A stretch of DNA of 63,511 nt from Deltaproteobacteria bacterium (GTDB lineage Bacteria; Myxococcota_A; UBA9160; SZUA-336). Position numbers and translations under genes: made by a program. The notes under the pieces are model-generated. The model saw nothing but the letters and a program-made list of their open reading frames with translations. It made no database searches and was not told the DNA's origin. Shown here piece by piece: positions 1 through 63,511 of this stretch. Numbering within the stretch: position 1 is the stretch's first letter; every line of letters starts with the position of its first letter. The stretch lies in the NCBI GenBank assembly GCA_019311115.1, contig JAFDDB010000005.1, positions 1 through 63,511 of the forward strand. Direction: 5' to 3'.

Positions 1-4
1 GGGT

Positions 5-54
5 TTGTCGCCAGCTTGTCGCCAAGGCAAAACGGCGCTTGTAACTATTCGAAA
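5..54. repeat. TTGTCGCCA direct repeat (5-13, 16-24) plus IHF-like site (42-54); candidate integrase arm-type sites
   Basis: Two exact 9-mers 11 bp apart. Minus-strand TTTCGAATAGTTA has 2 mismatches to the IHF consensus WATCAANNNNTTR. Both lie next to the tRNA fragment. Confidence 0.45.
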
Positions 55-81
55 TTGCTAGCGCTTTCGGTCCTGCCCTCG

Positions 82-106
82 GGTTCGAGTCCAGGAGGGC
101 CCACCA
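82..106 (+). mobile_element. tRNA 3' fragment (T-loop to CCA), probable att site of an integrative element lying left of the window
   Basis: GGTTCGAGTCCAGGAGGGCCCACCA is a T-loop, 3' T-stem, acceptor strand and CCA. The upstream sequence cannot form the 5' T-stem (TCGGG instead of CCTGG), D-arm or acceptor 5' strand. Confidence 0.7.
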
Positions 107-204
107 GTCAGTCAGCATATGGCTCGGCCCGTTCCGCAGGATGTCACGCGCTCGCCGGCCTCACCTCCATCGTCACGCCCCGAGCCTCGGGCTCTGCGGT
201 GCGT

Positions 205-831
205 TCAGTCGGTCGTAGTAGGCCGGTCGGTCACGCTGGGCCCGGCGGCGCTGTCGGTCGCCAGGCTTTTGTCGACGACGCTGCGGATGGTGTCCTCCAT
301 CATGCGCCAGGCGATGCGCTTCAGCGCCCAGCGCGGGGCCCAGAAGTCGGGCTCGATCTCCACTCGATGGCGTATCCGCGTCCCGTCACCCGACGGCGCC
401 AGCTCCCACGAGCCCACGAACCGGCGGAAGCTTCCCTCGAAGGCCTCGAACTCGATCGACTGCATCGGCGTCTCGCGAACGCGGAAGGTCACCGTGAAGC
501 CGCGCTCGAAGATCCACAGCCCCGCCCGTCCCTCCTGGTACAGGAGCTTGGTTGCCCCCTCGTGCCCGATGATGCGGCTCATCGTGACGGCCGGCACGAC
601 GTCGTCCAGGTGGCCGTAGTCCGTGAGGACCCGCCAGACCTTGGGGAGTGACTGCGGCACCACACATTCGGCCGTTACGCTGGACACGTCCGCAACGCTC
701 CCAGTGATACGGACCGTAACGTCGTGGGGCTCCAGCTCGATGACCCGCGTATCGACATCGGCGGCCGCATGTGAAGCGGCAAGCACCACACCGGCTAAGC
801 AGGACAGTAGCCATACGGGGTGCTGCATCAT
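205..831 (-). CDS. SRPBCC/polyketide cyclase-dehydrase family protein with N-terminal signal peptide
   Basis: Start re-assigned to MMQHPVWLL (hydrophobic signal). START-like pattern VWRVLTDY...EGSFRRFVGSWEL. Confidence 0.75.
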   Translation of the reverse strand: MMQHPVWLLSCLAGVVLAASHAAADVDTRVIELEPHDVTVRITGSVADVSSVTAECVVPQSLPKVWRVLTDYGHLDDVVPAVTMSRIIGHEGATKLLYQEGRAGLWIFERGFTVTFRVRETPMQSIEFEAFEGSFRRFVGSWELAPSGDGTRIRHRVEIEPDFWAPRWALKRIAWRMMEDTIRSVVDKSLATDSAAGPSVTDRPTTTD

Positions 832-981
832 CGTGGTGTCTCCATCGCGGAGCTGCGGACGCCGCTGCCGTCGGCGCCATGAATGTAGCCCCCTGACCCC
901 GAGGCGGCCGACGACTCTGCGACCTACAATCGACTCTGACGCGACGGCCGGCGTGAGCCGAGCCGCTATCATTGCGCACGG

Positions 982-1347
982 ATGACGAAGAAACGCAGAG
1001 GCGCCGCCCCGGTCGTCTACAGCAGCGCGCATGGGCGCATCTGTCCGAACTGCGGACGACCCACGAAGAGCTGCGCGTGCCGCCTGAGCCCGCATGTTCC
1101 ACAGGGCGATGGCATCGTGCGCATCCGCCGCGAGGCGAGCGGCCGGGCCGGCAAGACGGTGACGACCGTCTCCGGTGTAGGGCTGCCGCCCGGCGAACTC
1201 AAGGAACTGGCGGGCGAGCTCAAACGCGCGTGCGGTACGGGCGGAGCCTGCAAGTCCGGCGTGATCGAGATCCAGGGCGATCACCGAGAGACACTCGTCG
1301 AGCAACTCGAACAACGCGGGTATACAGTCAAGCTGGCCGGCGGATGA
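982..1347 (+). CDS. yciH: SUI1/eIF1-family translation initiation factor (YciH)
   Basis: GRAGKTVTTVSG, LKRACGTGG and IEIQGDHR motifs; N-terminal CPNC..CxC knuckle. Confidence 0.9.
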   Translation: MTKKRRGAAPVVYSSAHGRICPNCGRPTKSCACRLSPHVPQGDGIVRIRREASGRAGKTVTTVSGVGLPPGELKELAGELKRACGTGGACKSGVIEIQGDHRETLVEQLEQRGYTVKLAGG

Positions 1348-1367
1348 GGAGGCTCTCGAGGGCGCTG

Positions 1368-2285
1368 CTAGCTCTGGTCGGCGAAGGCCGCGATCCGGTC
1401 GGCCATCATATCGGTGTGCGTGATGGGCAGCATGTGGCTGCCGCCCTCGACCACGACCAGCTCCGAGCGCTTCGCGTGACGGTCGATCCACTCACCGATC
1501 GCCAGCGGGGCCAGACGGTCGTCGTCGCCGTGGATCAGCAGGATCGGCTGGGTCACGCGCTCGACCACGAACTCGCCGGCCTGTGCGATTCCCGCGATCT
1601 CCTCGACGTAAGTCGGGCGCGTGTTCGGCTGGCCGAAGTTCGCGCTGAGCTGCGCCGGCCACCAGTCGGGCACGGGCCCATCACTGAAGGCGGCATCGGT
1701 GGCGGAGCGCTGGATGGCCTGGCCGACGGGCGGCACCGCGCCGACCCAGCCCATGATCAGGCGGAAGACGGGACCCACCGACGGCGGCTCGTCTTCGTCG
1801 TTGGAGGGACCGCCGCTCCCCACCAGCACCACGCGACCGACTCGCTCGGGCGAGAGGACCGCGGCCTCGATCGCGACCGGCCCGCCATACGACCAACCGA
1901 CGACTGTCGCATCGCGCAGGTCTTCGCTCTCGAGCAAGCCGACCAGCTCGAGCGCGTTGGCGGCGGGAGTGAAGTCGCCGTTCGTGCGGCCGTCCGAGCG
2001 ACCGTAGCCGATGCGCCCGTAGGCGATCGCGCGCCGGCCCCTGGCGGCCAGCGCGTCGACCAGGGGCGTCCAGTCGTAGGCGCAGCCGGGCAGGCCATGG
2101 ACCATGACCACCGGCGGTCCGCTGCCGCGATCGAGCGCGTTCACCGTCAGCCCTTGCCCGACCGCGATCCGGCGCCCGGCGGGCGGCAGGTCGGGCCGGT
2201 CAATCGGAAACAGGCTGAACCAGAGTGGCGGCAGCGCGAGCACGGCGACCACCACCACCAACGTGACGAGCAGGAGACGCCTCAT
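1368..2285 (-). CDS. alpha/beta hydrolase with N-terminal membrane anchor
   Basis: HGLPG oxyanion region, GWSYGG nucleophile elbow, HGDDD and GSH catalytic motifs. Confidence 0.9.
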   Translation of the reverse strand: MRRLLLVTLVVVVAVLALPPLWFSLFPIDRPDLPPAGRRIAVGQGLTVNALDRGSGPPVVMVHGLPGCAYDWTPLVDALAARGRRAIAYGRIGYGRSDGRTNGDFTPAANALELVGLLESEDLRDATVVGWSYGGPVAIEAAVLSPERVGRVVLVGSGGPSNDEDEPPSVGPVFRLIMGWVGAVPPVGQAIQRSATDAAFSDGPVPDWWPAQLSANFGQPNTRPTYVEEIAGIAQAGEFVVERVTQPILLIHGDDDRLAPLAIGEWIDRHAKRSELVVVEGGSHMLPITHTDMMADRIAAFADQS

Positions 2286-2336
2286 CGTAGTTCTCCCGGC
2301 AAGGGCGCGCCGCTATGCGGCGCACTGCGCGACAGA

Positions 2337-3578
2337 TCAACCTGGTCGAATTCGATATCGGACCGGCAGGTTCTTCAAGCCCACCACGAAGCTCGCCGAG
2401 ATCCACTCCGGCTCGCCGATGATCTCCCAATGCTCCACGCGTCGGGCGAGCTCTTCGACGATCGCGCGCATGGATCGACGGGCGAGATGCGCGCCCATGC
2501 AAAAGTGCTCTGCGTAGCCGAAGGCGAGATGATTGTTGGGAGAGCGGTCGATGTCGAAGCTGTAGGGGTTCTCAAAGACCGACTCGTCGCGGTTTGCGGA
2601 TCCGTAGAACATCATCACCGCTTCGCCTTCCCGAATCTTCTGACCGTTGACCTCGGTGTCGCATGCGGCCGTCCGCTTCATGTAGTTCACCGATGATGTC
2701 CAGCGCAGAATCTCCTCGACGACAGCGGACGAGCGGTTCGGGTCGGATTTGACCGCATCGAAGGCGTCGGGGTGCTCGATGAGCGCTCGGAAGCCGCCCG
2801 CGAGGGCGTTCTTCGTCGTGTCGTGACCGGCGTTGAAGACGATGAGGTAGTAGCCGAGCGTTTCGGCCGGTCCCATCGCCTGGCCATTGATCTGGCCGTT
2901 CGCCAGTAGCGATGCGAGATCGTCTGTCGGATTTGCCCGGCGATCGGCGATGATCGGGAGAAAGAGCTCGAGAAATTCCTGGCCGAGGCGGGCGAAATCT
3001 TCGGGCGTCCGACCCGCACCGAGATCTTCGTCATCCGGGGCGAACAGACGATTCGAAAGCTCGAGGATCTTCGCCTCTCCCTCCTCGGGAACACCGAGGG
3101 CCGACGCGAGGATGCGGAGCGGGTGGCGGACGGCAATTCCGCTTGCGAGGTTGGTCTCGCCTTCGCCGCCGTCCTTGGCCAGCTCGTCGACGAGTTCTTT
3201 GGCGCTCTTGAGGATCGCCGGATCGATCGATCTCAGGGATCGCGACGTGAACCACGGACTCGCGACCTTGCGCAAGTCTCGATGCTCCGGCGGGTCGGTG
3301 CTGATGACGACTCTCATCGAAGCGACGCCTTGATTCCGGTTCAACGCCGGATCGCGCGGTAGCGGTGTAATGCCCTTGCCGCTGATGAAGATGTCGGGCT
3401 GGCGAGAGATGAACCGGATGTCTTCGTGGCGTGTGATCGCCCAGAAGGGCTCGATTTCTGGCACCTCACACCAATGGACGGGCGACTCGGCGCGAAGCCT
3501 CTTCCAGATCTCGTGCGGCGGCCCGTTGGCGCCGTAAGAGGTGGGGTCAAGCAGTTCAAGTCCGGTCGTTATGGCCAT
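2337..3578 (-). CDS. cytochrome P450
   Basis: AGHDTT I-helix, EEILR (ExxR), FGYAEHFCMG heme-ligand loop. Start re-assigned to MAITTG after AAGGAAG. Confidence 0.95.
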   Translation of the reverse strand: MAITTGLELLDPTSYGANGPPHEIWKRLRAESPVHWCEVPEIEPFWAITRHEDIRFISRQPDIFISGKGITPLPRDPALNRNQGVASMRVVISTDPPEHRDLRKVASPWFTSRSLRSIDPAILKSAKELVDELAKDGGEGETNLASGIAVRHPLRILASALGVPEEGEAKILELSNRLFAPDDEDLGAGRTPEDFARLGQEFLELFLPIIADRRANPTDDLASLLANGQINGQAMGPAETLGYYLIVFNAGHDTTKNALAGGFRALIEHPDAFDAVKSDPNRSSAVVEEILRWTSSVNYMKRTAACDTEVNGQKIREGEAVMMFYGSANRDESVFENPYSFDIDRSPNNHLAFGYAEHFCMGAHLARRSMRAIVEELARRVEHWEIIGEPEWISASFVVGLKNLPVRYRIRPG

Positions 3579-3662
3579 GGGTTCTTCCTTGTCATTCGGC
3601 GCTCGGCGCTCAGCGAGTCGGCGAGTGAGCAGCGGGATGCCCGGATCATATCGCACCATGGC

Positions 3663-4886
3663 CTACTCCGAGCTCGTCATCATGCGAACGTCCCTCACCG
3701 AGAACGCTGCCATGCACGGCAGAAGGATCGTCAGCGACGCGATCAGCAGTGTGGCTCGGTAGCCGATCAGCTCGAACGAGAATCCCGCCACGACTACGCC
3801 CAGGGGCGCGAGGACGATCGAGCCGAGGTGATCGTAAGCGCTGACCCTGGACAGCAGGTGGGGCGGGATTCGCTGCTGGAGCGTCGTGTACCACAGGACG
3901 GCGAAGAGTTGGCCCGCGACGCCTTCGACGAAGGCGGCGGCGGCGATGAGAGACAGGGAGAGTGGAACGGACAAGGCCAGCGGCACGCCCAAGAACGTAA
4001 ACGTGCACAGCGTCGCGAACCGCATGGGGTACCTGGGCCTGACTCGCAGGGCGAGAACTCCACCCAGCAGCGTTCCCCCGCCGAAGCTCGCCGCGATGAA
4101 GCCCCAGTCTCGCGCTCCGTTCAGGTGCTCGAGCGCCACCGCCGGTCCGAGCAGCCCGAACACGCTCTCCATCACCGCAACCAACAGGGAGAACTGGAGC
4201 ACGATGACCCAGAGCCAGGTGTGGGACCTGAACTCTCTCCATCCAAGCCTCAGGTCCTGGACCACCGATGCTCGCTCGGGACGCGCTTGAAGCCTCGGCC
4301 GGAGCGACATCACCAACAGCGCAGATACGCCGAACGAAGCCGCATCGATCGCCAGGGTCACTCCGGCTCCGAACGCGGCCACCAGGATCCCGGCGAGGGC
4401 GGCGCCCACCAACATCGCCCCGTTCCGAGCCGTGCCGAGCAGCGCATTGACGGTCTGGAACTGGTCCCGGTTCACGATCTGGATCACCAGCCCGGCCGAA
4501 GCGGGGACGTTGAGAGCCATGGCGACTCCCAGAGCCAGCATGAGGGCGGTCAATACGGGCACGGTCGCGGTGTTGGACAGGAACTGATGCGCGATCAGCA
4601 GCTGGACGACCATCGCGAGCCCTTCGGCAAGGACGATCATCCGCTGCCTGGACGTCCGGTCTGCGAGCACCCCGCTGATCAGCAGAACCCCGACCGAAGC
4701 GATCGCCGGCGCGGCGATGACAATCGCGGAATCGCGCGTCGAGCCCGTGAGCTCGAGGACCCCGAACGCCATCGCGATCGGGGCCATCGCCGTACCCGTG
4801 TAGGTGATCAGATAGGCGACGATCAGCTTGGCCACGTCGGGCTGGCGGAACAGCTTCGGCGCGTCGCTGAAGCCGCTACTCGACAA
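3663..4886 (-). CDS. MFS transporter (drug/H+ antiporter-like)
   Basis: About 12 hydrophobic segments; GVLADRTSRQR motif A. Confidence 0.9.
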   Translation of the reverse strand: MSSSGFSDAPKLFRQPDVAKLIVAYLITYTGTAMAPIAMAFGVLELTGSTRDSAIVIAAPAIASVGVLLISGVLADRTSRQRMIVLAEGLAMVVQLLIAHQFLSNTATVPVLTALMLALGVAMALNVPASAGLVIQIVNRDQFQTVNALLGTARNGAMLVGAALAGILVAAFGAGVTLAIDAASFGVSALLVMSLRPRLQARPERASVVQDLRLGWREFRSHTWLWVIVLQFSLLVAVMESVFGLLGPAVALEHLNGARDWGFIAASFGGGTLLGGVLALRVRPRYPMRFATLCTFTFLGVPLALSVPLSLSLIAAAAFVEGVAGQLFAVLWYTTLQQRIPPHLLSRVSAYDHLGSIVLAPLGVVVAGFSFELIGYRATLLIASLTILLPCMAAFSVRDVRMMTSSE

Positions 4887-5130
4887 CGTGCCCGAACCCG
4901 GATCGAGCGGTGGGATTGGCGTGCGCGTGTTGGACAGACGCTGCGAGGTCGCTGGCCATCACGACATCATGCCATCCGGACCTCGACCTTCCCGGCGCGT
5001 CGCCTCCCTGCTTCCCGAGGACCGGCTGGGCGGCGGGAAGAAAGAGCTCAGCTTCTACCTGGTGCAGGGCAGCCCGAGCGCGCCGAGCCTCGCTCCCTTG
5101 ACCGTCAAGTAGCTCGCCGCTCTCGATCGA

Positions 5131-5475
5131 TCACTCGACGCAGCGCCACTCGAGCGTCATGGGGACCCAGCCCCCGAGGGTCAGGAAGCCGGCCCAGATG
5201 AAGGCCAGGTTCGTCTTTGCCCGGGCTGCGTAGAGCCCTTTGCTTCCGCAGTCGTGGGCAACGACGATCGGATCCGCATCGATCAGGTTCCAGGCGTACG
5301 AGTGAACCGTCTTGCTGCGCCAGTCGACGATCTGGGTGTTCTCCGGTCGCACGGTGAAGCGGTAGCAGCCGACGCTCGTCACGCAGAGGGCCAGAACGAG
5401 AAGCAACGAGAACGCCCGATCCCATCGGGCCCCGTGAGCTGTTTCCGGCTGGGATTCTTCTCTGAGACCGATCAT
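5131..5475 (-). CDS. small lipoprotein, Bor/Iss-like
   Basis: Lipobox SVGC, second Cys pair, FLTLGGWVPMTLEWRC C-terminus typical of Bor-like proteins. Start uncertain. Confidence 0.6.
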   Translation of the reverse strand: MIGLREESQPETAHGARWDRAFSLLLVLALCVTSVGCYRFTVRPENTQIVDWRSKTVHSYAWNLIDADPIVVAHDCGSKGLYAARAKTNLAFIWAGFLTLGGWVPMTLEWRCVE

Positions 5476-5506
5476 GTCGTTCCTTTGCTGATGCAAGAAG
5501 GCTGGC

Positions 5507-6373
5507 TCACTGCTCGATCTGGAAGCATGTCGCTGGCGCGAGCTCCGTTTCCAGCTCCGCCCTTCGGGTAGAGAACGCATCGAGGTCCCGCGCCATCCAC
5601 CGGGCGAAGGTGCCGATGCCCTCGTTGACTGTGTCGGTGAAGAGCTTGCCGTCATGGAGGAGCCAGTCCTCTACGTCCATCGTAGAAGACGTGTACACGT
5701 ACTCGCATGTATTCGTCTTCGGCGGGCCGCCGTTGCTCTGCCATTCCTGCATCATCGACGCCTTCATTCGCAGCGACAGCCGCTGCCTGAAGTGCTGGCG
5801 GAGATCGAACTCGTCCACTCGCGCAGTCACGATGGCCTCGGCGCGGTCCTTGCCCACCTGCCTCTTGCGCGGTACGGCCGTCTTCACGGCCTTCTCGAGC
5901 TCCCTCGTGACACGGCCCGGCTCGTGCTGGAGCCGCTCGAGAATCGTGTTGACCTCGCCCGTTGTCTTCCACGGCAGCCCCGTACTGCCGCCGGCTACCA
6001 GACCTGTCCCCGCGCCGACTACAAACCCGACGAAGGTCGTAGCCACCACGCAGAAGGGGTAGAAGAAGGCGGTCGGCACGCAGACGATCAGTCCATACCC
6101 GAATCCGGCGCCGGCACCGGTGATGGCGCCGGCACCAAATCCGATGGTCACTCCCTTGACCGCCGAGTCACCGTGCAGGTCGCCCTCGAGCTCGCCGTCG
6201 TCGGTCACGACCTGGCTCCGGAGGGAGATCCGATTGAAACCGGGCGGCACGGGATCTGTTCCCTGGAACAAGGCGCAGCCCGAGCCGACCTGGAGCGCGA
6301 GCAGCGCGATCAGACAAGCTCGGAACCGGTGACTCGAGCGCCGCACAGCGCTGCGATACTCGGCTCGCATCAT
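5507..6373 (-). CDS. hypothetical lipoprotein with glycine-zipper-like hydrophobic hairpin
   Basis: Lipobox GSGC; GxxxG-rich hydrophobic segment; upstream AAGG. Confidence 0.65.
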   Translation of the reverse strand: MMRAEYRSAVRRSSHRFRACLIALLALQVGSGCALFQGTDPVPPGFNRISLRSQVVTDDGELEGDLHGDSAVKGVTIGFGAGAITGAGAGFGYGLIVCVPTAFFYPFCVVATTFVGFVVGAGTGLVAGGSTGLPWKTTGEVNTILERLQHEPGRVTRELEKAVKTAVPRKRQVGKDRAEAIVTARVDEFDLRQHFRQRLSLRMKASMMQEWQSNGGPPKTNTCEYVYTSSTMDVEDWLLHDGKLFTDTVNEGIGTFARWMARDLDAFSTRRAELETELAPATCFQIEQ

Positions 6374-6841
6374 GGGGTTGCCTTCCGTCGCTCCGCGAAG
6401 AACGGTCCAGGGTCAGGGATCAGGACACAGTAGCGAGGCCAGTTACTTCCGCGATTGACTTCGCACGAACGGTATACCAGATGGCCGCCGCGGGGGGAAC
6501 CTGGACTTTGACTCGGCCACCCGCGGCGCCCGTGGCCCGGGTGCCTGACCAGCCCCCGTCTACGCCAGCCGATACTCCCGCGGCACCCGCAGACCGGGCA
6601 AAGGGGACACGGACTCGATGGGCGACCACGCGCCAGGCGATCACGACCGACACGACCTCGGTCGAGACGATCTTCGACCCCGACGCTACGCCGATCCCAC
6701 CGGCGTACCGGCCCGATCCGCTGGTCGGGTACACGTACGTTCCGGGCAACGACTCGGGGGACCCTGGCGACGAGCGACGAGGAGACCCTCGCCTGGCTGA
6801 TTCAAGACGCGTTCCCCGGCCACTGCGGCGCGAGATCCGGG

Positions 6842-7213
6842 CTACGCCTTCCGCGCCACCACCTTGATCTCGGCTCGCGCGCCGGGAATGACCAGTTCGC
6901 TCACGCCGATCCAGGTCGACGCCGGATAGGGCTCCCGAACGAACTCGTCCTTCACCTTCGCCATCGCGGGCACGTGCTTCTGCAGGTCCACGATGTAGAG
7001 GGTCGAGTCGATGATGTCCTCGAAGCCGACGCCGGCTTCCTTGAGCGTCGCGCCGAGGGACTCCCACGCGTTGCGGAACTCGTCCTCGGCCGAGTCGCCG
7101 CGGCCGACGACGCCGGAGCAGAAGATCAGGTCGCCGTGGCGGACGGCCGGGGCGAAGTGGAAGTTCTCGTAGGTCTTGCGGTCGGACTCGGGGACGATGA
7201 CGTCGATGGGCAC
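6842..7213 (-). CDS. RidA/YjgF family protein
   Basis: FAPAVRHGDLIFCSG, YPASTWIGV and AEIKVVA motifs; AGGAG RBS. Confidence 0.9.
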   Translation of the reverse strand: MPIDVIVPESDRKTYENFHFAPAVRHGDLIFCSGVVGRGDSAEDEFRNAWESLGATLKEAGVGFEDIIDSTLYIVDLQKHVPAMAKVKDEFVREPYPASTWIGVSELVIPGARAEIKVVARKA

Positions 7214-7264
7214 GGGGGGTCTCCTCCTGGGTTCGAGCGGAGGCTACCACGCGGGAGCGTCGGC

Positions 7265-8620
7265 TCAGTCCAGCTCGACCGTCTCCAGGTACGCCGGGAC
7301 GCGTGCCGGGTACCCGGATGTGTCCTGGATCCGGCGGCGGAGCGTGTCGGCGGCGGCGGGCTCGCCGTGCGTCACGAAGACCCCGCGAGGCGGTGACTCG
7401 CAGGCGCCGAGCCACGCCAGCAGGTCGGCCTGGTCGGCGTGTGCGGAGAAGATGTCGAGCTGGAGCACCCGCGCTTCCACTGGTATGTACGCGCCGTGGA
7501 TCTTGACCTCGGTCGCACCGTGGACCAGCGCGTCGCCGCGCGTGCCCGGCGCCTGGAAGCCGCAGAACAGGATCGTGTTGCGCGCGTCCGGTGCCAGCGC
7601 CCGCAGGTGGTGCAGGACGCGTCCGCCGGACGCCATGCCGCTCGCCGAGATGATCGCGCACGGCTCGCGGCGGGCGACCAGGCGTTTCGACTCCTCGATT
7701 CCCCTCACGTAGTGGGCAACGTCGCACACGTTGCCGCAGAGCTCGTCGGGCAGACGGTGGTACTCCGACGAGCGGCGGAAGAGCTGTGTCACGTCGGTGG
7801 CCATCGGGCTGTTCATGAAGATGGGGACCTGTGGCACCAGCTCGCGCTGGAGGATCTCGTGGAAGCAGAACAGCAACGTCTGCGCCCGGCCGACCGCGAA
7901 CGACGGGATCAGCAGCACGCCGCCCCGGTCGACGGTGTCGGTCAGCACCTTTGCCAGGGACTCGAAGGGATCGGCCTTGTCGTGCCGCCGGTCGCCGTAG
8001 GTGGACTCGATGACGACCCAGTCCGGCGCGCCGGGCGGCGCCGGCGGGCGCATGAGCAGGTCCTCGGAGCGCCCCAGGTCGCCCGAGAACAGGATGCTCC
8101 GGCCCGCGTGCTCGACCTCGACCGAGGCCGCGCCCAGGATGTGGCCCGCTGGGCGGAACCGGAAACGCAGTGGACCGGTCTCGCTCCACCGGTCGAAGTC
8201 CAGCGCGGCAAACTGTCCGAGCGCGCGCTCCGCGTCGGCCTCGGTGTAGAGCGGCAGGGCAGGGTGGTGCTTCGAGTAGCCGCGGCGGTTCGCGTACGCC
8301 GCGTCCTCCTCGTGGATCCGGGCCGAGTCCGGCAGCAGGATCCCGCACAGCTCGCGCGTCGGCGGCGTGCAGAAGACGCGGCCCTCGAACCCGTCGCGGG
8401 CCAGGGCGGGCAGGAACCCGCTGTGGTCGATGTGCGCGTGCGTGAGCAGAACGGCGTCGATCGAGCCGGGGTCGACGGGCAGGGCCTCCCAGTTGCGCAG
8501 GCGCAGCTGCTTCACGCCCTGGTAGAGCCCGCAGTCGATCAGCACGCGGTGGCCGTCGGCCTCGAGCAGGTACTTGGAGCCGGTGACGGTTCCGGTGGCT
8601 CCCAGGAAGGTGAGCTTCAC
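7265..8620 (-). CDS. MBL-fold beta-CASP ribonuclease (YSH1/CPSF73-like)
   Basis: LTHAHIDHSG, AGHILGAA, SGDLG, ESTYG, SAHAD and VTHGE motifs; GTG start after GGAGG. Confidence 0.93.
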   Translation of the reverse strand: MKLTFLGATGTVTGSKYLLEADGHRVLIDCGLYQGVKQLRLRNWEALPVDPGSIDAVLLTHAHIDHSGFLPALARDGFEGRVFCTPPTRELCGILLPDSARIHEEDAAYANRRGYSKHHPALPLYTEADAERALGQFAALDFDRWSETGPLRFRFRPAGHILGAASVEVEHAGRSILFSGDLGRSEDLLMRPPAPPGAPDWVVIESTYGDRRHDKADPFESLAKVLTDTVDRGGVLLIPSFAVGRAQTLLFCFHEILQRELVPQVPIFMNSPMATDVTQLFRRSSEYHRLPDELCGNVCDVAHYVRGIEESKRLVARREPCAIISASGMASGGRVLHHLRALAPDARNTILFCGFQAPGTRGDALVHGATEVKIHGAYIPVEARVLQLDIFSAHADQADLLAWLGACESPPRGVFVTHGEPAAADTLRRRIQDTSGYPARVPAYLETVELD

Positions 8621-8722
8621 GCGCGCGGCCTCCACCGCCCGGCGCACGGACCGGGCCCCACGACTAGGACACGACGCCACACGCTGCGTCAACCTGTCGC
8701 GTGTCGCTGTCGCGACGTGGTG

Positions 8723-9229
8723 TCAGTCGCGAGTCCAGTGGACGCGGACGAGGTTCTCCTTGTCGCTCGACGTCGCCGGGTGCTCGAGCTTGCCCGCGTA
8801 GGCCTTCGCGAGCGCCTTGCCGAGCGCCTGGGCGAGCTTCGCGTCCGTGGTCTTGACGACCAGGGCTGCTCCCTCTTCCTCGATGGACATCACGCGCTTC
8901 AGGGGATGCTCGGTGCGCTCCCGCTCCTCCACGTTGTGGACGAGACCGATCACGTCGTCGCGGTGCGATGCTGCGAATGCGCCCTCTACGGTCAGGATAC
9001 CTGCGGGATAGTCGCCTTCGATTCGCTCGCATGCCGGGCAGACGTGCTCGTAGGAGCCGACGGGCGCCCTCTCCCAGGTCCAGCGGCCGTTCCGGTAGCT
9101 CGCACGGCACTTGGGACAGTCCGCGATCTCGCGCAGCTTGCCCGTCTGGGCGGGTGGGTCGTCGTGGACGTGGCGGGAGGCGCGGGACGTCCTGGGGGCC
9201 GGGTTCGTCGGTGGGGGCTTTCTGGGCAT
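8723..9229 (-). CDS. BCAM0308-family protein
   Basis: CPKC...GRWTW...CPAC.RI...YPAG and E...HPLKR motifs. Start re-assigned. Confidence 0.75.
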   Translation of the reverse strand: MPRKPPPTNPAPRTSRASRHVHDDPPAQTGKLREIADCPKCRASYRNGRWTWERAPVGSYEHVCPACERIEGDYPAGILTVEGAFAASHRDDVIGLVHNVEERERTEHPLKRVMSIEEEGAALVVKTTDAKLAQALGKALAKAYAGKLEHPATSSDKENLVRVHWTRD

Positions 9230-9305
9230 GGCGGGGCATCCTCGATGGATGCGCTTCAAAATGCAAGCGGCGTGCCGCGCAGAGCTGGTACGATCGGGGC
9301 CGCCG

Positions 9306-9641
9306 ATGGCCCGAGTTTCCCTACCTCTCTCCTTGCTCGTCCTCGCGCTGCTGGCGTGCGGCCCCGGCGTGCCGACGAACGGCGAGCTGCACGTCGACAT
9401 GAAGCCCGGCGACATCGTGGGCCGCGCGTTCCTCGGCAGCGTCGACGTGAAGGGCGTGGGGCTGGTCAAGCTGTCGGCGCGCAACCAAGGCGACCGCATC
9501 GCGATCTACGCGACCGCGGTCGACGGTGCGACGCTCGGCCGCGCCAACGCGGATCCAGCACTCGCGCAGACCCTGGTGCAGGTCCGCACCCCGGACGGGC
9601 TCGAGGACGTGACGATCTTCTGGGACTCCTCGGGCGGCTGA
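9306..9641 (+). CDS. hypothetical small lipoprotein
   Basis: Signal peptide with LLAC lipobox; strong GC3 bias. Confidence 0.65.
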   Translation: MARVSLPLSLLVLALLACGPGVPTNGELHVDMKPGDIVGRAFLGSVDVKGVGLVKLSARNQGDRIAIYATAVDGATLGRANADPALAQTLVQVRTPDGLEDVTIFWDSSGG

Positions 9642-9651
9642 CCGGCTCCGC

Positions 9652-10932
9652 CTAGCCCGCGACCTGGCAGGCGGGGCCTGCCGACAGGACGTGCTCGGCG
9701 CCGATCGACGCCAGGTCGACCGTGCCCATTCCCTTCATGGTCGTCTCGAACTCGCTGCGTAGGATGCCGAGCACCGCCTCGACGCCCTCCTGGCCGAACG
9801 CGGCCAGCCCCCAAAGGTAGGGGCGGCCAACGCACACGGCGTCCGCGCCGAGCGCCAGCGCCTTGAACACGTCGGTCCCGCGGCGAAAGCCGCTGTCGAC
9901 CAGGATCGGGATGCGTCCGCCGACTTCTTCGACGATCGGCGGCAACGCCTCGATGGTGGAAAGTCCGCTGTCCACGGCGCGGCCACCGTGGTTCGAGACC
10001 ACGATCCCGTCGACGCCGTGCTCGATGCACAGGCTGGCGTCTTCGCGCGTCACGATGCCCTTGACGAGCAGCTTCATCGACGTGGCGTCGCGGATCCGGT
10101 CCAGGTAGTCCCAGTCCAGGATCATCATGTTGTCGAACCGCTTTCCCAGGTCGAAGCCGACCGCGCGCGCCGCGCTGATCGTCCCGTCGAGCAGGTCGTC
10201 GGTAAAGGACTGGTGGCAAGACTGACACTCCGCGTTGTCGTCCCTGCGGTAGCGGCGGATGCGGTCGCGGTTCTGGCCCCAGATCGTCGACATGTTGTCG
10301 ACCGTCAGGGCCACCGCCGGACATCCCGCCTCCTCGGCCTCGCGGAGCTGCATGCGCGTGGCGGGCCAGATGCCCGGCGTGTAGAGCTGGAACCAGATCG
10401 GGGCGCCGCGCGCGTCGACCACCTCCTCGAGCTCGGTCGAGCTGCTGGTCGACAGGATCTGCAGGTGGTCCCGGCTCCGCGCCGCCCTCGCGACTGCCAG
10501 CTCTCCCTCCGGATGGAACGCCTTCTGCGAGCCCACGGGCGCCAGGACGATGGGCGAAGACAGCTTGGTCCCCAGCAGCTCCATCGACGTGTCGACCTCG
10601 CGGACGTCGACCAGGCGCCGCGGCCGCAGCTTGAACAGGTCGAAGGCCGAGCGGTTGGCGCGCAGCGTAACCTCGTGCTGGACGCCCATCGACAGGTACG
10701 TGTAGTGCGCAGGCGACAGGTTTCGCTCCGCCACGGGCTCGAAGTCGAAGACGTTGATCGCATCGCGCGCCGCCGCGATGATCTCGCGCACCTCGTCGGG
10801 GCGCAGCACGCTCTCGCCAGCCGCGGCGAGCAGGTGCTCGAACGCCTCCACGGGACGTGGGACGAGCAGGAGGGGACTGGCCAGGAGCCAGCGAAGAAGG
10901 GAACGCCGATTCGGTTCGAGCTGTGTAGCCAT
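9652..10932 (-). CDS. FMN-dependent alpha-hydroxy acid oxidase/dehydrogenase with twin-arginine-like leader and inserted CxxCH
   Basis: WFQLY, LTVD, VKGI, SNHGGR, DSGFRRGTDVFKALALGA and GRP motifs; N-terminal NRRSLL; CQSCH at 10213-10227. Confidence 0.92.
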   Translation of the reverse strand: MATQLEPNRRSLLRWLLASPLLLVPRPVEAFEHLLAAAGESVLRPDEVREIIAAARDAINVFDFEPVAERNLSPAHYTYLSMGVQHEVTLRANRSAFDLFKLRPRRLVDVREVDTSMELLGTKLSSPIVLAPVGSQKAFHPEGELAVARAARSRDHLQILSTSSSTELEEVVDARGAPIWFQLYTPGIWPATRMQLREAEEAGCPAVALTVDNMSTIWGQNRDRIRRYRRDDNAECQSCHQSFTDDLLDGTISAARAVGFDLGKRFDNMMILDWDYLDRIRDATSMKLLVKGIVTREDASLCIEHGVDGIVVSNHGGRAVDSGLSTIEALPPIVEEVGGRIPILVDSGFRRGTDVFKALALGADAVCVGRPYLWGLAAFGQEGVEAVLGILRSEFETTMKGMGTVDLASIGAEHVLSAGPACQVAG

Positions 10933-11050
10933 GCGTGCCCGAAGGGGCAAGATGTGTGCCCGCTGCCAGCTGCGCTACGCGATCTTCGCCCGGCGAACCG
11001 GGCGAGGCGGTGCAGCGATCACGCGCAGCTGCAGCGCGCGAGCTGCGCTC

Positions 11051-13699
11051 TCAGGCGTCGGCGTCCCGGACCGTCCCCGCCGAACCGTCCACCTCTACGA
11101 TCTGCCCGTCCTCGAAACGCGTCAGCGCGCGCTCGATGCCCGCGACGCAGGGCTTGCCGTACTCGCGCGCGACGACTCCCCCGTGCTGCATCACGCCGCC
11201 TACCTGCAGGACGATCGCCGCGGCGTTGACGAACAGCGGAGTCCAGCCCGGGTCGGTGGTGTAGGCGACCAGCACGTCGCCGGGCTCGATCTCCTTCTCG
11301 TAGGGATCGTGCAGGACCTTGACCGGTCCGCTCGCCACGCCGGGCGAGATGCCCAGGCCGTGCGCCGCGCCGTCGTCGGGCTCGGGCGCCGGGCGCAGGA
11401 TGCGCCCGCGCGAGTCGATCATGTGCGGGAACTCGCGGACCTGCGCCTCCAACAGGTGGAAGTAGCGGGCGGGCTCGCGCGCCGCCGCCCGCAGGTCGAA
11501 GTCGGGATCGCGCTCTGCCTGCTCGAGTTCCTGCCAGCTCAGGTGGAAGACGTCGTCGGCTTCGTCGAGGCGGCCGGCCTCGACGTACCGTTCTCCCAGC
11601 CAGAGCGCGTTGCGGCGCGTCACGCCCGCCTGCATGACCCAGTGGTGCTTCGCCGTGTCGCGCTCTCCCGCGTAGTGCTCGATCCAGCGATTGGCACGGC
11701 GCAGGAGCGCGCGGCGGAACCAGCGGGAGCGTCGCATCAGATCGGCGTAGGCGTGCTTGCGGTCCTCGACGCCCTTCCGGTGAGCGATCCCCGGGTCGGC
11801 CTCGGGCTCGGCCTTCGCCATGAACGACAGCTGCCGCAACAGCAGCATCGGCGTGTCGCCGTAGCGCGGACTGCGCAGGTCCATCTCCATGGGTCCGCGG
11901 CAGCCGTAGCGAAACAGGAACGAGTCCCACGCCTCGAGGAACGGCTCCGGCAGGTCGTGCGCCTCGATGCGCGCGGCCAATGCGTCCAGGTCGTCGAAGA
12001 GCGCGGCGTCGAGCTTGCGTGTCATGGCGAACATCTCGATGCCCATGTCCACGACCAACTCGCCCTCGTAGCCGCGGTTCATCTTGTCGAGCAGTTCCGA
12101 CGTCTCCGGATCGCTGCGCTTGCGCATCGCCTCGATCATCCAGCCCGCCGCCGCGTAGGGGTAGATCGCCGGCATGTCCGCTTCCATCAGGATGGTCGCG
12201 AAGTCGTCGCCCAGCGCGAGCAGTTCCGGGATCGGCGCATCCACCGGCGTGGCCCGGATCTTGTGCTCGTAGACCTCCCTCTCCCGCGCGAAGTGACGCA
12301 GGAACCGTGGTGGCGACAGGTAGGCCAGCACGGCGCGCCACAGCACCCGGCCGCTGTGCCAGATCGCGCTCCAGAGTCCGCGCAGGATCCTGCCCGCCGA
12401 GAGCGCCTTCGGTCTGCGAAGGGGCTTGTACCGCTCACGATCCACGTTGGCGAGCGTGCGCGAGAGCAGCTGGTCCATGATCTCGAGAGCCGGCGCCATC
12501 TTCTGCGGGCTCACCCACCAGAAGATCTGCGAGTAGTCCACGTACAGACGATTGCCGGCGACCTGCATCAGGGCGGTCTCGCCGGGCTCGGTCTCCTCCC
12601 ACGGGATCCCGAACATCGCGCACATGCTGGCCAGCATCCGCTCGGCCGTGTCGAGCGTCAGCCGCGCGAGCGGCGTGTTCGTGGTGAACCCGTCGGTGAG
12701 TCCGCGGTCGACGTAGACGCGGCGCCTCTCGCCGGGCTCCGTCAACATGGATGGAGGAAGCGGAACGTACGTCGTGATGGGCCGAGCCTGCAGCAGGTGG
12801 AGATCGCCCCCCGCCCAGGCCCACTCGACGTCAATCGGCAGGTCGTAGAGCTTCTCGACCTGGCCGACCACGTCGGTCAGCTCGAGCACCTGCTCGTCGG
12901 TCAGCGACGCCTCTTCGCTGCGGTCCTTCTCTTCGACCTCGACGCCGCCTCCGTCGCCAACGGTCCGCGACACGCCCTTCGAGCCGATCCGCCGCTCCAG
13001 GATCTTCCGCGCCGGCCGGTCGACGATGAAGTGGTCCGGCGTCACCTCGCCCGACACGACCGTCTCTCCGAGTCCGAAGCTCGCGTCGATCACCGCCTCG
13101 TCGAAGTCGTTGGTCAGCGGGTTCAGCGAGAACGCGACGCCCGCGACCTCGCTCTCGATCTGCCGCTGCACCAGCACGGCGATCCGCGGCTGGCGCACGT
13201 CGAACCCCTGCTGCTCCTTGTAGACGAAGACGCGCTCGTCGAGCGCCGAGACGAAGCAGTCGCGCACGGCGGCGTCCAGGTCGTCGGCGCGCACACCCAG
13301 CACCGTGACGTACCCGCCCGCGAACGACGCCGCGGCCAGGTCCTCTTCGGGCGACGACGAGCGCACCGCGCAGGTCGCCCCGTCTCCCCACGACGCGACC
13401 CGCTCGCGCACCTGCTCGAGGCCCGATCGCATCTCGTCCGTGCACGACAGCGCAGATGCCGCGGCCTGCAGCGCCGCGCCGTGCTCGCGCCAGGGGCCGC
13501 CGTCCGCACGCTCGAACGCCGCCCAGGCTCCGGTGCCGCGAAGCTCCCGCCACCACGGCTCGAACCACGCGACCGGAAGCACCACGCCGTCGGGCACGCG
13601 GAACCCCGCCTGCGCCAGCCGCACCAGCGACGCCGCCTTCCCCCCGATCTCGGAGACGCCCGAGTCGGCCGCCTTGGTCAAGGGGATGGGCGCGGCCAT
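11051..13699 (-). CDS. PEP-utilising family phosphotransferase (ATP-grasp, central domain, C-terminal swivelling His domain); rifampin phosphotransferase-like architecture
   Basis: IGGKAASL, AVRSSSPEED...SFAG, GLGETVVSG and LLQARPIT in the N-terminal part; TDPGWTPLF and GGVMQHGGVVAREYGKP at the C-terminus; no PEP-binding TIM barrel. Confidence 0.88.
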   Translation of the reverse strand: MAAPIPLTKAADSGVSEIGGKAASLVRLAQAGFRVPDGVVLPVAWFEPWWRELRGTGAWAAFERADGGPWREHGAALQAAASALSCTDEMRSGLEQVRERVASWGDGATCAVRSSSPEEDLAAASFAGGYVTVLGVRADDLDAAVRDCFVSALDERVFVYKEQQGFDVRQPRIAVLVQRQIESEVAGVAFSLNPLTNDFDEAVIDASFGLGETVVSGEVTPDHFIVDRPARKILERRIGSKGVSRTVGDGGGVEVEEKDRSEEASLTDEQVLELTDVVGQVEKLYDLPIDVEWAWAGGDLHLLQARPITTYVPLPPSMLTEPGERRRVYVDRGLTDGFTTNTPLARLTLDTAERMLASMCAMFGIPWEETEPGETALMQVAGNRLYVDYSQIFWWVSPQKMAPALEIMDQLLSRTLANVDRERYKPLRRPKALSAGRILRGLWSAIWHSGRVLWRAVLAYLSPPRFLRHFAREREVYEHKIRATPVDAPIPELLALGDDFATILMEADMPAIYPYAAAGWMIEAMRKRSDPETSELLDKMNRGYEGELVVDMGIEMFAMTRKLDAALFDDLDALAARIEAHDLPEPFLEAWDSFLFRYGCRGPMEMDLRSPRYGDTPMLLLRQLSFMAKAEPEADPGIAHRKGVEDRKHAYADLMRRSRWFRRALLRRANRWIEHYAGERDTAKHHWVMQAGVTRRNALWLGERYVEAGRLDEADDVFHLSWQELEQAERDPDFDLRAAAREPARYFHLLEAQVREFPHMIDSRGRILRPAPEPDDGAAHGLGISPGVASGPVKVLHDPYEKEIEPGDVLVAYTTDPGWTPLFVNAAAIVLQVGGVMQHGGVVAREYGKPCVAGIERALTRFEDGQIVEVDGSAGTVRDADA

Positions 13700-14512
13700 C
13701 TACTCCGGCGATTCCGGCTTCGGGTCGCGATCGACGGCGCCCGGTCCGTCCGCCTCTTCGATCAGCGCGATCATCCGGCGCAGCGTGTCGAGCTGGGTCT
13801 CCACGTCGTTCGGGCGGCCCAGGGTTGCGCCGATGTTCAGGCGGCGGATCACCTGGCGCGGTGGCCGCGCCGCGCTGCTGAGCGGGGGCAGGACCGACAC
13901 CAGGCAGGTGGCGATGCGCGCCTCTTCCAGTCCGCGTGCGACCAGACTCACGGTCTGGTGGCACACGGGTCAGGATGGGACGAGCAGCGCCGCCTCGACC
14001 CCGTCCGACACGAAGCGCTGCACGATGGTCGGGATCGTCTCGCGGATCAGCGGGACGACGTTCGGCACCAGGCCCATGAGGACCTGCGTGTCGGTCGACA
14101 TCGTGCCGATCTCGCCCGACTGCACCAGCTCGGTCAGCCGGTCGAGCGGCAGGTTCACGTTGATGTCCTGCTCGGCAAAGCGATGGTCGTAGCCGGGGTG
14201 GTCGATTCGCAGCTTCGACCGGTCGACGTCGAACGGAATGGTGCGAAGCTCCGGCGTCTTGTCGTCGAAGCTCGGCATGGGTACGAAGGGCTCCTGCTCG
14301 CCCTCGATCGAGTAGCCGCCGGTCGTCACCAGCCCGAAGCGCGCCTGGCGCGCCGGCTTCCGCAGCTTCTTGAAGGGATCTCCGGGCTCGGAGAACCACG
14401 GGTAGCGCGAGAAGGCTTCCTTGGCCTTGCCCGACATGATCTGGGGCACGGCCTCTTCCTTCCATGCCTCGAACTTGGGGACCCACGCGTCGAGAGCGGC
14501 TTGTTCGGTCAT
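13700..14512 (-). CDS. GrdB/PrdB-like selenoprotein (UxxC; in-frame UGA at 13972-13970 read as Sec)
   Basis: FGLVTTGG, GYDHRFAEQDIN..LPLDRL, then LLVPS-UGA-PVCHQTVSLVARGLEEARIAT in one frame. SECIS-like hairpin right after the UGA; GGAGG RBS before the ATG at 14512. Confidence 0.88.
13932..13968 (-). promoter_or_regulatory. bacterial SECIS-like stem-loop
   Basis: mRNA CCGUGUGC-C-ACCAGAC-CGUGA-GUCUGGU-C-GCACGCGG begins 2 nt after the UGA. Perfect 7-bp upper stem with a G-containing loop. Confidence 0.75.
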
Positions 14513-14623
14513 CTGGATTCCTCCGCTTGGCCGGTCAGGCGTCCATTGGGCCACAGATCGGGCACCCGCGGGAACCCCCGCTCCGCCCCCTGGCCTGGGC
14601 CGTCAGGGTAGAATGCCGCACGC

Positions 14624-16114
14624 ATGACTCCGGCTCCCACGGAACTCCGGCACCGCGTCGACCTCCGCACGAAGATCTTCTTCGGCGTCGGCGAATTCGC
14701 GACGGCCACCAAGGGCTACGCGATGCACGCGTTCCTGCTGTTCTACTACACGCAGGTGCTCGGGCTCGAGGGCTGGCTCACGGGCTTCGCGCTCGGCATC
14801 GCGATCGTGTTCGACGCCGTCAACGACCCGATCGTCGGCTCGGTCTCGGACAACTGGCGCTCGAGTCTCGGCCGGCGCCACCCGCTGATGTGGATCTCGC
14901 TCGTGCCCATGTGCATCACCTTCTACTACCTGTGGATCCCGCCCGAGGGGCTCGGGCAGTACGCGCTCTTCGCCTGGCTCACGGTCTTTGCGGTGCTCGC
15001 GCGCTCGTTCATGACGTTCTTCCAGATCCCGCACAACGCGCTCGGCGCGGAGCTTTCGCCGGACTACAGCGAGCGCAGCCGCATCTGGGGCTTCGCTCAG
15101 CTCTTCGGCTGGCTCGGCGGCGGCAGCTTCGGCGCGTTCGCCTACATCGTGGTGTTCAAGAAGAGCGAGGCGTTCGAGAACGGGCTGCTCAATCCCGCGG
15201 CCTACCCGGACCTGGCGATGCTGGGCGTGCTCTACATCTTCATCGGCATCACGCTCTCGACCGCGTTCACGCAGCGGGCGGCGCGCGCGCTCCCCGAGAT
15301 CGCCGCGCCGAAGGAAGGTTTCAGCTTCCGCCGGCTCCACCGCGAGGGGAAGCAGGCGCTCCAGAACAAGAACTTCCGCGTGCTCTTCTTCGGCATCCTG
15401 CTCGGCGGCGCCATCGGTGGCATCGGCGGGACGCTGGCGCTGCACATGCAGACCTACTTCTGGGGCCTGCTGCCCGCGCAGATCATCTACTTCATCGCGG
15501 CCGGCTTCACGGTGAACATGCTGGTGTTCATCGGCATCCAGACCATCGCCGCGCGGTTCGAGAAGAAGAAGCTCCTGATCGGCCTGTCGATCTTCGCCAT
15601 GGTGGACTCCATCACCGTGATCAGCGCACGGCTCATGGGGTGGCTGCCCGACAACGGCGACCCGCTGCTGCTGCCGATCATCGTCACCACCTACGCGCTC
15701 GGCACGGCGGCCGGCGCCATCACGCACATCGTCGCGCGCTCGATGATCGCCGATGTCGTAGACGAGCAGGAGGTCGTGACCGGCGAACGACAGGAGGGGA
15801 TGTTCTACTCGGCGCTCGCGTTCTCGGGCAAGGCCGTGTCGGGCGTCGGCGCGATGACCGGCGGGTTCGTGCTGAGCGCGATCCAGTTCCCCAGCAACGT
15901 CGACGCCACGGGCGTGTCGGCCGACGTGGTCTTCCGCATGGGCGTGTTCATGGGGCCGATCCTGAGCGCCCTCTACCTGATCCCGATCGGGATCTACGTG
16001 CTCTACCACCTGGACCGCGTGCGCCACGCCGAGATCCAGCAGGTGCTGCACGAGCGGCGCCAGGCGCGCGTCGAGCCCGCGTCCGCGTCGCTGGCGGCGG
16101 CCGGCGGCGACTAG
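14624..16114 (+). CDS. MFS transporter, GPH/MelB family
   Basis: DAVNDPIVGSVSD...GRRHP, PHNALGAELSPDYSERS and GERQEGMF motifs. Confidence 0.92.
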   Translation: MTPAPTELRHRVDLRTKIFFGVGEFATATKGYAMHAFLLFYYTQVLGLEGWLTGFALGIAIVFDAVNDPIVGSVSDNWRSSLGRRHPLMWISLVPMCITFYYLWIPPEGLGQYALFAWLTVFAVLARSFMTFFQIPHNALGAELSPDYSERSRIWGFAQLFGWLGGGSFGAFAYIVVFKKSEAFENGLLNPAAYPDLAMLGVLYIFIGITLSTAFTQRAARALPEIAAPKEGFSFRRLHREGKQALQNKNFRVLFFGILLGGAIGGIGGTLALHMQTYFWGLLPAQIIYFIAAGFTVNMLVFIGIQTIAARFEKKKLLIGLSIFAMVDSITVISARLMGWLPDNGDPLLLPIIVTTYALGTAAGAITHIVARSMIADVVDEQEVVTGERQEGMFYSALAFSGKAVSGVGAMTGGFVLSAIQFPSNVDATGVSADVVFRMGVFMGPILSALYLIPIGIYVLYHLDRVRHAEIQQVLHERRQARVEPASASLAAAGGD

Positions 16115-17134
16115 CTAGGACAGCACCAGCTCCGCCATCGTGCGCAGCGTGTCGGTTCCCTGGTTCGCGAGCAGCAGCGTCGTGACCGGCGTCTCGCGCC
16201 ACGCGTCCAGCCGGTCGCGGATGCGCTCGACGGGTCCGCAGAGCGAGATCTCGTCGGCGAACGCGTCGGGCACGACGGCGGCGGCCTCGGCCTTGCGGCC
16301 CTCCAGGTACAGCTCCTGGATCTTCTGCGCCTCCGCCTCGAAGCCCATGCGCTCCATCAGCCGCGTGTGGAAGTTGTGCTCCTTGGCGCCCATGCCACCG
16401 ATGTAGAGGCCCAGGAAATGCTTGACGGGTACGAGCGCGGCCTCGACGTCGTCCTGGATGTTGACCAGCACCATCTGTGCGATCTGGAAGTCCGGGCCGG
16501 CGTGCGCCAGCGAGTCCGCGTACACCTCCTGCCGGTACGGCGAGTAGTAGAGCGGCAGCCAACCGTCCGCGATCTCGGCCGCGAGCGCCACGTTCTTGGG
16601 GCCCTCGGCGCCCAGGAAGATGGGTACGTCGGCGCGCAGCGGGTGCGTGATCGACTTGAGGGGCTTGCCGAGTCCCCACGAGCCCTCACCGACGTAGGGC
16701 AGGGGATAGTGCGGGCCGTCGCTGGTCACCGGCGCCTCGCGGCGGAGCACCTGGCGGATGATGTCGATGTACTCGCGCGTGCGCGACAGCGGCTTCGAGA
16801 ACGGCTGCCCGTACCAGCCCTCGACCACCTGCGGGCCGGACACGCCGAGTCCCAGCATGAAGCGGCCGTTCGACAGGTGGTCGAGCGTCAGCGCGGCCAT
16901 CGCGGTGGCGGTGGGCGTGCGCGCCGACAGCTGCACGACCGACGTACCCAGCTTGATACGCTCGGTGTGCGAGGCGATGTAGGCCAGCGGTGTCAACGCG
17001 TCGGAGCCGTACGCTTCGGCCGACCAGATCGAGTCGAATCCTAGGCGCTCCGCCTCCTGCGCGGCCTCGATGATGTTCGCCGGTGGGCGGGCGCCCCAGT
17101 AGCCGAGCCCCAGTCCCAGGTTCAGTGACGCCAT
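16115..17134 (-). CDS. LLM-class (probably F420-dependent) oxidoreductase
   Basis: WSAEAYGSDA, TLDHLSNGRFMLGLGVSGPQVVEGW and AAEIADGW motifs. Start re-assigned to MASLNL. Confidence 0.92.
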   Translation of the reverse strand: MASLNLGLGLGYWGARPPANIIEAAQEAERLGFDSIWSAEAYGSDALTPLAYIASHTERIKLGTSVVQLSARTPTATAMAALTLDHLSNGRFMLGLGVSGPQVVEGWYGQPFSKPLSRTREYIDIIRQVLRREAPVTSDGPHYPLPYVGEGSWGLGKPLKSITHPLRADVPIFLGAEGPKNVALAAEIADGWLPLYYSPYRQEVYADSLAHAGPDFQIAQMVLVNIQDDVEAALVPVKHFLGLYIGGMGAKEHNFHTRLMERMGFEAEAQKIQELYLEGRKAEAAAVVPDAFADEISLCGPVERIRDRLDAWRETPVTTLLLANQGTDTLRTMAELVLS

Positions 17135-17145
17135 GCGGGTCGCTC

Positions 17146-17940
17146 CTACCGTTCGTCGAGCTGTGTGAAGTCGGGCTTGCGCTTCTCGCGGAAGGCCGCG
17201 ATCGCCTCGCGGTTGGCGGGTCCGCCCACGAGCTTGGCGAAGGCCGAGTTCTCTCTCTCGCGCGCCGCCTGGATCGCGTCGATGCGCGACGCGACCAGCA
17301 GGCGCTTGGTCGCGATCAGCGACGGGATCGGCATGGCCGCGATCTCGCTCGCGACCTCCATCGTCTGGTCGAGCAGGCGCTCGGGTGGGCAGGACTTCCA
17401 GGCCAGGCCGATGTCCACGCACTGCCCGGCGTCGAGCCAGGCGGCCGTGTAGAGCAGGTGGGCGGCGGCTTGCGGGCCGACGGTCGCGGGCAGCAGGTAG
17501 GAGTTCCCCGCCTCGACCGTCACGCCGAGGCTCGCGAACGGCGCGCGCAGGCGCGCGTCCTCCGCCATCAACACCAGGTCGCAGTGCGGCAGCAGGGTGA
17601 GTCCGATCCCGACGCCGATCCCGTTCACCGCCGCGATCAGCGGCTTGGGAAACGCCTCGACCGCCTCGATGAACGGGGCGAAGCCGTGGCGCTTGCCGTC
17701 GTCGTGGCGGCGCGGGTTGCCGAGCTCTCCCAGGTCCTGCCCCGCGCTGAAGGCCCGGCCCGCGCCGGTGATCACCACCACGGCGACGTCCGGGTCGTCG
17801 GCCGCCGCGACGAGCGCCGCGCAGGCGGCGTCGTAGAGGTCGTCGTCAAAGGCGTTCAGCGCCGCGGGGCGGTCGAGGGTCAGCAGCCTGACTCGTTCGC
17901 GATCGTCGACCAGCAGCATCCGGGACTCCTCCAAGGACAT
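17146..17940 (-). CDS. enoyl-CoA hydratase/isomerase family protein
   Basis: GRAFSAGQDL, KPLIAAVNG, PFASLGVTVEAG and FREKRKPDF motifs. Confidence 0.92.
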   Translation of the reverse strand: MSLEESRMLLVDDRERVRLLTLDRPAALNAFDDDLYDAACAALVAAADDPDVAVVVITGAGRAFSAGQDLGELGNPRRHDDGKRHGFAPFIEAVEAFPKPLIAAVNGIGVGIGLTLLPHCDLVLMAEDARLRAPFASLGVTVEAGNSYLLPATVGPQAAAHLLYTAAWLDAGQCVDIGLAWKSCPPERLLDQTMEVASEIAAMPIPSLIATKRLLVASRIDAIQAARERENSAFAKLVGGPANREAIAAFREKRKPDFTQLDER

Positions 17941-17985
17941 TCTACCAGCCCCACTTCCGGGACGGGGACGGGGAGTGACACGGGC

Positions 17986-19233
17986 CTACTCCAGGTAGCC
18001 GACCGCCCGCAGGCGCTCGCGGTCCTCGTCGCTCAGTCCGGGCTCGGTCGTGCTCTCGGGCGCGTCCCGCGGCACCCAGAGCCTCTTGCGCGCCAACAGG
18101 CGGCTGAGCGCCGCCATGCGCTTGCGATGCGTACGCGCGATGACCGCGTGCCGGCCCGCGACGTCGCGCGTCTCGCCGGGGTCCTGCTTCAGGTTGAAGA
18201 GGTAGCTCCGCTTGCTGGTGCGCCGCTGCAGGGTCTTCCAGTCCCCGCGCCGGTAGGTCTGCCAGGCCATCTCGGTCAGGAACAGCTCGTTCGGGTCCAG
18301 CACGGTCTGCGGCTCGTCCGCGTTCCGCTCGGTGCCGGCCAACTCGAGCAGCATCCCGTACAGGTCTTCGCTGCGCACCACCGGACGCGAGTTCTCGAAC
18401 CGCGTCGGCGAGACGATCAGCGGGATCTGCACCAGGTAGTCGAACGACGGGTTCCCCTCGTGACCGCGCAGTCCGGCGACGGGATGCTTCTCGCCGCGGC
18501 GCTCGCCGTGGTCAGACGTCAGCACGACGACCGCGCCTTCGAGCAGGTTCCCGGCGCGCAGCAGGTCGAGCAGCCCTCCGACGCCCGCGTCGGCGCGCGC
18601 GACGCCGCGCGCGTACGACTCGTCCTGCATGCGGTAGTCGTGCGCGTCCATGTAGTGGACGTACAGGAAGAAACGGTCGCTCTCGCGGCGGGCCAGCGCG
18701 CGCGCCACCGCCGCATTGACGGCGGAGGCGTCGTGAGCTCCGCGCACGTCCTGCCAGTCGTCGAAGCCGCGCTCGAATCCGGCTCCCGCAAACAGCAGCG
18801 CGTTCGACTGCACGCCGAGCGTCGCGTAGCCGGTCCGCTTCATGTGAGTGCCGAGCGTCGGCAGGTGCGCGGGAATGCAGCTCCGGTCGGGCGGACGCCC
18901 GAACCTCGCCAGGCCGCACCAGGTGCGGCCGTTCCAGTGGATCGGCGACCGGCGGCGGCCGCTCTCGATGCTCGGAGTCCGCCCGGTGAAGAGCGCGCCC
19001 ATCGACATGGTCGTCATGTGGAACGAGGACAGGGCGTTGTCGAAGCGCTGGCCGCTCTCGGCCAGCGAGTCGATCTGCGGCGTGGGACGTTTCGCGCCGT
19101 AGGCCGACACGTAGTCGCGCCGCAGCGTGTCGATCATGACCAGCACGATGCGCTCGGGCGGCGCCGGCGACGGTGTGCAGCCGGCCCAGAGCAGCGCCGC
19201 AACCAACAGCGCGGGCGTCCAGCGCGCTATCAC
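17986..19233 (-). CDS. sulfatase-like (alkaline phosphatase superfamily) lipoprotein
   Basis: GTG start overlaps the upstream stop; WAGC lipobox; IDTLRRD, HYMDAH, TSDHGE and LFNLKQDPGE motifs; RLRAVGYLE tail. Confidence 0.85.
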   Translation of the reverse strand: MIARWTPALLVAALLWAGCTPSPAPPERIVLVMIDTLRRDYVSAYGAKRPTPQIDSLAESGQRFDNALSSFHMTTMSMGALFTGRTPSIESGRRRSPIHWNGRTWCGLARFGRPPDRSCIPAHLPTLGTHMKRTGYATLGVQSNALLFAGAGFERGFDDWQDVRGAHDASAVNAAVARALARRESDRFFLYVHYMDAHDYRMQDESYARGVARADAGVGGLLDLLRAGNLLEGAVVVLTSDHGERRGEKHPVAGLRGHEGNPSFDYLVQIPLIVSPTRFENSRPVVRSEDLYGMLLELAGTERNADEPQTVLDPNELFLTEMAWQTYRRGDWKTLQRRTSKRSYLFNLKQDPGETRDVAGRHAVIARTHRKRMAALSRLLARKRLWVPRDAPESTTEPGLSDEDRERLRAVGYLE

Positions 19234-20570
19234 TCCACGTACCCCAGGCTCTTGAGCGCCTTCTGCGTCTCGGAGTCCATGGCGCGCGGTGCGCCCTGGG
19301 CCAGCGGAGCGGGCAGGCTCGCCAGGTACTCGTCGAGAGACGCCGCCATGGCCGCCGCGCGCTCGGGATCGCGCGCCGCCAGGTCGATCCGCTCGTGCGG
19401 GTCGCGCGCCAGGTCGTATACGGCGAGCCGTCCCCGGTCCTTGCGGACCAGCTTGTGGCCGTCCGCGATCAGCGCCTGCACGTCGCCGTCGGCGTTCGTC
19501 ATGAACGGCAGCGGGTAGACCTCGGCGACGACGGGGTGGCCGAGCCGGCCGAGCGCGTTGCCTTGGATGTCGTCGGGGATGGGCAGGCCGAGCGCGTCCA
19601 ACAGGGTGGGGAGCACGTCGGTCAGCTGTACGCGCTCGTCGCTCCGCTCCGGCGCGTGCCCCGTGCCGGGGTACTTGACGATGAAGGGGATGGCGAGCAC
19701 CGCGCGCTCCAGTGCCGTGCCGTGGCCCTGGATGCCGTCCTCCCACAGCGCCTCGCCGTGGTCCGCGGTCACGATGATCCAGGTGTCGTCGAACAGGTCG
19801 AGGTCCCGCAGCCCGTCGAGCAGCTTCCCGACCCAGAAGTCCATGAAGCGGATCTCCCCGTCGTACAGCCAGCGCGCGCGCGTACGGATGCGCTGCTCGC
19901 GCGGCATGTCGCTCGTCAGCCGTGGCGGCGCGCCCCGAAAACGTGCCGGCGGATCGTACGGGCCGTGCGGGTCGAAGTAGTTCAGGAACAGGAAGAAGGG
20001 CCGGTCCCGGGGGCGCGAGCGCAGCCAGTCGAGCGCGGCTCCGGTCACGCTCGGCGCGAGACGCCCGTGGGTCGGGTCGATCCCGCCGTCGTCGTAGTGG
20101 TCGAAGCCCAGGTCGAGTCCCGTCACGCGCTTGAGCCACGGGCCGGCCACGATGCCCGCCGTCGCGTAGCCGTGCTCGCCGAGCAGCAGTGGCAGCGGGC
20201 GCTCGTGGGGGCTGAGTCCGCGCGCGCGGTAGCGCTCGAACGGTCCCTCGATCGCGTCGGCCAGCGAGATGGGCCCGTCCACGTCGAGGCGCGCGCCGTG
20301 ACTGCTCGTGAGCTTGCCGGTGAGCAGCGTCGCGTGACCCGGGAGCGTCCAGCTCGTGGTGGACACAGCGCGCGTGTAGACCACCGACACGGCGGCGAGC
20401 GCGTCGAGGCTCGGGCTCGTCTGCTCACCGTATCCGTAGCAGCCCAGGCGGTCCGCGCGCGTCGTATCCAGGCTGATCAACAGGATGTGCGGATCCTGCG
20501 GTCTTCCCGAACACGCGCACAGCGCCAGCAACAGGGCCGCCGTGGCGATCGTTTTGTCTGGCAGCCCCAC
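19230..20570 (-). CDS. sulfatase-like (alkaline phosphatase superfamily) lipoprotein
   Basis: LDTTRADRL, WTLPGHATLLTG, YFDPHGPY, YDGEI, TADHGE and LKSLGYVE motifs. Confidence 0.9.
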   Translation of the reverse strand: MGLPDKTIATAALLLALCACSGRPQDPHILLISLDTTRADRLGCYGYGEQTSPSLDALAAVSVVYTRAVSTTSWTLPGHATLLTGKLTSSHGARLDVDGPISLADAIEGPFERYRARGLSPHERPLPLLLGEHGYATAGIVAGPWLKRVTGLDLGFDHYDDGGIDPTHGRLAPSVTGAALDWLRSRPRDRPFFLFLNYFDPHGPYDPPARFRGAPPRLTSDMPREQRIRTRARWLYDGEIRFMDFWVGKLLDGLRDLDLFDDTWIIVTADHGEALWEDGIQGHGTALERAVLAIPFIVKYPGTGHAPERSDERVQLTDVLPTLLDALGLPIPDDIQGNALGRLGHPVVAEVYPLPFMTNADGDVQALIADGHKLVRKDRGRLAVYDLARDPHERIDLAARDPERAAAMAASLDEYLASLPAPLAQGAPRAMDSETQKALKSLGYVE

Positions 20571-20582
20571 TGGACGTCGTGG

Positions 20583-21737
20583 TCAGGCGACCTTCACGGT
20601 CTCGGGAAGCTTGCGGGTCAGGATGTCGGCGGCTTGTTCGACCAGGTCGGCGACGATCTGGCCGGCGGGCTTGATGTCGTGGATCAGGCCGGAGACCTGG
20701 CCGGCGAACGGCGCCACGTACTCGGTCTTGCCCGCCTGGTTGAACATGTCGACCATCGCCGACGCCAGCAGGGCCTGCAGCGGGAAGGGCAGCGCCTCGA
20801 GGCCCGACTCCTCCCACAGGTCGTGGAAGCGGTTGTAGGTCGTGCGCGAGGTCTTTCCCGTGTAGATGTAGGTGCGGCGCGTGTCCTCGTCGGTGGCGTC
20901 CACCATGTGCTGCTTCTGCACGTCGAGCGCTCCGCCCTCGTCGGACGCCAGGAAGCGCGTGCCGACCCAGACTCCGATGCAGCCCATGGCGAGCGCCGCA
21001 GCCACGCCGCGGCCGTCGCCGATCCCCCCCGCGGCGAGCACCGGTGTCGGCGCGCAGGCGTCGATGGCCTGCGGCCAGAGCGCCATCGAGCCGACGCGGC
21101 CGGTGTGGCCTCCGCCCTCGTGCCCCTGCGCGACGACCAGGTCCGAGCCCGACCGCGCGATGCGGCCGGCGTTCTTGGAGTTGCCCGCGATGCCCAGCAC
21201 CTTCATGCCCGCGGCGTGCGCGGACTCGACCATGAAGCCGGGGTCGCCGAGGCCGGCGCAGAAGAGCGGCACCTGCTGCTCGATGCACGCTTCGACCGCG
21301 GCGTGCGGCCGCGACACGGTCGATCCGGCGCTGATCGCCACCTGGATGTCCGGCAGGCCGAAGTCCTCCTTCACCTTCATCATCCACTCGAAGTGCGCGC
21401 GCGGCAGCGCCGCGAGCGCGTCGGCGAGCGGGATGTTGCCGGCGTCGCGAACGGGCGCGTCGCCCTGCCGGACCTGCTGTGCGGGGAGCAGCAGGTCCAC
21501 GCCGAACGGCTTGTCGGTGAGCTTGCGGATCTCCTGGATCTTCTCGCGCAGCTCCTCGACGGAGTAGCCGGCTCCGCCGAGCACTCCCAGGCCTCCGGCC
21601 TCGGAGACGGCCACCACCAGCCCGACCGGCGCACCGGTTTCCTCGCCGATCAGGCTCGGTCCCATTCCCGCGCTCAGGATCGGGTACTCGATCCCCAGCA
21701 TGTCGCAGAGCGGCGTTCTGAGTGTCCGTCGTGCCAA
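20583..21737 (-). CDS. nitronate monooxygenase / FabK-like flavin oxidoreductase
   Basis: PILSAGMG, VSEAGGLG, QGHEGGGH, AAGGIGDG and VGTRFL motifs; TTG start after GGAGG. Confidence 0.9.
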   Translation of the reverse strand: MARRTLRTPLCDMLGIEYPILSAGMGPSLIGEETGAPVGLVVAVSEAGGLGVLGGAGYSVEELREKIQEIRKLTDKPFGVDLLLPAQQVRQGDAPVRDAGNIPLADALAALPRAHFEWMMKVKEDFGLPDIQVAISAGSTVSRPHAAVEACIEQQVPLFCAGLGDPGFMVESAHAAGMKVLGIAGNSKNAGRIARSGSDLVVAQGHEGGGHTGRVGSMALWPQAIDACAPTPVLAAGGIGDGRGVAAALAMGCIGVWVGTRFLASDEGGALDVQKQHMVDATDEDTRRTYIYTGKTSRTTYNRFHDLWEESGLEALPFPLQALLASAMVDMFNQAGKTEYVAPFAGQVSGLIHDIKPAGQIVADLVEQAADILTRKLPETVKVA

Positions 21738-21862
21738 GGGGGCCTCCTCGCAGGGATTTGCGTGGGGCGGCGAGCTGCCGTGGTGCCCGCACTCTACCCC
21801 AGCAGAGACGCCGAGAGGCGCGTCCCTCGGCACGCCTCGGGCGTCGGGGCGCGAAGAAGTGC

Positions 21863-23170
21863 TCAGTCGTGCGAGCAGGCGGGGCGCGCGTCGGTCACGC
21901 CGAAGCGCTCGGGGAAGCGGGCGTCGTACGCGATGGTGCCGCGCGACGGCGGGCCGAAGCGGTCGGGGTCGAGGGCGCGTAACGCCTCGGCGGCCAGGAT
22001 GCCGCCGCAGATCATGTTGGTGCCCGGCAGCGTCAGGGCCTGCGCCAGCGAGCAGGTGGCGCGGTCGCTCTCTTCGTCGGCCAGCTCGGCGAGCCGCGGA
22101 ATGCGGTGTGCCAGGCACGCCGTCTCGCCGGGCAAGTAGACGCGGTGCTGCGCCGCGAGCGGGGAGCTGCCCGCCTCGGCGAGCGGCACGCCGTCGGCTA
22201 GCGAGCAGTCGTTCAGGTAGCGGCGCGCGGCAAAGGTGTCGGGACAGGCGATGCGCAGCGACGGCCGGCCGAGCCGTACCAGCCGGTCCTCGTAGCGGAC
22301 CGGCATCGGCCGTAGGTCGACGCCGGCGTCGGTCAGGACCGCCAGCTTCTCCGCCATCACGACCGCCTTCGGCCGGCCGATGTCGTCGGCCGAGAAGGAG
22401 GGCTGGATCGCCAGGTTCTCGGGGCCCACCCGGTCGAAGTCGAAGATGCGCAGCTCGCAGCGGTCGCCGAGCAGCGGAGCCAGCGACTCCAGCAGGTGCG
22501 TGCCCACGCCGCCGGCGCCGATCACGTCGATGATCGCGTCCTCGACGAACGCGTCCTTCCAGTCGCTCGCGTCCGTGCCCGGCGCCGGCGTCCGGTCTTC
22601 GCCCGCCACGTCGAAGCGGACCTCGGCCGCGGCGGGCGCAGCGTCCACGAGCCGTCCCGCGCCGATCAGCGCCTCTTGGAGCAGCAGCCCCGCGGCGATC
22701 CGCGCGACCGGCGCGATGGGCTCGGCCGCGGTCCGGACGGCCGCGGCTTCGTCGACGGCCAGCGCCAGCATGGACACGCCGGTCGAGGTCCAGTCGAGCG
22801 AGGCGAACGCGCTCGTGTCGTTCGCGAAGTGGGCGCAGCGGCGGCGCACCTGGGGAGAGCTTCCCAGGTGCAGGACGACGCCGAAGGTCCCGTCGTCGGC
22901 GCGTCCCAGGTCGCCCAGGTACAGCGTGGGCATCGACTCGAACTCGGCTGCGGGCATCAGCGTCGACAGGTCGCCGACGGACGGGCCCGACGCGGCGAGC
23001 TGGACCTGGCCGAAGCCCAGCGCTTGCAGGCCGCGGCAGAGCGCCCACGCCGGGTGGTCCCACGGAAGGCCGCGAGGCGAGTCGTCGAGCACGACCAGCA
23101 CGCCGGTCTCGGCGATGCGCAGCGCGTCGGCGCCGGCCTGCGCCAGGCGGTCTTCGGGGCGGGCCGTCAC
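21863..23170 (-). CDS. E1-like ThiF-family adenylyltransferase with N-terminal degenerate ThiF-like domain (435 aa)
   Basis: GAGGVG (218-223), DFD..GPENLAIQ, IGRPK, CPDTFAARRYLND, candidate catalytic Cys373 (RATCS). GTG start overlaps the upstream TGA. Confidence 0.88.
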   Translation of the reverse strand: MTARPEDRLAQAGADALRIAETGVLVVLDDSPRGLPWDHPAWALCRGLQALGFGQVQLAASGPSVGDLSTLMPAAEFESMPTLYLGDLGRADDGTFGVVLHLGSSPQVRRRCAHFANDTSAFASLDWTSTGVSMLALAVDEAAAVRTAAEPIAPVARIAAGLLLQEALIGAGRLVDAAPAAAEVRFDVAGEDRTPAPGTDASDWKDAFVEDAIIDVIGAGGVGTHLLESLAPLLGDRCELRIFDFDRVGPENLAIQPSFSADDIGRPKAVVMAEKLAVLTDAGVDLRPMPVRYEDRLVRLGRPSLRIACPDTFAARRYLNDCSLADGVPLAEAGSSPLAAQHRVYLPGETACLAHRIPRLAELADEESDRATCSLAQALTLPGTNMICGGILAAEALRALDPDRFGPPSRGTIAYDARFPERFGVTDARPACSHD

Positions 23171-23919
23171 AGTGTCTCCGCGAGGGCAGGTGCGGGGGTG
23201 GGGTCGAACACGACCTTCTCGGCGATCTCCAACGCCAGCCGGCGCCGCAGCGCGTCGCGCTGCGACGTGGACAGGATGACGCGGCCGGCGCTCTCGAGTT
23301 GCGCGGGGATCTCGCGGACCTGGCGGCGGCCGCACATTGGACAGGTGTCGACGCGCGCCGCGTAGATCTCGTAGTCGCGCTCGCGGTTCACGATCAGCGA
23401 AAAGCAGACCGCGTACTCCTGGTGCAGGTTGCGGATCACGCCGCCGGTAAAGGCGGCGTCGCGCCAGAGCTGGACCATGCCCGCGCAGCCGCAGCGCGGG
23501 TGTCCGGGGCCGATCGGCACGGCCTCGGTCCAGCTGATCGCGGTGGACACCTGGTCGATGAACACGCCGGTCAGGAACTCGCGATCGACCACCGAGGCGG
23601 TGCACGGCCCGGGATGCCGGTGCACGAACGTGATCGGCACCAGGCGCCGCCCCATGCGCGCGGAGAGGGTCTCGATCTCGCGCCGCATCCGCAGCACGTC
23701 GTGCCCGGACTGCTCGACCGTCGAGACGGTCACGCGCTGGCCGCGCAGCAGCGGCGTGGCGATCACGTGGAACGGGTCGTCCTCGGTCGCCAGGCCGAGC
23801 ATCGCGTACTCGGACCTGGGGCTGGCGAAGTCGTAGGCCAGGATGTCGGCGGCCAGGAAGCAGCGCTCGAGCGCGAGCGCGTCGAATGACAGCGCGGCGC
23901 CTGCGTACAGGTCGAACAT
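23167..23919 (-). CDS. JAB/MPN+ (JAMM) metallopeptidase, 250 aa
   Basis: E37 (SEYAMLGL) ... H100-R-H102-x6-S109-xx-D112. ATG overlaps the upstream TGA (TGATG). Confidence 0.8.
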   Translation of the reverse strand: MFDLYAGAALSFDALALERCFLAADILAYDFASPRSEYAMLGLATEDDPFHVIATPLLRGQRVTVSTVEQSGHDVLRMRREIETLSARMGRRLVPITFVHRHPGPCTASVVDREFLTGVFIDQVSTAISWTEAVPIGPGHPRCGCAGMVQLWRDAAFTGGVIRNLHQEYAVCFSLIVNRERDYEIYAARVDTCPMCGRRQVREIPAQLESAGRVILSTSQRDALRRRLALEIAEKVVFDPTPAPALAETL

Positions 23920-24995
23920 CAGAACGGGACCTCCTCTTCGTGGCGCGCCGTGCGCTCGCGCCACATGCGGTGGAACTCCGGCCGGTCGGTCGCCAGGATC
24001 GCCCCGGCGTCGAGCCACTGGACGACGGCCTCGGCGTCGCTGAAGCGCTTCGACAGCAGGCGCTGGTACTGCGCGAGCGTGCCCATGCAGAGGCCGGCGC
24101 GCACCGGTTGGCCCGACCGTCCCCACAGGCCGCGCTCGCTGCGCGACAGCGACGGCGCGAGGGAAAGACGTTCGGCCCGGGTGCGGCCCCGCACGTTCAG
24201 CGCGACGAACACGGTCCCCTGTCCGGTGCGAACCGGCAGGGGACCGCGCACCAGCAGCCAGGACCCCCCGCAGTACTGGAGCTGGTGTTGGTCGTCGCGG
24301 TGGAAGACGCTGCGGCTGCCGCGTTTCTCGGGCTCGTACAGGCTGAGGATCGCGTGCACGGCGCCGGAGAACTCCTTCAGCCGCGTCTTCGTGCCCTCGT
24401 CGGACATCACCGCGACGCGCATGTGCGCGCGCAGGGCGACCCCCGCGCGACGGACGAACTCGTTCAGCGACTCGGTGCGGTCGAGGCAGTAGCGGTAGGT
24501 GTGGCCGTTCAGCTCGACGTGGAAGTCGGACTTCCGCTTGCGCGTGGCCCGCTCGATCGGGATCACCGACCGCGCCAGGATCGCGCACGGCGCGCCGAGC
24601 GACTCGGCGAGATCCTCGGCGTACGGCTCCAACGCCAGGTGGTCGTCGACCGCCGCCTCGAGCTCGCGGGCACGGCGCGCCAGTTCGTCGAGCGTCCCCG
24701 GCGCGCCCGCGGGGGGCGCGCCGGAGAGGGACTTCAGGTAGGGGAGCAGCTCCGCCAGGCAGAACTGCAGGTCGTGGACCCGGGCCAGCAGCGGCCCGGC
24801 GTCGCCGAGCACGTCCGGGTGGTACTGCGCGCGGCCGGGGCGGATCCCCGACACCGTCTGCGCGTAGTCCCCGACCGATCCGACGCGACGGACCTTCGCC
24901 TTGGGCCCGGGGCCCGCGGAGAAGACGCCCCCTTCGAGGAGGAACGTCCTTTCGCGCGGGCCGCGGGCGAAGCGCGGGCGTTCCAGGTCGATCAC
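23919..24995 (-). CDS. 358-aa protein with putative divergent C-terminal E2/UBC-like domain
   Basis: GTG start overlaps the upstream TGA; strong GC3 bias. Beta-rich segment, then GLCMG (Cys303), then an amphipathic helix (AEAVVQWLDAGAILA). Function inferred from context. Confidence 0.6.
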   Translation of the reverse strand: MIDLERPRFARGPRERTFLLEGGVFSAGPGPKAKVRRVGSVGDYAQTVSGIRPGRAQYHPDVLGDAGPLLARVHDLQFCLAELLPYLKSLSGAPPAGAPGTLDELARRARELEAAVDDHLALEPYAEDLAESLGAPCAILARSVIPIERATRKRKSDFHVELNGHTYRYCLDRTESLNEFVRRAGVALRAHMRVAVMSDEGTKTRLKEFSGAVHAILSLYEPEKRGSRSVFHRDDQHQLQYCGGSWLLVRGPLPVRTGQGTVFVALNVRGRTRAERLSLAPSLSRSERGLWGRSGQPVRAGLCMGTLAQYQRLLSKRFSDAEAVVQWLDAGAILATDRPEFHRMWRERTARHEEEVPF

Positions 24996-25351
24996 GCACC
25001 GCCCCCGCGGTAGCTCTCGGAGATCATGATCGTGTACTCGTCGGTGTCGGACTTCTGGTCGCCGCCGGGGCCGTGCACGACCGTGTCGTCCAGCGAGATC
25101 GGCTGCCCGGTCGCGCTCGAGCCCTGCACCACCTCGATGTCGATCTGGCGCGTGCTGCGCAGCACCTCGCCCACCACCGCGGCGGTGCGCGACGCCGGGC
25201 CGCGCACCTGGCGGCACTCGATCACGCGGTTTACGAGCTGGCGGGCCGACAGGCCCTCGACCGTTCGGCGAGCGAAGCGGCCACCGCAGCTGGCGCCGAG
25301 TCCGTAGGCCACGCCGATCGTGACCTCTCCGGGGGTCTTCGAAATCCTCAT
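24992..25351 (-). CDS. putative ubiquitin-like (beta-grasp) protein precursor, 119 aa
   Basis: Small first gene of the E2-like/JAB/E1 operon. Terminal strand YTIMISE followed by SYRGGGA; purine-rich RBS AGAGGCAGGA. Confidence 0.7.
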   Translation of the reverse strand: MRISKTPGEVTIGVAYGLGASCGGRFARRTVEGLSARQLVNRVIECRQVRGPASRTAAVVGEVLRSTRQIDIEVVQGSSATGQPISLDDTVVHGPGGDQKSDTDEYTIMISESYRGGGA

Positions 25352-25503
25352 GGTTCCTGCCTCTCTTCTGTTTGGAGTTGTGCGATTCCCTCAGTCGTGA
25401 GAGATTCGGTACATCGGGGCGGGTGAGACGTTCACGGCCGATCCGGGTACAGGAGCCATGGTGCCATGCGGCAAGTGAAATGCAAGATTGAAATCATCAC
25501 TAA

Positions 25504-25516
25504 AATCAAATAGTTA
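25504..25516 (+). promoter_or_regulatory. IHF consensus site in divergent promoter region
   Basis: AATCAAATAGTTA matches WATCAANNNNTTR exactly, with an A/T-rich 5' flank. Confidence 0.6.
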
Positions 25517-25595
25517 CGACAGTTTGCCGAGTCTGGCAGGCTTCCGGGGGGACGGGTTCCACGGTTTGGTCGTGTCGCTATGCGGTGGTGACTCT

Positions 25596-25686
25596 ATTTC
25601 TACAATCGATTACTGATCGACATAGATCATGGAATGTTTTGGGATCCGAACTACAGAACCGACAATTCTGATGGAATCGTAGAAAT
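25596..25686. promoter_or_regulatory. inverted repeat ATTTCTAC(A/G)AT (25596-25606 / 25676-25686), candidate operator half-sites
   Basis: 10/11 inverted match within an AT-rich island upstream of the regulator gene. Confidence 0.4.
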
Positions 25687-25721
25687 GCAAGGGTCGAGAT
25701 CGACGAGGAGGGACAGGATCC

Positions 25722-26855
25722 ATGACCGGCGGGCAGGTGAGCGACACGACGGAGACGAGCAACGACGGCGGAACGGGGCGGGCCAAGGCCAGCGAAGAGG
25801 GGCGCAAGCCGCGGAAGAAGCGGGCCAACGCCAAGCGGGGCGACCTGGAGCGCCCCGAGCTCGAGGCGGTGGTCTGTGACTACTTCTGCCACCAGGGGCT
25901 GACGGCCCCGGAAATCCAGAAGAGCGTGCGCAAGGAGTTCGGCATCCGGATCACGCGCGAGGAGGCCTACCGCTTCGTGCGCAAGGCTGCGCGCAGCGGG
26001 TGGATCACGTACACGCCGCCGCAGGACTACGCCCTGCACCGCGGCATCAAGGAGCAGCGCTACCCCTGGCTGCAGGGTGTGTCGGTGGTCGAGACCGGCA
26101 ACTGCGAGGGCGTGGCGTCGCGCGGCGCGCAGATGCTGATGGAACTGCTGCAGCAGCACTACGCCGGCAAGGAGGTACACGTCGGTTTCTCCGGCGGATA
26201 CGGGCTGCGCAAGCTGGCGATGGCGTTCAGCCGCATGTTGCGCGAGCCGACCGAGCGGCTGCCGGAGCGCATCGTCTTCCACGCAATGGTCGCCGGCTTC
26301 GACGTCGACGAGCCGACCACCGATCCGAACGCGTTCTTCGCGTACTTCGTGCAGGATCCGGCGATGCAGGTCGAGACGTCGTTCGTCGGACTCCACGCGC
26401 CGGCGATGGCGCGCCCGGGTCTGCTCGAGGAGCTGACCGACCTGCCGGGCATCCGCGAGGCGTACCAGCGCTCGCACGAGATCAACGTGATCGTCAGCGG
26501 GGCCAGCTGCTGGAGCGACGACCACTCGCCGCTGCGCCGCTACCTCGACGTGGCGGGCGAGCCGCTCGGCGCCCTCGGAGAGGCGGGCTGCGTCGGGGAC
26601 TTCCTGTGGCAGCCGGTGGGCACCGAGGGTCCCCTCGAGATGGACACCGCGCTCAAGGCGATGACCCTCAAGCAGCTCGACGAGGTCGGCACCTTCGTCG
26701 AAGAGAAGAACCACGTGCTGCTCGTCGCCGGCCCGTGCAGCCAGTGCCACCATCCCAAGACCGAGGTCGTCAACGCAATCCTCAACCAGGACCGCCAGCT
26801 CATCACGCACCTGGCCATCGACAGCCGCTGCGCCCGCGACCTGCTCGCGCTCTAA
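25722..26855 (+). CDS. SorC/DeoR(CggR/LsrR)-family transcriptional regulator (HTH plus sugar-phosphate-binding domain)
   Basis: HTH-like QGLTAPEIQKSVRKEFGIRITREEAYRFVRKAARSGWI; VGFSGG, LHAPA, GCVGDFL and ITHLAIDSRCA motifs; GAGGAGGG RBS region. Confidence 0.8.
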   Translation: MTGGQVSDTTETSNDGGTGRAKASEEGRKPRKKRANAKRGDLERPELEAVVCDYFCHQGLTAPEIQKSVRKEFGIRITREEAYRFVRKAARSGWITYTPPQDYALHRGIKEQRYPWLQGVSVVETGNCEGVASRGAQMLMELLQQHYAGKEVHVGFSGGYGLRKLAMAFSRMLREPTERLPERIVFHAMVAGFDVDEPTTDPNAFFAYFVQDPAMQVETSFVGLHAPAMARPGLLEELTDLPGIREAYQRSHEINVIVSGASCWSDDHSPLRRYLDVAGEPLGALGEAGCVGDFLWQPVGTEGPLEMDTALKAMTLKQLDEVGTFVEEKNHVLLVAGPCSQCHHPKTEVVNAILNQDRQLITHLAIDSRCARDLLAL

Positions 26856-26873
26856 GAAAGGAAGGGAGGGGCC

Positions 26874-27272
26874 ATGAAGGACGGCGTGGTGGCGGTGCTG
26901 GTGCGCGGCGACCGCGTGCTGTTCATCCGGCGCGCGGAAGCCGTGCCCTACGGCGGCTACTGGTGTCCGCTGAGCGGAAAGGTCGAGCCCGGCGAGAGCC
27001 AGGCCCACGCCGTGGTCCGCGAGGTGCGCGAAGAGGTCGGGCTCCGGGTGCGCGCCGTGCGCAAGGTCTGGGAGTGCCCGACCGAGGGCGCAGACTACCT
27101 GCTGCACTGGTGGTTGGTCGAAGAGGACGGGGGAGAGTTGGTCCTCGAGCCGCGCGAGGTCGCGGATGCGGGCTGGTTCACGCGCGACGAGGTCCACGCG
27201 CTGACGCCGACCTTCGACGTGGACCGGGTCTTCGTGGACACGATCCTTCCCGGCCTGAAGGACGGCGGGTAG
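26874..27272 (+). CDS. NUDIX hydrolase
   Basis: Nudix box GKVEPGESQAHAVVREVREEVG; GGAGG RBS. Confidence 0.92.
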   Translation: MKDGVVAVLVRGDRVLFIRRAEAVPYGGYWCPLSGKVEPGESQAHAVVREVREEVGLRVRAVRKVWECPTEGADYLLHWWLVEEDGGELVLEPREVADAGWFTRDEVHALTPTFDVDRVFVDTILPGLKDGG

Positions 27273-27296
27273 GATGGCGCCCAAAGGGGGCGCCGC

Positions 27297-28088
27297 ATGA
27301 TCGAGGGCTACGCAGAGTCGGAGTTCACCTGGGACGGCGTCACGCGCCCGGTCTACCGCCGCGGGCAGGGGCCGGGCGTCATCGTCATGCACGAGATCCC
27401 GGGCATCCACCCCACGGTCATCCGCTTCGCGAACTGGGTGGTGGACGCGGGCTTCACCGTCGTCATGCCCGAGCTGATGGGCCAGGCCAACCGCGCAGTG
27501 ACTCCCGGCTACACGCTCGGCTCCATGCTGCGCGCCTGCATCCGACGCGAGTTCGCCGTGCTGGCTGCGCACCGGTCGAGCCCGATCACCGACTGGCTGC
27601 GCGCGCTGTGCCGCGAGACGCACCGGGACCTGGGCGGTGCGGGCGTCGGCGCGGTGGGCATGTGCCTGACCGGGAACTTCGCGCTCGCCATGATGCTGGA
27701 GCCGAGCCTGCTGGCCCCGGTGTTGTCACAGCCGTCGATGCCGTTCCCGCTCGGCAAGACGCGCCGGGCCGCGCTCCACCTGTCGCCCGAGGAGCTCGAG
27801 GCGGTGCGCGAGCGCGCGCGCCAGGGCTGTCCGGTGCTGGGACTCCGCTTCACCGAAGACCGCTGGGTGCCGCCCGAGCGGTTCGAGACGCTACGCCGCG
27901 AGATCGGCGACCGCTTCGAGGCGATCGAGATCGACTCGGCGGTGAGCCGGCCCAGCGAGAACCCGGCCGGACCGCACTCGGTGTTGACCGAGGACCTGCG
28001 CGACGAGGACGGTCACCCCACCGTCGCCGCGCGCGACCGCGTGCTCGAATTCTTGCGCGAGCGGCTCGTAGACGGCCCTCGGCCCTAG
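27297..28088 (+). CDS. dienelactone hydrolase family protein
   Basis: HEIPG, GMCLTG (Cys nucleophile) and HSVLT motifs. Confidence 0.88.
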   Translation: MIEGYAESEFTWDGVTRPVYRRGQGPGVIVMHEIPGIHPTVIRFANWVVDAGFTVVMPELMGQANRAVTPGYTLGSMLRACIRREFAVLAAHRSSPITDWLRALCRETHRDLGGAGVGAVGMCLTGNFALAMMLEPSLLAPVLSQPSMPFPLGKTRRAALHLSPEELEAVRERARQGCPVLGLRFTEDRWVPPERFETLRREIGDRFEAIEIDSAVSRPSENPAGPHSVLTEDLRDEDGHPTVAARDRVLEFLRERLVDGPRP

Positions 28089-29587
28089 AGCAGGCCGTCC
28101 CAGGCGCGGCGCTCCTCGTCGCAGGGCGCGTGGCGCAGCTCGACCTGGCGGTCGAAGACCAGCGTCGCTCGCCGCTCCTCGTCGTAGGCCGGCCAGTCCG
28201 GCAGGTCGCCGCTCGCCGGGTCGCCCGTGCGGGCGAAGGCGAGCCACGCGTCCATCATTCGCTGCGACAGCCGCTCGGCGTCGGGTCCCTTGCCCGCCCA
28301 GCCCTGCAGACCCTTCAGGCCGAGCGTCCCGAACACGAACGGAAGCTCCAGCGCGTGGCAGGAGCCGAGGCGCCCGTCGAGCAGCTTCGACTCCCACGAG
28401 AACAGGTACTTGAACACCCGGTCGGTGTGCGCGCGCTGCGCCTCGGCCAGGCGGATTGCCGGGATGCGGAACACGCGGTCGGTCTCGATGGCGGTGAACA
28501 CCTCGATCGGCTCCGTGCTCGACCGGCCTTCGCGCGCCTTCCGGTAGGTCTCGTAGACGCGCTCCGCGTTGCGCTGCGGCTCGGCCACGCGCGCCGACAG
28601 GCGCTTCAGCGCCCCGGCCTCGTCGAGCGACTCCCCGCCCGGGTCCATCAGGCGGAACAGGTTCCACTCGTCCCGCGTCGTGCCGACCAGCACGTCGACG
28701 CCCCGCGCGCTGCCCTCGCGGATCGCGTCGAGCGGAGGCCGCGGCAGCACGTCGCCGTCGAGCACCGGCGTGAAGGCCATGCCGATGTTCTCGGAGCTGC
28801 GCGCCTTCATCAGCGTCTTCGTCTGCGCGGCGACCAGGTCGGCGACCGGGACGTCGCGCAGGCCCGCCGCCGAGTCCAGTCCCAGCTCCGCCAGCAGCGT
28901 CGCGCGCGTGCGGGCCGCGCTCTCTCGGCCCTGTACGTTGTGTGCGGCGCCGCTCTGCGGGATCGCCCGGTGGAAGAGGCCCCGGGCGGCCGGCGTTCCC
29001 ATCAGCGTGCCGACGCTCATGCCACCGGCCGACTCGCCAAAGATCGTGACGTTGCCGGGGTCGCCGCCGAACCGCGCGATGTTGTCGCGTACCCACTCGA
29101 GCGCGGCGATCTGGTCGAGCAGCCCCGCGTTGGCGTCGCCGTCCTCGGCCAGGTCCAGGAAGCCGAGCGCGCCGAGCCGGTAGTTGATCGTCACGACGAC
29201 GACGTCTCCGCGCCTCGCCAGGTGCGCGCCGTCGTACATGGGACCCGAGCCGCTGCCGCCCGTGAAGCCTCCGCCGTGGATCCAGAACAGTACGGGTCGG
29301 CGCGCGTCGTCGGCGCCGGGAGTGAACACGTTCAGGTAGAGGCAGTCCTCGCTGCGCTCCTCGGGCTTGCCGGCGGGCAGGAACCCGATCGCCCGCTCGC
29401 CCTGCGGAGCCGTACGTGCGAACGAGCTGGCGTCGCGCACGCCGCTCCAGGGCTCGGCGGCCTGCGGCGCGCGGAAGCGCAGCTCGTCGACGGGGGGCTG
29501 CGCGAACGGCACGCCGCGGAAGACGTGCAGGCCCGCATCTTCGACGCCGCGTAGCCGTCCGAGGGTCGTCTCTACCGTCGTCGTCAC
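28085..29587 (-). CDS. type-B carboxylesterase/lipase
   Basis: SEDCLYLNV, WIHGGG, NYRLG, FGESAGG, GTTRDE and CHALEL motifs. Confidence 0.95.
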   Translation of the reverse strand: MTTTVETTLGRLRGVEDAGLHVFRGVPFAQPPVDELRFRAPQAAEPWSGVRDASSFARTAPQGERAIGFLPAGKPEERSEDCLYLNVFTPGADDARRPVLFWIHGGGFTGGSGSGPMYDGAHLARRGDVVVVTINYRLGALGFLDLAEDGDANAGLLDQIAALEWVRDNIARFGGDPGNVTIFGESAGGMSVGTLMGTPAARGLFHRAIPQSGAAHNVQGRESAARTRATLLAELGLDSAAGLRDVPVADLVAAQTKTLMKARSSENIGMAFTPVLDGDVLPRPPLDAIREGSARGVDVLVGTTRDEWNLFRLMDPGGESLDEAGALKRLSARVAEPQRNAERVYETYRKAREGRSSTEPIEVFTAIETDRVFRIPAIRLAEAQRAHTDRVFKYLFSWESKLLDGRLGSCHALELPFVFGTLGLKGLQGWAGKGPDAERLSQRMMDAWLAFARTGDPASGDLPDWPAYDEERRATLVFDRQVELRHAPCDEERRAWDGLL

Positions 29588-29600
29588 TTCCGATTCTCCC

Positions 29601-30218
29601 TCAGGCGCTCGCCGACGGGCGTGCGCTCACGCTCTGGTGCCAGCGAGTCAGGTTCTTCTGGTCGGGTGAGTGCGCCAGCTCGAGCAGCGCGGCCGCGAAG
29701 TCCAGCGTGCAGAGCGCTGTGATGTCCGCGATGGAGTAGGCGCCACCGGCGATGAACTCGCGCGAAGCGAGCTGGTCGTCGAGGAAGCCGAAGTAGCGCT
29801 CGACGATCTTCCGGTTCTGGTCCGCCACCTCGGCGATCTGGTTCGGGTTGACCGCCCGGGTGAGCGGCGAGCCGTGGATCCAGACCATGCCGACCGGCGT
29901 CATCAGGTTGAGCTCGATGCGCCGCAGCCACATGTCGGTCACGCCCTGCTCCTTCGGCGTGCGTCCGAAGAGCGACGGCTCCGGCTGCTGCGCCTCGAAG
30001 TAGCGGCAGATCGAGATCGACTCCGCGATGTGCGACCCGTCGTCCAGCTCGAGCACCGGCAGCCCGCCCATCACGTTCACCTTCTCGATGAACTCGGGCG
30101 TGCGGTTCTCGCGCTTCATGATGTCGGTGTGCTCGAAGGGGATCTCGATCCCCTTTTCGGCCAGGTAGATGTGCACGCGGCGCGGGTTCGGCGCGCCGGC
30201 ATAGGTGTACAGCTTCAC
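29601..30218 (-). CDS. glutathione S-transferase family protein
   Basis: APNPRRV, LPVLELDDG..IAES and YSIADI motifs; GTG start overlaps the upstream TGA. Confidence 0.92.
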   Translation of the reverse strand: MKLYTYAGAPNPRRVHIYLAEKGIEIPFEHTDIMKRENRTPEFIEKVNVMGGLPVLELDDGSHIAESISICRYFEAQQPEPSLFGRTPKEQGVTDMWLRRIELNLMTPVGMVWIHGSPLTRAVNPNQIAEVADQNRKIVERYFGFLDDQLASREFIAGGAYSIADITALCTLDFAAALLELAHSPDQKNLTRWHQSVSARPSASA

Positions 30219-30820
30219 GAGTCGTCCTTTCGACACAGCAGGAAGTAGTTGGGAAGCTCACGGCCGTCCCGCGTGGCGCGGCCGATCAGCAGGTGCTCCG
30301 AGACGCGGCGCAGGTAGTCCACCATGCCGTTGTAGATGAACCGCGACAGGCGCCAGGTATTGTCGTGGATCTCGGGCCAGTCGTCCGGGCGCGCCGTCGG
30401 GATGCGCCGGTAGTCCACCGCGACTCCCCCGAAGGACTCCTGCGAGTCGTAGGCCACGAAGTAGCCGGGGCCCGTGAGCGGCGCGAGCCAGCGCGTGGGC
30501 TGGTGGTTGTAGCCCCACAGCTCGTCGGCGTCGTTCGTGGGCCGGCAGAACCGCTTCTGGAAGCGGCTGAACGCCGCGAGCGAGTTCTTGCCGTGGAAGA
30601 TGACGGGATCCAGCGGCGCCCTCGTGCTCGGCACCATCTGCCCGATCGTCACGCCGTGCCCTTCGCTGGCCAGCCAGAGCCGCGCCTGCGCGCGCCCGTC
30701 GATGGCCTCGGTCATCTCGACCCGTTCGTCCGGGGACGCCTCGTCAAAGAGCTTCGCGACCTGGGTCGTGTCGATCCGGTCGGACGCGAGCAGGGCCAGG
30801 CAGTCATTCTGTCTCTTCAT
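30215..30820 (-). CDS. hypothetical protein
   Basis: GC3-biased ORF between the GMC and GST genes, with conserved-looking HGKNSL..F..FQKRF, WGYN and GPGYFV motifs. Confidence 0.75.
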   Translation of the reverse strand: MKRQNDCLALLASDRIDTTQVAKLFDEASPDERVEMTEAIDGRAQARLWLASEGHGVTIGQMVPSTRAPLDPVIFHGKNSLAAFSRFQKRFCRPTNDADELWGYNHQPTRWLAPLTGPGYFVAYDSQESFGGVAVDYRRIPTARPDDWPEIHDNTWRLSRFIYNGMVDYLRRVSEHLLIGRATRDGRELPNYFLLCRKDDS

Positions 30821-30827
30821 GTCCCGA

Positions 30828-32363
30828 TCATATCCGCTCGGCGATGCCTGCGGCGACCCGGTGTGCCAGCGCCATGCAGGTCAGCATGGGGTTCACGGCG
30901 GGGCTCCGCGGCAGGATGCCGGTGTCCGCCACGTACAGGTTGTCCAGGTCGTGGCAGCGTCCGTCCTCGCCGACCACGCCGCGGTGCGGGTCGCCGTGCA
31001 TGCGCGTCGAGCTGAAGGCGTGGTTCCCGCCGCAGGTCAGGTCGTCGGCGCGCAGGTCGTGTCGGCGCAGGGCCTCGGCCTCGTCGAGCGAGTGCATCTC
31101 TTCGGGAAGGCGCCCCACGCCGGGCAGGATCTTGCGCGCGCCCGCCGCGAACAGCAGCTCGGCCAGCACCTGGAGGGCGCGTTTCAGGATCTGCACGTCC
31201 TGCGGGTCGAAGCGCCAGTGGAGCGCCGGGTCCATGCCGCGCCGGCGCGCCCGCACCCGGCCGAGCGAGCGGTTGCACGAGGCGATCGCGTCCCAGACGG
31301 CGCAGTAGGGGATCTCGGCCAGGCGCTGCTTCAGCTCGGTGCCGATGCCCGGAAGCCGCACCGCGAACACGCCCGGCGGCGCCCAGAGCGTCTCGAGCTT
31401 GAAGCCCTCGGGAATGAACTGGAGCGACTGGTAGCCCTGCGTGGCCCCGAACTCCGGGTGCGTGCGCTCCGGAAACACTCCCATGATGGCCACGCCCGGG
31501 TGGAACTGCAGGTTCTCGCCGGCCTGCCCGGAGGCGTTCGCGAGCCCGCCGCTGCGCTGCAGCAGGACCGGCGTTGCCATGCAGCCGGCCGCGAGCACGA
31601 CGACCTTGGCCTCGATGCGCACGCGGTGCGACAGCTCGCCCGTGAACGGCCGCGCGACCTGGCCCGCGACGCCCGTCGCGCGGCGTCCGGCGGTCGTCAC
31701 CTGCTGGACCTGCACCGACGTGAGCACGCGCGCCCCCGCCGCGATGGCGGCGGGCACGTACGAGATGTCCATCGACTGCTTGGCGCGGGCGCGGCAGCCG
31801 GTGAAGCACTCGCCGCTTCCTCGGCAGCCGCGCACGTTGCGCGCGATCGGCTCGCTCGAGTAGCCGAGCGCGTTGCAGCCGTCCCGAAAGAGCAGGTTCC
31901 GGTCGCCCTGCACGTCGTCGGGCGTGGGCTCGATGCCCAGGAACTTCTCGACCGCGTCGTAGTGCGGGTCCAGGTCGGCCCGCGTCGTACGCTCGAGCGC
32001 GAAGTCGCTGCACCAGCCGTCGAGCGTCTCCTGCGGTGAGCGCACGCAGATGGCCGAGTTGACCAGCGAGCCGCCGCCGAGCGCGATGGCCTGCATGGTC
32101 GACAGCATGTAGCCGCGCGTCGCGCGGAGTCCGCCCTCGCGCAGGGTCCGCGCCATGGAGCGCGCGCCGTCGAGCTCGAAGTCGTCCGGCGTGAAGGGCG
32201 GGCCCTCTTCGACCAGGATCACGTCGTGTCCGGCGGCCGCGAGTCCGTGCGCCACCACCGCGCCGCCGGGACCGGAGCCCACCACCACGACGTCGGCGCG
32301 CTCGTGCACGTCGCCCGTGTAGTCGGCGAAGATCCGGACCGCACCGTTCATGCCACCGCTCAT
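30828..32363 (-). CDS. GMC-family FAD oxidoreductase
   Basis: VVVGSGPGG, GGGSLVN, CRGSGECFTGC, NLQFHP and VNPMLT motifs. Confidence 0.93.
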   Translation of the reverse strand: MSGGMNGAVRIFADYTGDVHERADVVVVGSGPGGAVVAHGLAAAGHDVILVEEGPPFTPDDFELDGARSMARTLREGGLRATRGYMLSTMQAIALGGGSLVNSAICVRSPQETLDGWCSDFALERTTRADLDPHYDAVEKFLGIEPTPDDVQGDRNLLFRDGCNALGYSSEPIARNVRGCRGSGECFTGCRARAKQSMDISYVPAAIAAGARVLTSVQVQQVTTAGRRATGVAGQVARPFTGELSHRVRIEAKVVVLAAGCMATPVLLQRSGGLANASGQAGENLQFHPGVAIMGVFPERTHPEFGATQGYQSLQFIPEGFKLETLWAPPGVFAVRLPGIGTELKQRLAEIPYCAVWDAIASCNRSLGRVRARRRGMDPALHWRFDPQDVQILKRALQVLAELLFAAGARKILPGVGRLPEEMHSLDEAEALRRHDLRADDLTCGGNHAFSSTRMHGDPHRGVVGEDGRCHDLDNLYVADTGILPRSPAVNPMLTCMALAHRVAAGIAERI

Positions 32364-32968
32364 GAGTCGGGACCGAGCGGTGAGCCGGCGCCCGGCACGG
32401 TCACGTCTTCAGGTCCGTACGCGATCTCTTCGCGCGTCCGTCCGGCGCGCGGCCAGAGCAGGTCGGCGGGGCAGACCGGAGTGTCGATCGCCATGGGCGC
32501 CAGGCCGAGCTCGCCCAGCACTGCGGGATCTCCCAGGTAGGCGAGCGTCAGGATCGCCCGCAGGCTCGTGAACACGAGACGGCGCGCCGCAAGCCGGCTC
32601 TCGCCCCAACCCTGCAGGTACGACGCGCGCGCGGCGACGGGGAGCCGCGTAAAGCGCCGCCGCCCGCCGCCGCCCGGTGCGGGAAAGACGATCGTGGCGT
32701 GCTCGCACAGGAAGAAGAGCAGCCGCATCAGCAGTCGAAGCTGCGCGGGCCGCTCGGCCACGAAGTCGTCGACGTAGCCGGGCACGCTCTCTCCACCGGG
32801 CGGCAACGCGCCGCCCGCCGGGAACATCGCCTCGGACGCCGCCGACACGAAGGCGTGATCGCGAGCCCCGAGCGCGCGCAGCCCGGGCGGCGGCGCGGCG
32901 TAGGGACGAAACACGCGCCAGCTCGCCGCTACCGCGGCGAGTGCCATGAGCGACCAGAACAGCATCAC
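32360..32968 (-). CDS. gluconate 2-dehydrogenase subunit-3-like partner of the GMC enzyme
   Basis: AMFP...VDDF...FTRL....R..YL..W..S...RR..F pattern; stop overlaps the GMC start. Confidence 0.6.
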   Translation of the reverse strand: MMLFWSLMALAAVAASWRVFRPYAAPPPGLRALGARDHAFVSAASEAMFPAGGALPPGGESVPGYVDDFVAERPAQLRLLMRLLFFLCEHATIVFPAPGGGGRRRFTRLPVAARASYLQGWGESRLAARRLVFTSLRAILTLAYLGDPAVLGELGLAPMAIDTPVCPADLLWPRAGRTREEIAYGPEDVTVPGAGSPLGPDS

Positions 32969-32998
32969 CGATACAGTATCAGCCGCCCGGCGTGGCGT

Positions 32999-34282
32999 TC
33001 AGAAGCCCATCGAGCGGGACAGCGGCCCCACCACGCTCACCAAGGCGAAGCTCACGCCGCCGACCAGCAGGGCCGCGCAGAGTCCGACCGCGAGCGGCTT
33101 GAGGCCGAGCGTACGCAGGCGCGAGAAGCTGGTGCCGAGCCCGACCGACGCCATGGCGACGATCAGGCAGAGGCTCGCGAGGCGCCCCGTGCCGCTGATT
33201 CCAGCCTTCCACGTCTCGTGCGACAGAACGCCGAACGCGGAGTCGCCCAGGTCTCCGACCGAGCGCACGGCCGTCATCGCCACGAAGCCGAAGACGAAGA
33301 GGGGGACCGCCTGGCTGAAGCGCGGGCGGATCAGCCGGCGCGGACCTTCGGGGTCTCCGCGGTGGTACATCACCGCGACCAGCGGGATCACGCCCAACAT
33401 GAACAGGTTCCGGACCAGCTTCGTGACCGTCGCCGTGTCGAGCGCGGCCGGAGCGCCGAACTGCTGCACGTACACGAGGCCGGCGCCGGCGACCTGTGCG
33501 GTGTCGTGGATCGCCGTGCCGAGGAACAGGCCAGCCAGCGTGGGATCGCCGGCGAAGAGCCAGTGCGACAGGAACGGGTAGCCCATCAGCGCGATCAGCC
33601 CGAAGACCGTGATGCAGCCGACGGCGTAGCTCACCTCGTCGTCCTTGGCGCCGATCACGGGGGCGGTGGCGACGATCGCGGTGTTGCCGCAGATGGCGGT
33701 GCCCACGGCGATCAGCGTGCCGAGCCTGCGCGGCAGTCCCAACGCGCGGTTGATCCATGACACCAGCAGCAGCGCCGCGGTGATGCAGCCGATCACGATC
33801 GGGACCGCCACCAGGCCGATCGCGCCCGCGGCTCCCAGGCTCAAGCGGATTCCGAGCAGCGCCACGCCAACGCGCAGGATGCGCTTGAGGCAGAGCTGGA
33901 GTCCCGCCTCGTAGACGGCGGGTAGCCCCAGGCTGTTGCGCACCAGTACGCCGAGCAGGATCGCGACCAGGATGGGAGAGAGGGGCGTGCGCTCGAAGCC
34001 GAGCACGTCTACGCCGATCGCCTCGGCGGCCCAGCCGCTCAGCAGTGCCAGCGCCGCCGCCAGCACCACGCCGGGCATGGTCGTGCCGATCAGCTCGAAG
34101 ACGTGGTTCGCGCGCCGCTGCCACGGGCGCCGGGCGGCCCGCTCGTCCTGGGTCTCGGCCGGGTCGGCCCACTCGGGCACGCCCTCCATGCTGCCGACGA
34201 AGCGGAACAGTTCGGGGTTCTTGTACGGATCTCCCGAACGCGTTCCGACGACGACCTGCGGCATGCTGCGGACCTCGCTCAC
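32999..34282 (-). CDS. YeiH / putative sulfate exporter family membrane protein
   Basis: LRVGVALLG, GTAICGNTAI, GTAIHDTAQV and TKLVRN motifs. Confidence 0.9.
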   Translation of the reverse strand: MSEVRSMPQVVVGTRSGDPYKNPELFRFVGSMEGVPEWADPAETQDERAARRPWQRRANHVFELIGTTMPGVVLAAALALLSGWAAEAIGVDVLGFERTPLSPILVAILLGVLVRNSLGLPAVYEAGLQLCLKRILRVGVALLGIRLSLGAAGAIGLVAVPIVIGCITAALLLVSWINRALGLPRRLGTLIAVGTAICGNTAIVATAPVIGAKDDEVSYAVGCITVFGLIALMGYPFLSHWLFAGDPTLAGLFLGTAIHDTAQVAGAGLVYVQQFGAPAALDTATVTKLVRNLFMLGVIPLVAVMYHRGDPEGPRRLIRPRFSQAVPLFVFGFVAMTAVRSVGDLGDSAFGVLSHETWKAGISGTGRLASLCLIVAMASVGLGTSFSRLRTLGLKPLAVGLCAALLVGGVSFALVSVVGPLSRSMGF

Positions 34283-34367
34283 CCTGCGCGGTGGTGCAGA
34301 CGGGTGAGCGAGTGTATCGCAGCCCGGTGCGCTTGCGGCGCTCCCTCCGGTCTGCGGGATCAGAGGT

Positions 34368-36545
34368 TCAGGAGCTGGTCAGGCGCTTCAGCATCTCGCC
34401 GAGCTCGCCTTCCATCCAGTGTCCGCCGTTCTCCAGGATGTACTGGGCCTCGTCGGCCGGCACCGGGCGGCTGAACAGGTAGCCCTGGATCTCGTCGCAG
34501 CCGCAGCCGGCAAGGAACTCGAGCTGCGCTTCGGTCTCGACGCCCTCGGCCACCACGTTGAGGCTCAACGCATGGGCCATCGAGATGATCGCCCGCGTGA
34601 TCGCCGCGGTGTCGGGATCGGTCGTCACGTCGCGCACGAACGAGCGGTCGATCTTGACCGTGTCCACGGGAAAGCCCTTCAGGTAGCTGAGCGACGAGTA
34701 GCCCGTGCCGAAGTCGTCGAGAGACACGGTGACTCCGATGCCCTTCATGCGCTGGAGCGAGTCCACGGCGACGCCCTGGTTCTCCATCATGGTGCTCTCG
34801 GTGATCTCCACGTCGAGCGACCGCGGGCTCAGCGGCGTCTCGCGCAGCACGCGCACGACGGTGTCGAAGATGGCCTCGGTGCAGAACTGGTGCGCCGACA
34901 TGTTCACCGACATGCGCAGCGCGTTGAACCCCATCTCGCGCCAGTGTTTGGTCTGCTCGCAGGCGGTGCGCAGGACCAGCTCGCCGAGCGGAACGATCAG
35001 GCCCGCTTGCTCGGCCACGGGCAGGAACGCGTTCGGCGGCACCAGTCCCTTCTCGGGGTGTTGCCAGCGCACGAGCGCCTCGAAGCCGGTGATCCGTCCG
35101 CTGGGCAGCTCGACCTTGGGCTGGTAGTGCAGGATGAACTGCTCGTTCTGGAGCGCCGCGCGCAGCTCGCTCTCGAGCTCCAGGTTCTTGCCGGCCAGCT
35201 CGCTCATCGACGGCTTGTAGAACTGGTAGTGGCCGCGCCCCTGTCCCTTTGCGTAGTACATGGCGGCGTCGGCGTTGTGGAGCAGGGTATCGACGTCGTC
35301 GCCGTCGGACGGCGAGACGCTGACTCCGGCACTCGCGGTCACGACGATCTCGGTGCCTTCCACGTCGTACGGGCGTGAGAGCACCTCGAGGATGCGCTCC
35401 GTCACCTGGCCGACCTCGGCCGCATTGCGCACGCTCGAGAGCGAGAGCATGAACTCGTCGCCGCCAAAGCGGGACACGGTCGGACCGGCGTCGTCCGGCA
35501 GCGAACGCGACACGAAGTCGCCCTCGCGGACGCAGTTCGTGAGCCGGTCCGCCACGCTCACCAGCAGGTTGTCGCCTACCGGGTGGCCGAACGTGTCGTT
35601 GATCCGCTTGAAGTGGTCCAGGTCGAGCACGATCACCGCGACGATCGTCTGGTGACGCCGCGCCTGGGCCAGCGAGTAGTCGAGCCGCTCACGGAACAGG
35701 TGGCGATTCCCGAGCCGCGTCAGCGTGTCGTGGTAGGCGAGGAAGCGCGCCTCCGCCTCTGCCCGCTTGCGGTCGGTCACGTCCTGGGCGGTGCCCGAGA
35801 GCTCGTACGGTTGGTTCTGCGCGTCGAAGGCCACCTCGCCTTGCAGGTAGATGAAGCGCGTCTCGCCGTTCGGGAGGTTCACGCGGTGATCGACACCGAA
35901 CTCGCCGATTCCGCCGCCCTGGGCCCGGCGCAGCGCGCGGGACAGCGCGTCGCCGACGGCGCGCTGATCGCTGTCGACGATCCTGTGCAGCAGATCGGAC
36001 GGTCGCACGTCCAGCGAGGGGCGCAGTCCGTAGAGCTGCAGCAGCTCGTCGGATCCCAGGAAGTCACCCGACTGCAGGTCCAGCTCCCAGTTTCCGAGAT
36101 GCGCCGTGCGCTGCGCCTTGGCGAGGCGTTTCTCGCTGGTGCGGAGTCTCTCTACGGCGTCGGCCATGCGCAGCATGTAGCGGACGCGCTGCGACAGGAT
36201 CAGCCAGTTGATCGGTTTCGGGATGAAGTCCGTAGCGCCGGCCTCGTACGCGCGCCGGATCGAGTCGGCGTCGTCCGCCGCCGTCATCATGAGGATTGGA
36301 ATGTTCGGGTCCGCCTCGCGCACGGTCTCGCAGGCGCCGCAGCCGTCCAGGAGCGGCATGTTCACGTCGAGGAGCAGCAGGTCGGGCTGGTACTCCTCCC
36401 ACGCGGCGAGCGCCTGCTCTCCGTTCTCGACTTCCACGACTTCGTGGCCCGTGGCTTCGAGGGCGTCCCGCGCCATGCGGCGCAGAAGCTCCGTATCGTC
36501 GGCGATCAGGATTCGCGGCAGCTGTGGGTTCGAGGACTTGGACAC
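34368..36545 (-). CDS. REC-PAS-GGDEF-EAL c-di-GMP signalling protein
   Basis: ADD/LDVNMP/KP receiver motifs; SRFGGDEF; EALVRW, EITES, DDFGTGYSSL and EGVE. Confidence 0.95.
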   Translation of the reverse strand: MSKSSNPQLPRILIADDTELLRRMARDALEATGHEVVEVENGEQALAAWEEYQPDLLLLDVNMPLLDGCGACETVREADPNIPILMMTAADDADSIRRAYEAGATDFIPKPINWLILSQRVRYMLRMADAVERLRTSEKRLAKAQRTAHLGNWELDLQSGDFLGSDELLQLYGLRPSLDVRPSDLLHRIVDSDQRAVGDALSRALRRAQGGGIGEFGVDHRVNLPNGETRFIYLQGEVAFDAQNQPYELSGTAQDVTDRKRAEAEARFLAYHDTLTRLGNRHLFRERLDYSLAQARRHQTIVAVIVLDLDHFKRINDTFGHPVGDNLLVSVADRLTNCVREGDFVSRSLPDDAGPTVSRFGGDEFMLSLSSVRNAAEVGQVTERILEVLSRPYDVEGTEIVVTASAGVSVSPSDGDDVDTLLHNADAAMYYAKGQGRGHYQFYKPSMSELAGKNLELESELRAALQNEQFILHYQPKVELPSGRITGFEALVRWQHPEKGLVPPNAFLPVAEQAGLIVPLGELVLRTACEQTKHWREMGFNALRMSVNMSAHQFCTEAIFDTVVRVLRETPLSPRSLDVEITESTMMENQGVAVDSLQRMKGIGVTVSLDDFGTGYSSLSYLKGFPVDTVKIDRSFVRDVTTDPDTAAITRAIISMAHALSLNVVAEGVETEAQLEFLAGCGCDEIQGYLFSRPVPADEAQYILENGGHWMEGELGEMLKRLTSS

Positions 36546-36738
36546 GCAGTGATCCCCTCAAGTGACTGCTTCGGGAATCGGTCCCTCTCGACGCCGCCTT
36601 GAGCCGCAACGCGTACAACCGGCGACAGGGGCGACAGGCGGGCCGGGCGCGACGTACGCCGGACAGGGACCGTTGCGCCGCGCCGCCCGGTGGGTGACTC
36701 ATTGGCGCGGGCTTCCGCGGAGGGGCGGAGGGAGGGGC

Positions 36739-39063
36739 ATGACGGACGAACACCAGCCGGCCGCAGCCGGCGAAGCTGCGCGGTCGCTGCCGCGCTACGC
36801 GCCCTATGCGGCCCTCTTCGCGCTGGCGCTCGCGGTGCGTGCGATCTACCTGCTCGAGTGGACGGGCTCGCCACTCTGGGACGTGCTGCTCGGCGACGGC
36901 CAGGGCTACGATGCGTGGGCCCGGTCGATCGCGGGCGGCGACTGGCTCGGGGACGAGGCCTTCTACCAGGCTCCGTTCTACCCCTACCTGGTGGGGATCC
37001 TGTACTCCATCACCGGTCCCTCGCCCGGCGCGCTGCGCGTACTGCAGATCATGCTCGGCTCCGCGGCTTGCGTCGGCATTGTCCTCGTCGGCCGCCGCTT
37101 CTTCTCGGAGCGCGTCGGCTGGTGTGCGGGCGTCGGCCTGGCGCTCTACGCGCCGGCCATCTACTACGAGGGCCTCGTGCAGAAACCCGCCCTCGGCGGC
37201 GCGTTGATGGTGTCGTCGCTGCTGCTGCTCGCAGAGTTCGAAGCGCGTCGGCGCATCGCCTGGATCGCCGGCGCTGGCCTGGTGCTGGCGGCGTATGCGC
37301 TGACGCGCGAGAACGCGCTGCTCCTGCTGCCGGTGGTGGCGGTCTGGCTTGCACTGCGGTTCCCGGACGAGCCCGTCGCGGTGCGTGGCCGCTGGGTGGG
37401 TGCGCTCGTGCTCGGCGCGGCGCTGCTGCTCGCGCCGGTGGGGCTGCGCAACCTGGCGGTGGGGGGTGGCCTGCAGCTGACCACCTCGCAGCTCGGGCCG
37501 AACCTGTACATCGGGAACAGCGAGGCGGCGACGGGCCGTTACGTGCCCCTGCGGCCGGGCCGTGGAAGCTGGCGCTACGAGCGGATCGACGCCACGCAGA
37601 TCGCCGAGGCCGACAGCGGCCGGGCGCTGAGCGCCGGCGAGGTGTCGAGCTACTGGACCGGCCGCGCGCTCGCCTGGATCTCGGCCGAGCCCGGCGCCTG
37701 GCTGGCGTTGATGTTCAGGAAGGGCTGGCTCGTGTGGCGCGCGCCCGAGCTGATCGACACCGACGCGATCGGCATGTACGCGGACCAGTCGTGGCTGCTG
37801 AGCGTGCTCGGCTGGCTGCTGCACTTTGGCGTGATCTTCCCGCTGGCCGCTCTCGGGGTCTGGCTGACGCGCCGCGAGCGCGGCCGGCTCTGGCTGCTCT
37901 GGGCGATCGGACTGGCCATGGCGGTCGGGCCGGTGGTCTTCTTCGTCAACGGTCGGTACCGCTACGCCCTCGTCCCCGTGGCAATCCTGTTCGCGGCGGC
38001 GGGCGCCGTCGAGGGCGTGCGGCTCCTGCGTGGACGCGAGTGGCGCGCCGCGGGAGTCGCCGCGGCGATCGTCGCGCTGGCCGCGGTGGTGTCGAACTGG
38101 CCGATGCGCCTCTACCCCGAGCCGCGCGCGGTCGGGTACTACAGCCTGGGGCTCGCTCTCAAGCAGCACGCTCGCCTCGACGACGCGTTCGACGCGCTGC
38201 AGACCGCCGAGGAGATGTGGCCGACGTCGCCCGACGTGCAGCTGCAGATGGGCACCGTGCTCCTCTCCCTTCAGAAGCCGCTGGACGCGACCCCCCACTT
38301 CGAGCGGAGTCTCGCCCTGTCGCCCGGTCAGGCCGACGCGCGCGTGGGTCTTGGCCTGGCGCTCGGCGCGCGCGACGACTTCAGCGGCTCGATGGCGAAC
38401 TACGCACGCGCGATCGAGATCGACCCGAAACACGGCGACGCGAACAACAATTTCGCGAACGGCCTGGCGCGGCAGCAGCGCTGGGGCGAAGCGATCGAGC
38501 ACTATCGCATTGCGGCCGAGGCGATTCCCGATCGCGCCGAGGTCCACCTGAACCTGGGAAACGCGCTGCTGCAGTCCGGCCAGCCGACCGAGGCGCTGGC
38601 CGCGTACCGTCGCGCACAAGCCGTGAGTCCCGCGTTGCCCACCGCGCGCTATACCGAGGCGCTGGCGCTTGACTCGCTCGGGCGGCGGGGCGCGGCGGCC
38701 CAGATCTTCGCCGACCTGCTGCGGCAGCCCTCGGCGCCGCAGTGGACGTTCTCACCGGACGTCATGTCGCGGCTGGCGGACTACCTGGCCACCTGTCAGG
38801 AGCCCGGGCTGCGCAACCCCGAAGAGGCCCTGAAGCTGGCGGAGACGGCGCGCAGGCTGGACGCGCCCGAGTTCCAGACCATGGTCGCGCGGGCGGCTGC
38901 GCTCGCGGCTGGCGGCGAGTTCGAGGACGCGGTCACGGTTTCCGACGCCGCGCTGCGGCTGTCGGAGGGTGCGGCGGTCCATCCCGACCGCGTCGCGCTC
39001 GCGCGCGAGCGGCGCGAGGCGTACCAGAACGGGCGGGCGGTCTACCAGGAGTGCGCGCCCTAG
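36739..39063 (+). CDS. GT-C (PMT/ArnT-like) membrane glycosyltransferase with C-terminal TPR repeats
   Basis: D...YDAWA, FYQAPFYPY, multiple TM segments, RYR, then TPR repeats (NLGNAL). Start re-assigned after GGAGG. Confidence 0.85.
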   Translation: MTDEHQPAAAGEAARSLPRYAPYAALFALALAVRAIYLLEWTGSPLWDVLLGDGQGYDAWARSIAGGDWLGDEAFYQAPFYPYLVGILYSITGPSPGALRVLQIMLGSAACVGIVLVGRRFFSERVGWCAGVGLALYAPAIYYEGLVQKPALGGALMVSSLLLLAEFEARRRIAWIAGAGLVLAAYALTRENALLLLPVVAVWLALRFPDEPVAVRGRWVGALVLGAALLLAPVGLRNLAVGGGLQLTTSQLGPNLYIGNSEAATGRYVPLRPGRGSWRYERIDATQIAEADSGRALSAGEVSSYWTGRALAWISAEPGAWLALMFRKGWLVWRAPELIDTDAIGMYADQSWLLSVLGWLLHFGVIFPLAALGVWLTRRERGRLWLLWAIGLAMAVGPVVFFVNGRYRYALVPVAILFAAAGAVEGVRLLRGREWRAAGVAAAIVALAAVVSNWPMRLYPEPRAVGYYSLGLALKQHARLDDAFDALQTAEEMWPTSPDVQLQMGTVLLSLQKPLDATPHFERSLALSPGQADARVGLGLALGARDDFSGSMANYARAIEIDPKHGDANNNFANGLARQQRWGEAIEHYRIAAEAIPDRAEVHLNLGNALLQSGQPTEALAAYRRAQAVSPALPTARYTEALALDSLGRRGAAAQIFADLLRQPSAPQWTFSPDVMSRLADYLATCQEPGLRNPEEALKLAETARRLDAPEFQTMVARAAALAAGGEFEDAVTVSDAALRLSEGAAVHPDRVALARERREAYQNGRAVYQECAP

Positions 39064-39104
39064 CCAGGTCGCAGCGTCCACGTCTCGGCGCCCAGAAGGG
39101 GGCT

Positions 39105-40514
39105 ATGCTCCCGGAGTTGTCCTCGACCGACCCCGCCCCGAGCCGAGCGCTGCCCCCCGTGACCCGAGCCGCGGAGCCCGCCCGCGTCGAGTGGCGCGTG
39201 CTCGGTGCGTACGCCGCCCCGACGCTGGGGCTGGCGTCCCCGCTCTTCTTCGTCCAGTTCTTCTTCCTCAAGTACGCGACCGACGTGCTGCTGATGGCGC
39301 CCGCGGCGGTGGCCCTGATCTTCGGCTTGAGCCGGCTGTGGGACGCCGTCACCGATCCAGTCGTCGGTGTGTGGAGCGACGCCACGCGCTCGCGCCTCGG
39401 ACGTCGCCGACCCTGGATGCTGGCGGGGACTCCGGTCGTGCTGGTCGGCTTCGTCATGATCTGGGTCGCCCCGCGCGGCCTCGGAGAAGTCGGCCTCGGG
39501 CTCTGGGTCGGCGCTGCGCTGGTCGCGTTCTTCACGGGCTTCACGGCGTGGATCGTCCCGCACATGTCGCTCGGAGCCGAGCTCAGCGACGGCCATCACG
39601 ACCGCAGCCGCATCTTCGGCACGCGCCAGGTCTTCTTCATGCTGGGCATGTTCGTGGCGTTCGGGCTCATCGGCTACGTGACGAACAGCGCCGACCAGCG
39701 CGTGGCCGCCGCGCGCGCCGCGATCATCGTCGCCGTGGTGTGCGCCGGGGTGCTGCTGGTTCCGCCGCTCGTCCTGCGCGAGCGTCCGGAGTACCAGGGA
39801 CGCGGCGCGGAGCGCCCGTTTCGCGCCATCGCCGACGTGTTCCGCAACCCGCACGCCCGCATCGTGCTCTTCGTGCAGTTCATCGACAGCCTGGCTGCCG
39901 GGATCCTGGGCGTGATCGCACCGTACTTTGCCGAGTACGTGTTGAAGCGGCCCGACCTGATCGCCCTGCTTCCCGCGTGCTTCGTCGTCTCGAGCGTCGC
40001 TTCGGTGCCGGTCTGGGTGATGATCTCGCACCGGCTGGGAAAGAAGAACACCTGGCTGCTGTCGATGGTGATGACGGGACTGGCCTTCGGCTCGCAGATT
40101 TTCGTTGGCGAGAACGACGTGCTCCTGGCGTCGCTCATCCTTGTGGCGGCGGGCGTCTCCTTCGGCGCGGGGGGCGTGCTCGGGCCGTCCATCCTGGCCG
40201 ACGTCATCGACTGGGACGAGCTCCAGACCGGGGAGCGAAAGGAGGGCGCCTACTCGGCGGGCTGGGGCTTCTCGTTCAAGGCGGGCGCGGCCGCCATCGT
40301 GGTATTTGCCGGGGCGGTGCTGCAGGCGACGGGCTTCGAACCCAACGTGGACCAGGCGCCGCCTGCGCACATGGCGATCCGCCTGCTCAACTCGGCGCTG
40401 CCGTTCGGGGTGTTCCTGCTCGGCGCGCTGGTGTTCACGCGCTTCCGGTTCGACTCCGCGGAGCACGCGCGCGTTCGCGCCGCGCTTGCGGAGCGTCGCG
40501 AAGACAGGCCTTGA
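39105..40514 (+). CDS. MFS transporter, GPH/MelB family
   Basis: DAVTDPVVGVWSD..RSRLGRRRPW, PHMSLGAELS and GERKEGAY motifs. Start uncertain (alternative TTG at 39117). Confidence 0.9.
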   Translation: MLPELSSTDPAPSRALPPVTRAAEPARVEWRVLGAYAAPTLGLASPLFFVQFFFLKYATDVLLMAPAAVALIFGLSRLWDAVTDPVVGVWSDATRSRLGRRRPWMLAGTPVVLVGFVMIWVAPRGLGEVGLGLWVGAALVAFFTGFTAWIVPHMSLGAELSDGHHDRSRIFGTRQVFFMLGMFVAFGLIGYVTNSADQRVAAARAAIIVAVVCAGVLLVPPLVLRERPEYQGRGAERPFRAIADVFRNPHARIVLFVQFIDSLAAGILGVIAPYFAEYVLKRPDLIALLPACFVVSSVASVPVWVMISHRLGKKNTWLLSMVMTGLAFGSQIFVGENDVLLASLILVAAGVSFGAGGVLGPSILADVIDWDELQTGERKEGAYSAGWGFSFKAGAAAIVVFAGAVLQATGFEPNVDQAPPAHMAIRLLNSALPFGVFLLGALVFTRFRFDSAEHARVRAALAERREDRP

Positions 40515-40530
40515 AGCTCGCTACCTCGAC

Positions 40531-41607
40531 CTAGAGTCGGTCTCCGACCGCCGCGCAGAAGTCGGTGGTGTGCGACGTCCCGCCCTGGTCGGGCGTCAGC
40601 TGCTTGCCCTCGGCGTAGACCTGCTCGACCGCGGTCTCGATGCGCGCGGACTCCTCGGTGAAGCCCAGGTGCTCGAGCATCATGGCCGCCGACAGGATCG
40701 TGGCGGTCGGGTTGATGATGTTTCGCCCCGCGATGTCGGGAGCCGTGCCGTGCGCCGACTCGAAGTAGGCGTAGTCGTCGCCGTAGCAGCCGCTCGCCGC
40801 CAGGCCCAGTCCGCCCACGATTCCGGCCGCCAGGTCCGACAGGATGTCGCCGTACAGGTTCGGCAGCACGACCACGTCGAGCTCCTGCGTACGGGTGACC
40901 ATGCGCTGCGCGAAGTCGTCGACGATGTACACGTCGAGGTCGATGTCGGGGTACTCGGGAGCCAGCCGCTCCGCGGTCTGGCGGAACAGGCCGTCGCTCA
41001 CCGGCAGCATGTTGTACTTGGACGAGCAGGTCAGGTGTCCGCGCCCGCCCGCCGCCTTGCGCTTGCGCGCCAGCTCGAACGCGAAGCGGATCACCCGCTC
41101 GGAGCCTGCCTCGGTGATCAGCTTGAGCGCGTACTTGCCCGGTCCCAGCTCGCGGAGCGGCCGCCGCGCGGTGCGGCTCTGTAGATCGAGCGAGTCGAGG
41201 TCCGACGAGTCGCCCTCGATGCCCAGGTACAGGTCCTCGAGGTTCTCGCGCACCACCACCAGGTCGATGCCGCGCGGATCCGCCAGTGGGCTCTTGCAGC
41301 CGGGCATCCAGCGCGCGGGGCGCACGTTGGCGTACGTTCCCTTTCCCCAGCGCAGGTACATGAGCGCGGGCGCACTCTTGCCGCTCGTGCTGCCGAACAG
41401 CGTCGTGTCCGCCTCGTCGATGACGCGCCGCGCCTCGTCGGGAAACAGCGAGCCGTGCGCCTCGAGGCCGGCGTCGCCCACCTTGGGCCAGACCCACTCG
41501 ATGTCGAGCGGCAGGCGCGAGAGCAGCTCGAGCGTGGGCCGCATGGCCTCGGGGGCGGCGTCCTCCCCTTCGATGACCGCGACCCGTCGCGTTGCGCCGG
41601 GGGCCAC
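40531..41607 (-). CDS. isocitrate/isopropylmalate dehydrogenase family protein
   Basis: YANVRP, VRENLEDLY, NLYGDILSDL and FESAHGTAPDIAG motifs. Confidence 0.93.
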   Translation of the reverse strand: MAPGATRRVAVIEGEDAAPEAMRPTLELLSRLPLDIEWVWPKVGDAGLEAHGSLFPDEARRVIDEADTTLFGSTSGKSAPALMYLRWGKGTYANVRPARWMPGCKSPLADPRGIDLVVVRENLEDLYLGIEGDSSDLDSLDLQSRTARRPLRELGPGKYALKLITEAGSERVIRFAFELARKRKAAGGRGHLTCSSKYNMLPVSDGLFRQTAERLAPEYPDIDLDVYIVDDFAQRMVTRTQELDVVVLPNLYGDILSDLAAGIVGGLGLAASGCYGDDYAYFESAHGTAPDIAGRNIINPTATILSAAMMLEHLGFTEESARIETAVEQVYAEGKQLTPDQGGTSHTTDFCAAVGDRL

Positions 41608-41609
41608 GC

Positions 41610-42701
41610 TCAGCTCGTCCCCTCGAACATGATCACCTGCCGCGCGACCTCGCCCGTCTTCAAGGCGTCCATCGCCTGGTTGATCTCCTCGAGCTTGATG
41701 CGCGACGAGATCAGCGCGTCGAGCTCCAGCTTGCCGTTCAGGTAGAACTCGACGAGCCGCGGCATGTCGATGCGGAAGCGGTTCGAGCCCATGGTCGAGC
41801 CCTGGAGCGTCTTCTCGCGCAGCATGTCGATGCCGGGGATCTCGATGTTCTGGCCGAGCGGGATCATGCCGATCACCGTCGCCACGCCGCCCGTGCGCAG
41901 CATCGCCCAGGCCTGTTCGGCGGTCTGTTTCAGGCCGATCGCCTCGAACGCGTAGTGCACTCCCCGCTTTTCGATCTGCTTGACCTGCTCGACCGGGTCG
42001 CCCTCGGATGCGTCGATCACGTCGGTCGCGCCGAAGCGGCGCGCAAGCTCGAGCTTGGACGCGAGCCGGTCGATGGCGATGATGCGTCCCGCACCCGCGA
42101 TCGCCGCGCCGTTGATCGCAGCGAGGCCGACGCCTCCGCAGCCGATCACGGCCACCGTCGTTCCCGGCTCGACCCGGGCGGTGCGGAGTGCCGCACCGGC
42201 TCCGGTCAGGACGCCGCAGCCGATCAGTGCGGCGCGGTCGAGCGGCATGTCTTCGCGGATCTTCACGATCGCGTTCTCGTGTACGAGCATCTTCTCGGCG
42301 AACGAGCTCAAGTTCGCGAACTGCTGCACCGGCTGGCCGTCCAGTGTCAGGCGCGGTGGCTCGTCGGGGCCGCGCTGCGTCACGCGGCCGCCGCAGCGGG
42401 CGGGGTGACCGGACAGGCAGTGCTCGCAGTAGCCGCAGAATACCGACAGGCAGGTGATCACGTGGTCACCGGGCTCCACGTAGTCGACGGCGCTTCCCAC
42501 CCGTTCGACGACGCCCGCGGATTCGTGGCCGAGCACGGCGGGCGCGGCCATAGGGTACGTCCCCTCCACGAAGTGCAGGTCGCTGTGGCAGATGCCCGCG
42601 CAAGCCGTGCGCACGACGACCTCGCGGGGGCCCGGATCGCTGAGCTGGATATCCCCGATCTCGAGTGGCTGGTTCGGTCCCCTGAAAATCGCGGCCTTCA
42701 T
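41610..42701 (-). CDS. Zn-dependent alcohol dehydrogenase (class III-like MDR)
   Basis: GICHSD, GHES, CGYCEHC...C and GCGGVG motifs. Start re-assigned to MKAAIF. Confidence 0.95.
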   Translation of the reverse strand: MKAAIFRGPNQPLEIGDIQLSDPGPREVVVRTACAGICHSDLHFVEGTYPMAAPAVLGHESAGVVERVGSAVDYVEPGDHVITCLSVFCGYCEHCLSGHPARCGGRVTQRGPDEPPRLTLDGQPVQQFANLSSFAEKMLVHENAIVKIREDMPLDRAALIGCGVLTGAGAALRTARVEPGTTVAVIGCGGVGLAAINGAAIAGAGRIIAIDRLASKLELARRFGATDVIDASEGDPVEQVKQIEKRGVHYAFEAIGLKQTAEQAWAMLRTGGVATVIGMIPLGQNIEIPGIDMLREKTLQGSTMGSNRFRIDMPRLVEFYLNGKLELDALISSRIKLEEINQAMDALKTGEVARQVIMFEGTS

Positions 42702-42825
42702 GGCGTTCCCCTCCGAGAGTCCGGCGTGCGGACGTCGAGCCTGAACCGTCGCGGGATCCGTGACAAGCGGGTCCTGCGCGCTTTCACCCTGCCGATCGAC
42801 TACAGTCGGCTCGAGGGGGCGGGGA

Positions 42826-44319
42826 GTGCGAGTGCTGGTGGTGCCCGGCGAGGTCACCGAGCTCGAGGCCGTCGAGGAGTGGGCGGAGCTCGGACGGTCG
42901 AGCCACGCGCTGTCGCAGCTGCGAGCGGTGTCGCACGCGCGTGCACCCTACGCGCTGCGCGCCAGCTCCTGGGACGTGGTGCTCTGCGACCTGGCCAGTG
43001 GAGAGGAGCGGGTATTCGACCTGGCTCGCGGGGCGCGGAGTCGCGGACTCGACGTTCCCTTCGTACTGATCGAGCCGCCGGCCGGCTGCGCGTCTCCGGG
43101 ACGGGTGCGGGCGCTGGGCGGTGTGCACCTGATCGAGCGCGCGCGGCTCTCGCCGAGCCGGCTGGCGCGAGCCCTCGACGCCGCGGTCGCACCCCCGGAG
43201 ACGCCGCGTGCTCGACGAGCCGTCCCCCGTCCCCGGGCAGCCGTCCCGCGTCCTCCAGAAGCGGAGGTGGCGGCGGGCGGCGTCGCGGCGTCGCGGCGCA
43301 ACGCCGACCACGTGCCCGCCATGCTGTTCCGCACGGACGACCAGGGTGCCTTTACGCACTTCAGCCGCGAGTGGACGCGCTTTACCGGGCGCGACGAGAG
43401 CCGCGAGCGCGGCGGGGGCTGGCTCGAGGTCGTGCACCCCGGCGACCGTCCGCGCTTCAGCGACGCCTTCGACCGCGCGCTCTCCGAGGGCTCGCCGTTC
43501 GAGGTGGACCTGCGCGTGCGCCGCGCCGGCGCCGAGTACCGCTGGCTGCGCGTGCGCGGAGTTCCGAGGCGCGAGGCGTCCCGGTTCACGGGCTTCGTCG
43601 GCTCGGCGTTCGACGTGACCGACCTGGTCAAGCGGGCCTCCGAGGCGGCGCGGCTCGAGGACGACAACCAGGACCTGCGCCAGTTCACGTACGCGGTCGC
43701 GCACGACCTGCAGGAACCCCTGCGCGCGCTCGGGTCGTGGCTGCGCGAGGCGGTTGACGTGGCTCCGGGCGAGTCGATCGAGCCCATCGGCCGCGCGCTC
43801 GACAGCCTGGAGCAGACGCAGCACATGCTGCGCGACCTGCTCGAGTGCGCGGCGGTCGGCAGCAGCGGCGAGACGTTCGAAGAGATCGACCTGGCCGAGC
43901 CGCTCGAGTGGGCCCTGTCCAACCTGCGCGCGCTGGTTCGGGAAACGGGCGCCGCGATCGAGATCGGCGCGCTCGCTCGCGCGCGCTGCGATCCGCCGCA
44001 GATAGCGCGCGTGTTCCAGAACCTGGTCGGGAACGCTCTCAAGTTCCACGGAGCGGAGCCCCCGCGCGTGCATGTCTCTGCCGTGGCGAGTGGGGGCGCC
44101 GTCCGTGTCTCGGTGCGCGACGAGGGAATCGGGATCGGTCCCGAGCACCACGCGGCGATCTTCGAGATCTTCCAGCGCGCGCCGGGCGCCGAAGCCCCGG
44201 GGTCGGGCGTGGGTCTCGCACTCTGCAAGCGCATCGTCGAGCGTCACCGCGGGTCGCTGCAGGTCGTCTCCGCGCCGGGTGACGGGGCGTGCTTCACGTT
44301 CACCCTGCCCGCGCCGTGA
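42826..44319 (+). CDS. PAS sensor histidine kinase with degenerate N-terminal receiver-like domain
   Basis: PAS (VHPGD, YRW), H-box AHDLQEPLR, NLVGNALKF, DEGIGI and GSGVGL motifs. Confidence 0.9.
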   Translation: MRVLVVPGEVTELEAVEEWAELGRSSHALSQLRAVSHARAPYALRASSWDVVLCDLASGEERVFDLARGARSRGLDVPFVLIEPPAGCASPGRVRALGGVHLIERARLSPSRLARALDAAVAPPETPRARRAVPRPRAAVPRPPEAEVAAGGVAASRRNADHVPAMLFRTDDQGAFTHFSREWTRFTGRDESRERGGGWLEVVHPGDRPRFSDAFDRALSEGSPFEVDLRVRRAGAEYRWLRVRGVPRREASRFTGFVGSAFDVTDLVKRASEAARLEDDNQDLRQFTYAVAHDLQEPLRALGSWLREAVDVAPGESIEPIGRALDSLEQTQHMLRDLLECAAVGSSGETFEEIDLAEPLEWALSNLRALVRETGAAIEIGALARARCDPPQIARVFQNLVGNALKFHGAEPPRVHVSAVASGGAVRVSVRDEGIGIGPEHHAAIFEIFQRAPGAEAPGSGVGLALCKRIVERHRGSLQVVSAPGDGACFTFTLPAP

Positions 44320-44366
44320 GCCGACTTGCCCCCCGTCGGCCGGCGCGCGGGCTAGAATGCCGCGCC

Positions 44367-45680
44367 ATGTCCCTGCATCTTCGACTTCCGCTGCTACTCG
44401 TCGCACTGACCGCGTGCACGATTCCCGGCGCCGTGCCCGCGCCCGAGGCGGAGCTTCCGGCCCGGCCGGCGACCGTCTACCGGGGCGCAACGGTCATGAC
44501 GGCCGCAGGCCCGACGCTCGAGAGCGCGGACGTGCTGGTCGTGGGCTCCGAGATCGCGGGTGTGGGCAGCGACCTCGACGTTCCCGAGGGAGCCGTGGTG
44601 GTGGACGCGAAGGGCCGCTGGATCACCCCCGGGCTCATCGACGTGCACTCGCACATGGGCGTGTACAGCGTGCCCGGCGTGCGCGCGCACGCCGACGGCA
44701 ACGAGGCGACGTCGCCCTTCCGGCCCGAAGTACGGGCGGCCGAGAGCTTCTGGCCACAGGACCCCGCGCTGCGCCGTGCGGTCGCGGGAGGCATCACCAC
44801 CATCCACGTACTGCCGGGCTCGGCCAACCTGGTGGGCGGCCAGGGGGTGACGATGCGCCTGGTGCCCGCGCTCTCCGCCAGCGCCATGCGCTTCGAAGCC
44901 GCCCCCGTCACCATGAAGATGGCGTGCGGCGAGAATCCGAAGCGCGTCTATGGGACGCGCCGCAAGACTGCCCCGTCCACGCGCATGGGCGAGGTCGCGA
45001 TGCTGCGCCAGCGGCTCGAGAACGCGAGCCACTACTCGCCCGAGAAAGACAAGCCGATCGACTACGGCAAGCAGGCGATGCGCAAGGTGGTCGACGGCGA
45101 AATCCTGATCCAGAACCACTGCTACCGCGCCGACGAGATGCTGCTGCGGCTCGAACTCTTCTCCGAGTTCGGCATCACGCCGCGCGCATTCCACCACGCG
45201 ATCGAGGCCTACAAGATCCGTGACGACCTGGTCGAGGCGGGAGTGGGCGCCGCCGTCTGGGTCGATTGGTGGGGAGCCAAGATGGAAATGCTCGACGCCG
45301 TACCCGAGAACGCGGCGCTGCTGGACGAGGCCGGCGTGCGCGTGGCGTTGCACTCCGACTCGCCCTACGACATCCAGCGCATGAACCAGCAGGCCGCTAA
45401 GGCGCTCGCCGCCGGCAAGCGCGCGGGCCTGCGCGTCGATCGCGAGCGAGCGATCCGCTGGATCACGGCGAACCCGGCCTGGCTGCTCGGAATCGAGGAG
45501 CGAACCGGCACGCTCGAGCCCGGACGCGACGCCGACCTGGTCATCTGGTCGGCCGATCCCTTCAGTGTGTACGCGCGTGCCGAGGTCGTGGTGATCCAGG
45601 GGCAGCGCGTCTACGACCGCGACCATCCTGAACTCTTCCCGCCGTCGGACTTCGATCTGGGGATCGGGGCCCAGCCGTGA
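44367..45680 (+). CDS. amidohydrolase family lipoprotein
   Basis: LTAC lipobox; PGLIDVHSH, KMACGENPKR, NHCY, HSD and ANPA motifs. Confidence 0.9.
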   Translation: MSLHLRLPLLLVALTACTIPGAVPAPEAELPARPATVYRGATVMTAAGPTLESADVLVVGSEIAGVGSDLDVPEGAVVVDAKGRWITPGLIDVHSHMGVYSVPGVRAHADGNEATSPFRPEVRAAESFWPQDPALRRAVAGGITTIHVLPGSANLVGGQGVTMRLVPALSASAMRFEAAPVTMKMACGENPKRVYGTRRKTAPSTRMGEVAMLRQRLENASHYSPEKDKPIDYGKQAMRKVVDGEILIQNHCYRADEMLLRLELFSEFGITPRAFHHAIEAYKIRDDLVEAGVGAAVWVDWWGAKMEMLDAVPENAALLDEAGVRVALHSDSPYDIQRMNQQAAKALAAGKRAGLRVDRERAIRWITANPAWLLGIEERTGTLEPGRDADLVIWSADPFSVYARAEVVVIQGQRVYDRDHPELFPPSDFDLGIGAQP

Positions 45681-46855
45681 AGGGCGTGCTCGCCGCGATC
45701 GTGCTCAAGGGCGCGTCCGTGTTTACCGGCGAGGGCGCGCTGGTCGAGAACGCCACCATCGTGATCGACGGCAATCGCATCTCCGCCGTCGGTACCGAGG
45801 TGCGGATCCCCGAGGGCGCGCGCGTGATCGACGCGAAGGGGGCCGTCGTGACGCCGGGCCTGGTCGACGCGGTCTCCCGGCTCGGAGTCCAGGACGTGAG
45901 TCTCGAGGCCTCGACCGTCGAGGGCACGTCCGGCCCCGAAGGCGGCCCCGTGCGCGCCAGCCTGCGCGTTGCCGACACCTACAATCCCGCGTCTTTCACG
46001 ATCCCCGTGGCCCGCGGCGGCGGCATCACGTCGGCCGTCGTCTCGCCCCGAGGCGGCGTCATCTCCGGCCAGTCGATCTGGGTCGACCTGGTCGCGAAGC
46101 AGCCGATCCGCGAGCGAGCGCTCGCCCTGCACGTGAGTGTGCAGGGCATCGGCGCAAAGCCCGGAGCGCGGTCGCGCGCCTTCCACGTGCTGCGCGAAGC
46201 GCTGGAGGACGCGCGCCTGTACCGGGCGAACCGCGGACCGTACATCACCCGCAAGCTCCGCGAGCTTTCCATCTCGGCCGCGGACCTGGGGGCGATCGAG
46301 CGTGCGCTCGATCGCGAGCTCAAGGTCGCCATCCACGTCGACCGCGCGTCCGACATCCGCGGCGTGCTGGCGCTGGTCAAGGAGCACCGCCTGGACGCCA
46401 TACTCGTCGGCGCTGCCGAGGGCTGGAAGGTGCGCGACGAGATCCGCCGCGCAGGCGTCCCCGTACTCGTCGACCCGCTCGCCAACCTGCCGGCCTCGTT
46501 CAACCGCCTGCAGGCCCGCGACGACAACGCCGCGCTCCTGCACGAGGCCGGCGTCCCCGTAGGCATCACCCTGCTCGGCGACGCCCACCGCGCCCACCGC
46601 CTGCGCTGGGCGGCCGGCAACGCGGTAGCCGACGGCCTCCCCTACGAAGCCGCCCTCGCCGCCATCACCCGCATCCCCGCCCAGGCCTTCGGCATCACCG
46701 ACGCCGGAGCAATCGCCCCAGGCGCCCTGGCCAACCTGGTCGTCTGGAACGGCGACCCCCTAGAAGTCACCACCTGGCCCACCCACCTCTTCATCAGAGG
46801 CGAGCAGATAGACCTACGCTCCCGCCAGGACCTCCTAACCGAACGCTACCGCTAG
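45677..46855 (+). CDS. amidohydrolase family protein lacking the HxH metal motif
   Basis: PGLVDAVSR in place of DxHxH; ANLVVWNGDPL; start overlaps the upstream stop. Confidence 0.88.
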   Translation: MKGVLAAIVLKGASVFTGEGALVENATIVIDGNRISAVGTEVRIPEGARVIDAKGAVVTPGLVDAVSRLGVQDVSLEASTVEGTSGPEGGPVRASLRVADTYNPASFTIPVARGGGITSAVVSPRGGVISGQSIWVDLVAKQPIRERALALHVSVQGIGAKPGARSRAFHVLREALEDARLYRANRGPYITRKLRELSISAADLGAIERALDRELKVAIHVDRASDIRGVLALVKEHRLDAILVGAAEGWKVRDEIRRAGVPVLVDPLANLPASFNRLQARDDNAALLHEAGVPVGITLLGDAHRAHRLRWAAGNAVADGLPYEAALAAITRIPAQAFGITDAGAIAPGALANLVVWNGDPLEVTTWPTHLFIRGEQIDLRSRQDLLTERYR

Positions 46856-46925
46856 TCCTCCCCATCCAGAACCCACCCGCGACAGCTCGACCGGGTGCCC
46901 CAAGGTGGAGTCGCGACACCGCGCA

Positions 46926-47022
46926 GGCGCCGGGAAGCGCCCCCCGCAGGCCGGCTGGGGGAGGCGCGCAAAGCGCGCCGACGGGCCCCCACTCCGGCCT
47001 GCGGGGGGCGCTTCCCGGCGCC
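46926..47022. repeat. perfect 29-bp inverted repeat with nested hairpins (REP/MITE-like) between convergent genes
   Basis: GGCGCCGGGAAGCGCCCCCCGCAGGCCGG (46926-46954) is the exact reverse complement of 46994-47022. Inner TGGGGG/CCCCCA and GGCGCGC-AAA-GCGCGCC stems. Confidence 0.85.
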
Positions 47023-47030
47023 CTCCTCGG

Positions 47031-47912
47031 TCAAGATCCGAGAAACCCCTGCACCAACTCCAGAACCCGATCGAGCTGATCGTGGTGCACCCAGTGTCCG
47101 GCGTCCTCGACCACCTCGATCTGCGCGTCCTGGAACACGTCCGCGCGGCCGTCCTTCTCGTAGTCCCCGGCAAAGCTCTCGGTGCCGCGGATCAACAAGG
47201 TCGGACAGGTGATCCGCGCCCACAGCGAGTGCGCCTCGCGCAGGTTGAACGAGTACGGCGAGTGCGCGCGCGTGTAGTTGTCGAACTTCCAGCTGTAGGT
47301 GCCGTCCTCGTTCTGGTTGACGCCGTGCGCGGTCAGGTGCCGCGCCCACTCCTCGGACAGGTGCGGATTCTCGGCCTGCATGCGCGCGAAGGCCTGTTCC
47401 AGCGAGTCGTAGCGGCGGGGCGCGCGGCCCGAGATGGTGCGGCCGGCCTCGATCCACTCGCGCATGCGCTCCTCGACCGGCTTGCCGCCGCGCATCTCGA
47501 TGAACTTCGGCGACGGTCCGAGCCCCTCGATCGAGACCAGCCTGCAGACGTTCTCGGGGTAGATGCCGGCGTACTGCAGGCTGATCGACCCACCCAGCGA
47601 GTGCCCGACCACCGTGACGGGAAAGCGGTCCTGCTGGTGGAGAAGCTGCGCGATGTCGTAGACGTAGTCGATCATCGCGTAGTTCGAGCCGATCACCCAC
47701 TGCGAGTCGCCGTGGCCGCGCAGGTCCGGAGCGATCACGTGGTAGTGCTCGCGCAGCACGCGGGCCATCCAGTCCCAGTTGCGGCAGTGGTCGCGGGTGC
47801 CGTGGATGAGGATCATGAGGGGAGCGTCGGGGTTCCCCCAGTCCACGTAGTGCAGCCGCAACCTCTGCGAGAAGTAGTTGTGGGACGTGGGTCCGTGCAG
47901 GTCTGTCTCCAT
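47031..47912 (-). CDS. alpha/beta hydrolase
   Basis: HGTRDH, DLRGHGDS, GHSLGG and AGHWVHHD motifs. Confidence 0.93.
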   Translation of the reverse strand: METDLHGPTSHNYFSQRLRLHYVDWGNPDAPLMILIHGTRDHCRNWDWMARVLREHYHVIAPDLRGHGDSQWVIGSNYAMIDYVYDIAQLLHQQDRFPVTVVGHSLGGSISLQYAGIYPENVCRLVSIEGLGPSPKFIEMRGGKPVEERMREWIEAGRTISGRAPRRYDSLEQAFARMQAENPHLSEEWARHLTAHGVNQNEDGTYSWKFDNYTRAHSPYSFNLREAHSLWARITCPTLLIRGTESFAGDYEKDGRADVFQDAQIEVVEDAGHWVHHDQLDRVLELVQGFLGS

Positions 47913-47979
47913 GGGCCGAGAGTAACGGACTTGGCCGCGTTGGTGATTTCGACTACAAGAGAGCGCAGGGAGACAGCGC

Positions 47980-49368
47980 ATGAGTGATGCGGGGCGGCTC
48001 GGCCGCGAGGAACTCGAACAGGCCATTCGAAGCGGCGAGATCGACACGGTGATCACGGCCTTTCCGGACCTGTACGGCCGGCTGATCGGAAAGCGCATCA
48101 CGGGCAGCTTCTTCCTCGACGAGGTCGCCGACCATGGCATGCACGTCTGCGACTACCTGCTGGCCTGCGACATGGAGATGGACCCGGTTCCCGGCTACGG
48201 CTTCACGTCCTGGGAGACGGGCTATGGCGACATGCACTGCCAGCCCGACTGGTCCACCGCGCGCCGCGCCGCCTGGCTCCCGCAGACCGCGATCGTGATC
48301 TGTGACTGCCTCGACGACGACGGCGGGCCGATCGGCGTCGCGCCCCGGCAGGTGCTCCAGCGCCAGACGGCGCGCGCGCTCGAGCGCGGCATCGTGGCCA
48401 AGGGCGCCTCGGAGCTCGAGTTCTTCGTCTTCGCCGAGACCTACGAGTCGGCGCACGAGAAGGGCTACGCGAACCTGAGCACCTTCGGGAACTACGTCGA
48501 GGACTACCACCTGCTGCAGAGCACCAAGGTCGAGCCGCTCGTGGGCGAGATCCGGCGGCGCGTCGCCGAGTCGGGCGTGCCGGTCGAGTTCAGCAAGGGA
48601 GAGTGGGGACCGGGGCAGCACGAGATCAACCTGCGCTACGCCGAGCTGGTCGAGATGGCCGACCGCCACACGCTCTACAAGCACGCGGCCAAGGAGATCG
48701 CCTGGGCGCAGCAGCGCAGCATCACCTTCATGGCCAAGTGGCACGCGGAGCACGCCGGGAACAGCATGCACGTGCACGCGAGTCTCTGGGACGCAGAGAC
48801 GGGAAAGAGCCTCTTTGCGGGCGACGGCGACCCGATCCCCGGCACGCGCGCGCGTCCCTCGAAGCTCTTCCGGCACTGGCTCGCCGGACAGCTCGAGCAT
48901 GCGCGCGCCATGACGCTGTTCTTCGCCCCCTACGTCAACTCGTACAAGCGCTTCGTCGCGGGCACGTTCGCGCCGACGGCGATCGGCTGGGCCTACGACA
49001 ACCGCACGGCCGGCTTCCGCGTGGTCGGCCACGGGGAGGCGCTGCGGACCGAGTGCCGCATACCCGGCGGCGATGCCAACCCGTACCTGGCGTTTGCCGT
49101 CATCCTGGCGGCGGGTCTGGACGGGATCGAGCGCGAGCTCGAGCCGCCGCCGATCTTCGAGGGCAACCTCTACACCGCAGAGGACCTGCCCCAGGTGCCG
49201 CGCACGCTCGGCGACGCGATCGCCGAGGCGGAGTCCTCCGAGTTCCTTCGCAAGGCGCTGGGGGACGACGTGCTCGAGCACTACCTCCACTTCGCGCGCA
49301 CCGAGAAGCGCAAGTTCGACGAGACGGTCACGACCTGGGAGCGCGCACGGTTTCTCGAGCGGGCGTGA
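47980..49368 (+). CDS. glutamine synthetase-family gamma-glutamyl ligase (PuuA-like)
   Basis: D..GRLIGK, ASELEFF, EWGPGQHEIN, GNSMHVH, NSYKRF, DNRT and ECRIPGGDANPY motifs. Confidence 0.93.
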   Translation: MSDAGRLGREELEQAIRSGEIDTVITAFPDLYGRLIGKRITGSFFLDEVADHGMHVCDYLLACDMEMDPVPGYGFTSWETGYGDMHCQPDWSTARRAAWLPQTAIVICDCLDDDGGPIGVAPRQVLQRQTARALERGIVAKGASELEFFVFAETYESAHEKGYANLSTFGNYVEDYHLLQSTKVEPLVGEIRRRVAESGVPVEFSKGEWGPGQHEINLRYAELVEMADRHTLYKHAAKEIAWAQQRSITFMAKWHAEHAGNSMHVHASLWDAETGKSLFAGDGDPIPGTRARPSKLFRHWLAGQLEHARAMTLFFAPYVNSYKRFVAGTFAPTAIGWAYDNRTAGFRVVGHGEALRTECRIPGGDANPYLAFAVILAAGLDGIERELEPPPIFEGNLYTAEDLPQVPRTLGDAIAEAESSEFLRKALGDDVLEHYLHFARTEKRKFDETVTTWERARFLERA

Positions 49369-50273
49369 GCTCCGGAATCGTCATCGGCGTGTACCGCGGC
49401 GGCTGCGAGGCCGTCGAGGGCGCGCGGGTGGTCGAGTTGCGGCTCGTCGGCCGTCACGCGCAGGACGAAGTGCAGCTCGCGGTCGGCGACGAGGTGACCT
49501 TCGACGCGGACAAGGGCATCGTCCTCGAGGTCGCGGAGCGCCGCACCGAGCTGAGTCGTCTGCGCCCGCAGGGGGGGCGGCGCCGGCGCGACCCCAGCGG
49601 ACGCAAGCTGATCGCGGCCAACATGGACCGCCTCGCGATCGTCTGCGCCGTGCGCGAGCCGCCGTTCCGCTCGGGGCTGGTCGACCGCTTCCTGCTGGCG
49701 GCCGTGGCGGGGGGACTCGACGCCATCCTGATCGTGAACAAGATCGACCTGCCGGGTGCCGACCCGCTGCCCGAGGAGATCCGCGCGTACGAGCGCGTCC
49801 TCCCCGTGCTGGCGGTGTCGGCATCGGAGCGCCGGGGGCTCGACGCGCTGCGCGACCAGCTCGCCGGACGCCGCACGGTCTTCGCCGGGCACAGTGGAGT
49901 GGGCAAGTCGTCGCTGCTGAACGCCTTGGAGCCACTGCTCCGGCTCGAGACCGGCGAGATGAGCCGCAAGAGCGGGAAGGGACGCCACACCACGACCCAC
50001 GCGGTCTGGCTCGAGCTCGGCAACGGTGCGGTCGCGGTCGACACGCCGGGGATTCGCGAGCTGGCGACCGGACCGGTCGATCCGGACCTGCTCGACCGCG
50101 CCTATCCGGACGTGCTCGCACCCGCCGGGGAGTGCCGCTTCCGCGACTGCCGCCACCTGCGCGAGCCCGACTGCGCGGTGCGAGCGGCGGTCGAGCGCGG
50201 CGAGGTTTCGGCCGCGCGCCTGCAGGGCTACCACAAGCTCATCGCCGAGCTGGCCGAGCTCGACGCCGACTAG
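49365..50273 (+). CDS. rsgA: ribosome small subunit-dependent GTPase A
   Basis: Circularly permuted G motifs NKID, GHSGVGKSS, GRHTT, DTPGIR; CRFRDCRH..EPDC Zn finger; GTG overlaps the upstream TGA. Confidence 0.92.
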   Translation: MSSGIVIGVYRGGCEAVEGARVVELRLVGRHAQDEVQLAVGDEVTFDADKGIVLEVAERRTELSRLRPQGGRRRRDPSGRKLIAANMDRLAIVCAVREPPFRSGLVDRFLLAAVAGGLDAILIVNKIDLPGADPLPEEIRAYERVLPVLAVSASERRGLDALRDQLAGRRTVFAGHSGVGKSSLLNALEPLLRLETGEMSRKSGKGRHTTTHAVWLELGNGAVAVDTPGIRELATGPVDPDLLDRAYPDVLAPAGECRFRDCRHLREPDCAVRAAVERGEVSAARLQGYHKLIAELAELDAD

Positions 50274-51070
50274 AGAGTGCGGCGTCCGATCAGTCCGCCT
50301 ACGCGCCGGACGAGCCAGCGCGGGTACATGCGGACGAGCGTGGTGCCGAGCGCGTTCGGCAGCCCCGGTGCCACGAGCGCGCGCCCCTTCATGCAGGCGT
50401 CGTAGCCCTCCTGCGCCACGCCGCGCGCGTCGCCGATCAGGAACTCGGGCAGCCAGTCGCCGGCCGGGCTCTCGCGCTGCGCGCGGTCGACCATCTCGGT
50501 GCGGGTGAGTCCGGGGCAGAGGGCCGTCACCGTCACGCCCGTGCCGCGCAGCTCCTCTCCGAGCGCCTCGGAGAGCGACAGCACGTACGCCTTGCTGGCC
50601 GCGTACGAGGCCAGCGAAGGCACCGGCTGGAACGACGCGATCGACGCCACGTTGAGCACGCGGCCTCGGCGGCGGCGCAGCATCGGCGGCACGAAGAGGC
50701 GGGCGAGCGAGGTCGGCACAGCCACGTTCAGCTGCACCAGCCGTTCGTGGCTGTCGAGCGGGATCTCGGCGAAGGCGCCACTCTCCGCGACGCCCGCGTT
50801 GTTCACCAGCACCTCGATCGGTGCGCCGGAGTGCGTGATCTCGTCATAGAGATCCTGCGCGGCGTTCGGCTCGGTCAGGTCGCGCGCGATGCATCGAACC
50901 GTCGTCCCGTGCTGCGCGCGGCAGCGGTCCGCGATCTCGTTCAGCTGCTCGCGGCGCCGCGCCACGATCACCAGGTCCCAGCCCTGCCGGGCGAAGATCT
51001 CGGCCAGTTCGCGCCCGATGCCCGAAGACGCACCGGTCAGGAGCACCGCACCCTGTCTCGCTTCCGCCAT
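50270..51070 (-). CDS. short-chain dehydrogenase/reductase
   Basis: TGASSGIG, NNAG and YAASK motifs. Confidence 0.93.
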   Translation of the reverse strand: MAEARQGAVLLTGASSGIGRELAEIFARQGWDLVIVARRREQLNEIADRCRAQHGTTVRCIARDLTEPNAAQDLYDEITHSGAPIEVLVNNAGVAESGAFAEIPLDSHERLVQLNVAVPTSLARLFVPPMLRRRRGRVLNVASIASFQPVPSLASYAASKAYVLSLSEALGEELRGTGVTVTALCPGLTRTEMVDRAQRESPAGDWLPEFLIGDARGVAQEGYDACMKGRALVAPGLPNALGTTLVRMYPRWLVRRVGGLIGRRTL

Positions 51071-51094
51071 CGGACGCATTCTGCCACGCCGGGC

Positions 51095-51787
51095 TCAGGT
51101 CAGATGGAAGTCCTCGGCGTAGGCCAGGGCTCCGAGCGCCGCGGCGACGGCGAGCGAGGCGCGGTTCTCCCACCACGTGCTGTACAGCGGCAGCCGCCCC
51201 GAAGCGCGCACGTGCGCCGCCCAGGCCGCGACGGCCGCCCGGGCGTGTCCGCGCCCGCGGGCAGCGGGCACCGTCTCGGCTCCGGCTTCGGCCGCCCGGA
51301 CGCCGCGCCGCGCGCAGTGGCAGACCGAGACGGTCTCTCCGCGCTCGACCACCACCACCGTGGGCGAGATGTCCGCCAGCTCAGCGGGGATCCAGTCGAA
51401 GGGTCCCGCCAGGCGCGCGGCGTTCGCCGGGGTGACGAGCTCGGCGCGCGACGTGTCGTCACTCGCTTCGAGCAGCAGGAAGGCCGGCCCCCGGTACTCC
51501 CGCTCCCAGGAGCCGAGTGCGTCGCCCAACGTCGCGGCCGGGGCGGGTGGCGGCGCGGATTCCGCGAGCCGTGCGAGGGGTGGCTCGCGCGCCGCGATCG
51601 ACCCGAGCTCGGCCACCAGCACGTCGGGGATGTCGGCGCGCGCGTGGAAGCGGTTCCCCTCGGTCGTGCGGCCCAGGAAGAGCTGCGCGGCCTTCGGCGC
51701 ACCGGCGGGGGACCTGATCCGGCCACGCGTGTCGAGATCGAAGAGCGTCGCGACCTGGATCTCGAGCAGCTCGAGCGGCCGCAGCAA
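51095..51787 (-). CDS. GNAT family N-acetyltransferase
   Basis: ETVPAARGRGHA acetyl-CoA motif; LYSTWWENRASLAVA. Confidence 0.82.
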   Translation of the reverse strand: MLRPLELLEIQVATLFDLDTRGRIRSPAGAPKAAQLFLGRTTEGNRFHARADIPDVLVAELGSIAAREPPLARLAESAPPPAPAATLGDALGSWEREYRGPAFLLLEASDDTSRAELVTPANAARLAGPFDWIPAELADISPTVVVVERGETVSVCHCARRGVRAAEAGAETVPAARGRGHARAAVAAWAAHVRASGRLPLYSTWWENRASLAVAAALGALAYAEDFHLT

Positions 51788-51799
51788 ATGCAGCGCCGC

Positions 51800-52537
51800 C
51801 TACGCGGCGGGAGGGGACACTGCGAGGTGTCGCTGCAGGAACGCTTCGGACGCGTCGAACTCCTCGAATGGCACGTCGACGTGCTTTCCCGGGTTCGCGT
51901 GCAGGCGCTTGTCCGGCGAGGCGATGCGGTCGAAGAGGTGCTGTGCGCTCGCGCGCTCGACCAACTCGTCGTGCCACTGCAACAGGAACAGGACGGGGCA
52001 GTGCACGCGGGCTGCATCTTCTTCGAGGCGGTCGCCCGTCGGGCCCATCACTCCCATCAACCCCAGCACGGCGACGCAGACGCGCGGCTCGGCAGCGACG
52101 AACGGAAGCCCGAAGATCGTGCCCATCGAGAGGCCCCAGTAGCCCACCGGCGCGACCCCGACCCCGTCGAGCTTCTGGAGCGCGTCGATGGTGGCCTTCC
52201 AGTCCTCGATCATCTCGTCGGTGTGGCGCTTCCTCCACCACCGGCGGCGCGCCTCCTCGATCGATGCGCCCATGTCGTCGGGTGCGCGGTCGCCGTGCGC
52301 GGGCCCGTCGATTGCCGTGGCGGCGTAGCCCAGGTGCCGCACCACGCGGCGCGCCATGCTGGTGATGTAGTCTTGGCGCTTGTGGCCGCTGCCGCCGTGG
52401 CCCAGCAGGACGAGCGGCCGCGGGCCGATCGCGTCCTCGGGCATCCAGAGCACGCCCGGAACGTCGCGGGCGCCGGCGCGGAGCACATAGCCGCGCTCCG
52501 AGACGCCCCGTGCTGAGACCGCTTCACCGATGAACAT
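51800..52537 (-). CDS. alpha/beta hydrolase (dienelactone hydrolase-like)
   Basis: GHGGSGHK, DGPAHG, WGLSMG and NPGKH motifs. Start re-assigned. Confidence 0.87.
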   Translation of the reverse strand: MFIGEAVSARGVSERGYVLRAGARDVPGVLWMPEDAIGPRPLVLLGHGGSGHKRQDYITSMARRVVRHLGYAATAIDGPAHGDRAPDDMGASIEEARRRWWRKRHTDEMIEDWKATIDALQKLDGVGVAPVGYWGLSMGTIFGLPFVAAEPRVCVAVLGLMGVMGPTGDRLEEDAARVHCPVLFLLQWHDELVERASAQHLFDRIASPDKRLHANPGKHVDVPFEEFDASEAFLQRHLAVSPPAA

Positions 52538-52573
52538 GCCCGCGAGTCTACCACCCTGTGGCACCATGCCGGG

Positions 52574-53509
52574 ATGGAACTCCGTGAGATCGCGACGAAC
52601 GTCTACGCGTGCCTGCAGGAAGACCGCGGGCTCGGCTTCTCGAACTCGGGCCTGGTCAACCAGGCCGGCGGCCTGGTGATCGACACGTTCTGGGACCTGC
52701 CGCACACGCGCGAGATGATCGCGCAGTACGGCCGGGTCTGGTCCACGCCCGCGCGCCGCGTGGTCAACACGCACCACAACGGCGACCACTGCTGGGGAAA
52801 CCAACTCTTCGAGGACGCGGAGATCATCGCGCACCGACTCTGCGCGGAGCGCTTTGCGTCCGAGAACCCGGCCGGCATGCTCGCGCTGTCGCGCCAGGCA
52901 GAGAACGCGAATCCCGCGGTCGCCTCGCTGGCCCGGAGACTCGGGGAGTGGGACTTCGAGGGCATCGACCTGACGCCCCCGACCACGCTGGTCGAGGACC
53001 GCATGACGCTCGACCTGGAAGGCGTGGCGACGGAGCTGATTCACGTCGGACCCGCGCACACCGACGGCGACCTGATCGTGCACCTTCCGGAACACCGCGT
53101 GGTGTTCACCGGAGACGTGCTGTTCCGGCTCTGCACGCCGATCGGCTGGGAGGGCACGTACCAGCGCTGGATCGAGGCGCTCGACTTCATCGTCGGGCTC
53201 GAGCCCGAGGTCGTCGTGCCGGGACACGGCCCGATCTGCGGGATCGAGGGGCCGATCGAGATGAAGGAGTACCTGATCTTCGCCCGCGCCGAGGCCGCGC
53301 GGCACTTCGAGAACGGCCTGACGGCGCTCGAGGCGGCCAAGAAGATCGACCTGGGACCGTACGCGGGCTGGACGGAGCCGTCGCGGCTGATCTTCCAGGT
53401 CGAGCGCGCCTACCGCGAGTTCCGCGGCGAGCCGTACGACGCGCCCATCGACGTGACGGCGTCGTTCGCCGCCATGTACGAGCTCGAGCAGAGCTGGCAG
53501 GCGAGTTGA
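52574..53509 (+). CDS. MBL-fold metallo-hydrolase (cyclase-like)
   Basis: NTHHNGDHCWGN, AHTDGD, TGD and VPGHG motifs. Confidence 0.92.
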   Translation: MELREIATNVYACLQEDRGLGFSNSGLVNQAGGLVIDTFWDLPHTREMIAQYGRVWSTPARRVVNTHHNGDHCWGNQLFEDAEIIAHRLCAERFASENPAGMLALSRQAENANPAVASLARRLGEWDFEGIDLTPPTTLVEDRMTLDLEGVATELIHVGPAHTDGDLIVHLPEHRVVFTGDVLFRLCTPIGWEGTYQRWIEALDFIVGLEPEVVVPGHGPICGIEGPIEMKEYLIFARAEAARHFENGLTALEAAKKIDLGPYAGWTEPSRLIFQVERAYREFRGEPYDAPIDVTASFAAMYELEQSWQAS

Positions 53510-54702
53510 CGCTCGCGATCGTCGGCGTCCGCGTCTGGGACGGCAGCTCGGACCGGCTCTCCGATCCGTGCACCATCCGCGTCGAGGGCTCGCGGATCGC
53601 CGCGATCGGACCGGTCGGCGACGGGTCGACGCTTCTCGAAGGCGCCGAGGTCGTGGAGCCCGGGCCGGGCTGCGTCGCGCTCCCCGGCCTGATCGACGGG
53701 CACGTGCACCTGACGCTCGATCCCCAGGAGCGCGACGCGGCGGCGCAGGTGGCGCGCTCGCCGGAGGACACCGCGAAGGCGGCGGCGGAGCGCGCGGCTG
53801 CGATGGTGCGAGCCGGAATCACCACCGCGCGCGACCTGGGCGGGGGCCCCGGGCACCTGGAGTTGACTCTCCGCGACCGGATCGCGAGCGGCGAGGTCGC
53901 CGGACCGCGGCTGCTCTGTGCCGGTCAGCCGCTGACGAGCCCCGGTGGGCACTGCCACTTCTGGGGTGGAGAGGTTGAGGGCGACGACGAGATCCGCGCG
54001 TTCGTCGCCAAGCAACGCGACGCCGGCGTGGACTGGATCAAGATCATGGCCACGGGCGGCGTGCTCACGAAGGGAACGCGTCCGGGCGAGCCACAGTTCG
54101 AGCAGGCGCGGATCGAGACCGCCTGCGATGCCGCGCGGCTCGCAGGACGCCGCATCGCGGCGCACTGCCACGCGACCGAGGGGATCCGCCGGGCCGTGCG
54201 AGCGGGGGTTGACAGCGTCGAGCACTGCTCGTGGTCGGGTGCAAAGGGCTTCGGCTCCGACGTGGACGAGGCGCTGGCCAGCGAGATCGGCGAGCGCGGC
54301 ACCTGGATCTCGCCGACGGTAAACGCCGGTTGGAAGCGCTTCATCGAGGACAAGGAAGGCGTCGAGACGGAGTTCTTCTCGAACATGCGCCGGGCCTTCG
54401 AGGCGCTGCGCGGCGCGGGCGCGCGGCTGATCGTGTCGACGGATGCCGGAATCCCGAACGTGGCGCACGACGCGCTGCCCCGCGCGCTGCCAATCTTCGC
54501 GCGGTTCACCGGGCTGTCGCCGGTCGAGGTGCTGCGCTGCGCAACGTCGGCAGCAGCGGCGGCACTCGGAGTGGACGACCGGACGGGAAGACTCGAGCCG
54601 GGTCTCGAGGCCGACGTGCTCGTCGTCCAGGGCGATCCGCTCACGAACCTGTCGGCACTCGAGCGCCCCGTACTGGTGCTGGCCCGCGGCGTCCGCGCCT
54701 AG
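53506..54702 (+). CDS. amidohydrolase (Xaa-Pro dipeptidase-like)
   Basis: PGLIDGHVHL, GITTARDLG, IKIMATGG, AHCH, EHC and STDAG motifs; TTG overlaps the upstream TGA. Confidence 0.9.
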   Translation: MTLAIVGVRVWDGSSDRLSDPCTIRVEGSRIAAIGPVGDGSTLLEGAEVVEPGPGCVALPGLIDGHVHLTLDPQERDAAAQVARSPEDTAKAAAERAAAMVRAGITTARDLGGGPGHLELTLRDRIASGEVAGPRLLCAGQPLTSPGGHCHFWGGEVEGDDEIRAFVAKQRDAGVDWIKIMATGGVLTKGTRPGEPQFEQARIETACDAARLAGRRIAAHCHATEGIRRAVRAGVDSVEHCSWSGAKGFGSDVDEALASEIGERGTWISPTVNAGWKRFIEDKEGVETEFFSNMRRAFEALRGAGARLIVSTDAGIPNVAHDALPRALPIFARFTGLSPVEVLRCATSAAAAALGVDDRTGRLEPGLEADVLVVQGDPLTNLSALERPVLVLARGVRA

Positions 54703-54883
54703 CCCCGATCCGAGATCAGTGGGTGGGCGCGGCAGATGGTGGGCGGCGTACGGCTGGGAGCCCTGCTCGGCGCCGGGGTGGCGTGTCTCCGCTTCCTTCC
54801 CCCGAGGCCGCGCCGGATTCGGCCCGAGAGGGGTCGACCCGGGCGCAGTCCGGATCCTCGGGGGCGTTGATCTCACTTCGGGG
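54703..54883. mobile_element. MITE-like non-coding element with 16-bp imperfect terminal inverted repeats, flanked by CTAG on both sides
   Basis: Left CCCCGATCCGAGATCA versus reverse-complemented right CCCCGAAGTGAGATCA (13/16); CTAG at 54699-54702 and 54884-54887; internal hairpin. Confidence 0.6.
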
Positions 54884-54891
54884 CTAGCGGC

Positions 54892-55638
54892 CTAGCGGAG
54901 GTACGTGCGCCAGATGTGCAGGATCTCGAGTACCGCGCGGGCGAAGTCGCTCGCGTGGAGCTTCGAGCCCGCCACGTCGCGCCACTCTTCGAGCGGGTAC
55001 TCGTAGATCGACTCTGCGACGTCCGCGCCGTGAGTGAGTCGCCGGGCCTGGATCAGGCGCGCGATGATCTCGACGTCGAAGACCCAGGTCGTCGTGAACG
55101 GATCCGCGAACAGTGCCTGGATCTCGGGCGTGGCCCGGAACAGCTTGGCGCCGCACTGTGTGTCGTAGATGCCCAGGCGCAGCATCACCGAGACCACCGT
55201 CGCGAAGACCCGTCCCAGGTAGTGGCGCGCCATCTTCCGCTCGATGGAGCGCCCGAGCAGCTTGACCCGCGAGCCGAACACCATGTCGATCCCGGGCTTC
55301 GCGTCGAGCACGCCTCGAAGCTGCGGGATGGCGGCGAGCGGCGTCGCGAGGTCCGCGTCCCAGAAACCGACACAGCCCACGCCCTCGCCGAAGCTCGCCG
55401 AGATTCCGCGGCGCACGGCTTCGGCCTTGCCGCGGTTCGGATCCAGGTCGAGGACCGAGAAGCGCGACGGGTGGCGCGACTCGAGGAGGCGTAGCCGCTC
55501 GAGCGTGTCGTCGCTGCTGCCGTCGTTGACGAGCTTGAAGTCGATGTCGTCGTGACGTTCGACGAACTCCGCGAGCGCGTCGGGGTCGAGGCGGCGGGCT
55601 TCGTTGTAGCAGGGGACGACGATGACCGTCCGGCTCAC
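54892..55638 (-). CDS. glycosyltransferase family 2 (Dol-P-Glc/Man synthase-like)
   Basis: VPCYNE, NDGSSD, NRGK, DADL, DTQCGAK and FDVE motifs. Confidence 0.93.
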   Translation of the reverse strand: MSRTVIVVPCYNEARRLDPDALAEFVERHDDIDFKLVNDGSSDDTLERLRLLESRHPSRFSVLDLDPNRGKAEAVRRGISASFGEGVGCVGFWDADLATPLAAIPQLRGVLDAKPGIDMVFGSRVKLLGRSIERKMARHYLGRVFATVVSVMLRLGIYDTQCGAKLFRATPEIQALFADPFTTTWVFDVEIIARLIQARRLTHGADVAESIYEYPLEEWRDVAGSKLHASDFARAVLEILHIWRTYLR

Positions 55639-55678
55639 GGGCTCTCCTTCCTGCTGGCGACGGGGGACACGGCTTCCC

Positions 55679-56581
55679 TCAGCGCTTTTCTGCGGACTCT
55701 TTTCGAGGCGTGTTGACCCGGCGCATCAGACCTTCTTGCGCGACCGACGCGACCAGCCGGCCCTCGCGCGAGAAGATCGTGCCGCGTGCGAAGCCGCGCG
55801 CGCCCGAGGCGGCCGGCGAGTCCTGCGCGTAGAGCAGCCACTCGTCGGCGCGGCTCGTGCGGTGGAACCAGACGGCGTGGTCGAGACTCGCCGTCATCAC
55901 GTTGCGCTCCGGCCAGCCGCGTCCGTGGCGCCGCACCGCGTTGTCGAGCAGCGACATGTCGGACGCGTAGGTGATCAGGCACTGGTGCAGGCGCGGGTCT
56001 TCGGGGAGCGTGCCGTTCGTGCGGAACCAGACCAGGTTCGGTCCCGGATCCGGGTCGGCCTCGCCGCCCATCATGCTCATCGCGCGGCTGGAGCGCAGGT
56101 CGATGGCGCGCTCGCGCTGCATCCACGTGCGCATCTCTTCGGGGACCTTGCTGCCGAGCGAGGCGAAGCGCTCCTGCCAGGTCGGCAGCGTCTCGGGGTC
56201 GGGAGCGTCGGGCATCTCGTCCTGGTGCTCGAAGCCCTCCTCGGGCTTGTGGAACGACACCGACATGTTGAAGATCGCGCGGCCCCGCTGCAGCGCGACG
56301 GTGCGCCGGGTGGTGAACGAGCTGCCGTCGCGGATCGGGTCGACCGTGTAGATGACGGGAACTTCCGGGTCGCCGGGCCGCAGGAAGTAGGCGTGCAGCG
56401 AGTGGGCGAGCCGCCCCTCCACCGTGCGGCCGGCAGCCGCCAGCGCCTGCGCCGCGACCTGCCCGCCGAATAGCCGCCCCCAGCCGGGGCGCTCGTTGCG
56501 GCCGCGGAAGAGGTTGACGTCGAGCTCTTCCAGGTCGAGCAGCGAGATCAGCTCGCGCAGCGGCGCGTTGGGTTCGGTCAC
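55679..56581 (-). CDS. tesB: acyl-CoA thioesterase II
   Basis: LFGGQVAAQAL, HSLHAYFLRPG, RDGSSF, YASD, SLDHAVWFH and QEGL motifs. Confidence 0.92.
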   Translation of the reverse strand: MTEPNAPLRELISLLDLEELDVNLFRGRNERPGWGRLFGGQVAAQALAAAGRTVEGRLAHSLHAYFLRPGDPEVPVIYTVDPIRDGSSFTTRRTVALQRGRAIFNMSVSFHKPEEGFEHQDEMPDAPDPETLPTWQERFASLGSKVPEEMRTWMQRERAIDLRSSRAMSMMGGEADPDPGPNLVWFRTNGTLPEDPRLHQCLITYASDMSLLDNAVRRHGRGWPERNVMTASLDHAVWFHRTSRADEWLLYAQDSPAASGARGFARGTIFSREGRLVASVAQEGLMRRVNTPRKESAEKR

Positions 56582-56644
56582 GTGGGATCCTCGCCTTGCC
56601 TCGGGTGCGGCTCGGGTTCGCGGGGTCAGGTAGCATAGGGCGTG

Positions 56645-58954
56645 ATGAGCGACGAGCCCGCCCTGGTCGACCCGGTCTGTGGAATGACCGTCTCGAGGGA
56701 CTCCCCGCACCGCTTCGAGTACCGCGGGGAGAGGTACGGGTTCTGCTGCGCGCGTTGCGCCGAGCGCTTCGAAGCCGACCCCGAGAGCTTCCTGTCCGGG
56801 GATGCGGACGCTGCGGCCGCCGACGCGGGCGACCCCGACGCGCTCTACATCTGTCCCATGGACCCCGAGGTCGAGCAGCGCGGTCCCGGCACCTGCCCGA
56901 TCTGCGGCATGGCCCTCGAGCCCGCGGTGCCCGTGCTGGCGGAGTCCGAGCCGAACGCGGAGCTGGTCGACATGGGCCGCCGCTTCGCCTGGAGCCTGCT
57001 GCTCACGCTGCCCGTCTTCGTGATCGCCATGTCCGAGATGCTGCCCGGCGACCCGTTCGGCAGCGTCCTGTCGCCGCGGTCCCGCGCGTGGTTGCAGCTC
57101 GCACTGTGCGCTCCGGTGGTGCTCTGGGGCGGGGCACCCTTCTTCGTGAGGGGCTGGATGTCGCTGCGGACGTGGCACCTCAACATGTTCACGCTGATCG
57201 CGCTGGGCACGGGCACGGCCTTCGGCTACAGCGTGGTCGCGACGCTGGCGCCCGGCATCTTCCCCGAGTCGTTCAGGGGCCCCGGGGGACACGTGGCGGT
57301 GTACTTCGAGGCCGCCGCTGTGATCGTGACGCTCGTCCTGCTGGGGCAGGTGCTCGAGCTTCGGGCGCGCAGCCGCACGGGCGCCGCGATCCGCGCGCTG
57401 CTCGGGCTCGCGCCGAACACCGCCCGCAGGATCGACTCCGACGGGTCGGAGCACGACGTGCCGCTCGAGGACGTGCGCTCGGGCGACCGCCTGCGCGTGC
57501 GCCCCGGAGAGAAGGTGCCAGTCGACGGCGACGTGGTGGACGGGTCGAGCGCGGTGGACGAGTCGATGGTCACGGGCGAGCCGATGCCCGTGCCGCGAGT
57601 CGCGGGCGACCCCGTGATCGGCGCCACCGTGAACGGGACCGGAACGCTGGTGATCGAGGCCCGCCGCGTGGGGGCCGACACGCTGCTCGCGCAGATCGTG
57701 CGCATGGTGGCCGAGGCGCAGCGCAGCCGCGCGCCCGTCCAGCGCCTGGCCGACGCGGTGGCCGCCTGGTTCGTGCCCGCGGTGATCCTGTCGGCGGGCG
57801 TGGCGTTCGCGGCCTGGGCGGTCTTCGGTCCGGAGCCACGCCTGGCCTACGCGCTGATCAACGCCGTGGCCGTGCTCATCATCGCCTGTCCCTGCGCGCT
57901 GGGCCTGGCCACGCCCATGTCGATCATGGTGGCCGCGGGGCGCGGGGCCGCAGCGGGCGTGCTGTTCCGCAACGCGGAGGCGATCGAGGTGCTGCGCAGC
58001 GTCGACACCCTGGTCGTGGACAAGACGGGCACGCTCACCGAGGGCCGGCCCCGGCTCGTCAGCGTCGTCCCGTCGCCGGGACAGGACGAAGAAGAGCTGC
58101 TCCGCCTGGCGGCCAGCCTGGAACTCGCGAGCGAGCACCCGCTCGGAGCCGCGATCGTCGAGGGCGCGCGGGCTCGCGGCGTGGAGACCGCCCCGGTCGC
58201 CGAGTTCGAGTCCGAGACGGGCCGCGGCGTGATCGGCCAGGTGGACGGACGCAGCGTTGCCGTCGGCAGCCGGCGCTTCATCGACGAGAAGGGCGAGTCC
58301 ACCGGCGCGCTCGACGTGCGCGCGGACGCCCTGTGGGTCGAGGGCCAGACGGTCGTCTTCGTCGCGTTGGACGGTCACCTGGCGGGTCTGCTCGGCGTGA
58401 AGGACCCGATCAAGGAGTCCACGCCCGAGGCCATCGGGCGGCTCCACGCCGACGGCGTGCGCATCATCATGCTGACCGGCGACAGCCGGGCGACCGCCGA
58501 CAGCGTGGCGCGTCAGCTGGGCATCGACGAGGTGATCGCGGACGTGCTGCCCGAGGGCAAGCTCGACGTGATCCGCGAGCTGCAGACCACGCACATCGTG
58601 GCCATGGCTGGCGACGGCATCAACGACGCGCCGGCCCTGGCGCAGGCCCACGTCGGCATCGCCATGGGTACGGGCACCGACGTGGCGATGGAGAGCGCCA
58701 GCGTGACTCTCGTGCGCGGCGACCTGCGCGCCATCGCGCGCGCCCGGCGCTTGAGCCGCGCGACCATGGCGAACATCCGCCAGAACCTGTTCTTCGCGTT
58801 CGTCTACAACGCGCTCGGCGTGCCCCTGGCGGCCGGCGCGCTCTACCCGGTCTTCGGCCTGTTGCTGAGCCCGATGGTGGCGGCCGCGGCCATGAGCCTG
58901 AGCTCCGTGTCGGTCATCAGCAACGCCCTGCGCCTGCGCCGCGTACGCCTCTGA
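56645..58954 (+). CDS. copA: Cu(I)/Ag(I)-translocating P1B-type ATPase with N-terminal YHS and heavy-metal-binding domains
   Basis: DPVCGM, YICPMDP...CPICGM, TGE, CPCALG, DKTGT, SEHP, GDGIND, YN and MSLSS motifs. Confidence 0.93.
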
Positions 58955-59028
58955 GCCCCCTGGGCCCTTCCGGGGGCCGATTCCTGTAAGCTGGCCCTCC
59001 GGTCCGCGGGACCGACGGGAGCACGGCG

Positions 59029-59898
59029 ATGGTACGTGGCAGCTGTCTCTGTGGAGACGTCGCCTGGGAGGCGACCGGCCAGTTCGACCTCATGTCGCAC
59101 TGTCACTGCTCGATGTGCCGCAAGACGCACGGGACCGCCTTCGCGACCTGGGTCGCGACCGAGACCTCGGGCTTCCGCATGGTGCGGGGAGGCGACGGCG
59201 TCGCGCGCTACGAGTCGTCGCCCGGCTTCCAACGCTGCTTCTGCGCGCGCTGCGGCTCATCGGTTCCCAGGGTGCCGGGGGACGGCGAGCCGGGCGGCGA
59301 GCGCGTGTTCGTGCCCGCGGGCTGCTTGGACGACGACCCGGGCGTCCGTCCCCTCTCGCACATCTTCGTCGGCTCCAAGGCGCCGTGGTTCGCGATCAGC
59401 GACGACCTGCCTCGGTTCGACGCGTACCCGCCCGGCATCGGGGGCGAGGTGAAGCGCGGCGCTCGCGCACCGGCCATCCGCGAGGGCGCCCTGCGCGGCA
59501 GCTGTCTTTGCGGCGCGGTGGCCTTCGAGCTCGACGCAAAGCCGGCGCTCCTCGTCCACTGCCACTGCTCGCGCTGCCGCAAAGCGCGCGCCGCCGCGCA
59601 CAACTCGAACATGTTCGTCCGCGAAGGTGAGCTCCGCTGGGTCCGCGGCGAGGACCACGTGACGCAGTTCGAGCTTCCGGAGGCCGACGTGTTCGGCACG
59701 CGCTTCTGCTCGACCTGCGGGTCGATGACGCCGCGTCCCGGCGAGCAGAGTGGCGCGGTCCCGGTGTCCGGGGGCGCGCTCGACGACGACCCGGGCGACC
59801 TTCCGGTGATCCGCATCTTCTGCGGGTCCAAGGCTCCCTGGTTCGAGATCACGGGCGACCAGCCGGCGTTCGACGCGTACGCGCCGGGGCGGAGCTAG
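59029..59898 (+). CDS. tandem GFA (CENP-V) domain protein
   Basis: Two repeats of GSCLCG...HCHCS.CRK...FC..CGS...IF.GSKAPWF. Confidence 0.92.
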   Translation: MVRGSCLCGDVAWEATGQFDLMSHCHCSMCRKTHGTAFATWVATETSGFRMVRGGDGVARYESSPGFQRCFCARCGSSVPRVPGDGEPGGERVFVPAGCLDDDPGVRPLSHIFVGSKAPWFAISDDLPRFDAYPPGIGGEVKRGARAPAIREGALRGSCLCGAVAFELDAKPALLVHCHCSRCRKARAAAHNSNMFVREGELRWVRGEDHVTQFELPEADVFGTRFCSTCGSMTPRPGEQSGAVPVSGGALDDDPGDLPVIRIFCGSKAPWFEITGDQPAFDAYAPGRS

Positions 59899-59900
59899 CG

Positions 59901-60989
59901 ATGTTCGACCTGTCGCCCGGAGAGGACCTGGAGCTGCTCGTCGACACGGCGAGGAGCTTCGCGCAGGACGAGCTGGCGCCGCGCGTTCGCGACGCCGAGT
60001 CCGCACGCGAGGTCGACGCCGAGGTGCGCGCGGCGTTCCGGCAGATCGGGTTCGCGGGTCTGGAGCTTCCCGAGGCGCTGGGCGGCGCGGCTCTCGGTCC
60101 GGTGGCGCGCGCGCTCGTCAACGAGGAGCTCGCCGCGGCCGACGCCGGCGCCGCGCTGGCGCTCGATCCACTCGGTCCCGCGCAGTACGCGCTCGCCGAG
60201 CTGGGGGGCGAAGAGGCGCTGAAGGAGTTCGCGCTGCCGCTGCTCGACGCCGACGGCGCCCGCGCGCTGCTGGTCACGCGCAGCGAGTGCCGGCTGCACG
60301 ACGCGTCGTCCGACCGGGTTACCGGGCGCGTGCCCTGGGTGCCGGCCGACCGCGTGGACCTGCTGGTGGTGCTGGCGCCCGACGGAGCGTTCGCGATTCG
60401 CGAGGGTATCGAGGTCGAGACGCTCCGGGGAAGTGGTCTTCGGGCGGCCGGTGCGTCGGAGCTCCGGTTCGACGGCGCGCCCGTGGCCGCGCGCTGGACG
60501 GGTGCGGCTCCCGCCACGCGTGCCCTGGCGCGCGCGCGCCTGTACGTGAGCGGGCTGCTGGTCGGGACGTTGCGCCAGGCCGCGGAGTTCTCTCGAAGCT
60601 ACGCCTTGGAGCGCACCGCGTTCGGCCGGCCGATCGCGCACCACCAGGCGCTCGCGTTCCTGCTCGTAGACATGTACGCGGCCGTGGACGGTGCGCGCCT
60701 GCTGCTGCACGAGGCCGCCTGGCGTGCGGAACGCGGGAGCGGAGGAGAGGCGCTGGCGGCGTCCGCCTTCGTCGAGGCGGTCGAGGTCTCGCGCTTCGTC
60801 GGACCGAACGGCGTGCAGGTGCTCGGCGGACACGGCTTCATGCAGGACTACCCGGTCGAGAAGTACATGCGCGAGTCGCGGGCGCTGGGACTCGTGCTCG
60901 GCGGCGTCGACGCCGCGATCGAGGAAGCCGGCCGCGCGCTCTGCGCGGAGGAGGCTCCCGTCTCGCTCTCGTTCGCGGAGGGTCCGTGA
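59901..60989 (+). CDS. acyl-CoA dehydrogenase family protein (short, likely non-catalytic subunit)
   Basis: YALERTAFGRPI and QVLGGHGFMQDYPVEKYMR motifs; lacks the TEP and C-terminal EG motifs. Confidence 0.87.
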   Translation: MFDLSPGEDLELLVDTARSFAQDELAPRVRDAESAREVDAEVRAAFRQIGFAGLELPEALGGAALGPVARALVNEELAAADAGAALALDPLGPAQYALAELGGEEALKEFALPLLDADGARALLVTRSECRLHDASSDRVTGRVPWVPADRVDLLVVLAPDGAFAIREGIEVETLRGSGLRAAGASELRFDGAPVAARWTGAAPATRALARARLYVSGLLVGTLRQAAEFSRSYALERTAFGRPIAHHQALAFLLVDMYAAVDGARLLLHEAAWRAERGSGGEALAASAFVEAVEVSRFVGPNGVQVLGGHGFMQDYPVEKYMRESRALGLVLGGVDAAIEEAGRALCAEEAPVSLSFAEGP

Positions 60990-62197
60990 TGGAGTTCAAC
61001 ATCGACAAGGCGATGCGCGAGCGGCTCGAAGAGACCCGCGAGCGCGGCCGCCGCGAGATCCGCCCGATCGGCCTCGAGGCCGACCGCCTGGGACGCCCGA
61101 TCCCGCCCGACGATCCGTACTTCGCCATGCTGATCGCGCGCGGCGAGGGCCGCTCGCGCTGGCCGGGCCCCGCGGGCCGGCCGAAGACCGCGGGGACGGG
61201 CGGCGCGAACAAGAGTTCCGCGCGGGCGACGCGTAGCGTCGTGATGCACCTGCTGCTGGCCGAGGAGTCCGCGTACTGGGACCGCGGCGTCGGCGTGGCG
61301 AACCCGGGGCCGGGCATGCCCGAGCCGAACGTGATCTCGATGGGCACCGACGAGCAGAAGGAGCGCTTCCTCTCGCGGTTCCTCGAGCCTGACAAGCCGC
61401 GCTGGGCGTGCTTCGCCATGACCGAGCCGGGGGCCGGGTCCGACGTGGCCGGCATCCGCACGCTCGCCCGGAAGGACGGCGACGGCTGGATCCTGAACGG
61501 GGCCAAGTGCTTCATCGGCAACGCGAGCCGCTCCGACTGGATCCTGGTCTGGGCGACCGTAGACCCCGAGGCGGGACGCGCGGGTCACCGTGCCTTCGTG
61601 GTCGAGCACGGCACGCCCGGACTCGGCGGCTTCAAGATCGAGAAGAAGATGGGCTTGAAGGCCTACGAGTCCACGTCGTTCACGCTCGAGGACTGCCGCG
61701 TGCCGGCCGGGAACCTGCTCGGCGGCGAGGAACGCTACCAGAGCCGCGCGGGATTCAAGAGCGCCATGGGCACGTTCAACGCCGGCCGGCCGATGATCGC
61801 CGCGAACTCCGTCGGCATCGGCCGCGCCGCGCTCGACGAGGCCCTGACCTTTGCGCGCGACCACGACCTGCTCGGCGACCCGCGCGTTCGCGACCGCCTC
61901 GAGCAGTCGGCGCGCAAGTTGCGGCAGGCGCGCCTGCTCTACCTTCGCGCGGGCTGGATGGTCGACGCGGGCAAGCCCAACGTGCTCGAGGCGTCGATGT
62001 CGAAGGCGATCGCCGCCACCATCGCCGCGGACGTGACGGCGCTCGGCATGGAGATGCTGGGCGGCGTGGGCGCGCGCGGGGACCACCTGATCGAGAAGCT
62101 CTACCGGGACGTCAAGGCCATGGACATCGTCGAGGGAACGGGCCAGATCCAGCGCGTCATCATGGGACGCCACCTGGTGCAGTTGCCCCGGGATTGA
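60989..62197 (+). CDS. acyl-CoA dehydrogenase
   Basis: FAMTEPGAGSD, LNGAKCFI, KMG and DIVEGTGQIQ motifs; ATG overlaps the upstream TGA. Confidence 0.92.
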   Translation: MEFNIDKAMRERLEETRERGRREIRPIGLEADRLGRPIPPDDPYFAMLIARGEGRSRWPGPAGRPKTAGTGGANKSSARATRSVVMHLLLAEESAYWDRGVGVANPGPGMPEPNVISMGTDEQKERFLSRFLEPDKPRWACFAMTEPGAGSDVAGIRTLARKDGDGWILNGAKCFIGNASRSDWILVWATVDPEAGRAGHRAFVVEHGTPGLGGFKIEKKMGLKAYESTSFTLEDCRVPAGNLLGGEERYQSRAGFKSAMGTFNAGRPMIAANSVGIGRAALDEALTFARDHDLLGDPRVRDRLEQSARKLRQARLLYLRAGWMVDAGKPNVLEASMSKAIAATIAADVTALGMEMLGGVGARGDHLIEKLYRDVKAMDIVEGTGQIQRVIMGRHLVQLPRD

Positions 62198-62212
62198 AGA
62201 AAGGGAGAAGAC

Positions 62213-63127
62213 ATGAGCAGGTTCTGTGAAGACCGAGTCGCCATCGTAACGGGTGCGGGCCGCGGCATCGGCCGCGAGCACGCGCTGATGCTCGCCGAGC
62301 ACGGCGCCAAGGTCGTGGTCAACGACCTGGGCGGCAGCCGCGACGGCGAAGGGGCATCGGAGGGTCCGGCCGAAGAAGTGGTCGCCGAGATCAAGAAGGG
62401 CGGCGGCGAGGCCGTCGCCAACGGAGACGACGTGAGCAGCTTCGAGGGCGCCGCCCGCATGATCCAGCAGGCCGTCGACACCTTCGGCAGGCTCGACGTG
62501 CTGGTGAACAACGCGGGGATCCTTCGCGATCGCATGCTCGTCAACATGAGCGAGGCCGAGTGGGACGCCGTCATCGCGGTGCACCTGAAGGGGACGTTCG
62601 GGCCCGCGCGCCACGCCGCCGCCTACTGGCGAGAGCAGTCGAAGGCGGGCAACCCGATCGACGCGCGGCTCATCAACACGAGTTCCGTGTCGGGCATCTA
62701 CGGCAACGCCGGGCAGACCAACTACGGTGCGGCCAAGGCCGGCATCGCGGCGTTCACGATCATCGCGGCGCGCGAGCTTCGGCGCTACGGCGTCACCGTG
62801 AACTGCGTCGCGCCGGGTGCGCTCACCCGCATGACCGAGGACCTGGGCCCGGGAGACCTCAGCGACGAGGACAAGGCCCAGCGCAGCCCACGCTGGATCG
62901 CGCCGATCGTGACCTGGCTGGCGAGCGCCGAGTCGAGCGACGTGACCGGCCGCATCTTCGAGGCGTCGGGACGGATGCTCGCGGTCGCCGAAGGCTGGCA
63001 CCGCGGTCCCAGCGTTGATCCGGTCGAGGATCCGACGGCCATCGGTCCGATCGCGCGCGACCTGGTCAAGCGCGCGAGGATGAACGCGGGCATGAACGGG
63101 CTCGACCTCGACGGCGGCCTCGACTGA
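62213..63127 (+). CDS. SDR, MFE-2-type 3-hydroxyacyl-CoA dehydrogenase-like
   Basis: TGAGRGIG, VVVNDLGG, NNAGILRD and GQTNYGAAK motifs. Confidence 0.93.
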   Translation: MSRFCEDRVAIVTGAGRGIGREHALMLAEHGAKVVVNDLGGSRDGEGASEGPAEEVVAEIKKGGGEAVANGDDVSSFEGAARMIQQAVDTFGRLDVLVNNAGILRDRMLVNMSEAEWDAVIAVHLKGTFGPARHAAAYWREQSKAGNPIDARLINTSSVSGIYGNAGQTNYGAAKAGIAAFTIIAARELRRYGVTVNCVAPGALTRMTEDLGPGDLSDEDKAQRSPRWIAPIVTWLASAESSDVTGRIFEASGRMLAVAEGWHRGPSVDPVEDPTAIGPIARDLVKRARMNAGMNGLDLDGGLD

Positions 63128-63137
63128 GGCGGCGGAC

Positions 63138-63511
63138 GTGCCCTCGCTCGAAGAGCGGCTGGCGGCCTACATCTCGGGCCGGCTGCCGGAGGCGGTCGGG
63201 CTGCGCGTCGAGGGTCTCGACCGCATCTTCGGCGGGGCGTCGCGCGAGACCTACCGGTTCAACCTCCACTACCGGGAGGAAGAAGGCGGAGAGGTCTCGC
63301 GCCCGCTCATCCTGCGCCGCGACCCTCCGGGCTCGCTGATCGAGACCGAGCGTGCCATCGAGTTCGGCGCCTATCGCGCGTTCCACGGCACGGCGGTTCC
63401 GGTTCCCGAGCCGCTCTGGCTCGAAGAGGACACGCGATGGCTCGACTACCCCTTCTTCATCATGGAGCAGCTGACCGGGCTCGAGTCGAGTCCGCAGCAG
63501 CTCGTGGCCCC
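63138..63511 (+). CDS. APH/ACAD10-like phosphotransferase family protein (runs off window end)
   Basis: My translation: MPSLEERLAAY...GGASRETYRF...LILRRDP...VPVPEPLW...PFFIME; no stop before the window end. Confidence 0.85.
   Translation, partial: MPSLEERLAAYISGRLPEAVGLRVEGLDRIFGGASRETYRFNLHYREEEGGEVSRPLILRRDPPGSLIETERAIEFGAYRAFHGTAVPVPEPLWLEEDTRWLDYPFFIMEQLTGLESSPQQLVA

Follow-up and report, generated by a model that had tools for sequence, protein, structure and literature searches.

A four-gene cassette encoding a predicted capped ubiquitin-like precursor, most likely a very divergent Bil-like system, in Myxococcota and Planctomycetota metagenome-assembled genomes

To our knowledge, ubiquitin-like conjugation in bacteria has so far been shown for the type II CBASS, Bil and Bub systems. 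Bil comprises a ubiquitin-like protein (Ubl; BilA), an E2 (BilB), a JAB peptidase (BilC) and an E1 (BilD); its type II has a BilA with one Ubl domain and is identical with class 6c/CEHH of Iyer et al. 2006. In the type II Ubl, as many as nine residues without conservation are reported to follow a conserved Gly, behind which BilC makes its cut (10.1101/2023.09.26.559546). Bub (class 6e) consists of BubA (Ubl), BubB (E2), BubC/D (JAB-E1) and BubE (DUF6527), and its E1 and E2 are reported to lack a catalytic Cys and to use oxyesters (PMC11601596). Class 6d/PRTRC cassettes combine a Ubl, an E2-like protein, a JAB protein with a JAB-N domain, an E1 and an alpha-helical protein. The archaeal SAMP1/UbaA/HvJAMM1 and Caldiarchaeum Ub/Rpn11 systems join a Ubl with a GG end to a single E1 and a JAMM peptidase, and we know of no E2-slot gene in the SAMP systems. 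In Caldiarchaeum, the processing of Ub falls to a homologue of Rpn11 (PMC6043591).

Here we analyzed a window, a 63,511-nucleotide stretch of DNA from a Deltaproteobacteria bacterium (contig JAFDDB010000005.1), in which an earlier note had singled out a 119-aa open reading frame as a candidate Ubl made as a capped precursor. The frame was confirmed; it lies on the minus strand, which had been left unstated, with its ATG at 25351 and its stop codon at 24994-24992. It leads a row of four genes:

24992..25351 including the stop codon, minus strand: gene A, 119-aa ubiquitin-like (beta-grasp) protein precursor, based on the reading frame, the AlphaFold2 model, fold matches and the family
23919..24995, minus strand: gene B, 358-aa protein that belongs to no known family and takes the E2 slot of the operon; its GTG start overlaps the gene A stop (GTGA)
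23167..23919, minus strand: gene C, 250 aa, probable metallopeptidase of the JAMM/JAB type carrying a C-terminal CxxC element; its ATG and the gene B stop have one base in common
21863..23170, minus strand: gene D, 435-aa E1-like enzyme in which a ThiF adenylation domain follows an N-terminal domain of about 210 aa; its GTG start overlaps the gene C stop (GTGA)

The genes are linked by the overlaps GTGA (A-B), TGATG (B-C) and GTGA (C-D), and the operon is translationally coupled. The order Ubl (A), 358-aa protein (B), JAMM-motif peptidase (C) and ThiF-type E1 (D) is that of Bil, and both order and strand are identical in 21 related loci (14 metagenome, 7 genome). These loci were found with a peptidase alignment (A5), as the Ubl alignments A2 and A3 held no conserved stretch usable for search. 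The Ubl gene is present in all 17 loci that extend far enough upstream (10/10 metagenome, 7/7 genome). As in Bil, the cassette has no E3 gene; its hosts, in a departure from Bil, are Myxococcota and Planctomycetota metagenome-assembled genomes (MAGs). The cassette most likely represents a Bil-like conjugation system of these MAGs that is new and very divergent.

A profile search with gene A returned 84 representatives at E ≤ 1e-3, of which 58 reached E ≤ 1e-10. Two of the 84 were false: P0070 and P0090 are long repeat proteins in which the profile matched 12 and 6 stretches, and both were judged false positives. The window's genome has a G+C content of 0.70, which yields many long spurious reading frames, and gene A might thus be a chance frame, or its GG ending a coincidence. 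This explanation, to which we assign a negligible probability, is refuted by the 84 representatives with conserved length and motif, by the confident fold and by the synteny in 17/17 loci.

The family lies outside the models in current use. No Pfam Ubl family, ThiS/MoaD included, matched any of 83 gene A-family members at E ≤ 1, no NCBIfam model matched gene A, and none of 44 sampled family Ubls matched a Bil or CBASS model of PADLOC. Searches of PDB sequences with gene A, whether as a single sequence or as a profile, gave nothing meaningful. A scan of genome contigs with the Ubl revealed no relative; in 60 related genomes the Ubl profile gave one marginal match (0.004), inside a 535-aa frame, and in 400 genomes of the phylum it gave none. 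We found no paper describing the family in the literature, which leaves the absence of such a paper unproven.

An AlphaFold2 model of gene A built from an 83-sequence alignment reached a pLDDT of 91.1 and a pTM of 0.84, replacing an earlier run with 8 sequences (pLDDT 48.8). The model contains strands at residues 9-16, 21-27, 70-76, 83-85 and 105-112, a short helix at 28-31 followed by helices at 36-45 and 52-65, and a long loop at 86-104. The strand-strand-helix-strand pattern that had been read from the sequence is thus visible, with two helices where ubiquitin has one. PISLDDTV occupies residues 84-91, and the final hydrophobic strand corresponds to YTIMISES (105-112). The extra length had been attributed to an inserted helix; the model bears this out in part, since a helix is added, and assigns the rest to the variable acidic loop at 86-104. 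The two helices and the long acidic loop set the gene A Ubl apart from that of Bil.

Structure searches with Foldseek and VIA-align returned almost only beta-grasp Ubls or domains, with weak to modest scores. The top rows comprised SUMO2, USP7-UBL, NEDD8, ISG15, SAMP1, RnfH, BilA, BubA, MoaD and CysO. In Foldseek the best E was 3.2e-3, with none below 1e-3, and the probability rose to 1.00. In VIA-align, where all Z scores stayed below 8, the best match was SAMP1 (Z 6.8, rmsd 2.4 Å, 75 aligned residues), and further scores were 6.4 for RnfH, 6.1-6.5 for multi-ubiquitin, 5.9-6.5 for BubA and 5.9 for BilA. The fold of gene A, as modeled, is the ubiquitin-like beta-grasp that had been proposed.

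The C-terminus reads SESYRGG-GA, in agreement with the SYRGG-GA-stop of the earlier note, and falls into two parts:

25001..25021, minus strand: SESYRGG, conserved C-terminal motif, residues 111-117, with Gly117 as the predicted mature end, based on conservation
24995..25000, minus strand: Gly118-Ala119, two-residue cap predicted to be removed; tails after the GG are unconserved

In the 83-sequence alignment, G117 does not vary at all, and near-invariance holds for S111, E112 and G116. Conservation of the C-terminal GG among homologues, on which the proposal depended, was high: the S-E-x-x-x-G-G end is kept in 86 of 90 short gene A-family proteins (84 with GG, 2 with AG), and the GG in 17/17 Ubl genes of the related loci. 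The remaining four short proteins, of 70-104 aa, were taken as fragments. Among the motif-bearing homologues, 21 stop at the GG and 65 continue with unconserved tails of 1-21 aa. Tails that vary in length (0-21 aa) and in sequence are as expected for a removable cap, and this pattern behind a conserved GG supports the reading of gene A as a capped precursor. The tail codons of gene A overlap the GTG start of gene B (GTGA), and the tails of the family may in part be a by-product of this gene overlap.

In its conserved C-terminal Gly and short unconserved tail, gene A resembles type II BilA, as it does in being a single-domain Ubl, the removal of the tail being a prediction here. A standalone small Ubl with a C-terminal Gly, together with a standalone JAB and a standalone E1, is also a feature of class 6d/PRTRC, and the GG end, single E1 and JAMM peptidase recall the SAMP1 and Caldiarchaeum systems. 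With Bub the cassette shares a beta-grasp Ubl that is, here by prediction, released by a JAMM peptidase. Gene A is probably a beta-grasp Ubl precursor, with Gly118-Ala119 beyond the conserved Gly-Gly, that by analogy with Bil would be processed, activated and conjugated by the products of genes C, D and B.

The candidate peptidase, gene C, is marked by one motif:

23584..23622, minus strand: H100-R-H-P-G-P-C-T-A-S-V-V-D112, JAMM-like metal-binding motif of gene C, based on alignment

Residues E37, H100, H102, S109, D112, C193 and C196 are invariant in 27 homologues (alignment A5). They include those of the JAMM motif E...HxHx7Sx2D, with HxH and S separated by 6 residues instead of 7, and the distance from E to HxH is 63 aa compared with 64 in a bona fide Prok-JAB protein. 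None of the 27 homologues matched a Pfam JAB family, none of 13 peptidases of the family matched a Bil or CBASS model of PADLOC, and PF14464 matched another gene of the same genome rather than gene C. In hhalign against 30 Prok-JAB sequences, HSHP..PS..D was aligned to the gene C motif with a probability of 0.2%, which was no better than controls. Searches of PDB sequences with a single sequence or a profile gave nothing meaningful. The co-encoded JAB of the earlier note thus stands at the level of the motif, with catalytic-type residues invariant across 27 sequences, and finds no match among JAB models. Named from this motif, gene C is a probable JAMM/JAB peptidase that would adopt a JAB fold.

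Gene C differs from the Bil peptidase by its CxxC extension and from that of PRTRC by having no N-terminal JAB-N domain, E37 standing near its start. PRTRC cassettes also have a mobile-element setting, whereas the gene C peptidase had no match in plasmids, phages or IMG/VR. In Bub, the JAB and E1 are fused and the catalytic Cys residues are missing, whereas here the two proteins are separate and Cys residues are invariant; a DUF6527 gene was not seen among the flanking reading frames of 140-150 aa or more that were scanned. In the mechanism that we propose, the JAMM-type peptidase would cut gene A after Gly117 and may remove the tag as well.

The gene D product is the one member of the cassette that established models recognize. 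PF00899 matched residues 214-403 at 3.2e-26, and Pfam found ThiF in 9/9 E1s of the family. Invariant positions are G218, G220, G223, D244, D246, N252, K268, D311, R316, C352, C373, C432 and H434. A crossover segment of about 35 aa runs from Y345 to T380, whereas BilD-type E1s carry PF14459 and a mobile helical CYS domain; PF14459 was absent from 9/9 E1s at E ≤ 1. C352, H355, C432 and H434 resemble a structural metal site. A likeness to BilD lies in the additional N-terminal domain of some 210 aa, and the protein is collinear with BilD: the PADLOC BilD model gave weak matches in 5/9 E1s (2.3e-6 to 6e-3), its positions 148-319 aligning on residues 155-327 of the L014 protein, and the Cap2 model was likewise weak and collinear. 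BilD was not among the PDB sequence matches at E ≤ 0.01. PRTRC_ThiF of NCBIfam scored 40.4 bits on gene D against a cut-off of 144.75, and the NCBIfam SAMP E1 model 34.6 bits against 450. An hhalign comparison of the N-terminal half of the E1 with its own C-terminal half gave a score of 17.5 and a probability of 0.6% (controls 10.9-13.8), which was not significant, and suggests only weakly that the N-terminal domain may be an inactive adenylation domain. ThiF-family enzymes carry the motif NLxRQ with an Arg. This Arg is not conserved in the gene D-type E1s (ENLAIQ), which counts against the proposed conjugation. In the proposed pathway, the E1 would adenylate the freed carboxylate of gene A and then probably take the Ubl onto a cysteine of the short crossover loop, with Cys373 as the candidate.

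An E1 of this kind could also serve sulfur transfer. Gene A would then be a carrier like ThiS, MoaD, CysO or QbsE, whose GG is uncovered by gene C and adenylated by gene D, and whose thiocarboxylate is the sulfur donor for a small molecule that gene B makes or helps to make. JAMM peptidases are known to trim sulfur carriers that bear a cap (QbsE/QbsD), and CysO, too, is served by JAMM enzymes. Sulfur-linked neighborhoods of such a kind are described by Iyer et al. 2006 (PMC1779556). The best fold matches of gene A include SAMP1, MoaD and CysO (VIA-align Z 5.4-6.8), the short crossover loop without a large Cys domain is typical of MoeB/ThiF-type enzymes, and gene B, being of no known fold, could be an enzyme. 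However, a rhodanese domain was absent from 9/9 E1s, in which Pfam found ThiF only, and no synthase or sulfurtransferase gene was conserved with the cassette in the flanks of 16 loci. The missing ThiS/MoaD matches among the 83 family members and the BilD-collinear N-terminal domain weigh in the same direction, as does the best PDB sequence match of gene D, UBA3 (NEDD8 E1) at 2.4e-9, ahead of MoeB and ThiF. The distribution of the system is sporadic, unlike that of cofactor pathways. We therefore regard a sulfur carrier as unlikely.

The conjugation reading requires a carrier for the activated Ubl, and gene B offers one candidate site:

24087..24089, minus strand: Cys303 codon of gene B, candidate thioester site in a G-x-C-x-G loop, based on invariance

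Cys303 is the only invariant cysteine of gene B (16/16 sequences, alignment A8), and a near-invariant H342 follows it by 39 residues; a conserved Cys with a downstream His is also found in the E2-like protein of class 6d/PRTRC. The helical N-terminal half and Cys-bearing C-terminal half of gene B might, speculatively, represent the 6d helical protein and the E2 joined in one chain. Alternatively, gene B is no E2 and serves as the main target, an adaptor/effector or a scaffold, with the E1 transferring the Ubl directly, as in E2-independent systems. Pfam models, E2 models included, matched 0/16 family members, Bil or CBASS models of PADLOC matched 0/14, and no PDB sequence match was found. Gene B is, moreover, twice the size of BilB (PADLOC model, 159 positions), its N-terminal half has no assigned fold, and in L025 it is fused to the peptidase in one 666-aa reading frame, which is as compatible with a substrate or regulator as with an E2. 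Against this, gene B occupies the E2 position of the Bil order, and its single invariant Cys lies in a loop that is flanked by Gly residues and precedes conserved helices. The four nearest named Atlas clusters (Prok-E2_D, UQ_con, UFC1 and E2-CBASS) are also all E2 families, although their scores of 0.76-0.79 lie below the 0.9 level that counts, making E2-likeness by this route a lead only. Gene B is thus a candidate E2, and we give the alternative a low probability. In the proposed pathway, its product would act as an unusual E2-like carrier that passes the Ubl via Cys303 to target proteins.

The BilB model found nothing in the genome of the window, and neither BilB (PDLC03845), sought in 150 genomes of the phylum, nor Prok-E2_D (PF14460), sought in 300, was found. 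Neither BilA, BilB and BilC of PADLOC nor Prok-JAB, Prok-E2 and Prok-E2_C of Pfam find a match in the cassette, and the NCBIfam PRTRC models miss genes A, B and C. Because Pfam, NCBIfam and PADLOC models recognize none of these three of the four proteins, surveys built on them would miss the cassette. If gene B is the carrier, it would add a new E2-like family, and the E1 would have two domains arranged much as in eukaryotes, together with a cysteine on a minimal crossover loop. Because an Arg precedes the Gly-Gly in the window copy, trypsin should leave target lysines with the standard Gly-Gly remnant, and existing diGly proteomics would then find the targets easily.

The surroundings of the operon bear on its role:

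25352..25721, no strand assigned: intergenic region of 370 bp between the operon and a divergent regulator, presumed shared promoter region from its position
25722..26855, plus strand: 377-aa gene, divergently transcribed, probable SorC-type regulator, based on homologues in relatives

Flanking genes are mostly not defense genes, another difference from Bil. One locus, L007, adjoins a CapH/CapP-like pair and a ResIII gene, and the other loci have housekeeping flanks. As the flanks are mostly housekeeping and differ between loci, a defense role has little support. More tentatively, the cassette could be a third lineage, so far undescribed, of ubiquitination-type systems in bacteria, chromosomal in Myxococcota and Planctomycetota and with a new carrier family in gene B; in view of the paired regulator and the adjoining deacetylase gene described below, it would serve perhaps in regulated housekeeping or stress tagging of proteins rather than in phage defense; we hold this to be possible but somewhat doubtful.

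No sigma-70 consensus site was found in 21600-25900. The 377-aa regulator of the window had no Pfam match itself, and PF04198 (Sugar-bind) was found in the equivalent reading frames of L007, L019 and L020. Homologues of the regulator in L005 and L007 share 49% identity and accompany the operon in these closest relatives. The operon is paired with a divergent regulator that is either SorC-like, a metabolite type, or XRE-like. A PIG-L/LmbE-type deacetylase gene adjoins the cassette in two distant lineages.

Four minus-strand genes, with stop and start codons overlapping at each junction, make up the cassette. The window features discussed here are as follows.

Genes of the cassette and the divergent gene upstream of it
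25351..24992, minus strand: gene A, candidate ubiquitin-like protein (Ubl), 119 aa; ATG at 25351, stop at 24994-24992
24995..23919, minus strand: gene B, in the E2 slot, 358 aa; GTGA overlap with A
23919..23167, minus strand: gene C, probable JAMM-motif peptidase, 250 aa; TGATG overlap with B
23170..21863, minus strand: gene D, ThiF-type E1, 435 aa; GTGA overlap with C
25722-26855, plus strand: divergent gene, 377 aa, upstream of the cassette

Only D among the four genes matched Pfam (ThiF, 3.2e-26 over residues 214-403). Using an alignment of gene C homologues (28 clusters found, 27 aligned), we fetched 14 related loci from metagenomes and seven from MAGs, the latter labeled uncultured delta proteobacterium (2), Myxococcota, Pirellulales (2), Planctomycetota and Planctomycetales. 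When every six-frame ORF was searched with profiles, the order A-B-C-D and the strand proved identical in all of these loci. Gene A was present in 7/7 genome loci and in 10/10 metagenome loci extending upstream of B, the remaining four metagenome loci ending inside or just before B, and all 17 copies end xSExxxGG followed by 0-13 residues. Two of the loci, L008 and L023, are identical over the stretch compared, which surrounds the E1 stop codon, and therefore probably come from one organism, so not every locus is independent.

The earlier note had proposed a 119-aa Ubl candidate at 24992..25351, with the segment PISLDDTV and an RGGGA-stop end. This ORF was found on the minus strand; its product carries PISLDDTV at residues 84-91 and ends ...YTIMISESYRGGGA. 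Because the window is 70% G+C, chance long ORFs are common and the gene A ORF required external support. A word-based search returned only eight clusters, at 55-100% identity; the seven full-length ones each end with SE[SNA]YRGG, then GA, LA, GA, GA, A, A or V. A profile built from the eight cluster sequences and searched against 1.84 billion representatives matched 84 proteins at E<=1e-3, 58 at E<=1e-10 and four at E<=1e-30. Two matches, P0070 and P0090, were rejected as false positives, being long repeat proteins.

The note had further proposed comparing the C-terminal GG among homologues, and it proved to be widely kept. Within the last 35 residues, 86 of 90 short family proteins carry [STNG][EKH]xxx[GA]G, with GG in 84 and AG in two; the four lacking the motif (70-104 aa) were taken as fragments. 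Across the alignment of 83 sequences, G117 is invariant and Y16, G17, A57, S111, E112 and G116 are nearly so. The residue preceding GG is Arg in 43 proteins, Val in 26 and Lys in six. No residues follow GG in 21 proteins, 1-3 follow in 34 and 4-21 in 31, these longer tails being without conservation. At window positions 24995-25012, the G-rich RGGGA codons immediately precede the GTG start of gene B and overlap it. In gene A, the Gly codons and the tail may double as the ribosome-binding region for B, a dual role that could partly explain why tails differ with the extent of gene overlap.

None of the 83 family sequences matched a Pfam Ubl family at E<=1, and the window protein matched nothing in NCBIfam or PADLOC. 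AlphaFold2 modeled the gene A product with a pLDDT of 91.1 and a pTM of 0.84 from 83 sequences, against a pLDDT of 48.8 from only eight. The model has strands b1 (9-16), b2 (21-27), b3 (70-76), b4 (83-85) and b5 (105-112), and one short helix followed by helices at 36-45 and 52-65; a variable acidic loop (86-104) precedes b5, after which the YRGGGA end is free. Foldseek found no PDB match at E<=1e-3; its best rows (best E 3.2e-3, probability up to 1.00) were all Ubl domains, namely USP7-UBL, SUMO2/3, NEDD8, ISG15, bacterial BilA, Caldiarchaeum Ub and MoaD. VIA-align, comparing 48,161 chains, aligned the model with SAMP1 (Z 6.8, rmsd 2.4 A, 75 residues aligned), RnfH (Z 6.4), a Methylobacterium multi-ubiquitin protein (Z 6.1), BubA and BilA (both Z 5.9), and MoaD and CysO (both Z 5.8), and a re-run over Foldseek's own matches gave Z 6.5 for a Citrobacter multi-ubiquitin domain, every value lying below 8, the range in which VIA-align warns that a match can be a common arrangement. 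Because the match list is uniform and coverage is near full-length, the predicted fold is a beta-grasp carrying an inserted second helix and a long loop, in agreement with the fold and the inserted helix that the note had suggested for the extra length. Both the observation and the interpretation made there stand. The main rival reading, in which the cassette would serve a sulfur carrier, is disfavored, as no rhodanese or synthase partner accompanies the cassette.

The note had also referred to a co-encoded JAB, which is borne out by motif and not by family models. In gene C, E37, H100, H102, S109 and D112, together with C193 and C196, are invariant in 27 sequences. The first five form the JAMM pattern, although the HxH-to-Ser spacer is six residues rather than seven; the Glu-to-His distance is 63 residues, compared with 64 in a real Prok-JAB protein of a relative. 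Pfam JAB models matched 0/27 homologues, and the PF14464 match in the host genome is another gene. When gene C was aligned by hhalign with 30 Prok-JAB sequences, the motif lined up at a probability of 0.2%, the same as for unrelated controls. From its motif, gene C probably encodes a JAB/JAMM peptidase. In one MAG (L024:7146-8721), the peptidase gene lies in two frames, one covering profile positions 4-143 and the other 135-249, as a frameshift would produce.

Gene B matched nothing in Pfam, PADLOC or PDB sequences. Among 16 sequences, its sole invariant cysteine is C303, in a G-x-C-x-G loop; D234, H237, Q238 and H342 are near-invariant, and the helical C-terminus is conserved. The nearest named clusters in the protein-language-model Atlas were Prok-E2_D, UQ_con, UFC1 and E2-CBASS, at 0.76-0.79, a lead only. 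In the Planctomycetales MAG (L025:6723-8720), B and C form a single 666-aa ORF, which may be a genuine fusion or result from a frameshift in the assembly; B would therefore be functionally tied to the peptidase.

In gene D, G218, G220, G223, D244, D246, N252, K268, D311 and R316 are common to nine sequences and fit the ThiF-family adenylation signature; the Arg of the ThiF-family 'NLxRQ' motif is not conserved. Also common to the nine are C352, H355, C432 and H434, which may bind a structural metal, and C373, within a segment of ~35 residues taken as the crossover loop. The best match among PDB sequences was the NEDD8 E1 UBA3 (2.4e-9), followed in order by MoeB, SAE2, UBA7, ThiF, MccB and UBA5, with BilD absent at E<=0.01. 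PADLOC Cap2-type and BilD models matched the adenylation region weakly (best 9.7e-9 and 2.3e-6, respectively), the BilD alignment being collinear. Over its first 205 residues, the protein resembles its own adenylation half only weakly, and this N-terminal part may be an inactive adenylation domain. In L008 (6034-6036) and L023 (8960-8962), the E1 gene is interrupted at one shared site by an in-frame TAG, which might mark a pseudogene, arise from a sequencing error or be read through.

According to Chambers et al. (10.1101/2023.09.26.559546), Bil operons have the order Ubl-E2-JAB-E1, and the Bil Ubl has a conserved Gly, after which BilC cleaves, then up to nine unconserved residues. The comparison also drew on the Bub preprint (PMC11601596) and on work by Iyer, Burroughs and Aravind 2006 (PMC1779556). 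The cassette shares with Bil the gene order, a capped Ubl and probably a two-domain E1. However, it fails all sequence-model tests for BilA, BilB, BilC and PF14459, its second gene is different and its E1 crossover loop is short. Because order and cap are common to both whereas models, second gene and crossover loop differ, we file the cassette as one that would work like Bil, outside types I and II. Identity with PRTRC/6d was rejected, as the cassette lacks PRTRC model matches, a JAB-N domain and a mobile-element setting; so was identity with Bub, given the conserved Cys residues, the separate JAB and E1, and no DUF6527 gene seen.

Flanking genes vary from locus to locus and are for the most part ordinary; in the window they are a nitronate-monooxygenase-like gene and sulfatases. 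The divergent 377-aa gene had no Pfam match; its homologues (49% identity) have the corresponding position in L005 and L007, and equivalent ORFs of L007, L019 and L020 contain a SorC Sugar-bind domain. Its product is probably a regulator that senses a metabolite and acts on the operon. Gene A and the divergent gene each have their ribosome-binding site and start codon within one arm of a 21-nt inverted repeat (25348-25368 and 25705-25725; 81% complementary) and therefore share near-identical translation-start contexts. In planctomycete-type loci (L008, L011, L022), the protein encoded upstream is instead a weak Cro/C1-type HTH match.

A PIG-L/LmbE-family (PF02585) deacetylase gene, absent from the window, adjoins the cassette in a myxobacterial-type clade, directly downstream of D (L005, L006, L007, L019, L024), and independently in the Planctomycetales MAG, directly upstream of A on the same strand (L025:5447-6346). 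Its product may have an accessory role in the system. Some 1 kb beyond the downstream end of the cassette, L007:8791-11887 contains ORFs for an XRE-type HTH protein and a Peptidase_M78 protein, a CapH/CapP-like pair divergent from a ResIII helicase gene, which together may be an adjacent defense system. Searches of 60 relatives, of 400 genomes from the phylum, and of plasmid, phage and viral collections did not recover the cassette. An integrase lies near it in one locus (L021), and the DNA runs containing part of the cassette come from marine sediment and marine metagenomes.
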